A DNA stretch of 63,728 nt, the filler included, from Rhabdomonas costata (taxonomy: Eukaryota), in NCBI GenBank assembly GCA_019059605.1. It is 41 parts of 41 records of this genome, joined end to end, with 100 filler letters (N's around TTAATTAATTAA, not from the genome) between each part and the next. Parts side by side here need not be neighbours in the genome. Positions count along the whole stretch, not along the records: positions 34,248 to 35,703 come from JAHMHO010015479.1; 40 more parts are not named here. One strand, 5' to 3'. Shown here one piece after another: positions 1 through 63,728 of the stretch (position 1 is its first letter; every line of letters starts with the position of its first letter). The position numbers were made by a program, and so were the translations under genes. The notes below the pieces were generated by a model. It was not told the DNA's origin, searched no databases, and saw only the letters and a list, made by a program, of their open reading frames with translations.

Positions 1-1229
1 GCGGGAATGATGTGACTGGCTTCCGACGGTCCGCTGAGCGATGGGGAAGAGGCTTCGCCAACATCCAACGACAAAAGGGGGATAACTGAGTGCTCTTGGC
101 TAATGAGAAGCTGCAGCTTTGACGCGTGACCGTGCTTTGAAGAGCGAACGCATGTGTGTAAAAATGTGCAGGTAAACCGTGGGTGTGAATGCGTTCCAAG
201 GGGGATTCTCCATTCAGCTCCTCTTCCCAGGGTCCCTCGCTCCCTCCCACCCTTGGATAAGTCAAATGCCCATCCGGCCCCGGCCCCTCATACCCTTGAA
301 GGTACATTCTTGACACCCAGGGGTGGTCATCCCAACGCGACATGTGGCGCAGTGTACCTGGGTCCTCGGGAACCCACGAGACACATGGAGGCCCCTTTCT
401 GATTTCCAATCTTTCCCCGCACGTACTCCCCGTTGAGACATGCTTCCCTGGTGGGATTGGTTCCTCACAACTGTTCCGGACTTGGGGCCCGAATCCATGG
501 TGGACAGAAATAGTTGACTGGCTTTGTCCACGATGCCACCTTGATCTCTCGACAATTTCCAGTTGCCTGGTCTCCTCTCACTCTGACGGGCCCTCCGATT
601 CCGCGGTGGGTGAGAACGAGTTGATTTCCACCCCTCTCACCTTCTACTTCTCACATATATTCTTCTCTTTTCAGGTGCAGAGCTGCGCTGCTCGCTGCCT
701 CTCGCCTCCTTGTCTTGCGATGTGTACACATAGCAAGAAAAGTTGCAGCGTTGTCACCATATTTCCCGAATCCTGCCAAATGCGATTGTGATCACCGACT
801 TTCGCAGTCGCGGCTTCTCCTCAATTCTTCTGTTCAACCTGTCCAGCTTCAAACCTGTTTGCAAAACTGGAAACTTGCCAACTCGTTTGCAGGTCAGGCG
901 AAAGCTGTCATTCGAAGGTGTCTCACTCTGGTCCGGAGCTGTTTGAGGTGTGCGGGAGATGATTTCAGTTCTGTGATGTGCAGCGGTTGGTGCGGTTTTG
1001 GTGACTCCAAAAAGTGCAGGCTTGTGAGGTGATTCAGAAACAACCCCCTTAACTGTTCCCAGAGACTTCCCGACTCGCTTATTCTCTCCTTGCGCACCAC
1101 CTTTTTCCTCTCCTTATTTCCTTCAGCAACGCTTAGTCTTTTCTTTTCATCGTTTGAGCCTGTATTAAAAACAACAAGAAGGCACCTCATGCATGTGCTC
1201 TCGCAACGACAAACGAAAGAGATGCGCAC

Positions 1230-1366
1230 CGGCTCGTTGTTGACCAGCCTCACACTAGCTGGCAAGTCCGTTCCCGGGGGGTAAGATTGACTGTTCGGGA
1301 AGTACGTCAAGAAAGCGTTCTGGCCGTGGCCCCCGCCAGAGAGTGTACGAGAGTCATAAGAGGCAC
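1230..1366 (-). CDS. Internal exon, hypothetical protein
   Basis: Pyrimidine-rich CAG acceptor, GTGCGC donor, open frame ASYDSRTLSGGGHGQNAFLTYFPNSQ...NNEP. No family recognised. Confidence 0.35.
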
Positions 1367-1457
1367 CTGCCAGAAGAGGCAAACCAAACCGTTGCAAACC
1401 AAACCGTTCAATCGTGCCAAACCAATAGCAACATCAATATCAAAGAAGAGACAAACC

Positions 1458-1557
1458 NNNNNNNNNNNNNNNNNNNNNNNNNNNNNNNNNNNNNNNNNNN
1501 NTTAATTAATTAANNNNNNNNNNNNNNNNNNNNNNNNNNNNNNNNNNNNNNNNNNNN
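1458..1557. other. Artificial contig spacer (N44 + TTAATTAATTAA + N44); first of 40 identical spacers about every 1.55 kb
   Basis: Identical 100-nt block with stops in all six frames. The 12-mer recurs at 1502, 3057, 4614 ... 62217. Neighbouring contigs are unrelated. Confidence 0.99.
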
Positions 1558-3181
1558 GGGGTGGGTGGTAAACAAGGTCAGGCTTTGGAAATAGATGGTG
1601 GGCTGCCCGCTCCCCACGGACTCCTTCACCCCATTTTCGGCCCGAAATCCCGCGGATTTCCGCTATTGGTCAGCAGATGCCTCAAAACGTAGCACAGCAC
1701 CGGGCCGGTGAAACTTCGGAGTGCGGCGAGAAGTTTTTTTTTGAAGTTGTGGCTCTTCTTCGTCACTGTAAAACTGCTAAATAACTCAACCCACAGTCAC
1801 TCTGCACCCTTGCAGCCAGCCATCGTTGTTTAGTTGTTTTTCCCTTGGCCCGACCCCCCTTCCATCTGTTTTGTTACCTCCCAATCCCGCCCCTAAAGCA
1901 TTCAAGGTGGAAGCAACATAGGCACAATTACAGGGACACCGACCTCAAAGTTCATCGTGAAGGTGCTCAAAGGTCATTTCAGTGTTACAACCGCAGCAAA
2001 ACATAAAATTCAAAGGATCCTGGCCATAGTTCAAGGTCAACCTTCAGTATTCAAAGTTCAACAAAACCAGTTCATAGTCAAGAGAAGAGCAGCTCACTGA
2101 TCCGGTCCGATACATTCTTTTTTGTGTGTGTGGAGGCGGGGTTAAACGGTTTAACAATGTTCGTTTTGACGACGTCAAAAGGTGTGTTACAGTGTTGGAC
2201 GTTTTGTATAGGGGTACCTTTCCTCGGAATTTCTGGTGCTGACTACGGTGAATTTGCCCGGGAAGGGTGGCCAGAGCGGGAGGCTGAGGCGGCAACGTTC
2301 CCTGTGGGGGGGGGGGGTCGAGGTCAAGCGCCCCGAAAGCGACACATAAACATAATTTTGAACCTTAACCTCGTGAAATCCTTTAACACCGTTCGAAACC
2401 TTTCATCTCCCCTTCCCCAATATAAGCATCGGACCCCACAGATCAATTCAGTTCCTAAGATTTCAATTTTATTCAATGTTCAAATCCAAACCTGCACATT
2501 TCATTTCTCGCTCTGCGGCTCTGCTGCGCACAAATTTCTTTCTTATTCGCCCAGCATCTATCCCGAAAGCTTCCGAAGCTCCCGGAGGTCTCTCACCTTA
2601 GCAGTGCAAGAACAACCGAAAGGGTGTGCAGAGATCCATCTTGTCCTTTCAGGGTTTCAGGGAAACCCATGTGAGGGCAATGCCGAAGCAAGGCCGGGGT
2701 CTTTTCTATGTACATTGGGCCTTCCGAAACTCTTCACCGGTACCGCAGCGCATGCACTTCCATTCAGCTTGATGACCCATTTATCACAGCGTCTTCTATT
2801 CCTTCCGCAGAAGCTCCAACAGCGTAGCAGCCGGCCGCAGCTTCAAAAACCCTGCAGGATTGCAGTGGCCATGATAAGCTGAGCAGGGCGGCAATGCTCT
2901 GTGACACAACAGGCAACGTCCACGCGCCAGATGAGCACTCCCACAGGAAGATCTGCAATTTTTGGGCGTGAAGCATCTTCAGACATCCTCGGAGGAAGGC
3001 GTTCCCAGGCCTNNNNNNNNNNNNNNNNNNNNNNNNNNNNNNNNNNNNNNNNNNNNTTAATTAATTAANNNNNNNNNNNNNNNNNNNNNNNNNNNNNNNN
3101 NNNNNNNNNNNNGTTGTTGGTGGAAAACCCAGGCTGCTTTCCCTGACAAGAGCAATTCGTCGCACATGGAGCGCAGCATAC

Positions 3182-4251
3182 CCCTCACTGGAGAGCTCAA
3201 GCTTCCGAGGTTCATCGCAGTCCCGGCTCTTGCCGGCCCGCCCGAGCAGCTTTCAAAGAGTGCCTCCACAGAAACGGAGGCTGAGGGTTTTGCAGGGCCG
3301 GCACTTCCCCCACTGCTGGACGCACTTGAGGAGGGTAGTGTGGAAGGAAGGGCCCCCAGAAAGCTGTCCAAACCGTCCGCTGCCGCAGCAGTGAAGGAGG
3401 CAGTTCCCGTTCCTCCCAGCACTGCAGCCGGAAACAAGTCCAGGTCGTCACTTTCCGGAGGCCGCCGTGAGGGTTGTGGCGAGGACGGAAGCGGGCTGTG
3501 ACTCCGCACCTGTTCGGCTGGTGGTGTTGGTGGTGAAAAAGCGTTTCCTGTGGCGCTCCCTGTGGGTTGTGACGGCCCAAATAGCCAGGAGTCATCATCT
3601 GCAGAGAAGGACGAGGCGGCCGCTGCCATGCCGAGGACTGCAGGGCGGCTTGCAGGAAGAGGGGGAGGAGGAGCCGCGGATGTGGCGGAGGAAGAAGATG
3701 CAGCGATACCACCCGGAGGTTTGGCACTGGACAGGGCGGACAACGGAAACAGCAGCTCGTCCTCGAGGTTTGGACCAGCAGATGAGTTAGCTGCCACGGA
3801 AGTGGCAGCCCCAAAAGAAGTCTGCAGAGAGCGGAAAGTGTGGTAACGGCAAGAAAAGAAGAGCTGAACAAATGAATGCGGAGGAATAAACAAACTAATG
3901 AACTGATAAACATGAGTTTACAAGAATGAAAATATCAGAGGAAGCTCCATTGTGATGAGATTTTCTTTGGAGCACTGAACGACTGAAGGGGACGGAAGAA
4001 AGTACTCCATTGGGCATACTACACAACGCTACAAAAAAACGAAACTGAAGTAAAGAAACGCAAAAAAAAAAAAAAAAAGAGGCGGCCGTACAGAGATGCC
4101 TGACCCACATCACTTTCGAGCAAACCTCAGGCGCAGCGGAGCGACGGTTCGAAGAGGAAGCACCACCACCATTCGGAAACAATTCTAAGCTCACAGGGGA
4201 AAGCATCTCCTTCTCCTCTACAATGGGGACTCCTTCCAGCTCCAGCGAACT
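3182..4251 (-). CDS. Two exons (4126-4251, 3182-3821) of a Ser/Ala/Pro-rich disordered protein
   Basis: Phase-0 GT-AG join ...SAAPE|TSFGAAT. Low-complexity sequence with short acidic-aromatic motifs (DDSWLF, DDLDLF) like those in endocytic adaptor tails (inference). Confidence 0.55.
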
Positions 4252-7200
4252 CTGAGACAAAAACACAAGAAACAAAAGCGTAGAAAAAAAATGCGACAGC
4301 TCACAAACGATGGCGCACAGCACCACTGCCCACATACTCAAACAAAGTTGTACCGTTTTTGAAGACAACCCACAGGAACGGAGATGTCCCGAAAGAATGA
4401 AAATACCACGCTCACTCCAAGTTCGCATGTGCACCAACAATGCAAGGGAATAGCAACAGCTCGTCGAAGATGTAACGCACCCTGCGGTGATGAGTGCACA
4501 CCGGCAATTCTTCCATGGGAATCAACGGATCCGTGCTAACCCGGAGCATAAAGCATTCCACCACCCAACNNNNNNNNNNNNNNNNNNNNNNNNNNNNNNN
4601 NNNNNNNNNNNNNTTAATTAATTAANNNNNNNNNNNNNNNNNNNNNNNNNNNNNNNNNNNNNNNNNNNNTGAGATAATGGTGTAACAATAAAATGTAAAT
4701 GGAGCTTGGGAAGTTTGTAGTGAGACGTTGCGGAGCATGATAGTGCTGCTGTGCAGCATCAGGAACTTTAGAGTTGAGCCAGAGATGTGGTGGCGGAGCA
4801 GTTGATATCCTCTCTTTCTTTAGAGCAATCTGGAGAATTATTTTTTGGTGTTTCTTTTTCAGGATGAAAAGCAGAGGACACACAGAGGAGTTCTTCACAT
4901 CATAGGAGGCTTCATGCGTGGTGGATGTTTTGGTATTGTGGACGTGTGGAGGCGAGAGCGTGATGTCGTAGTTGGTGTTTTAGTGTTTGAGTGGCGACCA
5001 AGTGTGGGCAATTGTTACTGCTGACGAACTACTCATGATTTGAGTGTGTGGTCGTCGAGCAGAATGGCGTGGCGTGGCGTGGCGTGGCGTGTGAAGATTG
5101 CAGCTGAGCGAAGTTTTGCAAGAAACTATCAACTTGTTAAGCAGTTTTATGTCAACAAGTTGATTTCAGAGATGTTGTAGCGTTATGTACTATGCAATGT
5201 AGGCAGTGGAAGATGCATAGTATGGACCTCTGGTGGAGGGACCGCGCATACTGATGTTTATGATGGAAGATGAAGATCGAAAAGGTGGAAGCGTGCATTG
5301 TGTGATGTAATAAACCCAATACATGAGTCACTTGGGTTTAACCGGAGAGGAGAGCGGAGAGCTTCCTAACTCCCGCTTTTCTTCGGTGACCTGACGGTTG
5401 TGGTGCTTTATCTTCCTGCTGGGATGGCGTGGCTACGAGGTTGCGAGGGCGCGCAAGCTTTGAACCCAAAACCCAACTCTCGTGGCAAATTGCCTGCGTT
5501 TTGGCTGCCCTTCCGCGTGGAGGGTGTGCTTTCGACTGCCTGATGCCTTTGGTGTGCTTTGGCTTCGCTCCTTCTAACAAACACGCGCACTTCAGGGGTG
5601 TGAGTGTGCCATTTGGCCTTTCACAGCTTTCCCCTATTTCCGGCTTGTGCGTAGAAGCAAGGTGAGCACAGCAACAGCCAAACAGTGCGAACAAGGCAAG
5701 GCCAGCCAAACACCGCACGACTTACGATACACAGCTCCACCGCCCAAACCTTCACAAAACCGCTTGCGCTACACCCTACGAACTCAACCCCTACAACCAA
5801 AACCCCAAACAAAATCAAGAAAGAGGAAATTAAACACACCACCCTTCAACCCATTGCTTTACGCAATCATCAAACTCCTACTCCAACACGTCAGCACAAA
5901 AAGCCACAAAACATTTCCAAAGCCCCTTTTGATTCTTCAACTCAATGTAGAAAGTCTTGAAGACTCCACTCAACGTAATCTTCTTCAAAATCCGCGGCAT
6001 TCTCGACCATCACCACATCGTCCTCGGAATCCTTCGAACTTCTTGAAAATTCTTTTCTCCACCAGGTTCTCCTCGTCGAACTCTTTGAAGATAGTTCTTG
6101 TACGAAAGCAAACTCCTCTGCTTTCAACTNNNNNNNNNNNNNNNNNNNNNNNNNNNNNNNNNNNNNNNNNNNNTTAATTAATTAANNNNNNNNNNNNNNN
6201 NNNNNNNNNNNNNNNNNNNNNNNNNNNNNGATGCCCTTCCTCACCGCTGTTCAACCTTCACCGCTGTTCAACCTTTACTCCGCTATCGCGTGACCCAGGA
6301 AGAAAGTTGGGATCAAAAACACGGTCAGCAAGTCCCAACCAGTCCAAGGTTTGCCTGTGCATGGGTCTCGTTTCCAATGTGCCCTTGATACCCACCAAAC
6401 AAGAATGCAACTGAGCGGACGAAACGCGCTGTGCGTATTTTTTTCTGGAAGTTAAAGCTTTCTGCCTCTTCGATTCACGTATGTAGTCGCCTAGTGCTGA
6501 AACTACAGTCAATAGCCGCCGCCGATTAGCGAAATTGACAACCACGACTGGAGAAGGTCATTCCGCCGACCTGCGGAGAAGGGCCAAAAGAGACAAAAGA
6601 ACAGAGTACCGCACGCGAACGGGGCCGAGGCGACCGGGAGTGGCTCTCCCACCCCATAGTGGTCACCCACAGGCCAACAGGCACATCAGTGCAAGCTAAA
6701 AAAAAACCCACAGAGTACGTGTGGTGGTGAAAAGCCGCAAGGGTCCAGCAGAGATGGCTCATGCTGTCGAAAGGCCGAATGAGATTCCATTGGGAGGAAG
6801 ACGAGGGAAGCTCGGGGGAAGCAGTGGAAGGCCTCCTCCAAGTCCTGCCCCACCAAAAGCACTCCCAAAGGGAAATCCCATCAGAAAGGCAGAAGTCGAC
6901 CATAAAAAGGGACGGGGGAGGTGAGAAAGAAAGCCGGTAAGAAAGAAAGCTGCGAGGTCTGCTTTCGAGAAGCCTGACGAGAACATGTCAGGGCCAGAAA
7001 AGAGTGACCGAGGAACGGAATGGAGGCAGCGGGGCAATGGAGCAAAGCGAAAAAGAGAGTAGGAGCGCAAATGGAGAAAGTGTAAGTAAGAAAAAACGGA
7101 AGGAGGGGGCGTGCAACTCACGACGCGTGTTCATGAGGATTCCTACGGGAGAAGGGATGCGCCACCCACCTCACGCATCTCTCTGTGTGTGACTGAGGGT

Positions 7201-8592
7201 GAGTAGTGGGTGTAGTGATGAACTTGTGTCTGAGGGGAGTAAAAGTGTGAAAGTGAGTATTTGCTGAACGGCACCAGGCTCCTTTGCACCGGTGGTAGCA
7301 TCGTAGAGTGAAACGCGAAAACATGTGAAAAAAGAAAGAGAGAGTGTGTGTGTGGCAGATGCCAGAAGTCTTCCAGCAAAAAAGGAAGGCCGAAACCCCC
7401 ATTCGGAAATTGTCAGCGCCCGGTGTTCTGGTTGCCTCGGGCAGATAGTTGGAGAGAAAAAACTACAGCAGAAAAGAAGAGAAAGGAGAAAAAACGCAGA
7501 AGACACGACTGGTCAGATTTTAGAAGGCCACGAGTACCCTCACACAGGTACCCAAGATACCCCGTATTTTCTCCCCAGGTAACCCATACCTGCACACACA
7601 CACCTCCCACGCAACCCTGATTTACAATCGGCACGAAAAAGCACATAAAAGCTACGAAAAAACGAAGTAAAGTAAACAACCCCCNNNNNNNNNNNNNNNN
7701 NNNNNNNNNNNNNNNNNNNNNNNNNNNNTTAATTAATTAANNNNNNNNNNNNNNNNNNNNNNNNNNNNNNNNNNNNNNNNNNNNGGTGGTTTTGCTTGTT
7801 TTTTTTCCGGTTTGGTTTGGGTATTCTTTCTAAGGCGGTGTCGCGTGCACCGTCAAAGTTTTCCATTTGTCGGCAGGAAGGAGCGCACACACACTGGCAC
7901 GCCGGAGTTTTTTTTCTGGAAGGCGCAGGGTTATGGTTATTGACAGGCTTCTTTTGCATCCGCGCTCCAAAGGGTAATGCCGCCGAGACAAGGTAGATCC
8001 CCGCGTTTGGGCGGGTGTGCCCTTATGTTGGTTTATGCTGGGGATCATGTCCCTTGGAAGTCGCCAACGGCGGGCCGGCACGTTTGAATGGATTTGGACC
8101 GTACCAAACGTATCGGGACGGAGGGCCAAATGCAGTACCGCCACGCTGGATATTGCGGCGATGTCTCTTTAATTCAGGTCGTTTCCGTTCTCCGTTGCGT
8201 CGGTTTCAGTTTCCAGAGCTTTGAATAAAGAAGGTAAAGCGGTCCTAGGGTCTGGTGAACGATAGGCGGGAAACAACTATTCCAAGGTACTCCGCTCCAT
8301 ACGATTTTCGTACTTTGTAGGTTTTCCTTGAGTGGATTTGCGTGCGCGGTTGCATACGATTAAACCTTTTCAATTGGAGTGAAGCAACCGCACGCCAAAC
8401 AAGGTCGAAACTACATCGTTGATATAAATTCGCGCGCCAACGAGTCATTGCCACACCTGCAATCAATTTCAGTCAGAGGAAAACCTTTCGCATGAACAAG
8501 CAAGAAGCTGAACATAGAATGAAGTGCATTCAATATGGTGCACAAACACTCTACAAAAGGCGATGTGAGGCGACGTTTTAGAGTCCTAGAGC

Positions 8593-8792
8593 TCACGGAG
8601 CCTCAACGTTGAGCAGGAGCCTTATTCTGTCTGGAGATTGATAGGCGATGTCCCCGGGCTCCGAATATCCGTTCGCGGGGTCATGCACGGCATTGTATAA
8701 GGTTTCATAGGCCTTTGCCAACGCTGAGGCGACGCGCGAGCTCGCCTGCGCTCGGAGGCGAAGGCTGAGCAGCCGGTCCGCCAAAGGAAATA
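8593..8792 (-). CDS. COG6: Conserved oligomeric Golgi subunit 6, terminal exon
   Basis: FPLADRLLSLRLRAQASSRVASALAKAYETLYNAVHDPANGYSEPGDIAYQSPDRIRLLL matches the COG6 C-terminal pattern LAxAYExxYxAVxDPxNGYxxP...PDxIRxLL. TTGCAG acceptor, TGA stop. Confidence 0.8.
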
Positions 8793-9105
8793 CTGCAAAC
8801 CAACACTAAAAGAAGGTTCTCCTCATCCTGCTGTGAGCAACTGTGGCTGCATAGTCAAAAAAGGGAATTGAGACATAGCTTACCTGAACAATTTGAATCA
8901 CAGGGCGCAAACTCCACGGTCGTAAAAAAACGGCAACATCAATAATAACAAAAGCTAAATCCATATAAAACCGATAATGAATACCCAGAGCTTCATCGAG
9001 CCCGGAAACCCAGATCATTTCGGAACAGCTGCGGCCATTTTTCAAAACTGCTCAGATTTATCTACCTAATCGTTTTTTTCAGAGCTTTTGGCTTGCACAC
9101 TGCAG

Positions 9106-9199
9106 GTCCCTCTGTCCTCTGTGCCAGCCACCTGGGAGGCAGCCATGAAGGACACGCTCCATGCTTTCTACAACTACCTCTATGCCATTGGAACCTGCG
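9106..9199 (+). CDS. COG6: COG6 penultimate exon (opposite strand to the terminal exon)
   Basis: CAG|VPLSSVPATWEAAMKDTLHAFYNYLYAIGTC-G|GT resembles the PLS...LxxFxxxL segment preceding the COG6 C-terminus. Ends in phase 1, matching the 8593-8792 exon. Confidence 0.6.
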
Positions 9200-12100
9200 G
9201 TTTCCTTTTCTGCCCTTTTCCGGCTGTCATTCCACCACCACNNNNNNNNNNNNNNNNNNNNNNNNNNNNNNNNNNNNNNNNNNNNTTAATTAATTAANNN
9301 NNNNNNNNNNNNNNNNNNNNNNNNNNNNNNNNNNNNNNNNNTTTGTGGGTGAAGAAGTCTCCAGCATTAGTGAACTGATGGCTCAGGCAGAAGAAAGAAA
9401 GAGGAACGGGGATGTATCGCTGTTCAACTTTGTGATCAATCGCGGCCGTCGCCGAATTGAAGAATTGATTGCGCTGGCCAATGAAATGGTGAATAGCGTG
9501 GAACAACAACAAGCATACTCCCAGTTGAGCCGAATGGACACGCTGCGGGGTGGTGTGTTTACCATTTTTGTGGGCTTGGCTTACTATTATTTCAAAACCC
9601 GTTTTTGTACCCTCCTATGCAACAAACAGGGGCCGGAATTGAAGGCTGCAGCTGCCCCCAACCGCACTTGTGGGAAACGCTTGCAAAGAGAACCTTGGAA
9701 ACCAGCGACATCTCCACCACCTATTTGATAAGGGCAGGTCCAAAGGAAGGAACGTTTTCCTGAAAGCTCGTGCTAGCTGCGGTAAGTCCTTTTTGCTTCG
9801 TCCTCTGGAAAAGGTTTTCTAACCCTCTCAAATCCTGCGGGAAATATGTTTTCATTTGTTGATATCCACACCTTTGAGTCCGAAATGCCGAAAGTGCGCC
9901 TTAAAGTTTTGTTGGGAATTAGAAAGGGAAGTAGTCCCGCCGCCCAGCCTGCAGGAATGAACGCCGTTGATTTATAGAATATTTTCGCGGCTCTCCACAA
10001 ATGCTTGTTCTTTTGCAAAGCCTTTACACCCAGTCTGCCAGATCTCAAGAATTACCTTTACACCCAAAGCGAATGTTGATTAAAATTTCGCATGGTGCAC
10101 CAGATATGACGTGGGAAAGTCTTTTTCAGGCAAACGGAGTTCTATGATGCAGCATTGTGCAAAATGTCTGCCACTTATTCTGAATATTTGTTTTTCTCAA
10201 GGGAATAGAGTTGAGAGCTTGAGATGGGCCGCAATCCGAATCCCCCAACGGGTCGTTCGGCACTACAGGCGATCGGCGACGGGTAGGGGTGTGTTTCGAA
10301 GGGATGGCGGTGGGTGGGGTGCAGAGGGTGAGCCTCTGACCTGCGGCAATGCTCACGGGTGTGTTGCCGCGGAGATCTGCCGTGGCAAGGGCACCCGGCA
10401 CCCGAACCCCAACACGGCCCTGCTTCGCCAATGGCTGCGGTGAAAAAGGGGCGCAAGCAAGGAAGGGAACCACACAGAAAGACACAGACACAGACAGATA
10501 AGTGCAAAGGTAAGTTACATCCTGAAACTCAGAATGTAGTATGTTACGAGTTTCCAAGTGAAGTCCTGGGAACGCTATAAAATGCCGCTAGGCTTGTGTG
10601 TATGCATACGATATGTTTTAAGCGTTTTCATGCTACTGAGGCAAAAAAAAAAGCACGTGTTCTGAGTTTACGGTGTAACGTGCTATATCGCTTATTTTAA
10701 CCAGCAATGGACATGACAACACAGGAAGCACGCGCGAGGGCACTCCCAGAAGTTTAAGGAAGACAGGATGGTCTGAAAATTCAATGGTACCCAAAAACNN
10801 NNNNNNNNNNNNNNNNNNNNNNNNNNNNNNNNNNNNNNNNNNTTAATTAATTAANNNNNNNNNNNNNNNNNNNNNNNNNNNNNNNNNNNNNNNNNNNNCG
10901 AGGGGTGGGCTGCAGGGGGATCACCGTCAGAAAGGGAGCATGGGGAGAGGGCGAAGCCCATGGAGTGGGCGAGGTGGGAGAGGACCTCCGCTTCGGCTTC
11001 TCCGTGACCCTCGGTGAGGGTTGAAATGCGCAGGGCGATGGACAGGGCCTGGTTCAGAGGGGAACCCTAGGCAGAGCACAAAGAATTTGGAATGGGAAGA
11101 CTGATGGCGAGCGCTTGAGGTGGAGTAGAGGAGTTGGTTCACCTGACATGTCATGATGCATGCATACTATAGGATTTCTTTTTGAAACCGCTCGTGTAAG
11201 TCGTCACTTCTCTTCATGTGCAGGTTCGTCGCTTCACTGACGATATCATTCACCCCCGCCAGATGGGTTTTGCTTTTGTGGTGCCTATGTAATTTATTGT
11301 TTCGTCCCTTTCCTGCATTGTATTTTTTCTTACCGCGGGCGGGCTTTGCTACTGTGCAATATACGCACATCCGTTCAACACCGAACATTCGCGTCCTCGT
11401 AGTGTTTTCTTTGCTGACGACGTTTGGCGCGTTGAGGCCTTGCTGGAAACAGAAAGAAGCAAATGGGTGCAACCGCAACCAGAGGAAATCACTGAGAAGA
11501 ATCGACGGCACCATGAACCTCGTACACAACAACACTGATGACAACGAGATCCAACAGGTGGCCATAACACTCATTGAGGGCCACTGAAGTCGCCCCAGAC
11601 TAACGTTTTCCCTGGGTTCTAGGAGATATGCATTGAGGCTGTCAGTGCCGCAAAGCATTTCCAAAAGCAGACTGGTCAAAACAGCAAACGTCACAATTCC
11701 ATAGGGCTGTACACCTGAAGAACTGCCGCGGAACTCTCTGGCGGGGACGACGGCATGCCATGGCCCCGAAAGCTCCCTGAGAGGCGGGTTCCAATCATAA
11801 ACCAGCGTGGACACAGGCCTCATCCGCAGCAGAATGGGAATCGACGGACGCTTTGCAAGATCGATGGAGTTGTCTAAAATCCCGCCATTCAATGCATCAG
11901 GCTTCCCCATCGCCCTCGACGTCGAGGGCGATGGGGAAGACAGAGTAGTACAAACATAAGCCTGCACCAAAGGTGCGTGTTTTGGGGCAATTGAGAATTT
12001 AGACCACCGCATTGGATGCTGTGTATGTTATGATTTCAGTGTATTATGGAAAAGGGAGATAACCTTGAATCCAGCTGCGCAGTTCAGATTTTACCGAGCA

Positions 12101-12729
12101 ACGCTTTCTGTGTTTAAGTGATACCACTCTACCACAACCCCTCTTACAAAACCCGTCTTGGTTTCAAAGTTTCAAAAAGGCACCGCATTAAATGCTGGCA
12201 AGGGGTCCAGCCATTGCCATACGAACAACCACTTGTAGGTAGGTATCCACGTCACAACTCCCTGTCATTTGTCTTTGCACAGCCCCTACTTTTACTTCTT
12301 CGGTGCGTGGTGCACCACACTCCGTCACACTCCGTCTCTGCGCTCTCACGGCACTNNNNNNNNNNNNNNNNNNNNNNNNNNNNNNNNNNNNNNNNNNNNT
12401 TAATTAATTAANNNNNNNNNNNNNNNNNNNNNNNNNNNNNNNNNNNNNNNNNNNNGGTTTGGGGTAGACATTATATATAATGGCCTTTGTCGGACGTTTT
12501 GCAATAACTTAGTCCATGATTGTTGATGGAAAATGCTAGAGATTGAGATTAAAACCGATGGCTGTGGACATGCTTAATATAGCCCTGGGCAGTGATCAAC
12601 TGCGGTTTTCCTATGTAAACCTTTTGTGTTTCCCTGATCATAGGGACTTCCAGAGAGAAAGAGAGAGGAGTGCTTCTTCTTTTGTGTTGAGCTTACCAAG
12701 ATGTTCATACTAAAAACCCTGTTCTCCAG

Positions 12730-13097
12730 TCGCCCTAGAAAGGGTACCGCTCAGCAGTCCGCCGCTGAGGCCTTGGCCGCAGAGGCTATGTGGGACCCCG
12801 GCTTCTTCGCTGATGTCCCTGCGGGCCAAGCCGTTGCCGCCCAGTGGGAAGCGCTGTGTGGGTGCAAGGGTGGGGCCCTGGAGGTGGCCGCCTTGCCGCC
12901 TTACGGGGATTTCTTGGCAAGGTTTCTAGCGGTACGGGCGGGGTGGGTGGCTGTGGCTTCAGACTGGCGGCATCCGGTCACGCTCTCGAGGAAGGCCATG
13001 GAGCATCTGCTGGCTCTGACTCGGTACGGAATTTGCTGGCACAGGCTGCGCCGCCCTTTTCTTCTCCGCCTTGGGAAGCAGCACACTGCGGGTGCTG
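12730..13097 (+). CDS. Internal exon, hypothetical protein
   Basis: TTCTCCAG acceptor, GTGAG donor, GC-rich open frame (AEALAAEAMWDPGFFADVP...). Confidence 0.45.
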
Positions 13098-13771
13098 GTG
13101 AGAGGATGGTGACGGCTTGGATGGTGTTAACTTCTCCCCGCATGTCATCAATAGAGTGCTTGGTAATATAGGTGGTTTAAAGGAGAGAAAGAGAGAGGAA
13201 TGAAGATGGGACCTGCTGCACCGGTCGACAGCAGGTCTCGGCCCAAAGTCTGTGGTGTGTTTTTTCTCGGTCTCTGATGTGCGCATGAACAGCAACGACA
13301 CATTTTCTACAATGTCACCTATTTTCCTCACCTGTTCCGGTCTCTTGTTTGTCATCCTATGTTTGTTTCTTCCTCTCTCTTGTAATGCTCTGATTATCGA
13401 TGAGATGGGATCGTCCCTCCGGACTTCCCCTTTCACAACAAACCCTCAGGGAGCAAGGGGAAGAAGCGGAGTGGGAGAGTTAAAAGAGCCGCCTAAAGGG
13501 CCCGCCACGGAGTGGGAGAGAGGGTGCAAGGACGGTCTCGCAGCCTTTTACCTCTTTTTGTGCTGGAGGTACTTCGGCGTAGACCCCATCAAGATTTTTT
13601 ACCCAGAATTCTCTGTTTTTAAGGGCTGTATTGTCGCCATATTGTCGGCCATAAAGTTGCCGAAACCATGATTTACAAGACTTACTGGAATTACTTACCA
13701 GACTCACGACTCACTGGAATTTGCTCTCAATGACTTCAAAGACCTTACCCCCTGTACCCCCGCGGTTTTGT

Positions 13772-13904
13772 GTGGGGTTTACCGGTCATGGCTCCTCAAT
13801 GCTACTGTACGCCACACTGGAACCATATGCGTTTAAGTGGGACGAGCCCATGGTAACAGTGTGGCGTACAGTAGCATTGAGGAGCCATGACCGGTAAACC
13901 CCAC
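13772..13904. repeat. Perfect 48-bp inverted repeat at contig end
   Basis: 13772-13819 is the exact reverse complement of 13857-13904, with a 37-nt spacer. Confidence 0.95.
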
Positions 13905-14123
13905 CCCAACACNNNNNNNNNNNNNNNNNNNNNNNNNNNNNNNNNNNNNNNNNNNNTTAATTAATTAANNNNNNNNNNNNNNNNNNNNNNNNNNNNNNNN
14001 NNNNNNNNNNNNGTGTGTTGGTGTGTTGGTGTGGGGTGTATGCTAGTTGATCAGAGACCGCTGGTACCGCGGGGTACCCGGGGGGTTGGTGCCTTGACAT
14101 GGTCTGTTTACGTGTCCGTGCAG

Positions 14124-15396
14124 GTTCCCATGGCGCTGCTCACCCCTCTCCGGATCGCTGTCATGATTGTCCTCTACATTGTATACTTTAGCACGTTGAG
14201 GTTGTATCTTCTAGGTGTGCGTTGGCGATGCAGGATGTGCTTCCCCCGCACTTTGTTTGGCCCTTTCTCCTGGCGCGAAGCCCTTATCTTCCAGTGCGAC
14301 GCCAGTTATGATAGGGGTGTCAGTATTAAGCCCTGGCATTGCTCAGAAAGACGAACACTCCCCCATTTTCCCACTTTCCTGTGTGTCTGTGGGAGGCCAA
14401 GATCCAAATGCCTGGCGCTGTTCGCACCCCAGAATTGAATGTCAGTCTGGCTGCAGCTTGCAACGCTATGTTGGTCACATGACATTGTCCGCTTTGCTTT
14501 ATTAATTTAGAAAATGTACCAAAGCGATCTTTTGAAACCTAATAGCGAAAAAAAAATAGAAAATGGAAATTGGACTTGAATGGCGCATCAGTTTCCCAGT
14601 TTGCTTCGGCGCTATGTTGTCTCACTAGTTTCTTGATTAAGCCAAGTTGACTGTGACTTACAGGAGTGGACATGAACAAGCCCCTTCCTGCAGACAAGTT
14701 TCCCTTCGTGCTGAAGTACACACAGGTCATGATTCGGATCTTCCTGGGGACCTTTGGGATATGGCATATCAGGTGCCCTTGCAGTCGATTTGATTCGTTT
14801 GCGTGTTGCCTGTGTAATAATGGGGGGTGGCGCCGCGGCTTTGCACATCCAAATGCAATACGATGGGGTGCGCCGCTTGGTGGATATTGTCTTCTGAAGT
14901 CGCCCCCCCCCCCGCATCCACCTTGCAGGGCCTTCGCCTGAATAAGAAAGTAGAAAAAGCGCTCTTCAGAGCTTATCTGCGCACAGGGCAGAGAGCATTG
15001 TGCGCAAACACCACTTCCTGTCACAGAAGTTCTCCTCCAGTTGTCCCAGCCTTCACTTCCTTGCTCCTGTCACAGTCATTTTTTCAGTTCCACTTCGATT
15101 CACATCCTCCACCTCACTGCAGCCTTTGCATTCGAACGCAGTGGTCAAATAAAAAAATTGGCCAAATTTGCTTTCAGTTACATTCTCCCGTTCGCCTCTT
15201 GACCGCCCGCCCCTTCCCCGTGCCGTTGCTTAGCGTGGAAGGCAGCCTGCCTCCCAGGCCCGAGATCTGCCGGTACACCCTGGTGTGCAACCACCTCAGC
15301 TATATGGACATCTTGATAATGATGACCTTACTGATGCCTGCCTTCGTGGCGAAGATCGAGTTGAGGTCCCTGCCCTCCTTCGGCTTCCTCTGCAAG
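14124..15396 (+). CDS. Lysophospholipid acyltransferase (LPCAT/LPEAT-like, PlsC family); exons 14124-14214, 14664-14772, 15234-15396
   Basis: Phase-compatible GT-AG joins give ...LTPLRIAVMIVLYIVYFSTLRLYLLG|VDMNKPLP...RIFLGTFGIWHIS|VEG...LVCNHLSYMDIL...PAFVAKIELRSLPSFG. Contains the catalytic NHxSxxD (HX4D) and FVAK motifs. Confidence 0.88.
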
Positions 15397-16439
15397 GTGC
15401 CCTTCCCCTCCTCCCCCATGCTACTTCTCACTGCCGCTAATTCTAAGGGCACTTTATCCACCAACACCCNNNNNNNNNNNNNNNNNNNNNNNNNNNNNNN
15501 NNNNNNNNNNNNNTTAATTAATTAANNNNNNNNNNNNNNNNNNNNNNNNNNNNNNNNNNNNNNNNNNNNCAGGGAAAAGACAGTAGCAATAGTCAAGTGG
15601 AATGGCCAGAAAGGTCATTTGGCCAGAAAGGAATTTTGTTGGGGGGAAAACTCGGGTGAAAGTATGTGTTGTGGTAGTATGTGTTTCCGGGCAAGGAGTG
15701 ATACTTGGACAGTGGATAAGAATCGGTTTCTGAAATTAGGAGGACCGTTGCAACCAGGCAACGTGCCTCCATTGACAGCATACCGGTAAACTATTACGTA
15801 CATCCCCAACGGACTCTTCCAGCAACGGGCCTCCATTTTTCTCAATTGCCGCCGTGCGTATCAGTCTTCAAACTTCTCTACCTCAACTTGCGGCTTTTGC
15901 TCATCGCCCCCGTCCTTCAGTAGCCGCATCTTGTGCAAGCGTTTTCTTCAATCGCAGTCCGGGTGGTGCGGCTGTACATCCTGGTCCACAAAGAAGGACC
16001 ACGGATATGTTGGAAATTGGGATCTATGTGTGGTAAATCCGAATCCACAAGTCAGAATCACAAAAATCCGGGAACAAAGAGACGGAAGAATTTCCTTTTC
16101 AGACCGAAATATCGGCACGGGTGGATTGAGAGGGCAGTAAACGAGACGAAGTACTGGGAGGAAATTCCTGATTCAACCGTCGCCACAATGGTGCCTTGTA
16201 TAACGGTCCTCCTAATGTAAGAAACCGATTCTTTCTCCACGGCCAGTGATCACACCTTGCCAGGAAACAGATAACCCACATCACATACTTTTACCCACGA
16301 TTTCCCACTAACGATATTCTCTTTTTGGCCAAATGACCTTTTTGTCCATTCCACTTGACCATTGCTTTTGTCTTTTTCCTGCACAGTAGCCGTTTTCCCC
16401 CGCGGAAATTCTGGCCACTTGACCCGACCGGATTGTTTT

Positions 16440-16990
16440 GACGAGACGCTAGAAAAGCTGCTAGACCAACGCCCCAACCACATTACAACGGACCATGGAC
16501 TTTGCCTTTGCCAAAATGACGGACTTCACCGACATCTATGTCGAAGACGTTGTTGTCTTTTCGGAAACATGAACATTTGAACCACATCAGTCGAGTCCTT
16601 GACCGCCTCCGCAGAGAGCAGCTTTTTGTAAAGCTAAAGAAGTGCTTTTTTGCACCTGAAATCAAATTCGCCGGTTACATTATCGGCAGCGGAGATATCA
16701 GCTCAGTTCCGGAAAAATTGCAGTCAATAATGGGGTGGCCGACCACAAGAAGCGCAAAAAACGTCAGACGCTTTCTCTGAAGTTTCGGCTTCTACCATAG
16801 ATTCTTCACGCAATTTGCGACGGTGACAAAACACCTCACCACTTTGCTGGCGAAGCAGAAGTTGTGGAATTGGGACCCAGCCGAACTGCAATCATTAAAA
16901 TGACTGAAGTCCTACCTCCTTCTCTATGTTGTCTTGGCATTTCCGGAAATGAACAAACCAATTATCGTCCTTAACGATGCGTCAAACACA
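16440..16990 (+). mobile_element. Degenerate Ty3/gypsy LTR-retrotransposon pol fragment (RT C-half, connection, start of RNase H)
   Basis: NAPTTLQRTM, IYVEDVVVFS, EHLNHISRVLDRLR..LFVKLKKCFF, KFAGYII, WPTTRSAKNVRRFL*SFGFYHRF, VLAFPEMNKPIIVLNDAS. Carries a frameshift and in-frame stops. Confidence 0.9.
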
Positions 16991-17688
16991 CGACTGCCTT
17001 CAAAAAGCTGCGCTCCCAAGTTAGGANNNNNNNNNNNNNNNNNNNNNNNNNNNNNNNNNNNNNNNNNNNNTTAATTAATTAANNNNNNNNNNNNNNNNNN
17101 NNNNNNNNNNNNNNNNNNNNNNNNNNTCCTTCCCGGCCTGACAGAAGTAAGTTTGCACTGATTTTATAGCGCTCCGTAGAATGTGTGTGCTGTGTTTGCT
17201 TTAACAAAGTCTAAGTTTGTGGCGGACCTTACTTTAGGACTTACACACCTCTGATCCAGCAGTGCCATTCAGACAGACCTGAAGGTAGCCAAAGGCTGCG
17301 CGTATCAGTAAATGCCGGATTCGCCCTCGAGTGCCAAATCAAACCCGTGCTAATTTGTATTTTCTATTTGGAATTTTGAGGTGTTTTCACCCCAAACCTG
17401 CGGTGACAGCTCCGATGGTTGTACCAATTGCATAATCTCGACTAGTTGCCACAAAAACTTTGGCGCCAAAAAAATATTTGCATTTGTTGCCTTTTCGGGT
17501 GCGCACTGGAGTGAGGCGAAGTGCAATCATTTCAGCGAAAAGGAAATTATCCAGTCTCGTTTTACACTCGCTGCCGAATAACGGGTTCGAAGGCAGCCAC
17601 CGCAGTGAGAAGACGAAATCGAAGGCGAAATCCTATTCCTTGGCAAATCGCAAACCCTAATTCACACACCCAGGCAAAAACTGCGTAC

Positions 17689-18205
17689 CGCTGGTGCACC
17701 CCGACAGAACAATGGTTCCCCGGGAAGTGCTGCACGTCTTCGTGACGGTGCCGCTGTAGCCAGGGCCACAGGAGAGCCCCCCACAGCTTCCCGGGGTAAC
17801 GTACCCGTCACAGCCGCTTGCGGAGTAGGCATACCCCGAGGGCAGTGGGAATGCCAGCGCACAGACCCAATCTGCCACACACAGAAACTGAAATGAGGCG
17901 ACTAGGCAAAACCATAACCCAACCCCTAACTCTATTGTTCTTGCCAGCTTTTTACTGAGTCAGTTACTCAATTCTCCTTCTTTACAAATATAGCGCGTTG
18001 ACAAAGAAAAAGGGAGATAAAGGGAGATTGTTATCTAACAAGAAACAAAACTGACAAAGTCGATGAGGGAAAGAGCATGCAAGCCGCACACCAGTACAGC
18101 AGTCCGTCCACGTGCATCGGGTGCTGGCGCAGGAGGTCTGGTAGGGCACCAACGAGAACCCAAAGGTGGTACAGGTCGACGAGGCAAAGTTACAACACAT
18201 TTGAG
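17689..18205 (-). CDS. Cys-rich extracellular repeat protein, exons 18092-18205 and 17689-17871
   Basis: QMCCNFASSTCTTFG...CTWTDCCT and WVCALAFPLPSGY...CGGLSCGPGYSGTVTKTC...LSGCTS. Both exons are phase 1-1 with GT-AG borders. Confidence 0.7.
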
Positions 18206-18721
18206 CTAAAAACAAAAAGGTGGGATCCAAAAAAACCGACGCAACCGACGCGGTGCGGGACGATAACCTGGACAACACAAGAATGGCGTTTCCATCAGTG
18301 CCATGAGCTCACTGCCTATATCCTTTTCGTCCACACGAGCTGGTGAGGTTTCCCGTCAGATTCTGACATCAACGAGTGCAAATCAGAAACCAGAAAAGCA
18401 ACCGGTTCCGTCAAAGGAAAAACTAACGTATTTTCCGATTCCACGGGAGCAAATCATGCCTGGGTCGAGTACAACTTATGCCATACAACTCCTCCATAAT
18501 CACAAGAGCTGAAAACATTGACGAGAATACCTACAAAATACACGCACATAAAACTGTCCCTAAGTCAAAAAATAAAACACACCNNNNNNNNNNNNNNNNN
18601 NNNNNNNNNNNNNNNNNNNNNNNNNNNTTAATTAATTAANNNNNNNNNNNNNNNNNNNNNNNNNNNNNNNNNNNNNNNNNNNNTGTTTGTGGTGTTTTGC
18701 TTTCTCATTTGGCTTGTTGAG

Positions 18722-18923
18722 GGAGTTGATGGCTTGGACGGGTGAGGTTCTCACGCGAACGTGCAGCGAGGACTTGAACGGGAGCTTTTTGCACGACCAC
18801 CTGAATGCTGGCAACACGGCTCGGGCGCACTTCCAGGCTCAAGACTTTCAGGCGTACTTCCGAGACACCCTTTTTCAAATGCGAGTTAAGAAGCGCCTGC
18901 ACCGGCTTGTTCGTAAACTCCAG
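18722..18923 (+). CDS. Probable exon, hypothetical protein
   Basis: Open frame ELMAWTGEVLTRTCSEDLNGSFLHDHL...KKRLHRLVRKLQ ending at CAG|GTTTT. The 5' border is uncertain. Confidence 0.4.
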
Positions 18924-20240
18924 GTTTTGAGTGTGTGAACTTCCCTACTTTTTTTAGCTTTCCCTTTGAAACAATTTTTTTCGAACAAAGAAGGATACGG
19001 GAGCTCCTCACAGACAAAATGTTCAAGAAAGAACACAAAAAAGATCTCAGGTGAACTGCAAAGCTCATAAGTGTGAAATGGGAAATGTGAGTTGGAGGAG
19101 GCGGTGAGCAGTGATAGGGTTCTGAAACAATGGAATTTTGCTCTGAAATAATCTTTTTTGCATTGGAGCGTAAAACGCGGTGAAACCCAGTTGGGGGGGG
19201 TGCTACGTTATGATTATGGGAAGTTGGTGGTTCTGTCACGGCTCTCAGTGGCATGCCTACAGTCACCGCTATGAGCTGTTCCGAGTGGCAATGGTGTGCA
19301 CCCTGTTTCAGTTGTGTGTCCTTTTCCTCATTCTTTCAGAGCTGCACTGAGTCAATCGAGCAAACCACCATTCATGCTCTCGAAGTGCAGCAAAACTGCA
19401 GTTTCTGCACCCCTCAACTGCAACAAGGACAGGATTGAACCTGTGCGGGTGTTCAGGAATTGTTTGGCAAAAACTTGGTACGAAAGTTTGGAACAGGAAT
19501 TGGTATTGGGCCTCTGTGTTGATATGAATGACAGACCGGTGTGGGGCTCGAAGACCCCGTTACTAGTCATCTTTTTCTCGGTTTCAGGAAAAAACCCTGG
19601 ATTTCGAGCAACCCGCTGCCCTCCGCTCAACCCGGTCTGGTGTCGACGGGGCTTCTTCGGCGAGGCGGGCACCTTTTCAGGCAACCGACGCGTATGATGT
19701 GTCATGTTGTGTAAGTGGGCATTTTTAAGTTTTTGAACGCAGAGCCGATGAATCAAACTCTACCTTGCTCCATTTCGGTTCATGTGTGCAGCACAATTGC
19801 CCATATACCTCCAACGTTATCGCAGAAAGGTCCGTCTTGGTTTATCATTGTTGGTGACAGCATACTGCAGAAAAAGGTCCCCTTTGCATTTGAGTGATCT
19901 CAATATAGACCCTCTTCTCTTTCCCCCCCTAGTGTTCCAGCCATGGCAACCACTGCAGAGCAGGTGTCGAGCTTGCTTGAGGACCTGGTCTCATGCTTTA
20001 AGCTTCCGAGCCCAGACAAGGTCTTGTTTCTCCTTCTCTTCCCAAATGCCATGTGTGCACGCGCACATCCACAATTCAAACCCACAAAAAAAAACATCCA
20101 AAATTCCCCTCATTTTTTGTGCCTGCCTCATCTTTCCTTCNNNNNNNNNNNNNNNNNNNNNNNNNNNNNNNNNNNNNNNNNNNNTTAATTAATTAANNNN
20201 NNNNNNNNNNNNNNNNNNNNNNNNNNNNNNNNNNNNNNNN

Positions 20241-20776
20241 AGTGTTGGGTGTACGTCTCCTTGGCATGTGTGGTGGGCTGCTCCGTCGGGGTCGCTGGTG
20301 TGCTGTGGATTTGGCGCTGGTGGAGGCGTTACCAGACGGAGCGGAACCTCCACGGGAAGTCCAAAAATCCAGGTGAACCCCAGGGGCCTGTCCCATGGCC
20401 TGCACCCCAACAGCGGCGGCCTGCCACTGCCACTGTGGAGCTGAGCGAGCTGTGGGACCGCCTGTCTGCACACTTCCCCACAACGAGGAGTTGGGAGGGC
20501 AGTGGCCAGCGCAGCCGGGCCTACCTGGTGGATTCAGGGGAGGACGACCCCACTCGCGGTGGTAGCAGGGGAGAGCGCCGCCATCCCAGACAAGGGTTGG
20601 TGATGCTGGCCTGCTGCCCTCACTGCGGCGCGGAAGTGGGGCCCTGCTTTGCGTCGGTATCTGCTTCGGGCCACCAGGGGATCTGTTCGTGGTGTCATCG
20701 GTCCCTCACCCTAGCGGAAAGCGAAACAAAGGAAAACAAGTCTGCTTTCCTGGGATTGCAGAGCCCACTTAGGTGA
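20241..20776 (+). CDS. 3' part of a single-pass membrane protein with a C-terminal CxxC...CxxC motif
   Basis: Hydrophobic YVSLACVVGCSVGVAGVLWIW followed by RWWRR (stop-transfer); later CPHC-x15-CSWC; TGA stop. Confidence 0.5.
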
Positions 20777-22352
20777 AGAGGAACCCCATGTGGGTATACC
20801 CTTAATAAAGTTGCTGCAAGAAAGCTGCTTTCACCGAGTGAGGTGGGTGAGGTGCTCATCTTCTCTGAAAGGATCTGCCGTGCCTAACCCCCCTCTTCTC
20901 CTTTCTCGCTTGTTTCATAGTGTATATTCCCTCACTGCGGAGTCAAGGCCCTCCCCATAAGTGGCCTCTTTTGTGGCTCCAGTGGTCCACACTCGGCCTT
21001 TTATGCTCTCTTGAGTCATTTCTGAGTTGTGGTGGAGCGCGTTCCTCATCGTTTTGTTCGTCCCCCTCATCATTTCGACAAGGCTTTAAGTGCGGGGGAG
21101 GGGGGCTCGAATCAACTTATCACACATATATGAATTGTAAACCCGGGTTCCGGATGGAGGAGGCTTGCCTACCAATAGCGAGGATAGGTGCGCTGTACTA
21201 CAACACTGCCAGGCGCTCCGCTTGAGTGGCTCTGGCTACCATTCCTCTGTCAAAAAATGCCATGCATAACGGTGCATGAGATGGCAGCTTTGTGGGGAAA
21301 GAGACGCCACTAACGGTGACGATGGTGTGGCAGGTCTAATGTAGGTAGGTTGTTTTGGCCGCAGTGGAGCGACTGAAGCGCGCTATACCTATACCACGGT
21401 ACTTGCGCCGACCAAGAACCAACCGGAGGCCTGCGCGTATTTGGACTGCGGGCCTGTCTTTGCTGGCGTGGCGTGACCTACCAGATTGTCAACACTGCCT
21501 TCCAGACCCTGTTCTTTTTCATCATGATCGAGTAGAAACGTCACTGCCAGGGGCTTCCCCCATCCGCCCATAATTTACCTGCTTCTAATTATATGCCACC
21601 ATGAGCCGTGACATTCCTTTCACAAACATTCTACCCTACGCCATGGATTTGCGTTGTATCACTTCAAATAATGGTTTTTCTCCTCTATCTTTTACCTNNN
21701 NNNNNNNNNNNNNNNNNNNNNNNNNNNNNNNNNNNNNNNNNTTAATTAATTAANNNNNNNNNNNNNNNNNNNNNNNNNNNNNNNNNNNNNNNNNNNNGGG
21801 GGGGGTTGTGGGTCTCCTGGCGCCCCTGTCTCCTGTGGAAGGTGCGTTCTTCTCCCCGCTCCTCCTTGGTCGCTTTCATTTGTACTTGTCGATGCTCGTG
21901 TGCTTCTGCTTAGGTTCTTTGTTTCCCGAAGTCGAATATTTTTGTGGCACTGACGAGGTCGAAGCGAAATTGCATACTTGATATTTCGTACGAGGGTAGG
22001 AGTAATTTTCACCTATTCTCCCTTGAAGCAGCAAGCAAAAGTATCTTTCTCTTCTGTATCCTTTTCCGCTGACGCGAGCTTGATGCTCATAGGCGTACTG
22101 CATCACCGTGTGTTCCCGGTGGTTGAGTTCTTGTGCTGTATCACCAAAACAAGCGGTAAACTAATGGGATTCCCCAGAGCTCCATGTCACGATGCCCACG
22201 TTGTTATCTCGTGCAAGGCTTGCCGTGCTTTGCTGTTGGGGTTGAGGCTTGGGTTATATTGTGTTGGGTTGAGGACAACTGCTTGAAAAGAACGTCCGAT
22301 ATGCCACCGCTGAATGTTTGTGGTGCCCCATGCCCATCTTGCAGCTCTGCAG

Positions 22353-23035
22353 GCCTGCAGCGTTTCCGGCTGGGCTACCCTGCGCAGCGTGACCAGCACC
22401 GAAACCACAGTCTCCCTGATGAGCTACCAGTGCGCTGGGACCCTGGACTTCTCCTTCTTCACCACAGCAACCTCGATTACGTTGTGGTCCGCCACCTTCG
22501 GCAGCCCCCTGAGCATTGTTAACCTGCCCTCCTCGGTGACCTCCCTGACAATCTGGGCCTGTACCTTCACCTCCAGCGTCGCCCTGGGTTCCCTGCCCAG
22601 CACCCTACAGTCCTTCTCCTTCTACACACGGTTCAGGGAACCCTGAGCCTTAGTCTTCCCAGCACTCTGTCCACCTTCAGCCTTACCACCACCCAAATAG
22701 CCGGCGATCTTCGGGTGACCGGAATGCAAGCCTCCGCCTCCGTGTCCTCCCTTCAGTTCACTGGAAGCTCTACTCCGACTCTCTCCCTTTCCAGCTCCAG
22801 TGGTCACTTCACGTGGCTCTCCCTATTTTACTGCTCGTTTCCGTCGGGGGTGAGGCTGAACTTCCTCAGCGTGGTGGACCAGTTGGACTTCCACGGCAAT
22901 AATTTGTGCGGGTCGGTTTCCTCGATGGGCACCGTCAGCACAGGCACTGTGAACGGCAACACGGCGTCGTTCGAGGAGGCTGCCCTTCTTGCGGTGTTCC
23001 CGACCTGCACCGCTTCCGGCAACACCTATCGCAGT
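22353..23035 (+). CDS. Ser/Thr-rich LRR/FNIP-like repeat surface-protein exon with one frameshift near 22626
   Basis: Repeats LPSSVTSLTI, LPSTLQSFSF, LPSTLSTFSL and LDFHGNNLCG. The two track ORFs join seamlessly if one base is added at TACACACG. Confidence 0.6.
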
Positions 23036-23607
23036 GGTTGTCCTCGTCTTATCTCTTGCTCATCTCGGTGTCGGTTATTACAAACACGTGGTCAAGCCTT
23101 CTGAAGCGCAGATGAGAAGGTAGAAGCTCAGAGAAAAGTGAAAAAGCTCTGCAATTCGCCCCGGCAGTGCTAGAGCACAAGAATGGTATAGCTGAGTCCC
23201 TTATGTGCGACAGGAACTCCGTGCTCAAAACAAAGGACACAGGTCCACAACAAANNNNNNNNNNNNNNNNNNNNNNNNNNNNNNNNNNNNNNNNNNNNTT
23301 AATTAATTAANNNNNNNNNNNNNNNNNNNNNNNNNNNNNNNNNNNNNNNNNNNNGGGTTTGTGGTGGTGGTGGTGGTGAACCTGTTGCAAAGTGCTGTCA
23401 TCACCTGCAAAACAATCGAAAGACCCTTCAGAATCTTCGAGCTAAACCGAAGCATGACGTGGGGCTTGGGTCCTTGCAAACTTGCCAAGTTTAATGCCAA
23501 AAGCCATAGACTTTCAGACGGCGCCAGCTGGGTCACTATGTGAAGCAGTGGTAGCTTCTTATTGGGAGTTGGGGGCCGTAACGTTGTGGTGGATATCCCG
23601 ACAAGAA

Positions 23608-24526
23608 GAAGGCATGTCGGAGCGAGGCATGCCGTAATAGCATCAACCCATCACTCGGTCCAAACTCACGGTCGCCCCTCAGACATCAACATCCCTCTTC
23701 TATGCGTGTCTCTTCACTCCGCTAGCGCTACGTTCCGACCTGGCGTAGCCGGAGTGGAATACCTGAGTGAGAGTGGAAGGTTAAGGTATCATGTTAGAGT
23801 CACGAAGCATGGGTGCGTCAGCGAGCCATGCGTTGTAGTAGAGGCACCTGCGGTAGGATGCCTTTACGCAGTGAAGCGACGACGTCAGGAGGGAACATGA
23901 GCATGAGCGCAGCGATTGCGAATGTGACCGACAGAACGAATACAAGAAGAAGGAACAGGAGCGACATTGAGGAGCGTAGCGACGAAAGGAGCGAGTGTGA
24001 CGTCATGAACTCAGGGAGTGCTTCTACCCCCTGCGGGGCCCTTACGCTTTCGTTGAAGGCATGTCGAGAGCATCGAGGCATGCCGTAGTAGAACACTCAA
24101 CTCAAGGAGTGCTTCTACCCCCTGCGGGGCCCTTACCCCTTCAACGTGATCAATAGAAAGTGGTGGGGGAGCGATAGCGACGACGTAGGGGCCCCATGAC
24201 TCGCTGAGTGGTAGCGAAGGGAGGCATGGAGTATCAGTCTTACATCTTCACTCTGTATGCATTCTTTCTTCTCCCTCTCTTCTGTACGTGTCTCTTCACT
24301 CCGTTCCGACCGGGCGTAGCCGGAGTACATCATACCAGTAAGAAGTGAAGGCATCGAGGGCATGTCTGAGCGTAGCGAAGGCATGACCCAGTAGTGGATG
24401 GAGGTGAAAGGCACCGCAGGTAGGAAGTCATCATATATTCACTCTCCTTCACTAAGAGGGTACAAAGCATGGGTCTGAGCGTAGCGAGGGAGCCATGCGG
24501 AGTAGTAGTAGGGCATCGCAGATAGG
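23608..24526. repeat. Mosaic of short reiterated, mostly hairpin-forming motifs (organelle-DNA-like)
   Basis: 31-nt GGAGTGCTTCTACCCCCTGCGGGGCCCTTAC identical at 24015 and 24106. CGTGTCTCTTCACTCCG..GGCGTAGCCGGAGT at 23705 and 24287. GGCATGTC..GGCATG at about 23611, 24058 and 24359. GCATGG..CCATGC at about 23807 and 24467. GAGCGTAGCGA three times. Confidence 0.85.
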
Positions 24527-24911
24527 AGAGGAAACATACCTGGTAGGAATGCTTACTCCTACTCCACCATCACTCTTCACCCCTCCATCACCAAGAGAGC
24601 CCAGAATACCACCAGCATCAGAAGCATGAACCCTCAACCCAACATCCACCCTCAACTCAGGAAGCACAACATCCACCCTTACACTCTCACTAGAAGCAGG
24701 AACACAAGAAGCATCCATCCCGGTGGTGTTGATGCTGTAGTTCTTGGCCTTCCTGTTGTTGGTGCTCCTGGTGTTCTTGACTCTGAGGGTGGTGTTCTTG
24801 GCTCCTGCATTNNNNNNNNNNNNNNNNNNNNNNNNNNNNNNNNNNNNNNNNNNNNTTAATTAATTAANNNNNNNNNNNNNNNNNNNNNNNNNNNNNNNNN
24901 NNNNNNNNNNN

Positions 24912-25560
24912 GAGGTCGACGTACTCCATCTGCTCCCGAGTCAGAGCGGTGTCACCCAGCAGGGTACAGCACGACAGCAGAGCGTTCAAAGGAGTCCGAA
25001 CCTGCATCCGCCAATTGTGTCCCTTCTGTGTTGGACTAGACATGCCGTGGTGTTACAGGGGGAGGGGGCGTGGTGTGATGTTGATGAAGCCGAGCGCGGA
25101 CATACTCGGCAGAGCGTCCTACCGTCTCTGAAATCAGTACCCACGCGAGCTTCCAACCCAGAGGGTGCGAGTGTGACCATGCTCAACCGCGAAGCAATTC
25201 GTTCGTTCGTTCAAGGGCCTCAATGGTCTCGGGGGAGCTGTTCGGGTGCAAGCACTGCATCGATGGGCAGACTCACGGGCACAAACCTCGTGGGCAAGGT
25301 TGGCCACACAGCTGGACTTCTCGCGGAGCTCCCCAACCTGAGACCGCAGCACGCAGCTCTCTTCCCGAAACCGGCCGCTTTCTGCGCCCATCTGGCCAAG
25401 TAAACTCAGCAGGTGCTTCAGGTCATCCCTGGACCTCAGGGCAACCATCGACACCACCAGGGTCCCGAAAGCAGGGAGCAGAAACCCGCAGACGATAGAC
25501 CTGCAGAGGCGAAAGAAGGGCTCTCTCGCGAGCTTCATGACCGAGACTGGAATGAAGGGA
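24912..25560 (-). CDS. Membrane sensor histidine kinase (TM, coiled coil, HisKA); exons 25287-25560 and 24912-25001
   Basis: Spliced product reads ...IVCGFLLPAFGTLVVSMVAL...KSSCVANLAHE|VRTPLNALLSCCTLLGDTALTREQMEYVDL, a classic H-box of hybrid kinases. Intron 25002-25286 is GT-AG. Confidence 0.9.
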
Positions 25561-26575
25561 CTGCAAAACATGGCCCACATTTAGGCAACCAGAGACTCGG
25601 AGCGACAGCTGCAGACTCGCCTTCGTGCCTCGCGCACGTTAGTCTGCCAGATGGAGCAATTGTCTTCGTGTAACATCCCGCGTGGTTTGGTGACATGTAC
25701 TCTGCAATCTGCAAAGTTCCGTCAAATTCGGATATTAGCTTGGACCTTCTACCCCCGAAACACGGGAGAACAGAAAGCTTCCAATAAAGGATGCCCCTTT
25801 AAATGCTACGTGAGACTGGGGACAATTGTATTTTGGGCAGGGGGTTTCCGGTTTGGGTTTCCAGGAGGTGGCAATACATAAGGGATTCGATTGTTTTTGG
25901 TGCGAAGGCCAGTTCGCGGCGCGGCCGGAGCGTGCGGATGGGATGGGACGTTCCATGGGGTGGGCGATGCTCCGTTTAGCGCTGCTGAATGTCCGAATCA
26001 GATACACTTTCTGGTATGTTTTTAATCACGCATTTTTTTGGGATGTTATTTTAAGGGCATGAGAGTTAGTTAAACTGTGTCAAATGCATATTCCACCAAA
26101 AATGGGGTTGCTATACTGTTTTTCTGCCCTAGACAGACATATTTTGATTTGAAGGGGTTAGGAAATTCATGACCAACCTGGTGGTGCTACAGGGCTACCG
26201 CAAATACATGCAGCAGTCAAAAGTCCCGCGGCGAAAACCAGGGAGATATCTGAAATCTTTAAAACAAGAAGTTTACAACACACCCAGGCAGGGGACCCAG
26301 TAAGTAACCAATTTTAGCCCGGCGACAAGGCATTCAAGACCTAAAAAAAGGGCGCCCCCCCACCCNNNNNNNNNNNNNNNNNNNNNNNNNNNNNNNNNNN
26401 NNNNNNNNNTTAATTAATTAANNNNNNNNNNNNNNNNNNNNNNNNNNNNNNNNNNNNNNNNNNNNTTTTGGGTTGGTTTCGCGCAACAGCCACCACCTTG
26501 GGGTCGCGCCGGGAGGCTGCGAGGTTGAGGATGAGCGCACAGGCTAACGTCCGCCGCCGCCATTTTTTTTAGAGT

Positions 26576-26655
26576 GGGCTAAGCCGAAGCAGGCCTGAAG
26601 CAGGTCTTTTACAGCACGCCTCCCGAAACGCTGCGTGGCCGGTCCGTGGGGTCAG
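26576..26655 (+). repeat. Dispersed ~80-bp repeat, copy 1
   Basis: Shares GGGCTAAGCCGAAGCAGGC and GCCTCCCGAAACGCTGCGTGGCCGGTCC with 38243-38320. Confidence 0.85.
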
Positions 26656-28021
26656 AATTTTAAGAATGGTGGTTAGTCTCGAGTTTCCACTCACGCGTGC
26701 GCAAGCGAAAAGAAGAGAGCAAGGAGACGTCCTCAGTCCTTGTGTCTCATCTAGTCTCGTCAGCACCAGCTGTGTGGTCGCGGGGGAGAGAACCACCTCC
26801 GCGGCCGTGAGTTGGGCGACTTCAAACGTGTTGCTCCCAATTGCTGCGGCCCTCACCGCGGCCGACAAGTTTGAGTCAAACTCTTGCTGACGAGCGTGGA
26901 TACCAACTGGCGTCGCTCCTGATCACCCCGAAGACATCGCACATCGTGGGGTGGCAAACCCCCCGGCCCTTGCTCAAGTTGTTGTGGCGCATTTTTAACC
27001 ACACCCCCTGGGTCAACCAGTTACGCTTGCCCATGTCTCGCGGAGTGCTTAGAGCAGGTTAAATTGTGGGAGGTCCGAGTTTTCGGCAATACTTCCTTAA
27101 GCGCTCCCACAAGCCCAGTGTTGGTGACGCCACACTGAGGAAGGACGTTCTGTTTGCCCGGTTGAAAAGACGCCTGCCTCGATTTTGTGATGTGAAGATG
27201 AGTTATTCGCAGCTCATCCGGCAACCGTTCGGGAAATGCTTGAGTTTGTGTAAATTCGAGAAAACAGGGGGAAGTGGGACAAACAGAAAAGGGGGGTGCC
27301 CCTGCGATGTTCAGTGATGTTCGCTGGTTGTTTTCTGCAGTGGTTCGCTTGTCCTGGTTGTCTCGACTTCTGTGTGGAGGGCGTGTCAGAGCCTGACCTG
27401 TTGAAGCCGCAAGAGGAAGAGAAGCTGCTGTGGCCGGCCCAGTGCACATGGGTTGTTGTGGGCAAAGCCCGACTGTTTCCAGACACCGCGGATGTAGGTG
27501 TTACAGATGCACGAATTGTTGGAAACGGTTTTGGTTGCGAGGAACAATGGAAGCCTTAGAAAGATATTTTTGTTTGGATGTCATCTTGTGAGAGGAGTAG
27601 TTGTGAGCAGAATTCGAGCGTGGCTTGTGTAAGGAAAGGCGACTGGAAAAAGGACCAGGAGCGACCTGTTTTTGAGGGGCAGGTTTGGCTGGGGAAACAA
27701 ACCCAACAAAGGCCTGGCCATCCACGGGTTGTAGCCCAGTGGGTAAGCCCCATATCCATACCCCTAAGAGCAACGAACTGAACTCAAAATCCGATTTCAC
27801 TAATATTCATCAAGTTATTAGAAACAAAAATTTCCACTTTCCAGCTTACCAGTAGTGTTCATTCCTTCGTCCCTCTTTATTCTTCTTACAAAAATGCGGC
27901 ACCTGGATGCCCACCCAACAANNNNNNNNNNNNNNNNNNNNNNNNNNNNNNNNNNNNNNNNNNNNTTAATTAATTAANNNNNNNNNNNNNNNNNNNNNNN
28001 NNNNNNNNNNNNNNNNNNNNN

Positions 28022-29477
28022 GTGTGGGTGTCGACGTGGGAGACACACTGGGCTCGAGCCGTGGAATGGGAGGAGGCCCCTGGGCTTGGCGACCAGTTGC
28101 TTGCCCAGCCTGGCTTCGTGGTGGAACCTAGCTCTGGTCCTGCCGCGGCCGCCCGAGAGGCGGAGGTGGTGCGAATGCAGCGGGCCAACCAGACTGTCCT
28201 GGAAGCGATGTTCTCCGCAACTCCGGCGGAGCGTGCCGGCCTGGAGCGGCAGTTTCAGCACAACAAGGCTCTTCTGTCTAGGCTGCAGAAGGCGAGGGTG
28301 GTGGACTTTTTTCGGGCTGAGGCAGGACAGACCGACATGCAGAGGCTTCGGGTTTTCCTCCTGGAGCAGGAGGTGTGCTGCACCATGACCGACTCGCAGC
28401 TGTCCGAGGAGGTTATCCCCTTGCTGCTAAACATCCTGGCGTTGCCACCGGAGCCCTTCTACTCCGTAGAAGGCAAGCTCCCCACCCCGGAGACCAGCCA
28501 CCGGTTGCTCTGCCGTGGCGTGCTGAACATTTGTGAGCTTTTGTTGGGCGACATTGCCCTGGACATCCCTGCCGTGCTGGAGGCGGACACCCGTCGCCTG
28601 GCTTCCAGTACTCGGGGAATGGCGCGCCCTGGTCGCGGGTTCGCCCCCGAGCACCACACTGTGACGTGGGAGCCCATGCTGGACTTTTTGTCGCGGCTGT
28701 ACTCGCTGCTGTATGGCTCCCTTGTTCCGGATGGCAAGACCCGCTTTCGTCACCGTGCGGTGGTAAAGTATGTGATGACCCTGAGGGCGATGGCCAAGGC
28801 CAAACAGATACATGTAGAGAACGAGGTTGTTATATTGTTCCCTCCACTTCCTATTGCCGCTTCATACGGAACATAATTTTGCAGACTCGTTGTCAGAGGT
28901 GTTATTCTTTGACTTAGGGACGTGACGACAACGTCGAACGATCACACAAGCCTCGGGATTAATAAACGCTTTCCTGCAGCTGCTTTTGCGCCCACCAGTT
29001 TCATCCATAGCATCCAGAGCCTCGACAGCCTCCGTAAATGGTGCCATTTATTACTTAATTGGACAAAGGTTGTGCGTTGTTGTCTAGTACTCGGAAACTC
29101 CCACTGAACAGCCACCGCTATTGATGCTGACTGTGAAGTCTCCGGGAGCCTGCGGTGACTTATCGTCATTCCAGGAGCGATTCAAGCGCCTGTACGCCCA
29201 GCTGGCCCACTTTGTTATCCTCCCGGGCACCGAGCTGGAGGAGTCAGCCTCCGTGGAGCTTGCCCGGAGCCTGACCAAGTCCACTCGGCGGATGCTCCGC
29301 CGCCGCTTTCCCTCCATCGTGGCCGCTGAGGAGCCCGAGGCCGCCGCGCCCTCGCACCCTCGTCCACCACCCCCCCCACCCTCCACCGCTGTGGCTGCTG
29401 CCCCGGAGGAGCTTGAGGAAGACAACCTGGAGGCACTGCTTGGAATCTTGAAGCCCCGCCTGAAGGCACCACCACAC
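28022..29477 (+). CDS. Hypothetical helical protein, exons 28022-28824 and 29174-29477 (both truncated by contig ends)
   Basis: Long GC3-rich frame; phase-0 join HVENE|ERFKRLYAQLAHF across a GT...TTCCAG intron. Confidence 0.65.
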
Positions 29478-31134
29478 NNNNNNNNNNNNNNNNNNNNNNN
29501 NNNNNNNNNNNNNNNNNNNNNTTAATTAATTAANNNNNNNNNNNNNNNNNNNNNNNNNNNNNNNNNNNNNNNNNNNNGGGGTTTGTTCAGACGACGCTGG
29601 GGTCCTCCTGTGCTCTGGTGGAAACTTAGACAGGCTGCTCAAAAAGGGTCCAAGAGATGTGTCGTTCTATTAAGAAGATGAGCTTCGCTTTGCAGGAAGG
29701 ATTCTGTTTTGTATAAAGTTGAATTTCGCTCGATGGGGATCTCTTTGTACGAAAATCAGTCCCCTGTTTTAACGTGAAGGCAAAACAGCCACGGCGTGTA
29801 TTGCATACCCGCTGGAACGGAGGCGAGAAACCTTGAACTCGGTGGATGCCCCCCACGTTGTTCCGTTTTGCTTCCTTTTCCTCGAGCCAGTCCCACTCTC
29901 CAGCAGCCCATACAGGCAGCACCACAGCCCACCCCTAAGCGCAACCATCGAAGCGCTTTTCGGATGGCGCCCTTTGCCGGGTAGGCGGGAGGGCGAGCCG
30001 ACCCGCAGCTTTTGCGGTGTGAAGGAAAGGAGGTGCAGCAGCGCCCGCTGCCGCCCACACTGACCCCACAGCCGCAGAGACCACTCAGTTCCCCTCACCT
30101 GAAAGTGGTCGGAGACGAAAAGGGCGCCTGAGAAAGCCGGCTTTTGAATATTGCGCGTCATAAGTGTTGTGAGCTTTCCCACAACGGCTCAAACAATGCA
30201 AATAACGACTAAAACGAGCGGTTGCGTGCATGCGATTTGCGGTGCGGATTGGAGGTGGGGAAAACCGGCGCCAACACAGTAGGCTGGGTGGCGAAAAAGA
30301 GCACCGATCCAGAAGGTGTCAAGGTTTTTCCACAGCAGCAGCCCTATAGGGTTCAACGATCGCGCGCCAACCATATCGACACGTCGAGAGGAGCCACACA
30401 CCTTCTCCAGAGAGAAGGACTGTACCCCTGCCAGCCGCGGGCCCACCGCGCTGCATCTACCCTCCACATATTCACTCGCAGCTTCCACGCAGACCTCACA
30501 GACATCGACGAGACTCACCAGCGGAACCTCTTCGCCTGCTGCAGCCCGTGCGATGACTGGTGCCCGTGAGATGGGCTCAGCCTCAGGTCCATCCGCTGGG
30601 TGAACCACGGTGAGAGCAGACTCAGTCCGGGATACCCAATGCCACTCCGAGCTGACTAAAGCATCTACCCTGCACCGGTTCTGCCCCTCGCCGGGCAGTT
30701 CGGCGTCAGAGCAGCGTCGCTGAAGTGCTGACAATGTGCACACCTCGCGCCGCGGCGCGGCGCTTACCACACCACATTTGCAGAGCTGCGGGCAGCGGCC
30801 AGTGGTGTGCTGGCTGTGGAGCAAGCTCTGCCTCCACTGCGCCCCAAGCCCACGGCGGAGGTTCGCCAGCTGAGTGTAAAGCAGCTCGACAGAGTCCACT
30901 TCAGCTGAGGGGGTATTCACGGAACACGGCGTGGACGCGACAAGGGATACTTGGGAGGCGTGTGGTGCTCGGCTGGCAACTCGCCGTTTGCGCCGCGGGC
31001 GGCGTGCCATTGTGTGCACCACACACCACCAACNNNNNNNNNNNNNNNNNNNNNNNNNNNNNNNNNNNNNNNNNNNNTTAATTAATTAANNNNNNNNNNN
31101 NNNNNNNNNNNNNNNNNNNNNNNNNNNNNNNNNG

Positions 31135-31545
31135 GGGGGTTGTGTTGTGGTGTCACTATGTGTGGTATTGTGAAGCGTATCCTGTTGTTTTAGTGTATTT
31201 TGTGTGCCTTTTGTAGCTGTGCAGCAGGCCAGGTCATCTGTGGTAGTGTGGGTAGTAGGAGTTGGAGGACAGGTGTGCATTGTGTGCGATGATGGTTCAT
31301 GATGTGTGCTCAATCACAGTGCTGATATGTTGTTTGAGCTCTGGATGAGTGGTGAAGAGTGCAGTGGACCCACGGCCGTCGTGTGAGTGTCATCATTAGC
31401 AGTGATGATTTGTGACAGGTTGGTGTTGCTGCCATGCCTTGGCTCAATCATGGTGGCTACTTCTACTGCTGATGGTAGATACGCTGGTTGTGGTGACGAG
31501 GTGTGATATTTTATCTGTTTGGCATCACATTCCTTCCTCTGATGT
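31135..31545 (+). pseudogene. cox2: Degenerate cox2-like sequence (mitochondrion-derived)
   Basis: The frame has only TGA stops. CDRLVLLPCLGSIMVATSTAD is in register with VDNRVVLPVNTHIRVLVTAAD, and ICLASHSFL resembles the CuA motif ICGANHSFM. The VIHSW...PG segment is missing. Confidence 0.5.
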
Positions 31546-31559
31546 CGGTGTGATGGCGA

Positions 31560-32125
31560 TAAGGTGTGCATAGTACAAAACCAAGGAAAGCACAATCAAG
31601 TCAGAATGAACGCCTTAGAAACCGAAGAACCATCATAGATTGGCGCACCAAACAAGCAAACCGGTATACTCCACAACGCAACAAAAAGTCCAACACAGTT
31701 CCCAACTAAAGCACCATATAAAAGTTAGCCACAGCAAACTACGTATCATTCAAAATGTCCAATGAAAGAAAGACAACACCAATCCAAGAAATTCACAAGA
31801 AATAAAGCACACAAAGAAAGCCACACAGGATAAGAACCAATAGGAAAATAAAGAGAATCCAACTAGAAGAGAGCATTTAAGGAAGTCGGAATCGACACAG
31901 AATTCACGGAACCAAACTAGCACAACAATTCAGATCCAACAGCACCACTGTGTGATGAGCCCATAAGCAGAAACAGACGTAGCAGACGTACAGTACAACA
32001 TACCATCACTACCAAACACGTCACACAAATAACCAGAAACAAGAGACCAAACTTGCACAGAAATGTTACTCAAATATGACGCCCACATCAAACTGTAGCT
32101 AGTTGATATCCACTAACAACGAATA
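31560..32125 (-). pseudogene. cox1: Degenerate, frameshifted cox1-like sequence (mitochondrion-derived)
   Basis: Colinear motifs spread over three frames: VFGSDGMLY (IFGYLGMVY), LWAHH..LDL, FGSV...IPTSL, SWI, LDILNDT*FAVANFYMVL*LGTV ([24 protein letters not shown]), MHTL. Confidence 0.7.
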
Positions 32126-33765
32126 CAATATAACCACGCACGCACACAAGAAACAGATCCGTTGCAACACACAGAACATCACAATCAAGCTAAACCAGAA
32201 GATGCTACAAAGTCCAACCATAGCACAAAAACACCCGAGCCAACGGCACACACTCTTCTTGTAACCAGTTGTCTGCCGCTGCTTTCATTGGAGGTTTTCA
32301 ACCGCTTTTAGGCCACTTATGAGCTTTCCTGGTATTTCTTGTGTGCTCCTAAAAGAGCAATCTTATCTCAAGTCAGGCGTGAGATGTAAACTGATATTTA
32401 CATAGGCAGTGGGCGAGTGTAGTGTGTAATGTAGTTTATCTTGGCATGCAACGTTGTGTACGTGCAATTTTGGTCTTTTCAACTCCACAAAATCTTATAT
32501 AATTACGCTTTCATTATGAACAACTTGACATACTTACGGCTTGGGACTCTACCCACAAGTATCATGGTCCTCAATTGTACAAAAACAACANNNNNNNNNN
32601 NNNNNNNNNNNNNNNNNNNNNNNNNNNNNNNNNNTTAATTAATTAANNNNNNNNNNNNNNNNNNNNNNNNNNNNNNNNNNNNNNNNNNNNGGGTGTGGGT
32701 TGTGTCGCCTTTGTCACACTCCACTGTCTTGAGGGAACACTTACGTGGCTCCTACCTTTAGAGGATGTGATGCCTCTGGATCCTGCTAGCGTTGGACTGT
32801 ATTCAGACCTTGTTTGCACAAGGTGGGCGCTGCCTCAAATTACCTAGGTGACTCGCACCTAGACCGTGGCTTCCATTCCTCACTTCCCATGGGTCGCTGC
32901 GGAGCTGCTTTCATCGAGTGTCGCCTTTCTGAAATGTGGTTGGCGCCGATCACTTGCCTTCACCAATCCGGTTTGGAATCAGGAAACCTTTTGTGGCACA
33001 GCTTCTGCAAATGACGTGGGGTGGTGAGATGCACGTGTGGCTCTGGAGGGCTGCTCTGGACACAGGTGGGGTCGAATTGTCGGGCCTTATGGCTCACACC
33101 TGGGTTTTTGGAGGGGTTCCGCTGGGCGTATCTCGCCGCTTATGCCTTTACACGATCTCCCAACCAAAGAAAAGGATGTGGAATGGGCACACCACTGAAC
33201 ACACACTGTCCTGTGTAACTCTGCGGTGTTCCCACCCCACACGCTCTGCAAAACCACCGCCATCTGTACCCTCTGCAGGGACCTCCTGGTCTCCGCTCTG
33301 CTTTGGCCTGCGACTCTGCTTTGGTTCTTTTATGGCACCTCTGTAACAACAAAAGGCGAAAATAACGAGAAAAAACTCTTGAAAACAAACAACCAAACAA
33401 CGGTTTGGATTTATTCAACACCTAACGTAAATTTTGAAATCCTAGACAAAATAAGGTAACATCACCTTTCAAACTGACGCTGTGTAACACACCACACTGT
33501 CCGTCTTCTACGCCTTCATCCGCTGAGGCCTTTTCTGTGAAAATCTTATGAAATCCCGGCCTCCTCGTCTCTTTCACCTGTGAAAACTCTGGAAAACGCT
33601 GTGGATGAATCATTCTTTCTCTGAAAAACTCCGAAAAATTACCACATAAATCGCTGCAGTCGGGTCGTGTGCACGCACTTCCCTTCCATGCGGCCTCCCG
33701 TTGCCTGGCTATCTGTCTCACCAGGGGTCTTCCCCCAATGTAACTCTATTGGCCATACATCTCCC

Positions 33766-34140
33766 TCACCTGGCCCTAGTCTGCTAGGCTCTCTAGCCCA
33801 GCTGTGGATATGTAGATAGCATGACCTAGAACTTGTCCAGGAGCTGGCTCAAGAGAGACTGAGATTCGTCTACGCTCACCTTGTCGGCTCTCTGGAACCC
33901 CTATGAAACCTCTGGAACCTAGTCTCTGGAAACACACTTGATGTCCTGGCTGTCTACCTCTGGAATGAGGAACACCTTGGTGACCTGTACCGTTACACGC
34001 TCTCCTGCTAGGAAGTAGAACGTCCCAAGATACGTGCGACGGCCTATCACTCATGACGCTCCAGCTGTGAAAAGTCACCTGTGTAAAATCGTACTCTAGA
34101 ACATCTCTGCATCAGATATCCTTCAAATCACTTTACAACA
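33766..34140 (-). pseudogene. Stop-riddled but frame-intact coding remnant, weakly MED18-like
   Basis: A single frame reads YLGTFYFLAGERVTVQVTKVFLIPEVDSQDIKCVSRD*VPEVS*GFQRADKVSVDESQSLLSQLLDKF*VMLSTYPQL, with TAG/TGA stops but no TAA and no indels. Confidence 0.4.
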
Positions 34141-34575
34141 CAACACCNNNNNNNNNNNNNNNNNNNNNNNNNNNNNNNNNNNNNNNNNNNNTTAATTAAT
34201 TAANNNNNNNNNNNNNNNNNNNNNNNNNNNNNNNNNNNNNNNNNNNNAAGTAGAATAAAGCGAACCGGAAGGGCAACTAACAAAAATGAGAGTCAACGCT
34301 ACACAATGAGAACTTACTCTCCGGAACGATTGCTTTTTATTTGACTTTTTCACCGTTGTAAAAAGACCCATTCATACCCAAAACGTACTTTCTTCTGGAA
34401 GAAGATAAAAAACCACGGCAACCCGGGCGAAATCCCGAAAGTGAAGCCACGATACATTGGCACCAGTGTGAACAGAAAAAGATAAGATACCATCACATCA
34501 GCAATCACCGGTCCCCCTCAACCGCACGATCGACAGTTCTCCGCTACGACTGATGCGCAGTCGGGGCTGCTATTC

Positions 34576-34665
34576 CCGCATCTCAAAAGGGTTTTGTTTC
34601 AGAGCTCCCTCCATACCTCGTAAGGAAGGCACTTACGGAAGGAGCCGTCATTCTCCAATGAGCGC
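34576..34665 (-). promoter_or_regulatory. Eukaryotic SECIS element (type II) in the msrB 3' UTR
   Basis: AUGAC (34651) - GGCUCCUUCCGU - AA (34634-34633) - ministem GCCUU/GAGGU - AUGGAGGGAGCU - C-UGAA (34598). Helix II has 12 bp, all Watson-Crick or GU. Confidence 0.85.
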
Positions 34666-34869
34666 AGAAAGTCAGCCCCAGTGGCGAGAGAAGTAGAGAA
34701 AAGCAAAAACTACTGGGGAGGTAGGAAAGCGGGCAGCTATCCCATAACCTCACCACACACACACACACACACACACACCTTGTAACTACTACGTCCTCAC
34801 AAACCAATCCGTTCCTTCACAACACACATTGCAGCGCAGCAGTGCCCACCAACCATCCGCCAGAGCAGC

Positions 34870-35211
34870 TTAGTACTGCTCCGGCTTCAGGTCGAGAGCA
34901 CAGCCATTGATTCAGTGTCTGATTCCCGTCGGGTTTTCCGGTGCCGGAAACACGTGCCCCAAGTGTCCGTGACACGCCGCACAGACCACTTCAAAGGCAC
35001 CCCCGCCGACATCTTTCGCCAGCACTGCCCCAGGGAGGGCGTCCTGGAAGGTGGGCCATCCCGAGCCGTCGACGTACTTCGCGTCGGAGGGGTACAGGGG
35101 GCTACCGCAGCCCTTGCAGCAGTAGGTTCCTTTGTCTTCGGTGTAGATGTACGGGTGGGTTCCAGGCATCTCGGTGCCCTCCCGACGAAGGACGAAGTAC
35201 GACTGTTTGTC
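34870..35211 (-). CDS. msrB: Methionine-R-sulfoxide reductase B, selenoprotein form (terminal exon; UGA 34912-34914 = Sec)
   Basis: GTE, CKGC and CAAC zinc pairs, GSGWPTF, HLGHVF, then RH-UGA-INGCALDLKPEQY-TAA, aligning with the catalytic RxCIN motif. TTGCAG acceptor at 35212. Confidence 0.93.
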
Positions 35212-37644
35212 CTGCAAGCAAGGAGAAGAATTGCAATACTGCCTTAAAAAGCTGATGCCTAGGGTGGGTGGGTGTTCTAAAGGTTTTGGAGGGGTGAATG
35301 TTAACGGCTGCCAGTGGTAAAAAGAAAGAATTTACTTAAGGCAGCACTAAAGGCCACCCACGCCAAATTCCCACCTCAGCAGCCTCTAAACTAAACGAAT
35401 GCTGTCTTTCTCCAAAAATGTCCCAAAAAAACGCAGCACTTTTAAAGTGCTGCTAATCCCTCAACGCCGCTCAAGTGGGTATCACACCCAACCCTATCCT
35501 CGGTATTGGAATCTTCGCTCTGGCTCAGCTAAATATTTTCACGTCCCCCCCCCCCCCGTATAACTTATCACTGTTTCCGCACTACTACTGCACTACATGT
35601 TCGGAAGCTGTCGAGCGTTAACTTTTCCTAGAAACACTATGGCAACTCGTGAGAAAGTACAAACGTACATACACGTGTACGCACGGGTAGAATAACCACA
35701 ACCNNNNNNNNNNNNNNNNNNNNNNNNNNNNNNNNNNNNNNNNNNNNTTAATTAATTAANNNNNNNNNNNNNNNNNNNNNNNNNNNNNNNNNNNNNNNNN
35801 NNNGTGTGGGGTGGTCGCAGAGCTGCTTGCCGTGCACGAGGACCGCTTTTGTGCGGACCTCAAAGTCGCCCAGGTGTGTGTGTGTGTGTGCATATGCTGG
35901 GAGTCTTCCCCAGAAAAAAGTCATCTTCTCCAAGTGCACAAAGTGTGTGCATATGCTGCCTTTGTTTCTGTTTCCGGTGCCTTTGGACCATCCACAATGC
36001 TTGTCCGAGCAGTCTCGTTCTGTGTAGCAATATTACACGAGACTTATCCGCAGCGCATGATGGCTCATTTTCCTGTACACCGAGATCAAAGAAGGGATGA
36101 CGGTGGCGGTGCGGGGTGCGGGATGCTCAGGGCACACAGCGGGGACGTCTGCTCGCGAATGTGGCCTACGAGGACTTTTGTAAGCTTGCCGAAATCGAGC
36201 CCAGCTAAAGCACTGTGTCATCCACGCAGCACTGCCGCTTTGCTCTGCCCTGGCAGCCGCAGCTATGCTAAAAACCACTTCCCTACCTTATTTTCTCCAC
36301 TGACACGGGTAAGGGAGAAGCACCCCTGAATGGGGGAGGGCTCTGTTCAGAGCAGACCGTGTACAGTTGTGGCCAGCGCTTTGGGGCCGCTTTGCGGGCT
36401 TCTGTCACTGATCTCAACATCGCATCTGTTGCTGTTGGTGCTCAGAAAGTGTTTCCACTTTGCACCCCCGGTAAAAGAGGAGAACGAGAAGGGTCAGTGA
36501 ATGTGGAACTGGCTAGAATTTGGTGTTGCGTTGAGTGTGGCAGTGTTCCGAGTTTTGCAACCGTTCAGTAGGTTCCATTCGCTTCTGGTCGTGTGTGTGT
36601 GTGTGTGTGTCTGCGTGAGGGATCAACTGGAGTGACTTTCTTTGCACTGTTGGGCATATCATGCAATGGTCGCGGGGGTGCGATGGTAACCACAGTATCA
36701 CTGGCGATTTTGATGACTCTTGGTAGTCCACAAATAGGAAATTATGGGACGACGTTGAAACCCACCACATCTCACCTAAGATCTGTAAGATCTGGGGCCG
36801 CTCTGCTGAGCTCCGCGGCCCATTACGAACGCCTTTGGCTTTAAAATATAATTGTGTCTTACTTGGTATGTTTAGGACTCACAGTACAAATGGTACAAAT
36901 GGTGACAATTGCACTCGGGGGGAGGGGCGGTGAGGCGGTAAACGTTTATCGCCGTCGAACGTTTGCCTTTGCTGGTGGACATATCATTGGGACAGAAAAT
37001 CTCCATTTTCTGTTGAAGTTACTTTCTGAGCTTTAGGTGAGAATGTCAGCGCCCCCTGGATGGCGATTTCTCACAATGTTTTAAAAAAAATCTGGACCGT
37101 TTAAAGGTGTTGTACGTTTCACTTCACGAAACGCCTAAAACGTCTTACACTGCTACTTCCCCCTCCCCAAAAAATGTCATTGTCTCCAAATGGAATCCTG
37201 GCCGCCCGAAGCAAGATAACCTCCGCTTCCTCCACCCCCAAACCAAACACACCCACCACNNNNNNNNNNNNNNNNNNNNNNNNNNNNNNNNNNNNNNNNN
37301 NNNTTAATTAATTAANNNNNNNNNNNNNNNNNNNNNNNNNNNNNNNNNNNNNNNNNNNNTGTGGGGGGTTGGGTGTCTTTGTACGAAAGGGTCTTATGGT
37401 GTGCGTGCTTGCTGTGTGCTTACTGAACAATGAAAGTTTGAGGATTTGTGTCTCTAAATTAGGATGCCTTGCGAAGGCGCCTGCAGCCAGGGTCGCTGCC
37501 CTGTTCAAAACGGAGCGTAAAGCACCTATTCAGCGGAAATGACAGCTTCAAGAGAGCCTTCGGCTCACGTGGGCTGCTGTCGCGGGGTGCTGGGTTGCTG
37601 ACAATTACACGATAAGATAAAAAAATATGGTTTCCTCTTGAAAA

Positions 37645-37765
37645 GTTGAACTTGCTTCACACTGTGCGCGCGCTTTTCTTTGTGAAATCCAATGAATGGA
37701 GGCGTTGAACTTGCTTCACACTGTGCGCGCGCTTTTCTTTGTGAAATCCAATGAATGGAGGCGTT
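37645..37765 (+). repeat. Perfect 59-bp tandem duplication
   Basis: 37645-37703 equals 37704-37762. Confidence 0.95.
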
Positions 37766-37851
37766 CTCGATGATGTGAGGGTGGGTTTCCTTGCTGTTGC
37801 TTGGACTTGGGACTTGGGACTGCGTGGGCTTCAATTTCCTGTCCAAAACAG

Positions 37852-38019
37852 CGGTGTGACCCTTGGGTGAACTCCACCACCATGGGGAAGGTGACCAGTG
37901 ATGACTTCATCACCCGCCTGAACAAGGAGCTGCAAGAGCATGCCGTGCAGCCCGACCTTCACCTACCGTGGCTGGACACCCTAACGTTCACTGAGGTCAA
38001 CAAGCTGAATAAAAAGCAC
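37852..38019 (+). CDS. Internal exon, hypothetical protein
   Basis: CAG|RCDPWVNSTTMGKVTSDDFITRLNKEL...NKLNKKH|GTATGG; 56 codons. Confidence 0.5.
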
Positions 38020-38242
38020 GTATGGACCCCACACATCGGAGAACGAGAAGAGAGGTGGGAAGGCTCCCCCTGCGAAATCCCGGCAGTTGGTTGACAAAAG
38101 TAACATTCGTACAAAGAAGAAGTCCAAAGTGTGCACCCCACCCGCAAACGCCGACGCGGGGCGAGCACCCTGGATTTGCTGTAAGGGTGCTACATCCCTT
38201 TTCGCCGATCCGCTTTTATCGATTGCCTTGCAAGTGATCAGA

Positions 38243-38320
38243 GGGCTAAGCCGAAGCAGGCGTGGGGTCTTTTGTATAGCAGGCCTCCCGAAACGCTGCG
38301 TGGCCGGTCCTTGGTGTCAG
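38243..38320 (+). repeat. Dispersed ~80-bp repeat, copy 2
   Basis: Diverged copy of 26576-26655 on a different contig. Confidence 0.85.
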
Positions 38321-39168
38321 GAGGCAATCTACGGCGTGAAGTTGTGGCGCCATCCACCACGTGGGTAAGTGCGGGGCCTTGCAAGTGAATTAAAAGAACC
38401 AGGTGGATTTATAATTGCAGAACCCCGACACACATCGACACTGTAAGTCCAATGTCTTGGGCGTGGCAGGGTGCTCATCGCTGTTCGTTTCGGAGTTGTG
38501 TGATAGGATGTTTCCATTTCTCAGTGCCTGGAGTTGTGGGAGTTGTCCAACCCAACCCAGGTGGTGTATTTAAATACAGGTGTGATTTTTGGTGTGATTT
38601 TTGTGGCGAAAGAGTCAAGGTTGAAATCTGTGAGGTTTTGCGTCCCCTGGCGTTGACCCGGGACAGACGGAGCTAAAGAAGCTTCAGTTCCTGAATGTCG
38701 GCCTTCTGGACTTCCCACATCCTGTGGTGTTTTCCTTGCACTCGTTGGAGCTCAAGCGCGCCATCGAACACCCCGAACCTAAGGAGGGCACCATTGCCCT
38801 CGTCACCAACCCCCCNNNNNNNNNNNNNNNNNNNNNNNNNNNNNNNNNNNNNNNNNNNNTTAATTAATTAANNNNNNNNNNNNNNNNNNNNNNNNNNNNN
38901 NNNNNNNNNNNNNNNGTGGAGGTCTTTTCCCTTTCCAGAGGGCTTTATAATACTCTCTCGCTGCCTGGCCACTTCTCGGGATTCGGGCGGAGGTTGTTGG
39001 GAAACCTCAATGGCGCATTAAATTTCGCAAGCACTTACACATATCGGGCTGTTATAAACCCCACAACACCACATGGAAAAAGCTGGATTCATAGCCGTCG
39101 CAACACAGAAATCCTGGAGACAAAGCGAAAAGACCCCGCCGCTGCCCACGCGTGGGAAGGACGCACAC

Positions 39169-39730
39169 CACAGTGTGCACAAAGACATTGTCGCGGGTCT
39201 TGGATTCGATCCGCACAGAAAGTTCCTGCGCAGAGAGAACAACGGAACAATAGAAATGGTGATCAGCAGTTTCCACGTGCTGCACAGGAAGGATGCCAGG
39301 GACTAGGGCGCCTGGGACGTGACACAATTTGAGCGGGGCAACGCTCAAACAATCCCAAAAGATACACAAAAAATGGGCCCTAGAAAAGCAGAAAGGGAAC
39401 GAAGTGGGGGCTGTGGACTGGACAGCGAGCTGGTTCGCGAAGTAGCACCCCTCAAAGGTGAAACAGTGGGAAAGAGTGAGCGGGAGTTATAGGGAATTAA
39501 GAAAAGCGCCTGCACAAGCAGACGCACGTTCCGCATCCTCTGCTTTTCAGGGCTGGGACTGGGAAGAAGGGGCGGGTGGGTGAAACCTGGACTCTCAGGC
39601 TTAGCGTTCCCTTGACCTCCGTCCAAATGGGATTCATGAAGTGCAGCCCAGGGCGGGCCGTGCCGCTGTATTTCCCCCAGGTCTCCAGAATCCCCACCTC
39701 ACTCTGAGGAATGGTTACGCAGCACCCCAT
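39169..39730 (-). CDS. SPFH/band-7 protein of the hypersensitive-induced-response (HIR) type; exons 39587-39730 and ~39169-39225
   Basis: MGCCVTIPQSEVGILETWGKYSGTARPGLHFMNP...GTLSLRVQ|ELSVRIESKTRDNVFVHTV. N-terminal MGCC acylation motif. Confidence 0.9.
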
Positions 39731-40645
39731 GGCTCAAGCTGTCCACACAGACGCACCCTACAGCACGCAAGTGATGACTCCAAACACTCCACGTACAATC
39801 ACTAACTCGCTCACTCGCTCGCTCTGCAAAGCACTACCCTGTTTGCTGTTCCTACCGGTTCAAAAAGCCGCAACGGAAAAACAACAACAGCTGCAAACAC
39901 GACGGATGAGAAGCTCCTGGAGTGCCACCAGCACAAAGTATGACAAAACGTGGGATTGTTGCAAATCTGGATGTTGCAGATCAGATGCATCTTTTTCGTA
40001 AGAGGCGCCTCGGAAGCAGCGCCAAAAGTACTCATCGTTGCATCGTCTGTATTGGACCTGCGGAAGCGTGATGGACAAGCCCTGAAGAACTAACGAGCCC
40101 GAACCATCAGCTCAACAAAGTAACCCTCGCAATGAGGAAGGCTTTGCAAGCCATCCTGTCGTTTAGGAGACGTCAGATGGGTAGGGATGGTATGCGTGTT
40201 GCTTATGTCAGTGACGGCCCCACCACACCACTTCGGGCCAAGGCTTGATTTCGCGAAGGAGGAACACACTCTCAAAGGTCCATCAAAACAGGGGGACTTC
40301 TCGTGGGGAAAAGAAGTCCCGCAAAAGCGCGCGCAAAGCCCTGCGCAGGGGTGACGCGCAAAAAAAACCCCNNNNNNNNNNNNNNNNNNNNNNNNNNNNN
40401 NNNNNNNNNNNNNNNTTAATTAATTAANNNNNNNNNNNNNNNNNNNNNNNNNNNNNNNNNNNNNNNNNNNNGTGGGGTGGGATGAGTATGTGTTTGGGGA
40501 AGGCATGCTTTAGATGTTTAAGGGCGCTAAACGTTTTGGGAATTTGTCGATCGATTGGAAAATAATGATTTTAGGAGCGAAGGCCAGAGCGGGCAGAGAA
40601 ATGATAAGGGAGGACCCTCACCTTATTCCTGCTCACACTTTGGTT

Positions 40646-40745
40646 GAGTTGAGTTGAGTTGAGTTGAGTTGAGTTGAGTTGAGTTGAGTTGAGTTGAGTT
40701 GAGTTGAGTTGAGTTGAGTTGAGTTGAGTTGAGTTGAGTTGAGTT
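40646..40745 (+). repeat. (GAGTT)20 microsatellite
   Basis: Direct count. Confidence 0.97.
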
Positions 40746-40885
40746 TCATTCGAACGCCTGACGTCCTGCATGACATTCTCACCGAATTGAGTGAGTATCT
40801 GTTCGTTCCATATCCGGCTGAGTTCCTTCCTTCCTTTCCAGAAGCAGTTGCAACGCTCCCTCCCACCCTTCCACCCCCCAAAAAG

Positions 40886-41898
40886 GGTTTCTTGAGCCAC
40901 TTCCTCTGACCCATCCTACGAAGTTCGAGTTCGTCAGCGTGGTGCCGGGGGGCAACATCAGCGCAACCTTCGTGACATCTGTCCGCAAGGTGCCCAACGA
41001 GCTCTTCGCGCCGCTCTCGATATTTCCCTCTCTTGGGATGGGTGGATGTTGTGGCACGAATTCCCCTCCCGTATCGCTTCCTTGTACCCTTTTGAGTTTT
41101 TCTGTGCTTAACTTAAACATGCATTTCCAGGGGCTGGGGTATGAATGCCGTGTCATTGTGTACACCAGGCAGAGGGGGAGTACACGTCGTCCCGCGCTGC
41201 AGGCTGGCTGGTTTGGGGGCGGTATTCGAACACTGTTCATCTAAATAGAGGGACGGCTAAAACCCTGAAACGGAAAGCTTCCAGTAATTCTTCCTCTCCT
41301 GGGTTTTTTCCCAACGGACACCTTTTTCACCCGGCAAAACCACGGCTCCAAGCAGTGGGGTCCTGTGGTGAGGTATCGTCTGAATCCTCTCGAAGAATCC
41401 CATAAAGGATACAGAGGATGATAAAAGCGATAACATGCTGCTGTTGTTGAGTAAAAGAAGTTATCTACAAGCCACGGCTTGAGCTAATTTGCTCAATGCG
41501 CCAGACGACACACACGTTGATCGAGCCTCCTCCCTGCAGCAAAGAGGTGATCCGCGAAGCGGCCATACACCGCACTGCAGCAATGCCTCGTGTGTGTACG
41601 TGTGGTTGCTGCCCGACGGCCCCGCCAAAAGCACCACATATGTGCATTAGAGGAAGAAGGACAGCACGCCGTGCACCGCGTTCGGTGCCTGTGCCGCACA
41701 GTGCCCCAGTGAATGTCCGTAGGGTTGGCCAGTTTTTTACGATCTTTAAAATAATGAAAAAGAGACGTTTTAAAATTGGTCAACCGCAATATACAGGGGT
41801 TTGAGGAGTGCATGGCGAAGGGACCGCTGCTGGGCAACCCCGTTTGGGGGGTGAAATTCGTGCTGGAGGACGGTGCGATGCATGCCGTGGACAGCAGC
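40886..41898 (+). CDS. GFM1: Elongation factor G, mitochondrial EF-G1 type, domain IV; exons 40886-40989 and 41797-~41898
   Basis: FLEPLP...[57 protein letters not shown]. Confidence 0.85.
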
Positions 41899-42499
41899 GG
41901 TCCCTTCGCCATGCACTCCCCAAACCCCNNNNNNNNNNNNNNNNNNNNNNNNNNNNNNNNNNNNNNNNNNNNTTAATTAATTAANNNNNNNNNNNNNNNN
42001 NNNNNNNNNNNNNNNNNNNNNNNNNNNNTGTGGGGTTGGAGCGTGAAGCCTTTGTATGACGGGGCGTTGGTAGTTGGGTACGGTCAGGTGAGTAAAGTAT
42101 GCTTGCATCAAATAAAAATATAGCTTAGCAGACACGCGATGCCACTTTGCTCAAAAGACGCACGAGAGAGTTATTGCTGGTTTCACAAAAAGGTGTAACA
42201 ACATTTGATGTTCTGGCGGCCTGCTGTGAAGGGGTTGAGAGCAGGAAGGAAGCGCACCTCCACACGAAACCGAGCACGGCCCAAAGGAGCTGTTGCCGGT
42301 CAGGTTGGCACATGCCGGGGGAGCAACCCCTGAGCACAAACAAAGCACAGGTGAAGGCATGTGAGGAAGCGACCCAAGCACTGCAAACGTTCGCTGAATT
42401 TGCCCAATACGACGCAACGCATACGATGCAACGCATTGCGCACACGGAGGGCAGGGCACAACCCCTAGGAATGGGGGGAGGGGGTACAGGGACATCCAC

Positions 42500-43484
42500 C
42501 ACAGCTCTGATTATTGCACGCCGAGGTGATAGTGAACCCCGCGGGGTATGGGCAGGGCTGGCCCCCGTTGGCCTCTGCAGTGGACACGACAAAGGTGAGG
42601 GACCGCGTGCCCCCACCACAGCTGGCGGAGCACGACGTAGAGGGCACGAAGGCGCCCGTGCAGTTCACCCGAGTGGTGTTGCCTGGGCCCAAAAACCATG
42701 CACGAGACCAAAACGCCCATCACAGACACAGAAGCAATCCAAATGCTGGCGTTCTTGTGGTGTGCCGAAGATCGCGCGTGTTGTATCAATACCCGGCATA
42801 AGTCTTTTTATGGCATCCCCCCACTAATTCTCACTGACTCCTATTTAACAGGGGCAATCCGCGTTCGATTTGTGTGCACTCACCCCCCAAAAATAGCCCC
42901 AAACAGCCCCCCGCCTTCTTGAGCAGTGCGCGCCAGGCGAAAGAAGTCTCTTTCTACATGAAAATAAGCACAATTAGCAAAAACAGAAATCGCCTGTCTC
43001 TCTCTCTCCGGACATTCCGACTCTCACACACATTTTCTAATTCTTTCCGCGGGGAAAAGACCTCGAAAAGTCACAACAAAGGACAAACGTGGTCTTCGCC
43101 TGCAAGGAATGCGGTTTCTGTCCGTGCTTAGTGGAACATATATAATGGACAGATGACAGAGTGAGCACACTCACACACACTCACTCACCGCTCACTCACA
43201 TACCAAAAACGGAGCAGCCTGGAAGGCTGCACGCAGAGGAGCGAGTGAGGGCGCTGCTGTACGGGCAGGCTGAGGGTGGGCCCGTCACCGTAAACACCTC
43301 CAGCTGTATTCCCAGGTCACAGGAGCCCGAGCACGGCCCCACAGCAAGAAACTCCCCACGGCACTCTTGGATCACTGGGCGAGGTAAAGCGCAAGATGGC
43401 TTCTTTGGTGTGACTGTCGCCTCGACCCTTTCGCACCGCTTCACCATCCACTCCGGAAACGCCGCGTGGCCGTCCTTGGGGCTT
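42500..43484 (-). CDS. Thrombospondin type-1 (spondin-like) repeat protein; exons ~43204-43484 and 42500-42682
   Basis: CSGSCDLGIQ and CTGAFVPSTSCSASCGGGTRSLTFVVSTAEANGGQPCP...CNNQSC. Phase-1 GT-AG join. Confidence 0.8.
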
Positions 43485-43845
43485 NNNNNNNNNNNNNNNN
43501 NNNNNNNNNNNNNNNNNNNNNNNNNNNNTTAATTAATTAANNNNNNNNNNNNNNNNNNNNNNNNNNNNNNNNNNNNNNNNNNNNAAACAGTTAGGGGGTG
43601 ATCCTCCAATAGGGTTTGCACATTTCGGGTTTGGGGCTTCTCGGTTACGTTCCATTTATAATACCTGTAAATTCCCAAATTATGGTAATTTACCGGAACT
43701 ACCAAAATCTCTGTTCTAGCGGCATATTCTAATGGATGAAAGCGTGACTGTGACGTTAATGACTGCTTGCAGTATTCTTCAAGAGCTCCATCAGGTTGAA
43801 AGCATCAGCAAATCTCCAGACCACGCAAGTCATAACCATGCAATG

Positions 43846-44233
43846 TCAAAACAACCGCAGCAACCGTTCGTTGAAGTATACCGCGCATAGCAAAAGAAAC
43901 CGCTGTCGTACATCCTCTACCGGTACGGGGCAAGAAGCGGAATAAAAGGCGTCGTACGCAGAGCCGTCAAGAGGAACACCAACCGGCCGAGGGAGAAACT
44001 GTGACCCCAAGAACCGAACAAGCAGCATTTCGGGGGACCAACTGAACACGCAAAGGACTCTCAGGCTTGCTTCGGCGCAGCCCTCTCACTTTGCAGATCA
44101 GTTTTTCACCCGTGCGACGATTGACCTCATTCTTGAGCCAGCCACCAAACGTGTAGTAAGGTGGATCGTCAGGGGGAAGAAGTTTGACCAGCCAGCCAAG
44201 GAGCTTTGCTTCTCCACCCAACATCCATAGCCA
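43846..44233 (-). CDS. Last two exons (44090-44233, 43846-43998) of a hypothetical protein
   Basis: A phase-0 91-nt GTGAG...CAG intron joins ...GEKLICK|FLPRPVG...NERLLRLF*. Confidence 0.55.
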
Positions 44234-46869
44234 CTGCACGCAGCACAGCTGTGCTCTTTCGCAGTTGACTCATGCTAAAACGCACACACACACACACACA
44301 CCCTTGCGGGCAAGAAAAACGTCCGTCATGATTCTGCGCCAGTTCTGCTCCAGAAACCGAAGCGAAGTGCGGCTGGCAGGCCCGCAGCAGGAATATCCCA
44401 ACAACAAGTGGATCCAGGGTTGGCCAGTATTTGACGTTTTTCGGAAAATCTTTTGCAATTTGTTTCTTCTACGGTTAACTTTCTCTCTAAGAATTTTACG
44501 TTTTACATATTACATTGCCCACGCGGTGTTTACAAGCCGGTTCTCAGCTTCACCTGTGCACCAATTCATCGTTGCAAGGCAACACTGTTACTGAGTTGTG
44601 AAAGCTAAAGAAAAAAGTAAAAAAAAGTGATAATAGTAAGAAAAGTAAAAAAGATCAAATGTCCAACATGACATTTAGCAGGCTACACCGTGACCTCACC
44701 GCGGCGCCTTGCGCCATAAACATGTTGCACACAAAAAAACACTAGTTGGGTGTAGAGGGTAAACACTGGTACGGATACTGTCAGGCACCGACGTACGCAC
44801 ACACTAAGCAGACTTTGAAGCAAAGAATGCAAGAGAGAACAGAGTTTGAAAAACAATTTCCTGACACGTTCGTCCCCCCTGGGCCACACCTACACGCTGG
44901 AGGTCAGGGCCAATTTCGTTACGAAACATTTGCGATCTTTTTGTGATCTTTTTACGTTTCTTTGCGTTTCTCGGGAACCCCAGGATTTGCGGATACGTTT
45001 GCGTTTTTTCTTTTACGCTCACAGAAAACACCAACNNNNNNNNNNNNNNNNNNNNNNNNNNNNNNNNNNNNNNNNNNNNTTAATTAATTAANNNNNNNNN
45101 NNNNNNNNNNNNNNNNNNNNNNNNNNNNNNNNNNNGGGTGGGTTGGGGGAAGGTCCAAAAATTCTGAGGACAGGCTCCAGCGGTACAGGTCTTGGCCCTC
45201 TCGGGTGAGCTTGGCGTTGCCATAGTCCATATCCCGTGAAAACATCTGGATAATCCCAACACAGGAAGTCACTACGTGCGGGATGAGGTGACGTGATGAG
45301 CTTAGGTCATGAGCAGTGCCAATACACCCACCACCAAGAGCATCCGGACGCGGACGCGGACGCAAGCAGTAGTAACCAAGTGTTGAAACTAAAACAAAAC
45401 CATGAGCTGCCACGCATCATGTCACGAGAGGTCTTAAAACCAACAGCAACGCGAACCCAGCAGATACCCGGGCTTCCTGTAGGGTAATTAGCCCTGCTAC
45501 ACCCATCCCATCAGAGTCAATCGTTTGGCGCTTTTGGACAACAATGAGCTGAGTTAACCACCTTGTGGAATCATAAGGGGTCATGAGCCAGGAAACCGAA
45601 TCTGCTGTGGACGGGACATATTGCTGTTCAGCCCCGCACCCCCATGACCATTTTCTTGGACAGCACAGCTCACGTCTCGCAGGTTTATTGTCGATGAGGA
45701 TGGGTTGGGGTCCCCCCCAAAAAAACAAGAACGAATTAGTCGCAACGAAGGGATGGAGGGAGTAAGGGAGGCGGCAAAGAGAAGAGGAAGGGTTCCTCCC
45801 CAACCTGAAAATAGTTCGAGGAGCGCAGTAGTTGGGAAACCCGAGGCATCCAATGATGGTGGTGAATGGAGAGGTCCAGCAGCCGCAGCGCTGCGGTGTC
45901 TTTCGGAAAACTTACCGAGAGGTTCCCAACGGAATACACTCGGCGGCAGCGGGCCAGCCTGAGGTGAAGGTGCCGGGCCCACACGTCCGCCAGGGCAATG
46001 TGTGCCACCCCGTACACCGCCAGCAGGGTGTACAACACTTCAAAAACAATCACCTCGTCGTATACCCTTCTCTGCAATGGGTGTGGATGAGACGGATTCA
46101 ACGCGCGAAAAGCGTCGTCGGAGGAAGAAAGACAATGACCAAGCAGTTAGCAACCAACCCGCGCTTGCTCTTTCACATGACTTTGGAAAATGAAGCTTAC
46201 GTCCAACCATTTCGGCTCCGTAAATGACATAACAAACGATCGGAGGGGGTTTCTTCCTCTGGTGCGGTGTGACTTGATTAGCTTAAGAGACAGTGAAGAG
46301 AAGTGGAAGGGGATGACGTCATAGAAGTGGCCGTGCAAACCGTCTCCCACGGCACGTACTCCAGGAGCAGCAAGGTTCCGCCGGGGCTCAGCAAAGGTTC
46401 CGTTGTCCACGGGACGGGCGAAGATGGTTCTTCCGCCATAAATGGCGCCGCCTGCTCAGCCAACTTCCCAGCAACCTCCAAATTTGGGCTCCGGCCTTTG
46501 GTCGTATGCTCCAGCTCCGCAGTAAGCAATATATACGAAGAGAGTGGCCGTCACTGGCTATTGGAAACCACCAACCAACCACACCCAACACNNNNNNNNN
46601 NNNNNNNNNNNNNNNNNNNNNNNNNNNNNNNNNNNTTAATTAATTAANNNNNNNNNNNNNNNNNNNNNNNNNNNNNNNNNNNNNNNNNNNNGTACAGTTT
46701 TTATACCAAACAACTTTCAAGAAATTCACATATTTTGCTGAGAGCGGTTCCGTCAAGGCAATGAAATGGTTCATATTGATCCGTGTCTTTTTTCAGAGTT
46801 TTGACAGTTTGATGTTTGCGTGGGAAACTACTTGAGACCTACGCGCGATTTGTGGTGATCACACCTCAC

Positions 46870-48146
46870 TGTGGGACTGGTTTGCAGCGAGTAGAAGTTC
46901 GTGGTTATGTAGTTGCTGCCCAGCATCCAAAAATGCAGCCCCAGTGTGTCCTGAATGTAACTGTAGTTCTGCGCCGCCGTGGCACCGGGCAGCTCCAGCA
47001 GACCCTTTCCCTTTAGGCGGCCAGACTCGTAAAGTAGCAGGTCCTCGGTGGGTTCGATGAGCTTAAGAAACGCGCTTCGGGTGCTGCGCATTGTAAACCT
47101 GCGAAGCTCCATGGTGGACGCCTGAAGACCCCCCACAAAAAAAACAGGACAACTTCCAGAGTGGCACCATACCTTTCGGGCATGAAGGGGAGGAAGAAAT
47201 TACGAGTAAAACAATTCCAAGAAATATCACAGCACTTCTCTCTAGGGGTTGAAGATTAATCACCTTTTGTCTTTCCCGATTTCCGATTCCATTGAGCGAC
47301 TCGCGGCATAAGATTTTGGTGTGATACCCACAACGTCCTGAGAGGGGGCACCCCAAAGTGGCACAGGGGCGGGAAAACCACTAAGCCTTATTCAGCCGTC
47401 CGACACGATATGAAACATGTTGACATCAAAAAACGCTCAAATCGGCGAAAAACACGTTTTTTGCCAACTCAATTAATAAAGCTGAGCCGATTTCCGGGAG
47501 GTCTAGAAGGGATTGTTTTACCCCGATGACCCCATTTTGACCAACAAACAATCCCCCTCACCGGGTAACTTCGATACAACAGAAAACGCAGGGTCAATAA
47601 AAAGGGATGGATCGGCGCAAAAACAAAGCTTAGAAAAAAGGTTTCAAATTGCATCAAACAAAAGAAACATGACTTGTTCGACGAACAAAAAAGGGCACAC
47701 GACAAACAAACAAGAACATCCATACAAGGTTAGCAGTTTATTCCATTTGGATTTGGATGCTCGCTGGAGCTACAAGGTGGACGCTTTGACGCAACGCAAA
47801 CCACCTTTCCATCACTCACGGAAACCAAAAACGAGCGAAGAGAGACACCTCCAAAGAGCTTTCGCCCTGCCTCCCAATGTCATCGATGCCACTGTTGCTT
47901 GCCTGCCACGAAAGCAGCCAAAGAGCGATGGCGGGCCCAAGAGTGAACATGCACATCGAGGCCACGATTACCAGCTTCAGCGAGAGCCACCTCCGACATT
48001 TCCCATCGTTCCGAGAGGAAACTCCACGAGCGGTTTCCGCAACCGCTGGCTCCTGCGTCCCTGGCACGGCCCTCGACCCAGCGCAAAGCTCGGCACGAGA
48101 GGAGCTCTCGCAGGGAATCACCTCAGCTGTTGCGACCCCAACAACA
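46870..48146 (-). CDS. Receptor-like membrane protein N-terminus (TM plus helical ectodomain); exons 47849-48146 and ~46870-47121
   Basis: RRWLSLKLVIVASMCMFTLGPAIALWLLSWQAS...GESSLE|ASTMELRRFTMRST...; phase-0 GT-AG join. Confidence 0.55.
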
Positions 48147-48450
48147 NNNNNNNNNNNNNNNNNNNNNNNNNNNNNNNNNNNNNNNNNNNNTTAATTAATT
48201 AANNNNNNNNNNNNNNNNNNNNNNNNNNNNNNNNNNNNNNNNNNNNTTTCAGTGGCGAAGAAACTTAGAAAAGGACTCTGACCCTTTCATTTCGCTACTG
48301 TTGTGCATCAAGGGTGGTTGTTTTCAGTGACTTCCTCACCCTTTTCTCTGTGCCGTACAAGTGAAGGTATGCCAAATAAATGATCGCGCTGAACCAGTGT
48401 CCACAGCGCTCCTGCCACGTGGTGCCTCGTGGTGCCCCTGTTGTCCTCAG

Positions 48451-48663
48451 GACGCCTTCGAGGCCTACGGCAAGGTGGTGAACATCCAGCTGATCAAGAA
48501 CAGCCTGGACCGTGCCCCGTACGCCTTCGTGGAGTTCGCGAACCTGGACGACGCCGTGGAGGCCAAGGCAAGCATGCACGAAACGAAGTTCATGGGGCAG
48601 ACCATCCGCACCGACTTCGCGTACTCCCGGGGCAGCGGGGGTGGCAGCAGGCCTCCGGGATAG
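48451..48663 (+). CDS. RRM RNA-binding protein, terminal exon
   Basis: CAG|DAFEAYGKVVNIQL...PYAFVEF (RNP1)...GQTIRTDFA, Gly-rich tail, TAG stop. Confidence 0.88.
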   Translation, partial: DAFEAYGKVVNIQLIKNSLDRAPYAFVEFANLDDAVEAKASMHETKFMGQTIRTDFAYSRGSGGGSRPPG

Positions 48664-51600
48664 GACTCTATCTTTCATCTCAGGCTCAGGAAACTGCTTG
48701 ACTGCTTCCCTCCAAAGAAAGTGATGGGTGCGGTGTGTGTGGTTGGGACGTTACCCCTTCATTACTGGAGCCCTTTGTGGGCACATTGACAATGACTTGG
48801 TGTTAAGCTGTTGAAAGAAGTAGATGGGGACCCGCGAGCACTAAAACGGAGGACCTTGTGGTCGTGATCAGGGAACGGAAAGGTCTTTATATGCCCTCCT
48901 CCCCGTCTTCTTGAAACAGGAATTATGCATTCCATGCGCGAAAGTATAGGGTCGTGGGACCCGGAGCACATTCTGGGACTCTATCCCTTGTTCAAAACCG
49001 TCCATTGGAATCTTGAGGAGTATCATCGTGACTCTCCAACTCCTGACAGATTCTGTTGGATTCCCAGGGGACAGTTGCACCGCATTGCACCCTAACCCGA
49101 TTCCGCATGTCTGATGCATTGCCCTCTAACCCCCTGCAATAGTTTTTTCTTGGAATCGCAGTGGACATTTTATATTGTGTTTAACTCCCTACCAGTTTTC
49201 TATCTGAGTCACAAGGGACATGTGGACCAAAATATTGGGCATCCAAAACATGCTTGATTCGAAGAGGGGCCCCCGTGGTCATCCATTTTGTCGTGCAGCA
49301 TCAGTATCCGTATCAACGTCATACGATTGGTTTGTCAGCGTGGTGGGGTGATTGTTCATGTCCATTGATGACTCAGTGCAGACCCGAGAAGGTGTGCAAG
49401 TTATACGCCTCTGCGGTCTGGTTGCAGGAGATGTCCAGTTTCTCGGGTTACCCCCTGCCCCTGATAAAAACAGACCTTTCTTCCACTTCCACACACAACT
49501 CTATCCCGCAGTATCTTCTCTACTTTTTCGCACATAGAGGGCTCTTTTTGGGTGTTCTCGGCATTTGACGAGGCAGCGACCATAGGCCGGAGCGAAGAAA
49601 CCAGTGAGCGAAGCAGCGCGCATACTTATTCCGTGCGAGCGAGGGACTGAGAGAGAAAGAGAGCTTGAGAGATTGGAAGATGCCGGTGTACGACATCACC
49701 CNNNNNNNNNNNNNNNNNNNNNNNNNNNNNNNNNNNNNNNNNNNNTTAATTAATTAANNNNNNNNNNNNNNNNNNNNNNNNNNNNNNNNNNNNNNNNNNN
49801 NGGGGTGGTGTGGCAGGAGAGCGTGCCTCTGGTCGCAGCCTTCCTCGCGGCGGCCCGAGCCACCCTCCCCGCAACTGTCAGCCTTGCCGTCGTCACCGGC
49901 GCCATGGACGTCACCCAGCTGTGGGCGCAGCTGCAGCAGAGCGGGAGTTCCATGGACAACATGTTCGTCTCTCAGGTCTGAGAGCCTTCCTCCAAAGCTT
50001 TTGATGGTTTGGTGTATTCCCCCCCCCCGCAAAATTTGGCACCGCAACCGAAACCCACGGAAAATGCTTGTTTTGTGAAAGCACCTAGGATCTTGGGCCG
50101 CTGCGCTCCGCGGCCCAAGACATCCTGGACAAGATGAAAAACACCTGTTCATCGCTGGAGACAGAACCTAACCCCTGCAAATCTTTCATTGGAATCCAAG
50201 GGAACATGTGTACCCCCTCCCTGACCCCTGCAAACGTCGAAGTCTCAAAAACGGTGCATCGCCACCTGACCCCCGGCAAGTCTTCTACGACAAAGAAAAC
50301 TTCGTTTCCATTGGTTTCCGGCGGTTTCCACGGTTTCCGCTGGAAACGCGGGTTTCGACCAGAGGGTATATGTCCGACACGGCGGGGGGTCGGCTCTGCG
50401 GCCTCTGAACTGAGTGGGTGTATCCCCACAACGTCACTGCTATCTCCAAACCCGTGCCACTGCGAATTTCAGGAAGTGCTCACGAAAACCAAAGTGGGGC
50501 GGAGGGGGTGATCCCCGCATCCTCCACGATCCGCTGTGGACCGACGACCAGTAAGCACACACAGACTGATGTCTTGTGGTGTGGTGCCGCCACTCACCAC
50601 CCACAGTTGGTTTAACGCTCTTCAGGTTGCCTCAGTCATCTTTTTAAAAAGGAGATTCAGACGAGCCTCACAAGGGACAACGGGGAGCACAACGGGGAGC
50701 ACGGTGGCTCTCCGTTTCGCTACGCCCAACCACACAAACACATGTCACATGTTTGAAAGCTCCCACGTCAACCGACCCGGCACCAACTCGGGCTTCTGTC
50801 TCTGTGTGTGTGTGCGTGTGAGTATGAGTGTGTGTATGAGCGGGAGTGTTTGTGCTTGTTGTGCTTGGGCAGGGGGGTAGAGCAGGGGCAGCAGCGAAGA
50901 TGCCGCGCGAGAAAGAGAGGAGAGCAGCAGAGACGCGTCGAACCCATGGAACCCAACACCAAACCCTGAAGATGTGGAAAAGAGAAATTGAGATGATGAC
51001 ATCCACCCAATAGGGATTATTTTTTCTCGCGTTGTAAGCGGTAAAAAATGATCGTTAAAATGAGTTTCGAACTTTGTATAAAAATAGCGAATTTGCGGCC
51101 CGAAAAGTGTAAGAAAAAGAAGAATCCCTGCACCCGACCTCCCGATAGCAAGACCCCTCACCCCCCGTCACTCCCACATCCTCACGCTTCAGGTCACCCC
51201 CGACGTCACCGGCCTCAACAGCACCACGACCACCACGACCACGACCACCACCCCCCCNNNNNNNNNNNNNNNNNNNNNNNNNNNNNNNNNNNNNNNNNNN
51301 NTTAATTAATTAANNNNNNNNNNNNNNNNNNNNNNNNNNNNNNNNNNNNNNNNNNNNAGGCTGCGGCCGCGAAGCTGCGGGATCAGCTGGAGCAGCTCCG
51401 GAGGCTGGTCGAGCGCAACCTCAGGGTGTGCGTTCGGCACTACGTGAACCTAGAGGCTGTGTTTGGGCAGCTCTGGGGGGGCGAGGGAAACGTCTTTCAG
51501 CAGCTTGTCCAGTAGTAGTACTAGTAGCAGCAGCAGCAGCAGAATGCGCAGCAGCCGCTTCTGCTTTCTGTCTTGCTGGTGCTCACTTTCCTGATTCCTG

Positions 51601-52273
51601 CGGATTCCTGCTTTTTCTCTTGCTTACCCTTCCCTTTCTTGGACACTGCTGCCTCTGCGGTGGCTGACAGTGGCTCCCGAGAGTGGTTTTTTTTTTGCAA
51701 ACGACGCAGCTGGAGGATAACTGAGAAGATGACTTGACTTTTGAAGCTTCTTTTTCGCCCCCCTCATTTTCCGCTTGCCGTGCGCCTGTACGTGTGTGTG
51801 TGCCTCGAACGGTCGAGCTCTTCAGCTCGCGAGGCGTACTCCGTGTCCCCAGATGGAGCCCTGTACTTTTGCGGAGGTTTTATTTGCGGAGAATGGGCGC
51901 AATCGCAGCGATGTAGTGCTTTAACTGCCGCTTTTAAGCTCTCATTGCGCTTCTAACTCGTGACTTGGGCAGGTCGGCCTTGCACCAGTACTTCACGACC
52001 AGAAAGACAATGCATCGGAAGAGCCTTCGAGCTGCGCAGAAATGCAACAAAAACCACATCATCACATCATTCACATCATTCACAAGGCAAGAGGTTTGGT
52101 GCTTATTGATCGGGTCTTACCGAGTCTTACAGTACGGTCCATAAAGGACACCAGTCGGAACTTTGATCGCCTTTTGATTGCCTTGTCTCCACAGCAGTAG
52201 TAATTCTGTTTTCCATCACCGTTTCTGATTCCTTTTGGGACGTTTTTGGGCTGCTTCCCCCGCGCCTCCCCCA

Positions 52274-52727
52274 ATGATTGATCACTTCACTGTGCTCCAC
52301 AAAGGGGGCAAGGTTCTGTGGCAGAAGAGCCTCGTGAAGATCACTGGGAACCCGATCAACCAGCTGATCAAGACCGTGCTCCTGGAGGACCGCGGCGGGG
52401 ACTCCACCTTCACCCATGATAGCTATCGCCTCCAGTGGCTGCTGGCCAACGAGTTCGAGCTGGTCTTCGTGGTGGTGTACCAGAAAATCATCCAGCTGCT
52501 GTATGCCGAGCAGCTCCTCAGCCAAGTCAAGGACGCCTTCTGCACGATGTTTCAAGCCGAGCTCAGCCAGACCACCCTGCTGTTCGCGAAGTTTGAGGGC
52601 TTCGACGCGGCCTTCACGCGCATTCTGGCAGGTCTGGAGGCCAGCTTGGGGGGAGCGGGGCCGCCTGCTCGGAGAACCAGCCCACCTCCGGGCTTGCCCT
52701 CCGGGGAACCTGCTCCGCCCGCAAAAG
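52274..52727 (+). CDS. SRPRA: Signal recognition particle receptor alpha, first exon (SRX/longin domain)
   Basis: MIDHFTVLHKGGKVLW...GNPINQLIKTVLLEDR...YRLQWLLANEFELVFVVVYQKIIQLLY; GTGAG donor. Confidence 0.92.
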
Positions 52728-54303
52728 GTGAGCGATTGTCCTTATCTGTGCCGCATCAGGAAGCTTGTTTGCTCGACAGCTTCGCTCGGGTTTGCAGTGG
52801 AGCAGTAAAGAACNNNNNNNNNNNNNNNNNNNNNNNNNNNNNNNNNNNNNNNNNNNNTTAATTAATTAANNNNNNNNNNNNNNNNNNNNNNNNNNNNNNN
52901 NNNNNNNNNNNNNGGGGTTGGGTTCACCGCCCGTACCGGAGGGACCGCTGGGACGAACAGGCCCTTGCCTGGACTTGTCAGTTCCGTTGGGGTGGGGACG
53001 GTACTAAGCCGGCGGGTCGCCACGGCGAGCATCTGCTCCACAAAACTCTGGCGCACCCCCCGCCCGCCACAGCCCAGCGGGTACTCCGAGGCGTACTGCT
53101 GCAGCGAGGTACGTGCGGCCTGAAGCTGGCCTGAGAGAGAGTAAGTGAGGGTGAAAGGGTGGGTGAACTCTGAGCTGAGCAGCTGACCGATCTCGTGCCT
53201 TACTGCGGTGACTGGCGTTTCGACCCCCGGGGGAGTGTCTGGGTCATCATTCGCAGGGCACCATCTCCGGCTGTCAACTCGGAGAATGGGTCGGGCTCTG
53301 GATGTGCGAGGTGCGGGCTGACGGGATGATGGATGCACTGGGGCTACGGTTGAGGTGGGCGGATATGAAACAGACGATGAGAGAGACAGAGGCGTTGTGG
53401 CCAACGCCAAGGACACCGAAGCTGCGCAAACCAGCAGATTGCAAATTAATCTCAGAATGTGGCGACTGAGCCATAGTTTTTTGTGTTAGACACGGCCCAT
53501 CAACCACTCCCGTCCCAGGGATGTCCTGGGATGGGGCGGGGGCCTAGTCGGGGCATAAGTCCCTCCCCCTTAAAGCAAGAGTGTGGCTGATCAACCCAGT
53601 TTGTTGGTGAGCAAGATAGCCCCTGGCTCAGCTATGAATCACGGAAACATCGCTGAAAATCCGGCTAAATCATTTTTGAACCACACACCTCAAACGAGAA
53701 GATAAAAGAACGTTTCCAGAAAACTTGACACGTGTTTACTCCTGCACTGCCCGCCCAGCTATTTTACAATTGACACCGAGCTTTTTCCTTCATGAGACGA
53801 AGCGCGCAGCAGGGGCGCGTTTAGAAACCCTTAGCCACGCGAAACAACAGGGCCGGTGTATGTGTGTGCTCTGCCGCGATCAGGTGTGAGCTAAAAAAAT
53901 CAATGGGCTAGCGTTATTGCGTTCAGCGCATAGCACGCTGGCTGTTGCCTGACTGGCTGTTGGTGACCCGCTGTGGAATGAAGGACACACGCGCTGTTGA
54001 TCACATGGTTGATCGAGAAAGGTACCCTCAGACCGAACGGGTTCCGGCTACCTCCACCGCAGTGCGTTTCACGTATGATAAGCTCAGTTCTGCCTTTCGG
54101 GTCCCGGGCCTTTGTCGCACAGCTCTTTTCCAGCGACTACCCGCACTGCTGCTGCATTGCTGCTCTGGTCTTTGACGTGTGCGTGAGTGAGCCGTGGAAG
54201 GTATTGTTGATATCACGTGTGTGCTCAACAGTTGCCTGCGAAAAAGTGTGCATCCCTTTGGAGAGTGGACGCGGGCTAGGTCGGTCCGAGGGTTACCGTT
54301 TGG

Positions 54304-54369
54304 AGTTCTGGGTGTGCTGTGCTGTGCTGTGCTGTGCTGTGCTGTGCTGTGCACAGCACACCCAGAACT
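54304..54369. repeat. (GCTGT)7 inside a perfect 19-bp terminal inverted repeat
   Basis: 54304-54322 is the reverse complement of 54351-54369 (contig end). Confidence 0.9.
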
Positions 54370-54850
54370 NNNNNNNNNNNNNNNNNNNNNNNNNNNNNNN
54401 NNNNNNNNNNNNNTTAATTAATTAANNNNNNNNNNNNNNNNNNNNNNNNNNNNNNNNNNNNNNNNNNNNGTGTTTTGTTTCAGATATCTCGCCGGACCCT
54501 CTGCGTTGTTGCTTTCATCCGTCAGTCCACTTTGGCGGATGTATTCCCTGATGTGTTATGGCGTGCACTTCACACATTCAATTACCTGCCGTGACGCGCT
54601 GTTTTGGTTTGACGTTCGGGCCGTTCTGATTTTTTGTTGTTTTGGGTATCAGCTGAATAACGACCCTTCTCTTCTTCACCCAATTTTTCTTCTAGTATGA
54701 TTTCTTTCGGTTGTTGGCCGCCTGATTTCCCGCCTTTCCCGCCCAGCGTTTACGCAAACATCCAACCGGGATTATCCAAGTGATCCAAGTGATTATGAGC
54801 TGGGCCCTCCCAGTGCAGCACCTAAGATCGGGCGGCGCACCCCAGTGTGA

Positions 54851-54854
<4 letters not shown>

Positions 54855-54897
<43 letters not shown>
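54855..54897 (+). repeat. (GT)n microsatellite; shorter CA/GT tracts also near 34754, 35874, 36591 and 44284
   Basis: Direct observation. Confidence 0.95.
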
Positions 54898-54898
<1 letters not shown>

Positions 54899-55248
54899 AC
54901 GTGATTAATTCAACCAACTGAAAGGTTTTGGTCCTGCTCTCTCGTCCAAAGGTTGTGCAATGCTTTTATTGAAAAGCGCCTGCTTTTCTATTCTAGCAGA
55001 AGGGTTATTTTACTGGAAATAGTTTTCTCCTTTGAAAGTGGGAACTGGTCTCTAAAGGCAAAGAAAATATCAAAGGCGATGTAAAAGGTTAACTGAAATT
55101 TTAGTTATCCACCTCGTTTTGCTTGTTTCCTTTGCGGCGTTCCTCCAACACTATCAGCCACACCATTGGTGTTTTTGGGGTTGTTGCGTTGTACTTGTAC
55201 GGTGCTTTTGGGACCCATCCTTTTTCACTCGAAAGAGAGAAAAGAAAC

Positions 55249-55949
55249 ATGGCCACCTCCTCCCGCCTTCCCCAGTCTCTGCCGCCCTCTCTCCTGGGGG
55301 GCTCCGACCAATACAGGGCCCGCGGCGCAGTCACTGCCCCCACCTTGCGGGTTGAGGCCCCACCCCCTTCCGGGGCCAGCCTGCCCGATTCCAAAGCAGC
55401 TCCATCCTCTTGCGCCGGAGTCGAGGCCACCCCGACCTCGGCTTTGTCTTTCTCCTCCCCAATGGCAGGCAGCTGGGCGGACGAGATGGACAAGAGCGAC
55501 GTGAAGAGCGCCAGCCGCCACCCTGGGACGGCAGGGCTCCCTCCTGCCCTTCTCCCAGCACCCAACTTCACACAGGCCCACATAAATGCACAGGAGGCGG
55601 TGGGGAACGGATCCTTGAACGGGATCTCTTCCCCCACTTCTCCGCCCTCGCCACTGGCAACTTCGGGAGACGGAGGTTCAGCAAGCTCATCGGAAGAAGA
55701 GCATGCCAACCGTCATGAAGTTGCTTCTATGCAAGCCATGGTTGCGGAGAGTGACGGGGCCCCCCATCTGCCGAATCCGCTGTATGGCGAGAATGGCTTT
55801 ACGGCGCGCAAGACCTCCGAGAGTGGCAGCCAGGCTCTCACCCCTTCCCCGGCGCAGAGCGAGTCCCTTGAGCAATGTGTGCCCGGGCTCCGAGAGGAGC
55901 TTAGCCGTCTGCTCGCCGACACCCCGGCCACCAATCCCCACCCAAAACA
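55249..55949 (+). CDS. Low-complexity Ser/Pro/Ala-rich N-terminal ORF running off the contig
   Basis: ATG at 55249, more than 230 open codons, SWADEMD motif. No family recognised; host gene or retroelement ORF1. Confidence 0.5.
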
Positions 55950-57605
55950 NNNNNNNNNNNNNNNNNNNNNNNNNNNNNNNNNNNNNNNNNNNNTTAATTA
56001 ATTAANNNNNNNNNNNNNNNNNNNNNNNNNNNNNNNNNNNNNNNNNNNNGTGTTGGGTGTGTGTGGGTGTTGGGGGAGGGGGAGACCTCATCTCTCTTCG
56101 CTTTCCTTTTGCTATCTTGTGTTTGTTTTTCGACCCCCTTCGTCCACTTCATCTTGTCTGCTTCCCTTTTCTGGTATGCACACTCCTTTCCCTCCTACCC
56201 AATCCCGGCGCCCATACGCGCACCCTGTCCCCTCCATTCCGCATGCGTGTGTCGAAGTGGACTACGCTTCGGATGTGGTGGGAGGTTCGCCGCCGCCTCC
56301 CCCCCCCTTCCCCGGCACAACAGTGGGGAGAGAGAGTTCCAGAGTCTCTCTTCTGTTTTGTTCCCTATGAATCCCTCCCTTCCTGTAATCGTGTCAACAC
56401 AATATTTTGCCTCCTCCTCCTTACGACGGCGTGGGTGGGAGCCCATCGGGTTGTCTCCATCGTCCTCTGCGCCCTATGGGTCCTCCCGCCCCCCTCTCGT
56501 TTCTCCTTGGCCCAAGAAAGGCTTCCGAACCCGAGCGGGTGGGGTCGGGAGAAGGAACGACTGCTGCTTCAATGGTGCGTTCGCATTCTCCTGCTCCCTT
56601 CTCTGCGGCGTCTGCTCTCTATGTCTCTGTCTTGCATTCCCTTCTGATGCCTGCTTCTCTCCCCCGCAGGACCGCTTGTACACTTGGTGCCTTCCTTCCT
56701 TCGCTGTGTGCTTCTTGGGCTGCCCCCCCCCTCCCACACACAACCCAACCCAAAGCTGCAGGTTGCCGCAATGCCTGCGCCCTCCCGTCGTGGGCACTCT
56801 CCGTTTATGTTCAACACCTTTGCTCAGCCACACCCCATCCTTCCTGGTCCTTTCAACCAGTTTATTGATGGCAGTTTATGGATCTTTTGCTGAAAATAAC
56901 GAAAGGGCAAGGACAAGGAAGACGCCATGCCTCAGTCAGCACGAGCAATTACCGAGCAGAACGGGCAGTCACCTCAACCTAGGCAACCTCCTCAGCTCCT
57001 TCAAAAATTGCAAAAGAAGTCACCCGGGATGGCTGGAACGCGCGGTTTCGAAAAAGAAGCTTTTTCTGAAACTTTCTTGGGCTATCTGGGGACTCCGTAG
57101 CTTGTAATTCTATCTCAATGTTTTCAAATGTTGGATTGTTTTTACGTCGAGATTCTAATTGTTCTAATTGTATACGTGTCGTTTTTTGGTCGTCGAGCGA
57201 TTTCTTAACGATTTTTCTTCCTGCAAACCTGCCCCCCCACGCAAAGGGTTGCGGAAATGCGTTCCGAACGGATGCTGCCACTGTTCCAGCACCATTACAA
57301 TCCATAATGAAAAAAAAAGAACTTCCCTTTCACGTCAGTTGGCGTTTGGTGGAACTCGGAAAGGATGCCTTTTATCTATACATCCACTTTCATCTATACA
57401 CTGCCTGAAATCCCCTCCGATTCCCCTCCGCTCCCCTCGAACCTCACATGTGCGGCCAATGGGGCAGACAACTGAACACCATTTCAACTGAACATCAACC
57501 CCACANNNNNNNNNNNNNNNNNNNNNNNNNNNNNNNNNNNNNNNNNNNNTTAATTAATTAANNNNNNNNNNNNNNNNNNNNNNNNNNNNNNNNNNNNNNN
57601 NNNNN

Positions 57606-57741
57606 GGGGTGTGGGGTACAGCACGGCCAGGGCGTGCAGGAAGGGCCCTGTGCCCACAAGGGCCTGCAGGGCGCTGTTCAGGAAGCACGTGTTGCCCACG
57701 TTGGCTAGCCCACACAGCACAATCTCGGAGGAGCTCGACAT
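57606..57741 (-). CDS. Ubiquitin-specific protease (peptidase C19), N-terminal Cys box
   Basis: MSSSSEIVLCGLANVGNTCFLNSALQAL. Confidence 0.9.
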
Positions 57742-58521
57742 TTTGCTCAGGCAGCGGTGCCACGGAGACAACAGAGGCAGAGAGGGAGGGAGGGAGGGCT
57801 TAGGGGGCACCTCAACCCGCAAAGCTGGGCGACAGGCCCCGGAGAATTCAAAAAGCTGAGCACCCAGTGGAGGCCACACTCCAGTGTGCGCAGTTGGAAG
57901 ACCTCATCTCGCTCATCCGCTGCTACCTACGGTGTGTTCTTGGCACTCCTCCCCTTACCCCTGCAATTTAACACAGTGATGATGAACCAAAATGTCAGCT
58001 TTGTCAGCTTGGCTTGCATTCCGCGACCAGAAAAGCTGAGCAAGAACCCAATTGTGCATGTGTGTGATGGTGGTGGTGGGGGAATCGGTGGCGAGTGCGC
58101 AACTAACTGCCACTCCATATGATTTGCAGCGAAAGTGAGGGCTGGCTGAGGTGAAATGATGGCAAGGTACACTGCGCATCCTGTCCTTTGCGGGTCCAAC
58201 GTTTCATCCTTTGGCCGCTGACCTACGCGTAGCTGCGAGTGGCTGAAGCGCCTTTCACTCCTTTTTTTTTTGCACATGATGGCGATCTAAGGTTCCAGCC
58301 GTGCCAGGCTCAAAATCGTCATTGTTAACTCAAGAAGGGCTTCACAGAAACGGGCACAAGCGCCTGCAAGAGGTCACTGGTCAACCCTCTCACCAAAACA
58401 CAGCGAAAGATAGCGCCTTCCGTCGCCCCTCCTATCCCACCACTCCAATATGGTACACCACTTGCCGCACAGCGCCAAAGGGCGCAATGTGCAATGTCCC
58501 CCTCCCTCCCTCCTGCAATTC

Positions 58522-58620
58522 TTACCATTCGTCCTCGGCACCTATCGTATTGCTCCGCTTGGTCATCAGATCCATCTTCACCTTTTCGAAGTCCTCGTAC
58601 GCCTGCTTCCTTACGACGTT
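58522..58620 (-). CDS. Terminal exon of an unidentified upstream gene
   Basis: TTCTGTAG|NVVRKQAYEDFEKVKMDLMTKRSNTIGAEDEW-TAA. This frame is not in the ORF track. Confidence 0.5.
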   Translation of the reverse strand, partial: NVVRKQAYEDFEKVKMDLMTKRSNTIGAEDEW

Positions 58621-60716
58621 CTACAGAACATTTAATTGAATTGTGGGTCGAGTTGCTCACGGATTTTTTTTCACGAAGCCCGAAATGACAGGCTGAGTGA
58701 GTCTGCAGAACAAACGGAGTCTACCCGCCTGAAAGGCATGCCTCTATCAGCACGCGAATTGTCCAGCGTATTATGACGCTTCCTTGACATATCCTAACCA
58801 CCACACCATCAGGAATCCTGTCCATTCTCAAATGTCCAGCCACGGGAAAACCTTTCATGCATTCTCGAGATATCCACTATAAGGGAAGGGAACCGAAGTT
58901 GGGGGCCGCGGGACGCTGGGAAGCTGTGCTAAAAGAACAAAGCTATAGCGTGGATGCAGATTTATTAATAGTAACGGTAAACAAAAGGAAACGGTCAGTC
59001 GGGGGACTCCATACCCATCCGAAGCGGCCGTCGAACTCCTGGGCGGCCTTACCACACAAANNNNNNNNNNNNNNNNNNNNNNNNNNNNNNNNNNNNNNNN
59101 NNNNTTAATTAATTAANNNNNNNNNNNNNNNNNNNNNNNNNNNNNNNNNNNNNNNNNNNNTTCGTGACATTTACCCGATGGAAGCAGAGGAAGCTAATTG
59201 TCACGGCCCGGCTTGCAACCTCACCACTTACGTGTAACCCGGCGTCGGCCGGTGGTTCCACTGGGCTCGGTGTTCAGCAGCCTTATCACGACTATGCTTT
59301 CGCAAAGTGGGCGCTGTCCCGGCTTACCTTTCTTACGACTTCCTTACGACCGGTACGGCTTCGACTTGCGTCCGAAGTCCGGCGTGCGAGGGAACCTGAG
59401 GTCTCCCTCGGTCAGGGGTGAGAGTGTCCTGTCTGATGCTGCGACGGGGGGAGCCGTGCAAGGGTTTTCGGTCTTTCCTGGGTGCTCGGGTGCGTTACAC
59501 TAATACTTACGGTGGGTTTTCTGTCAATGTTTGCCAGCTAGATTGCAGCGAGACCTTTTTCCCTTTTTTGCTGTGCTATTTTGGAAATTTGTTTCCCCCT
59601 GGACCGCGGAAACTACACCGGAGGACAAAGCGGCGGTGTGAAAGGATGGCTAGTTCTTGACACCCGGGCACCTGTGCGGCGGTGTTTTTGCCTTCTGTTT
59701 GGTGCCTTTGCTTTTAGATGGGTTGTTAATGGGCAGAGTAGGACAGTCTACCACCATTCTGTACCCGTTGCCCACAAGCAGGCGGGCAAACCAGACCGCT
59801 GCTAGACCAGTGGTAAACCAGACAGGCACGGGCACCGTTAGCCGTCAGAGATACGTTCTGGTAAAGTCCAGCCGCAAAACCCAACGGAAGCTAGGAAGCG
59901 GGGCAAAGCAAGCGATAAACCCATATAATCCCCTTCAGGTTGCCCACTTGGTAAACACAAGGTCAGACACGCCCACTGTGCAAAAGTACAGTAGAGAGCT
60001 GCCCGCGAGCCTTGGCAACAGAACGCGCAGGAAACACCACCGCTGATGCGTGTGATTGCTTTGTTCTCTTTTTGGTCACTCGACACTTCCGGCTTGCTTC
60101 CGACCTTTTCTTCAAACAGTTTCAAGTTTACCGTAAACTTGTTAATCGAATTCAACAAGGTCTCAACCAATACCTCAACTTCGCGGTTGCACAAGGGAAG
60201 TCCACGACACTTCAGCAAGCCTTCGAACTGGCCAGGAGCCATCATAATCTTGGCACAGCGCCACCGTGGGAGAGCTATCTCGTTCAGGCGACAACCCTGC
60301 GGGCGCTTGCTGGCTGTTTCATTGCCACATCCACACAAACTTGGTGAATAAGCTACAAAACGTTAAGCCTTTCTCTCTCACAACCAAAAAGTCAGCACAA
60401 CACCTTCCGAACGCCTTCTGCACGGATTCACTGCGTACATAGCTGGACGGCCAAACAGGTATACAGAGTACAATCGCGTCGGTTGCCGCGGTTTTTACTG
60501 GTACCAAAGAATCGAGTTCGGCTAGTGGGACGGAACCCACAAAGATCCGCAGAAGGGAGGGCAAGCCAACAACGGTTACCCGTAATATAAAACACGGGAG
60601 TGGTGGCAACACCCCCNNNNNNNNNNNNNNNNNNNNNNNNNNNNNNNNNNNNNNNNNNNNTTAATTAATTAANNNNNNNNNNNNNNNNNNNNNNNNNNNN
60701 NNNNNNNNNNNNNNNN

Positions 60717-61331
60717 TTGTGTGTCGGCGCCGAAGAGGAGACTCACTCCCTTACTGCGTACACTATTGCTGTGGTGAGCCACAAGTTCTTCGACGGCTTT
60801 GTCGTTGGGGTGTCAATGTACTTGGGAAAACCACCTTTGCATCACATCGCTGGCGGTCTCGTCTTCTCCGCAGCTATGACTCCAATAGGTAAGATTTTTG
60901 TTGGGAGTTGGCACAGCGAATATCAACTTAGTGTTTTGCCTTCTACCAGTTCAGTTTCATGGACTCAGAATAGTCTTTTCTTTCCTTTTCTGCGACAACG
61001 CCATCCTCTACCACGCCTCATAAACAATTCTGTCATTCCACCCGCTGGCTATTGTCGTGTCACAGGCATTGGAATTGGCTGGGGCGCAACAGCGGCGACG
61101 GAAGGTGCGGCCCTGTACCTGGTCCAGGCCTTGATCTTGAGCATCAGTTTCGGGACGTTCTTGTTCATAGCGCTAGTCGAGCTGATTCCGATGGGTTTCG
61201 GCGATGGGAAGTGGCGGAATGTGAAATCCATGGCTGCCATCCTCGGGTTTGGTGTGATGGCGCTCGTGAACTACCTCCACAGCCAGCAGCACTCTCACGG
61301 TGGTTCTGACGGTCACGCCCACGTCCACTGA
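60717..61331 (+). CDS. ZIP (SLC39) Zn/Fe transporter, 3' part; intron 60889-61065
   Basis: AVVSHKFFDGFVVG, FSAAMTPIG|IGIG, SFGTFLFIALVELIP and a His-rich C-terminal tail. Confidence 0.9.
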   Translation: MCVGAEEETHSLTAYTIAVVSHKFFDGFVVGVSMYLGKPPLHHIAGGLVFSAAMTPIGKIFVGSWHSEYQLSVLPSTSSVSWTQNSLFFPFLRQRHPLPRLINNSVIPPAGYCRVTGIGIGWGATAATEGAALYLVQALILSISFGTFLFIALVELIPMGFGDGKWRNVKSMAAILGFGVMALVNYLHSQQHSHGGSDGHAHVH

Positions 61332-63728
61332 GTAAAGGCACCGTAAATGCCGGGCTTAATAGAGAAGGAAAGGAATGCAATGTAATCGACGTGTTTGTGA
61401 GTGAGTGCGTGAGAGTCAGTGAGAGTAGAATCCTGGAATGGGAAATTGGAATAGGTGGGGAATGGGAATGGTAGCGAAATCTTAGGACAAATCCCGTTAG
61501 AAAGCAATGAGAATCAATCAGTTAACAGCTGTGTTTTTGTGAAACCTGCTGAAAAGCCAAAAACTGCGTGCATGAGCAGCTGTGGCTTCACCCTTTTGGC
61601 GAAATGCCGATGTGCCATGCTAACAGAAGTTGGATTGTCAGCCTGTCCGTTATCTGCAACGTTCTCTTTAACTTAGCTGGGAGCATGGGAACGAAAGCGG
61701 AGTATGGGCGTTCAGAACCCGAAGAAGCAAACCACAGGAACAGCCCAGGACCCAGCCCAGGACAGTAATTTTGTCATAAACCCTGACAAACTTTCAGTGC
61801 ATTTTGCGATTTGCCTTCCAGCCGTATTCTGTGCCTGAAACGTGTTTGAAAACATGTCCGCCCCGCATCCTCCAACACCGGGCGTCCCAGGACCCGCTGG
61901 GCAACACCACCCATTGTCAGAGAATAGTTCCAGTTTTTAGTCATCGGTTATAGCGTTAGGGTCCGATCTGTCTCTCGTCCTCCCTTTCCGGTCCTTGCCA
62001 GGCTATTGCGGTCCTTACGGGGCCCGTAACCATCATTTGTTTTTTTGCTTCCGACCGCCTTGTGAATTATTTTCATTGCGCCTGTTTCCTTCGGAGTAGA
62101 ATCCCTCTCTTAGATTCGGCCCTTTTTGTCCCCGTCCTCTTGATTTCTAAAAACACTTGCACACATGGCGCCNNNNNNNNNNNNNNNNNNNNNNNNNNNN
62201 NNNNNNNNNNNNNNNNTTAATTAATTAANNNNNNNNNNNNNNNNNNNNNNNNNNNNNNNNNNNNNNNNNNNNGGGTTTTGGTGTATTTTTTTGTTCCAGT
62301 GCACCGAAGTTGTGAAGATTGAGACAGCATCAGTACGGCGCCGCGGCAGGCCAGGATCTGTGTGTAGTCTTTAGTGTTGTTTTGTCCACCAGTAACTTAG
62401 TTGATAATTGATTGAGTCGGCATAAAATCACAAAGATCATGCAAATGCAGCTGATCTGTATCCATTACCATTTTGTCATGTAGAGCAGCAGCAGCTAAGG
62501 ACATGACGGAGATGTTTCCGGGAGGGTAAGAGTGCCTACTTGACACCAATTTTAAAGATCACGCACATGTGGACGCTTTGTTGATGAAAACCATAATTGA
62601 CAAGACAATACAACGCACATGAATAAGCAAAACACCAGGCAGTGGTTTTAAGTGAGATGTCAGCGCACCATATTACAAGTAACGAAGAAGCACACGTCGG
62701 AACGCCCACACAATACAACAGGAATGGATGCGCCTCACCTCTACTCCATTCCGCACGATGCAGCGCGCCATTCGGTGCCCACGATATTAACAAAGCACCC
62801 CACCATCTGGTCCATAGCAAATCTGGTAATTCACTCACCGGAGTCCCAAGGTGGCACTGTGATCGCCATCGAATCTACGGCGCGACGATTATTGTAAAAC
62901 TACAATCGTCATCGATTAGCACGCGATTTGAACGACACACTATACAAAAAGTACAATAACGATCACTACATCCAATCAATAACAGATCTTGTTTCCATCT
63001 CAAGGCTACACTGTCTCACAAGACTTCAAAGTTACCCCCAACGCCTATACCCACTTCATAGGTTAACCGCCGGGCTGAGATTCCGATCGCATTAAAACAG
63101 GCACCCCGTAGGAGCTTCTCTCCTCTTGGGGGAGTTGAAAATGCTCACAAAACGGCGTACTCGTTCGTTTAAATGTCACAGCTACCGAAAGCGGAGTCAG
63201 TTTTAACATGCATGCACTACGTCACAAAGTCCTTCATCTTAAGATACGTATATCGCACACATTACCACGCTTCGTTCACCTCCATCCCATTTGTGCCATT
63301 ATTTCAGAGCTTTTGTAAACAAAAGATTCTCTTCCAATCATTCTCATGCACAAACTCTTGAGAAACTTTCCATCACCAAACCTCGACTGCTATTTTTTCA
63401 ACATATCATTGCTTTTGGCTCATCCAAATAATTGCTGTTGTGCTGTGTTCTTTTGCAATCCAGTACCTCCTCGATAATCTCTTCCTGTGAAGACAAAACT
63501 CTCACCTTTTCTTTGCTTTTCGCTATCTTATTGGCAATATATCAAAAACATCTCGCTCGCTCACACAGATCAATATGTTGTTTTAATTTTAAATGAATCT
63601 ACCCATTTTATTACCTCTATGGGAGAAACATTGACACGTTCACCTGCTCACACGTTCGCAACCCACATGCACAGATTGCAGAGCGAAGTTCTGTTATCTG
63701 TGCTTGCGCGTGAGCACTCCAAAACAAC

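Follow-up and report, generated by a model that had tools for sequence, protein, structure and literature searches.

In a contig of Rhabdomonas costata, the reading frame of a gene of the MsrB family contains a TGA codon at the position of the catalytic residue. Does this codon specify selenocysteine (Sec), or has the gene been damaged, read in another genetic code, or truncated? A previous examination of the locus, made from the sequence alone (the sequence-only reading), had pointed to a probably unannotated selenoprotein. We put at about 0.8 the probability that the gene encodes a Sec-containing MsrB decoded by means of a type 2 SECIS element, that it is unannotated, and that the contig carries a fragment of it.

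The DNA that was analyzed as a whole, referred to below as the window, spans 63,728 bases and consists of 41 pieces of 1451-1480 bp each (mostly 1455-1457 bp) separated by N44-TTAATTAATTAA-N44 linkers. In this respect the framing of the sequence-only reading does not hold. The pieces are separate contigs, and the genes that had been designated COG6 and ZIP are not located beside MsrB. Since the neighboring genes belong to other contigs of the assembly, there is no synteny to be exploited and gene order across the linkers is meaningless. Genomic context was accordingly dropped as evidence for MsrB, the adjoining genes being located on unrelated contigs. The MsrB gene and the hairpin described below are both wholly contained in a single piece (positions 34248-35703). 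Most of the pieces have a G/T-rich start and a C/A-rich end, and these ends look like remnants of (degenerate) amplification primers, as would be found in amplified DNA.

Table 1. Positions of the MsrB coding sequence, of the SECIS-like hairpin, and of other features of the window.
Feature	Position	Strand	Evidence or remark
SelR/MsrB last coding exon, 113 codons and TAA	34870..35211	-	Pfam PF01641
Standard-code ORF, ending in ...GIRH and TGA	35169..34912	-	
TGA in frame, at the position of the catalytic Cys/Sec (R-H-U-I-N)	34912..34914	-	Invariant column C140
TAA, stop codon of the read-through frame	34870..34872	-	
Polypyrimidine tract and AG, putative 3' splice site	35212..35230	-	Read from sequence
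First in-frame ATG	35167..35169	-	Alternative start if the upstream AG is a trans-splice acceptor
(GT/CA)12.5 microsatellite between stop codon and SECIS-like hairpin, presumed 3' UTR	34754..34778	Not applicable	
Complete SECIS-like hairpin	34563..34679	-	RNA folding and descriptor scans
Helix 1, 20 pairs, closing the internal loop	34679-34659 with 34585-34563	-	Fold
Core AUGA / UGAA	34651-34648 / 34601-34598	-	Fold, sequence
Helix 2, 12 pairs (Watson-Crick or GU), U34603 bulged	34646-34636 with 34613-34602	-	
Unpaired U-AAG bulge	34635-34632 (AAG 34634-34632)	-	MFE and centroid structures
Ministem, 6 bp	34631-34626 with 34619-34614	-	
Apical loop, 6 nt	34625-34620	-	
Linkers	1458-1557, 3013-3112, then onward through the window		Joints between pieces
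Acyltransferase fragment	14821-15468	+	E value 3.2e-5
RRM_1 exon	48331-48660	+	E value 7.1e-12
SRP receptor alpha N-terminus, beginning at native Met	52274-52813	+	Pfam, E value 2.1e-34
ZIP metal transporter, C-terminal part, TGA end	60717-61331	+	Pfam Zip, E value 5.3e-12

The reading frame that opens at position 35331 of the minus strand carries a SelR domain. With the TGA read through, PF01641 was matched with an E value of 1.4e-31 and a score of 109.3 bits, for a cut-off of 24.9, and the match, which started at residue 3, covered positions 3-116 of the 116 positions of the profile. Thirteen further codons (INGCALDLKPEQY) separate the TGA from the TAA, and the corresponding residues agree with the family consensus C-I-N-S/G-C-A-L-D-L-K. 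In a first alignment, comprising 10 of the 26 homologues found, the TGA coincided in all ten cases with the invariant column of the catalytic Cys (R-x-C-I-N). The sequence-only reading had described an ORF ending in RH and TGA, with a frame running on to TAA in agreement with RxCIN, and this description was reproduced. The two CxxC pairs predicted to hold the structural zinc, CKGC and CAAC, are both present, in columns that were invariant in both of our alignments. The usual position of the resolving Cys (xGCGWP) is occupied by Ser (DGSGWP), as had been recognized from the motif GSGWP, and by Cys in P0001, the closest named-Cys relative. According to the legend of a published figure, this replacement occurs in many MsrBs (PMC1278935, Figure 1). 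Apart from the TGA, the SelR domain is devoid of defects.

Insertion of Sec at UGA would depend on a SECIS located within the 3' untranslated region. An AUGA motif was found 218 nt past the TAA and 260 nt past the TGA, on the same strand as MsrB, within a segment that folds into a long hairpin (Table 1). Folding of positions 34682-34563 gave a minimum free energy (MFE) of -50 kcal/mol and a z score of -4.39, and none of 200 dinucleotide shuffles was as stable. The two A residues of the AAG bulge had probabilities of being unpaired of 0.88 and 0.998, and an alternative hairpin in which both are paired was 6.2 kcal/mol worse. The SECIS core is described as a 5' UGAN and a 3' KGAW that form tandem G.A pairs (PMC3753652), and the core formed here by A-UGAC (34651-34647) and UGAA conforms to this rule. 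Human SECIS elements are described as having a helix 2 of 14-15 pairs, the presence of AAA/G in the bulge defining type 2 (PMC2761289). In the R. costata hairpin, the 12 pairs and the G.A, A.G, and C.U pairs of the core amount to 14-15 pairs before the AAG, in agreement with the length described for human elements, and the AAG is located in a bulge, as in type 2. The succession of AUGA, a 12-bp helix, AA, a ministem, and GA that had been placed about 220 nt downstream in the sequence-only reading was therefore recovered, at nearly the same distance.

The specificity of this structure was evaluated with three descriptors. In its 5' part, the strict descriptor comprised ATGAN followed by 10-13 pairs with at most one bulge and at most one mismatch. 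In its apical and 3' part, it comprised AA at most 1 nt from the end of the helix, an apex of 8-30 nt, and KGAW. The candidate was the sole match to this descriptor on both strands of the 63.7-kb window, for a chance level of 0.13 matches on average per 60-kb random first-order sequence (n = 60). The medium descriptor gave three matches versus 1.43 expected. The loose descriptor gave 77 distinct cores versus 80 expected and is thus without discriminating power; the candidate had the best score among its 92 matches. With these descriptors, which were written post hoc, the candidate having already been seen, the chance of encountering such an element in about 620 nt of 3' sequence ranges from about 7e-4 (strict) to 7e-3 (medium). 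Rfam contains SECIS models, the seeds of which are largely metazoan. No match to the Rfam 15 SECIS families was obtained at E values of up to 10, whether 1 kb or just the 91-nt hairpin was scanned, and the E-value scans returned chance-level matches to lncRNAs and riboswitches instead. At the gathering threshold, a scan of the whole window gave no match. As modeled, the hairpin carries every canonical feature of eukaryotic SECIS elements and is very probably a SECIS of type 2.

Relatives of the protein were sought with HMMER among 1.84 billion representatives. The scan gave 8581 matches at an E value of at most 0.001, of which 150 were listed. The catalytic column contained Cys in eight of the 11 proteins that were taken from the 150, a biased choice made on the basis of highest identity or of alignments ending early. 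The closest of the matches listed, P0038 (67% in the scan and 64% over 89 aa in the alignment), originates, according to its source (EukProt CAMPEP_0174381546, MMETSP0811, taxid 73025), from the transcriptome of the euglenid Eutreptiella gymnastica. The similarity of P0038 to MsrB ends at ...GHLGHMFPD and is followed by an unrelated tail. When this tail was back-translated and read with an offset of two bases, it proved compatible with the MsrB gene at 13 of 14 positions in a row. In this back-translation, as distinct from the DNA itself, the catalytic codon is limited to NGA (TGA, CGA, AGA, or GGA), which leaves no place for a Cys codon. Most simply, the Eutreptiella transcript would also contain TGA, around which the peptide predictor would have jumped frame. 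P0038 is thus probably a mis-predicted Sec-MsrB. The pipeline of the MMETSP project is said to tolerate frame shifts. Another MsrB homologue, P0149, which has a lipoprotein-like signal peptide, ends in ...RH, with the residue that precedes the catalytic column. P0149 could be a further Sec-MsrB, perhaps from a bacterium, or its end could just be that of a contig. A further protein, P0090, stops earlier than P0149.

The contig lacks the 5' portion of the gene. Homology to MsrB starts directly after the polypyrimidine tract and AG listed in Table 1. Ahead of the SelR domain the frame contains no ATG, and the contig thus has no complete ORF with a start codon. The 489 nt upstream, up to the contig end, contain only two ATGs, neither of which opens an MsrB-like exon. 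All seven of the homologues aligned in this region extend at least 20 aa further in the N-terminal direction and display an EW..L motif. Initiation at the first in-frame ATG (35169) would cost 14 conserved residues of the domain, and the residues specified by the 14 codons preceding this ATG (DKQSYFVLRREGTE) can be aligned with those of P0038, the euglenid homologue. An intron was also identified on the contig encoding the ZIP transporter. It is of the conventional GT-AG type (GTAAG...CAG), has a length of about 176 nt (about 60890-61065), and is open in frame, so that the ZIP ORF is inflated. The absence of an upstream ATG or exon, the greater length of the homologues, the conservation of the codons preceding the ATG, and the intron of the ZIP contig all point to 35212/35211 as a likely cis-splice acceptor, with exon 1 (some 20 codons or more, among them the ATG) lying off the contig. 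In descriptions of euglenid genomes, introns are abundant and include conventional GT/AG introns (PMC8219788). A run of 13 G residues (35545-35557) lies within the presumed intron, upstream of the MsrB exon.

The rest of the window was examined for indications of the lineage. The Pfam scan covered 147 of the 323 ORFs of the window that reach 75 aa or more and identified SelR, SRP-alpha_N, Zip, Acyltransferase, and RRM_1 families, in addition to a sub-threshold FNIP match. Most of the long open frames of the window had no Pfam match. No domain of the Sec machinery was detected in the 147 ORFs scanned, a result that says little for 41 random contigs of about 1.4 kb, and ARAGORN found no tRNA in the window, hence no tRNA-Sec. 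The window also contains a pentanucleotide array in which GTTGA is perfectly repeated 20.6 times (40643-40745), encoding an (LNSTQ)n repeat that terminates an open frame of 159 codons on the minus strand, and a perfect tandem duplication of 59 bp in 2.1 copies (37645-37765). The best matches of the SRP-receptor ORF were eukaryotic transcriptome proteins (55-57%), followed by oomycete proteins (47%). None of the eight matches of this fragment was labeled as trypanosomatid, five of the eight being devoid of an organism name, and the ESM Atlas returned the family only. A search of the window for the conserved portion of the spliced leader of kinetoplastids, with up to three mismatches allowed, gave no match.

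The intron evidence, P0038, and the absence of the spliced-leader motif indicate that the organism is best described as a euglenid-like, intron-bearing protist and not as a trypanosomatid. The sequence-only reading had set the gene against the selenoproteins of trypanosomatids, a framing that found no support since the spliced-leader motif is absent from the window, a GT-AG intron is present, and the closest MsrB among the matches listed comes, according to its source, from a euglenid. As the organism was not shown to be a trypanosomatid, the comparison with trypanosomatid selenoproteins is beside the point, and the novelty of the finding has to be restated for euglenids.

Three other explanations of the TGA codon were considered. 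A change of the genetic code, UGA being read as Trp or Cys in the nucleus with no Sec machinery involved, has a precedent in Euglenozoa, where reassignment of UGA is described for Blastocrithidia (PMC12153298). A single TGA-terminated ORF of a recognizable family was available to check this explanation, which is thereby left some room. This ORF, encoding ZIP, nevertheless stops at TGA 20 codons beyond the end of the Pfam domain. Furthermore, the SRP-alpha_N (195 codons), SelR, and Zip ORFs contain no other in-frame TGA, and reassignment would leave the SECIS-shaped hairpin unexplained. A sense UGA is therefore hardly credible, and the UGA codon of MsrB most probably reflects Sec recoding rather than a code change, as had been concluded in the sequence-only reading from the use of TGA as an ordinary stop in COG6 and ZIP. 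The premise concerning ZIP was verified, and that concerning COG6 was not, since no COG6 domain was detected among the 147 of 323 ORFs scanned with Pfam. The stop codon of the long ORF located at 28022-28876 is TAA. The use of UGA as a stop elsewhere in the window is itself an argument for the converse proposal that UGA also terminates translation in MsrB, yielding a truncated protein lacking the catalytic residue, or a degraded mRNA, and in either case no reductase function. We consider this proposal very unlikely. The 13 codons after the UGA are still in frame with the family consensus preserved, the Pfam match extends to the last position of the profile, and a SECIS-like element is found further downstream.

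The remaining explanation is that a TGC or TGT codon was converted to TGA by a recent mutation in a pseudogene, or by an amplification or assembly error, the hairpin being coincidental. A single substitution would turn either Cys codon into TGA. The gene is known from a sole contig, which resembles amplified DNA and lacks the N-terminal exon, and the hairpin had no SECIS match in Rfam. The active site also has the residues reported for Cys-type MsrBs (PMC1278935, section 6). Against this, coincidence would have to account not only for the core of the hairpin, at the chance level estimated above, but also for helix 1 and for an exceptional stability, and the remainder of the domain is undamaged. 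In addition, the closest relative, P0038, which is RNA-derived and comes from an independent organism, cannot encode Cys at this position, and P0149 also stops exactly before the catalytic column. We consider an error or a pseudogene to be unlikely. The domain, the position of the UGA, the SECIS-like hairpin, and P0038 together support the earlier suggestion of an unannotated selenoprotein, which is most probably correct.

For a Sec-containing MsrB, a pathway for synthesis and catalysis can be proposed. SBP2 would bind the kink-turn of the SECIS in the mRNA and recruit eEFSec with Sec-tRNA(Sec). The ribosome would then insert Sec at the UGA (34914-34912) and terminate at the TAA. The N-terminal residues, numbering about 20 or more, would be encoded by the upstream exon located off the contig. 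In the reaction, the selenolate would attack methionine-R-sulfoxide to form a selenenic acid. Since the canonical resolving Cys is replaced by Ser, this intermediate would be resolved by another thiol. The N-terminus of P0038 is devoid of Cys, and the Cys located four residues after Sec is a candidate for this role because it is the sole non-zinc Cys compatible with both the MsrB protein and the euglenid homologue. Following resolution, the enzyme would be reduced by thioredoxin or by a euglenozoan thiol system.

Sec-containing MsrBs are already known in vertebrates and in some algae, and no new mechanism is involved here. A survey of eukaryotic algae counts MSRB among 42 selenoprotein families and records a homologue, with Cys or of another kind, in nearly 90% of the algal genomes (PMC7539508). 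By the description given in that survey, the R. costata protein is of a known kind, a Sec-MsrB from a protist. The string 'Euglen' does not occur in the main text of the survey (PMC7539508), and no description of euglenid selenoproteins was found in the literature searched. In kinetoplastids, which belong to the same phylum, Euglenozoa, and also rely on eukaryotic SECIS-based decoding, the selenoproteins described are SelK, SelT, and SelTryp (PMC1557815, PMC12153298). UGA-to-SECIS distances of about 200 bp are reported to occur in Trypanosoma (PMC1557815). The kinetoplastid selenoproteins belong to other protein families, and their genes are described as lacking introns (PMC1557815), in contrast to the apparent intron of the R. 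costata gene. If real, the Sec-MsrB would extend the euglenozoan selenoproteome past these three proteins, and the public euglenid peptide P0038 would be mis-predicted around the UGA.

Among Sec forms, the one that has been studied is vertebrate MsrB1 (PMC1278935). The R. costata protein shares with it the MsrB fold, a probable Sec at the catalytic position, a putative 3' SECIS with a bulged AAR, and the absence of the resolving Cys of the xGCGWP motif. The resolving Cys of MsrB1 is Cys4, the counterpart of which would fall in the missing exon 1. However, similarity to the Sec-type MsrB1 sequences of the PDB (E values of 2e-7 to 3e-6) is much lower than to mouse MsrB2, the closest PDB sequence (E value of 1.3e-23). 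At the active site, vertebrate MsrB1 is described as having Gly77, Glu81, and Phe97 in place of the His, Val/Ile, and Asn of the Cys-type enzymes (PMC1278935, section 6). The protein described here keeps the His, Val, and Asn of the Cys type (H-L-G-H-V-F and U-I-N) and was on this account not classified as MsrB1-type. The comparison suggests that an independent change from Cys to Sec, separate from that of vertebrate MsrB1, is likely to have occurred.

The best sequence matches were Cys-type enzymes, namely MsrB2, MsrB3, and bacterial MsrB, with 43-53% identity to the Cys forms of bacteria and eukaryotes. These proteins and the R. costata MsrB have in common the two zinc CxxC pairs as well as the motifs GHLGHVF and R-x-C-I-N. 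The R. costata gene differs by a UGA in place of the Cys codon and by the SECIS-like hairpin downstream. A broader proposal, which we put forward as doubtful, is that euglenids carry a conserved Sec-MsrB, represented by R. costata and E. gymnastica, whose origin would be independent of that of MsrB1 and whose active site would be an unmodified one of the Cys type (MsrB2/3-like). If so, another mode of resolution of the selenenic acid would be needed, for example by the Cys at U+4 or by a thiol specific to Euglenozoa. The selenoproteome of free-living Euglenozoa would then be larger than the three kinetoplastid proteins and masked by mis-prediction in public proteomes. Kim and Gladyshev reportedly found that Sec in a Cys-type MsrB requires the resolving Cys for recycling by thioredoxin, engineered Sec-MsrB2/3 not being recycled. 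What is notable at this locus is thus very probably a Sec-MsrB built on the active-site background of a Cys-type enzyme in a euglenid-like protist. If real, this protein would be the natural counterpart of the engineered Sec-MsrB2/3 and would provide a natural test of the result of Kim and Gladyshev.
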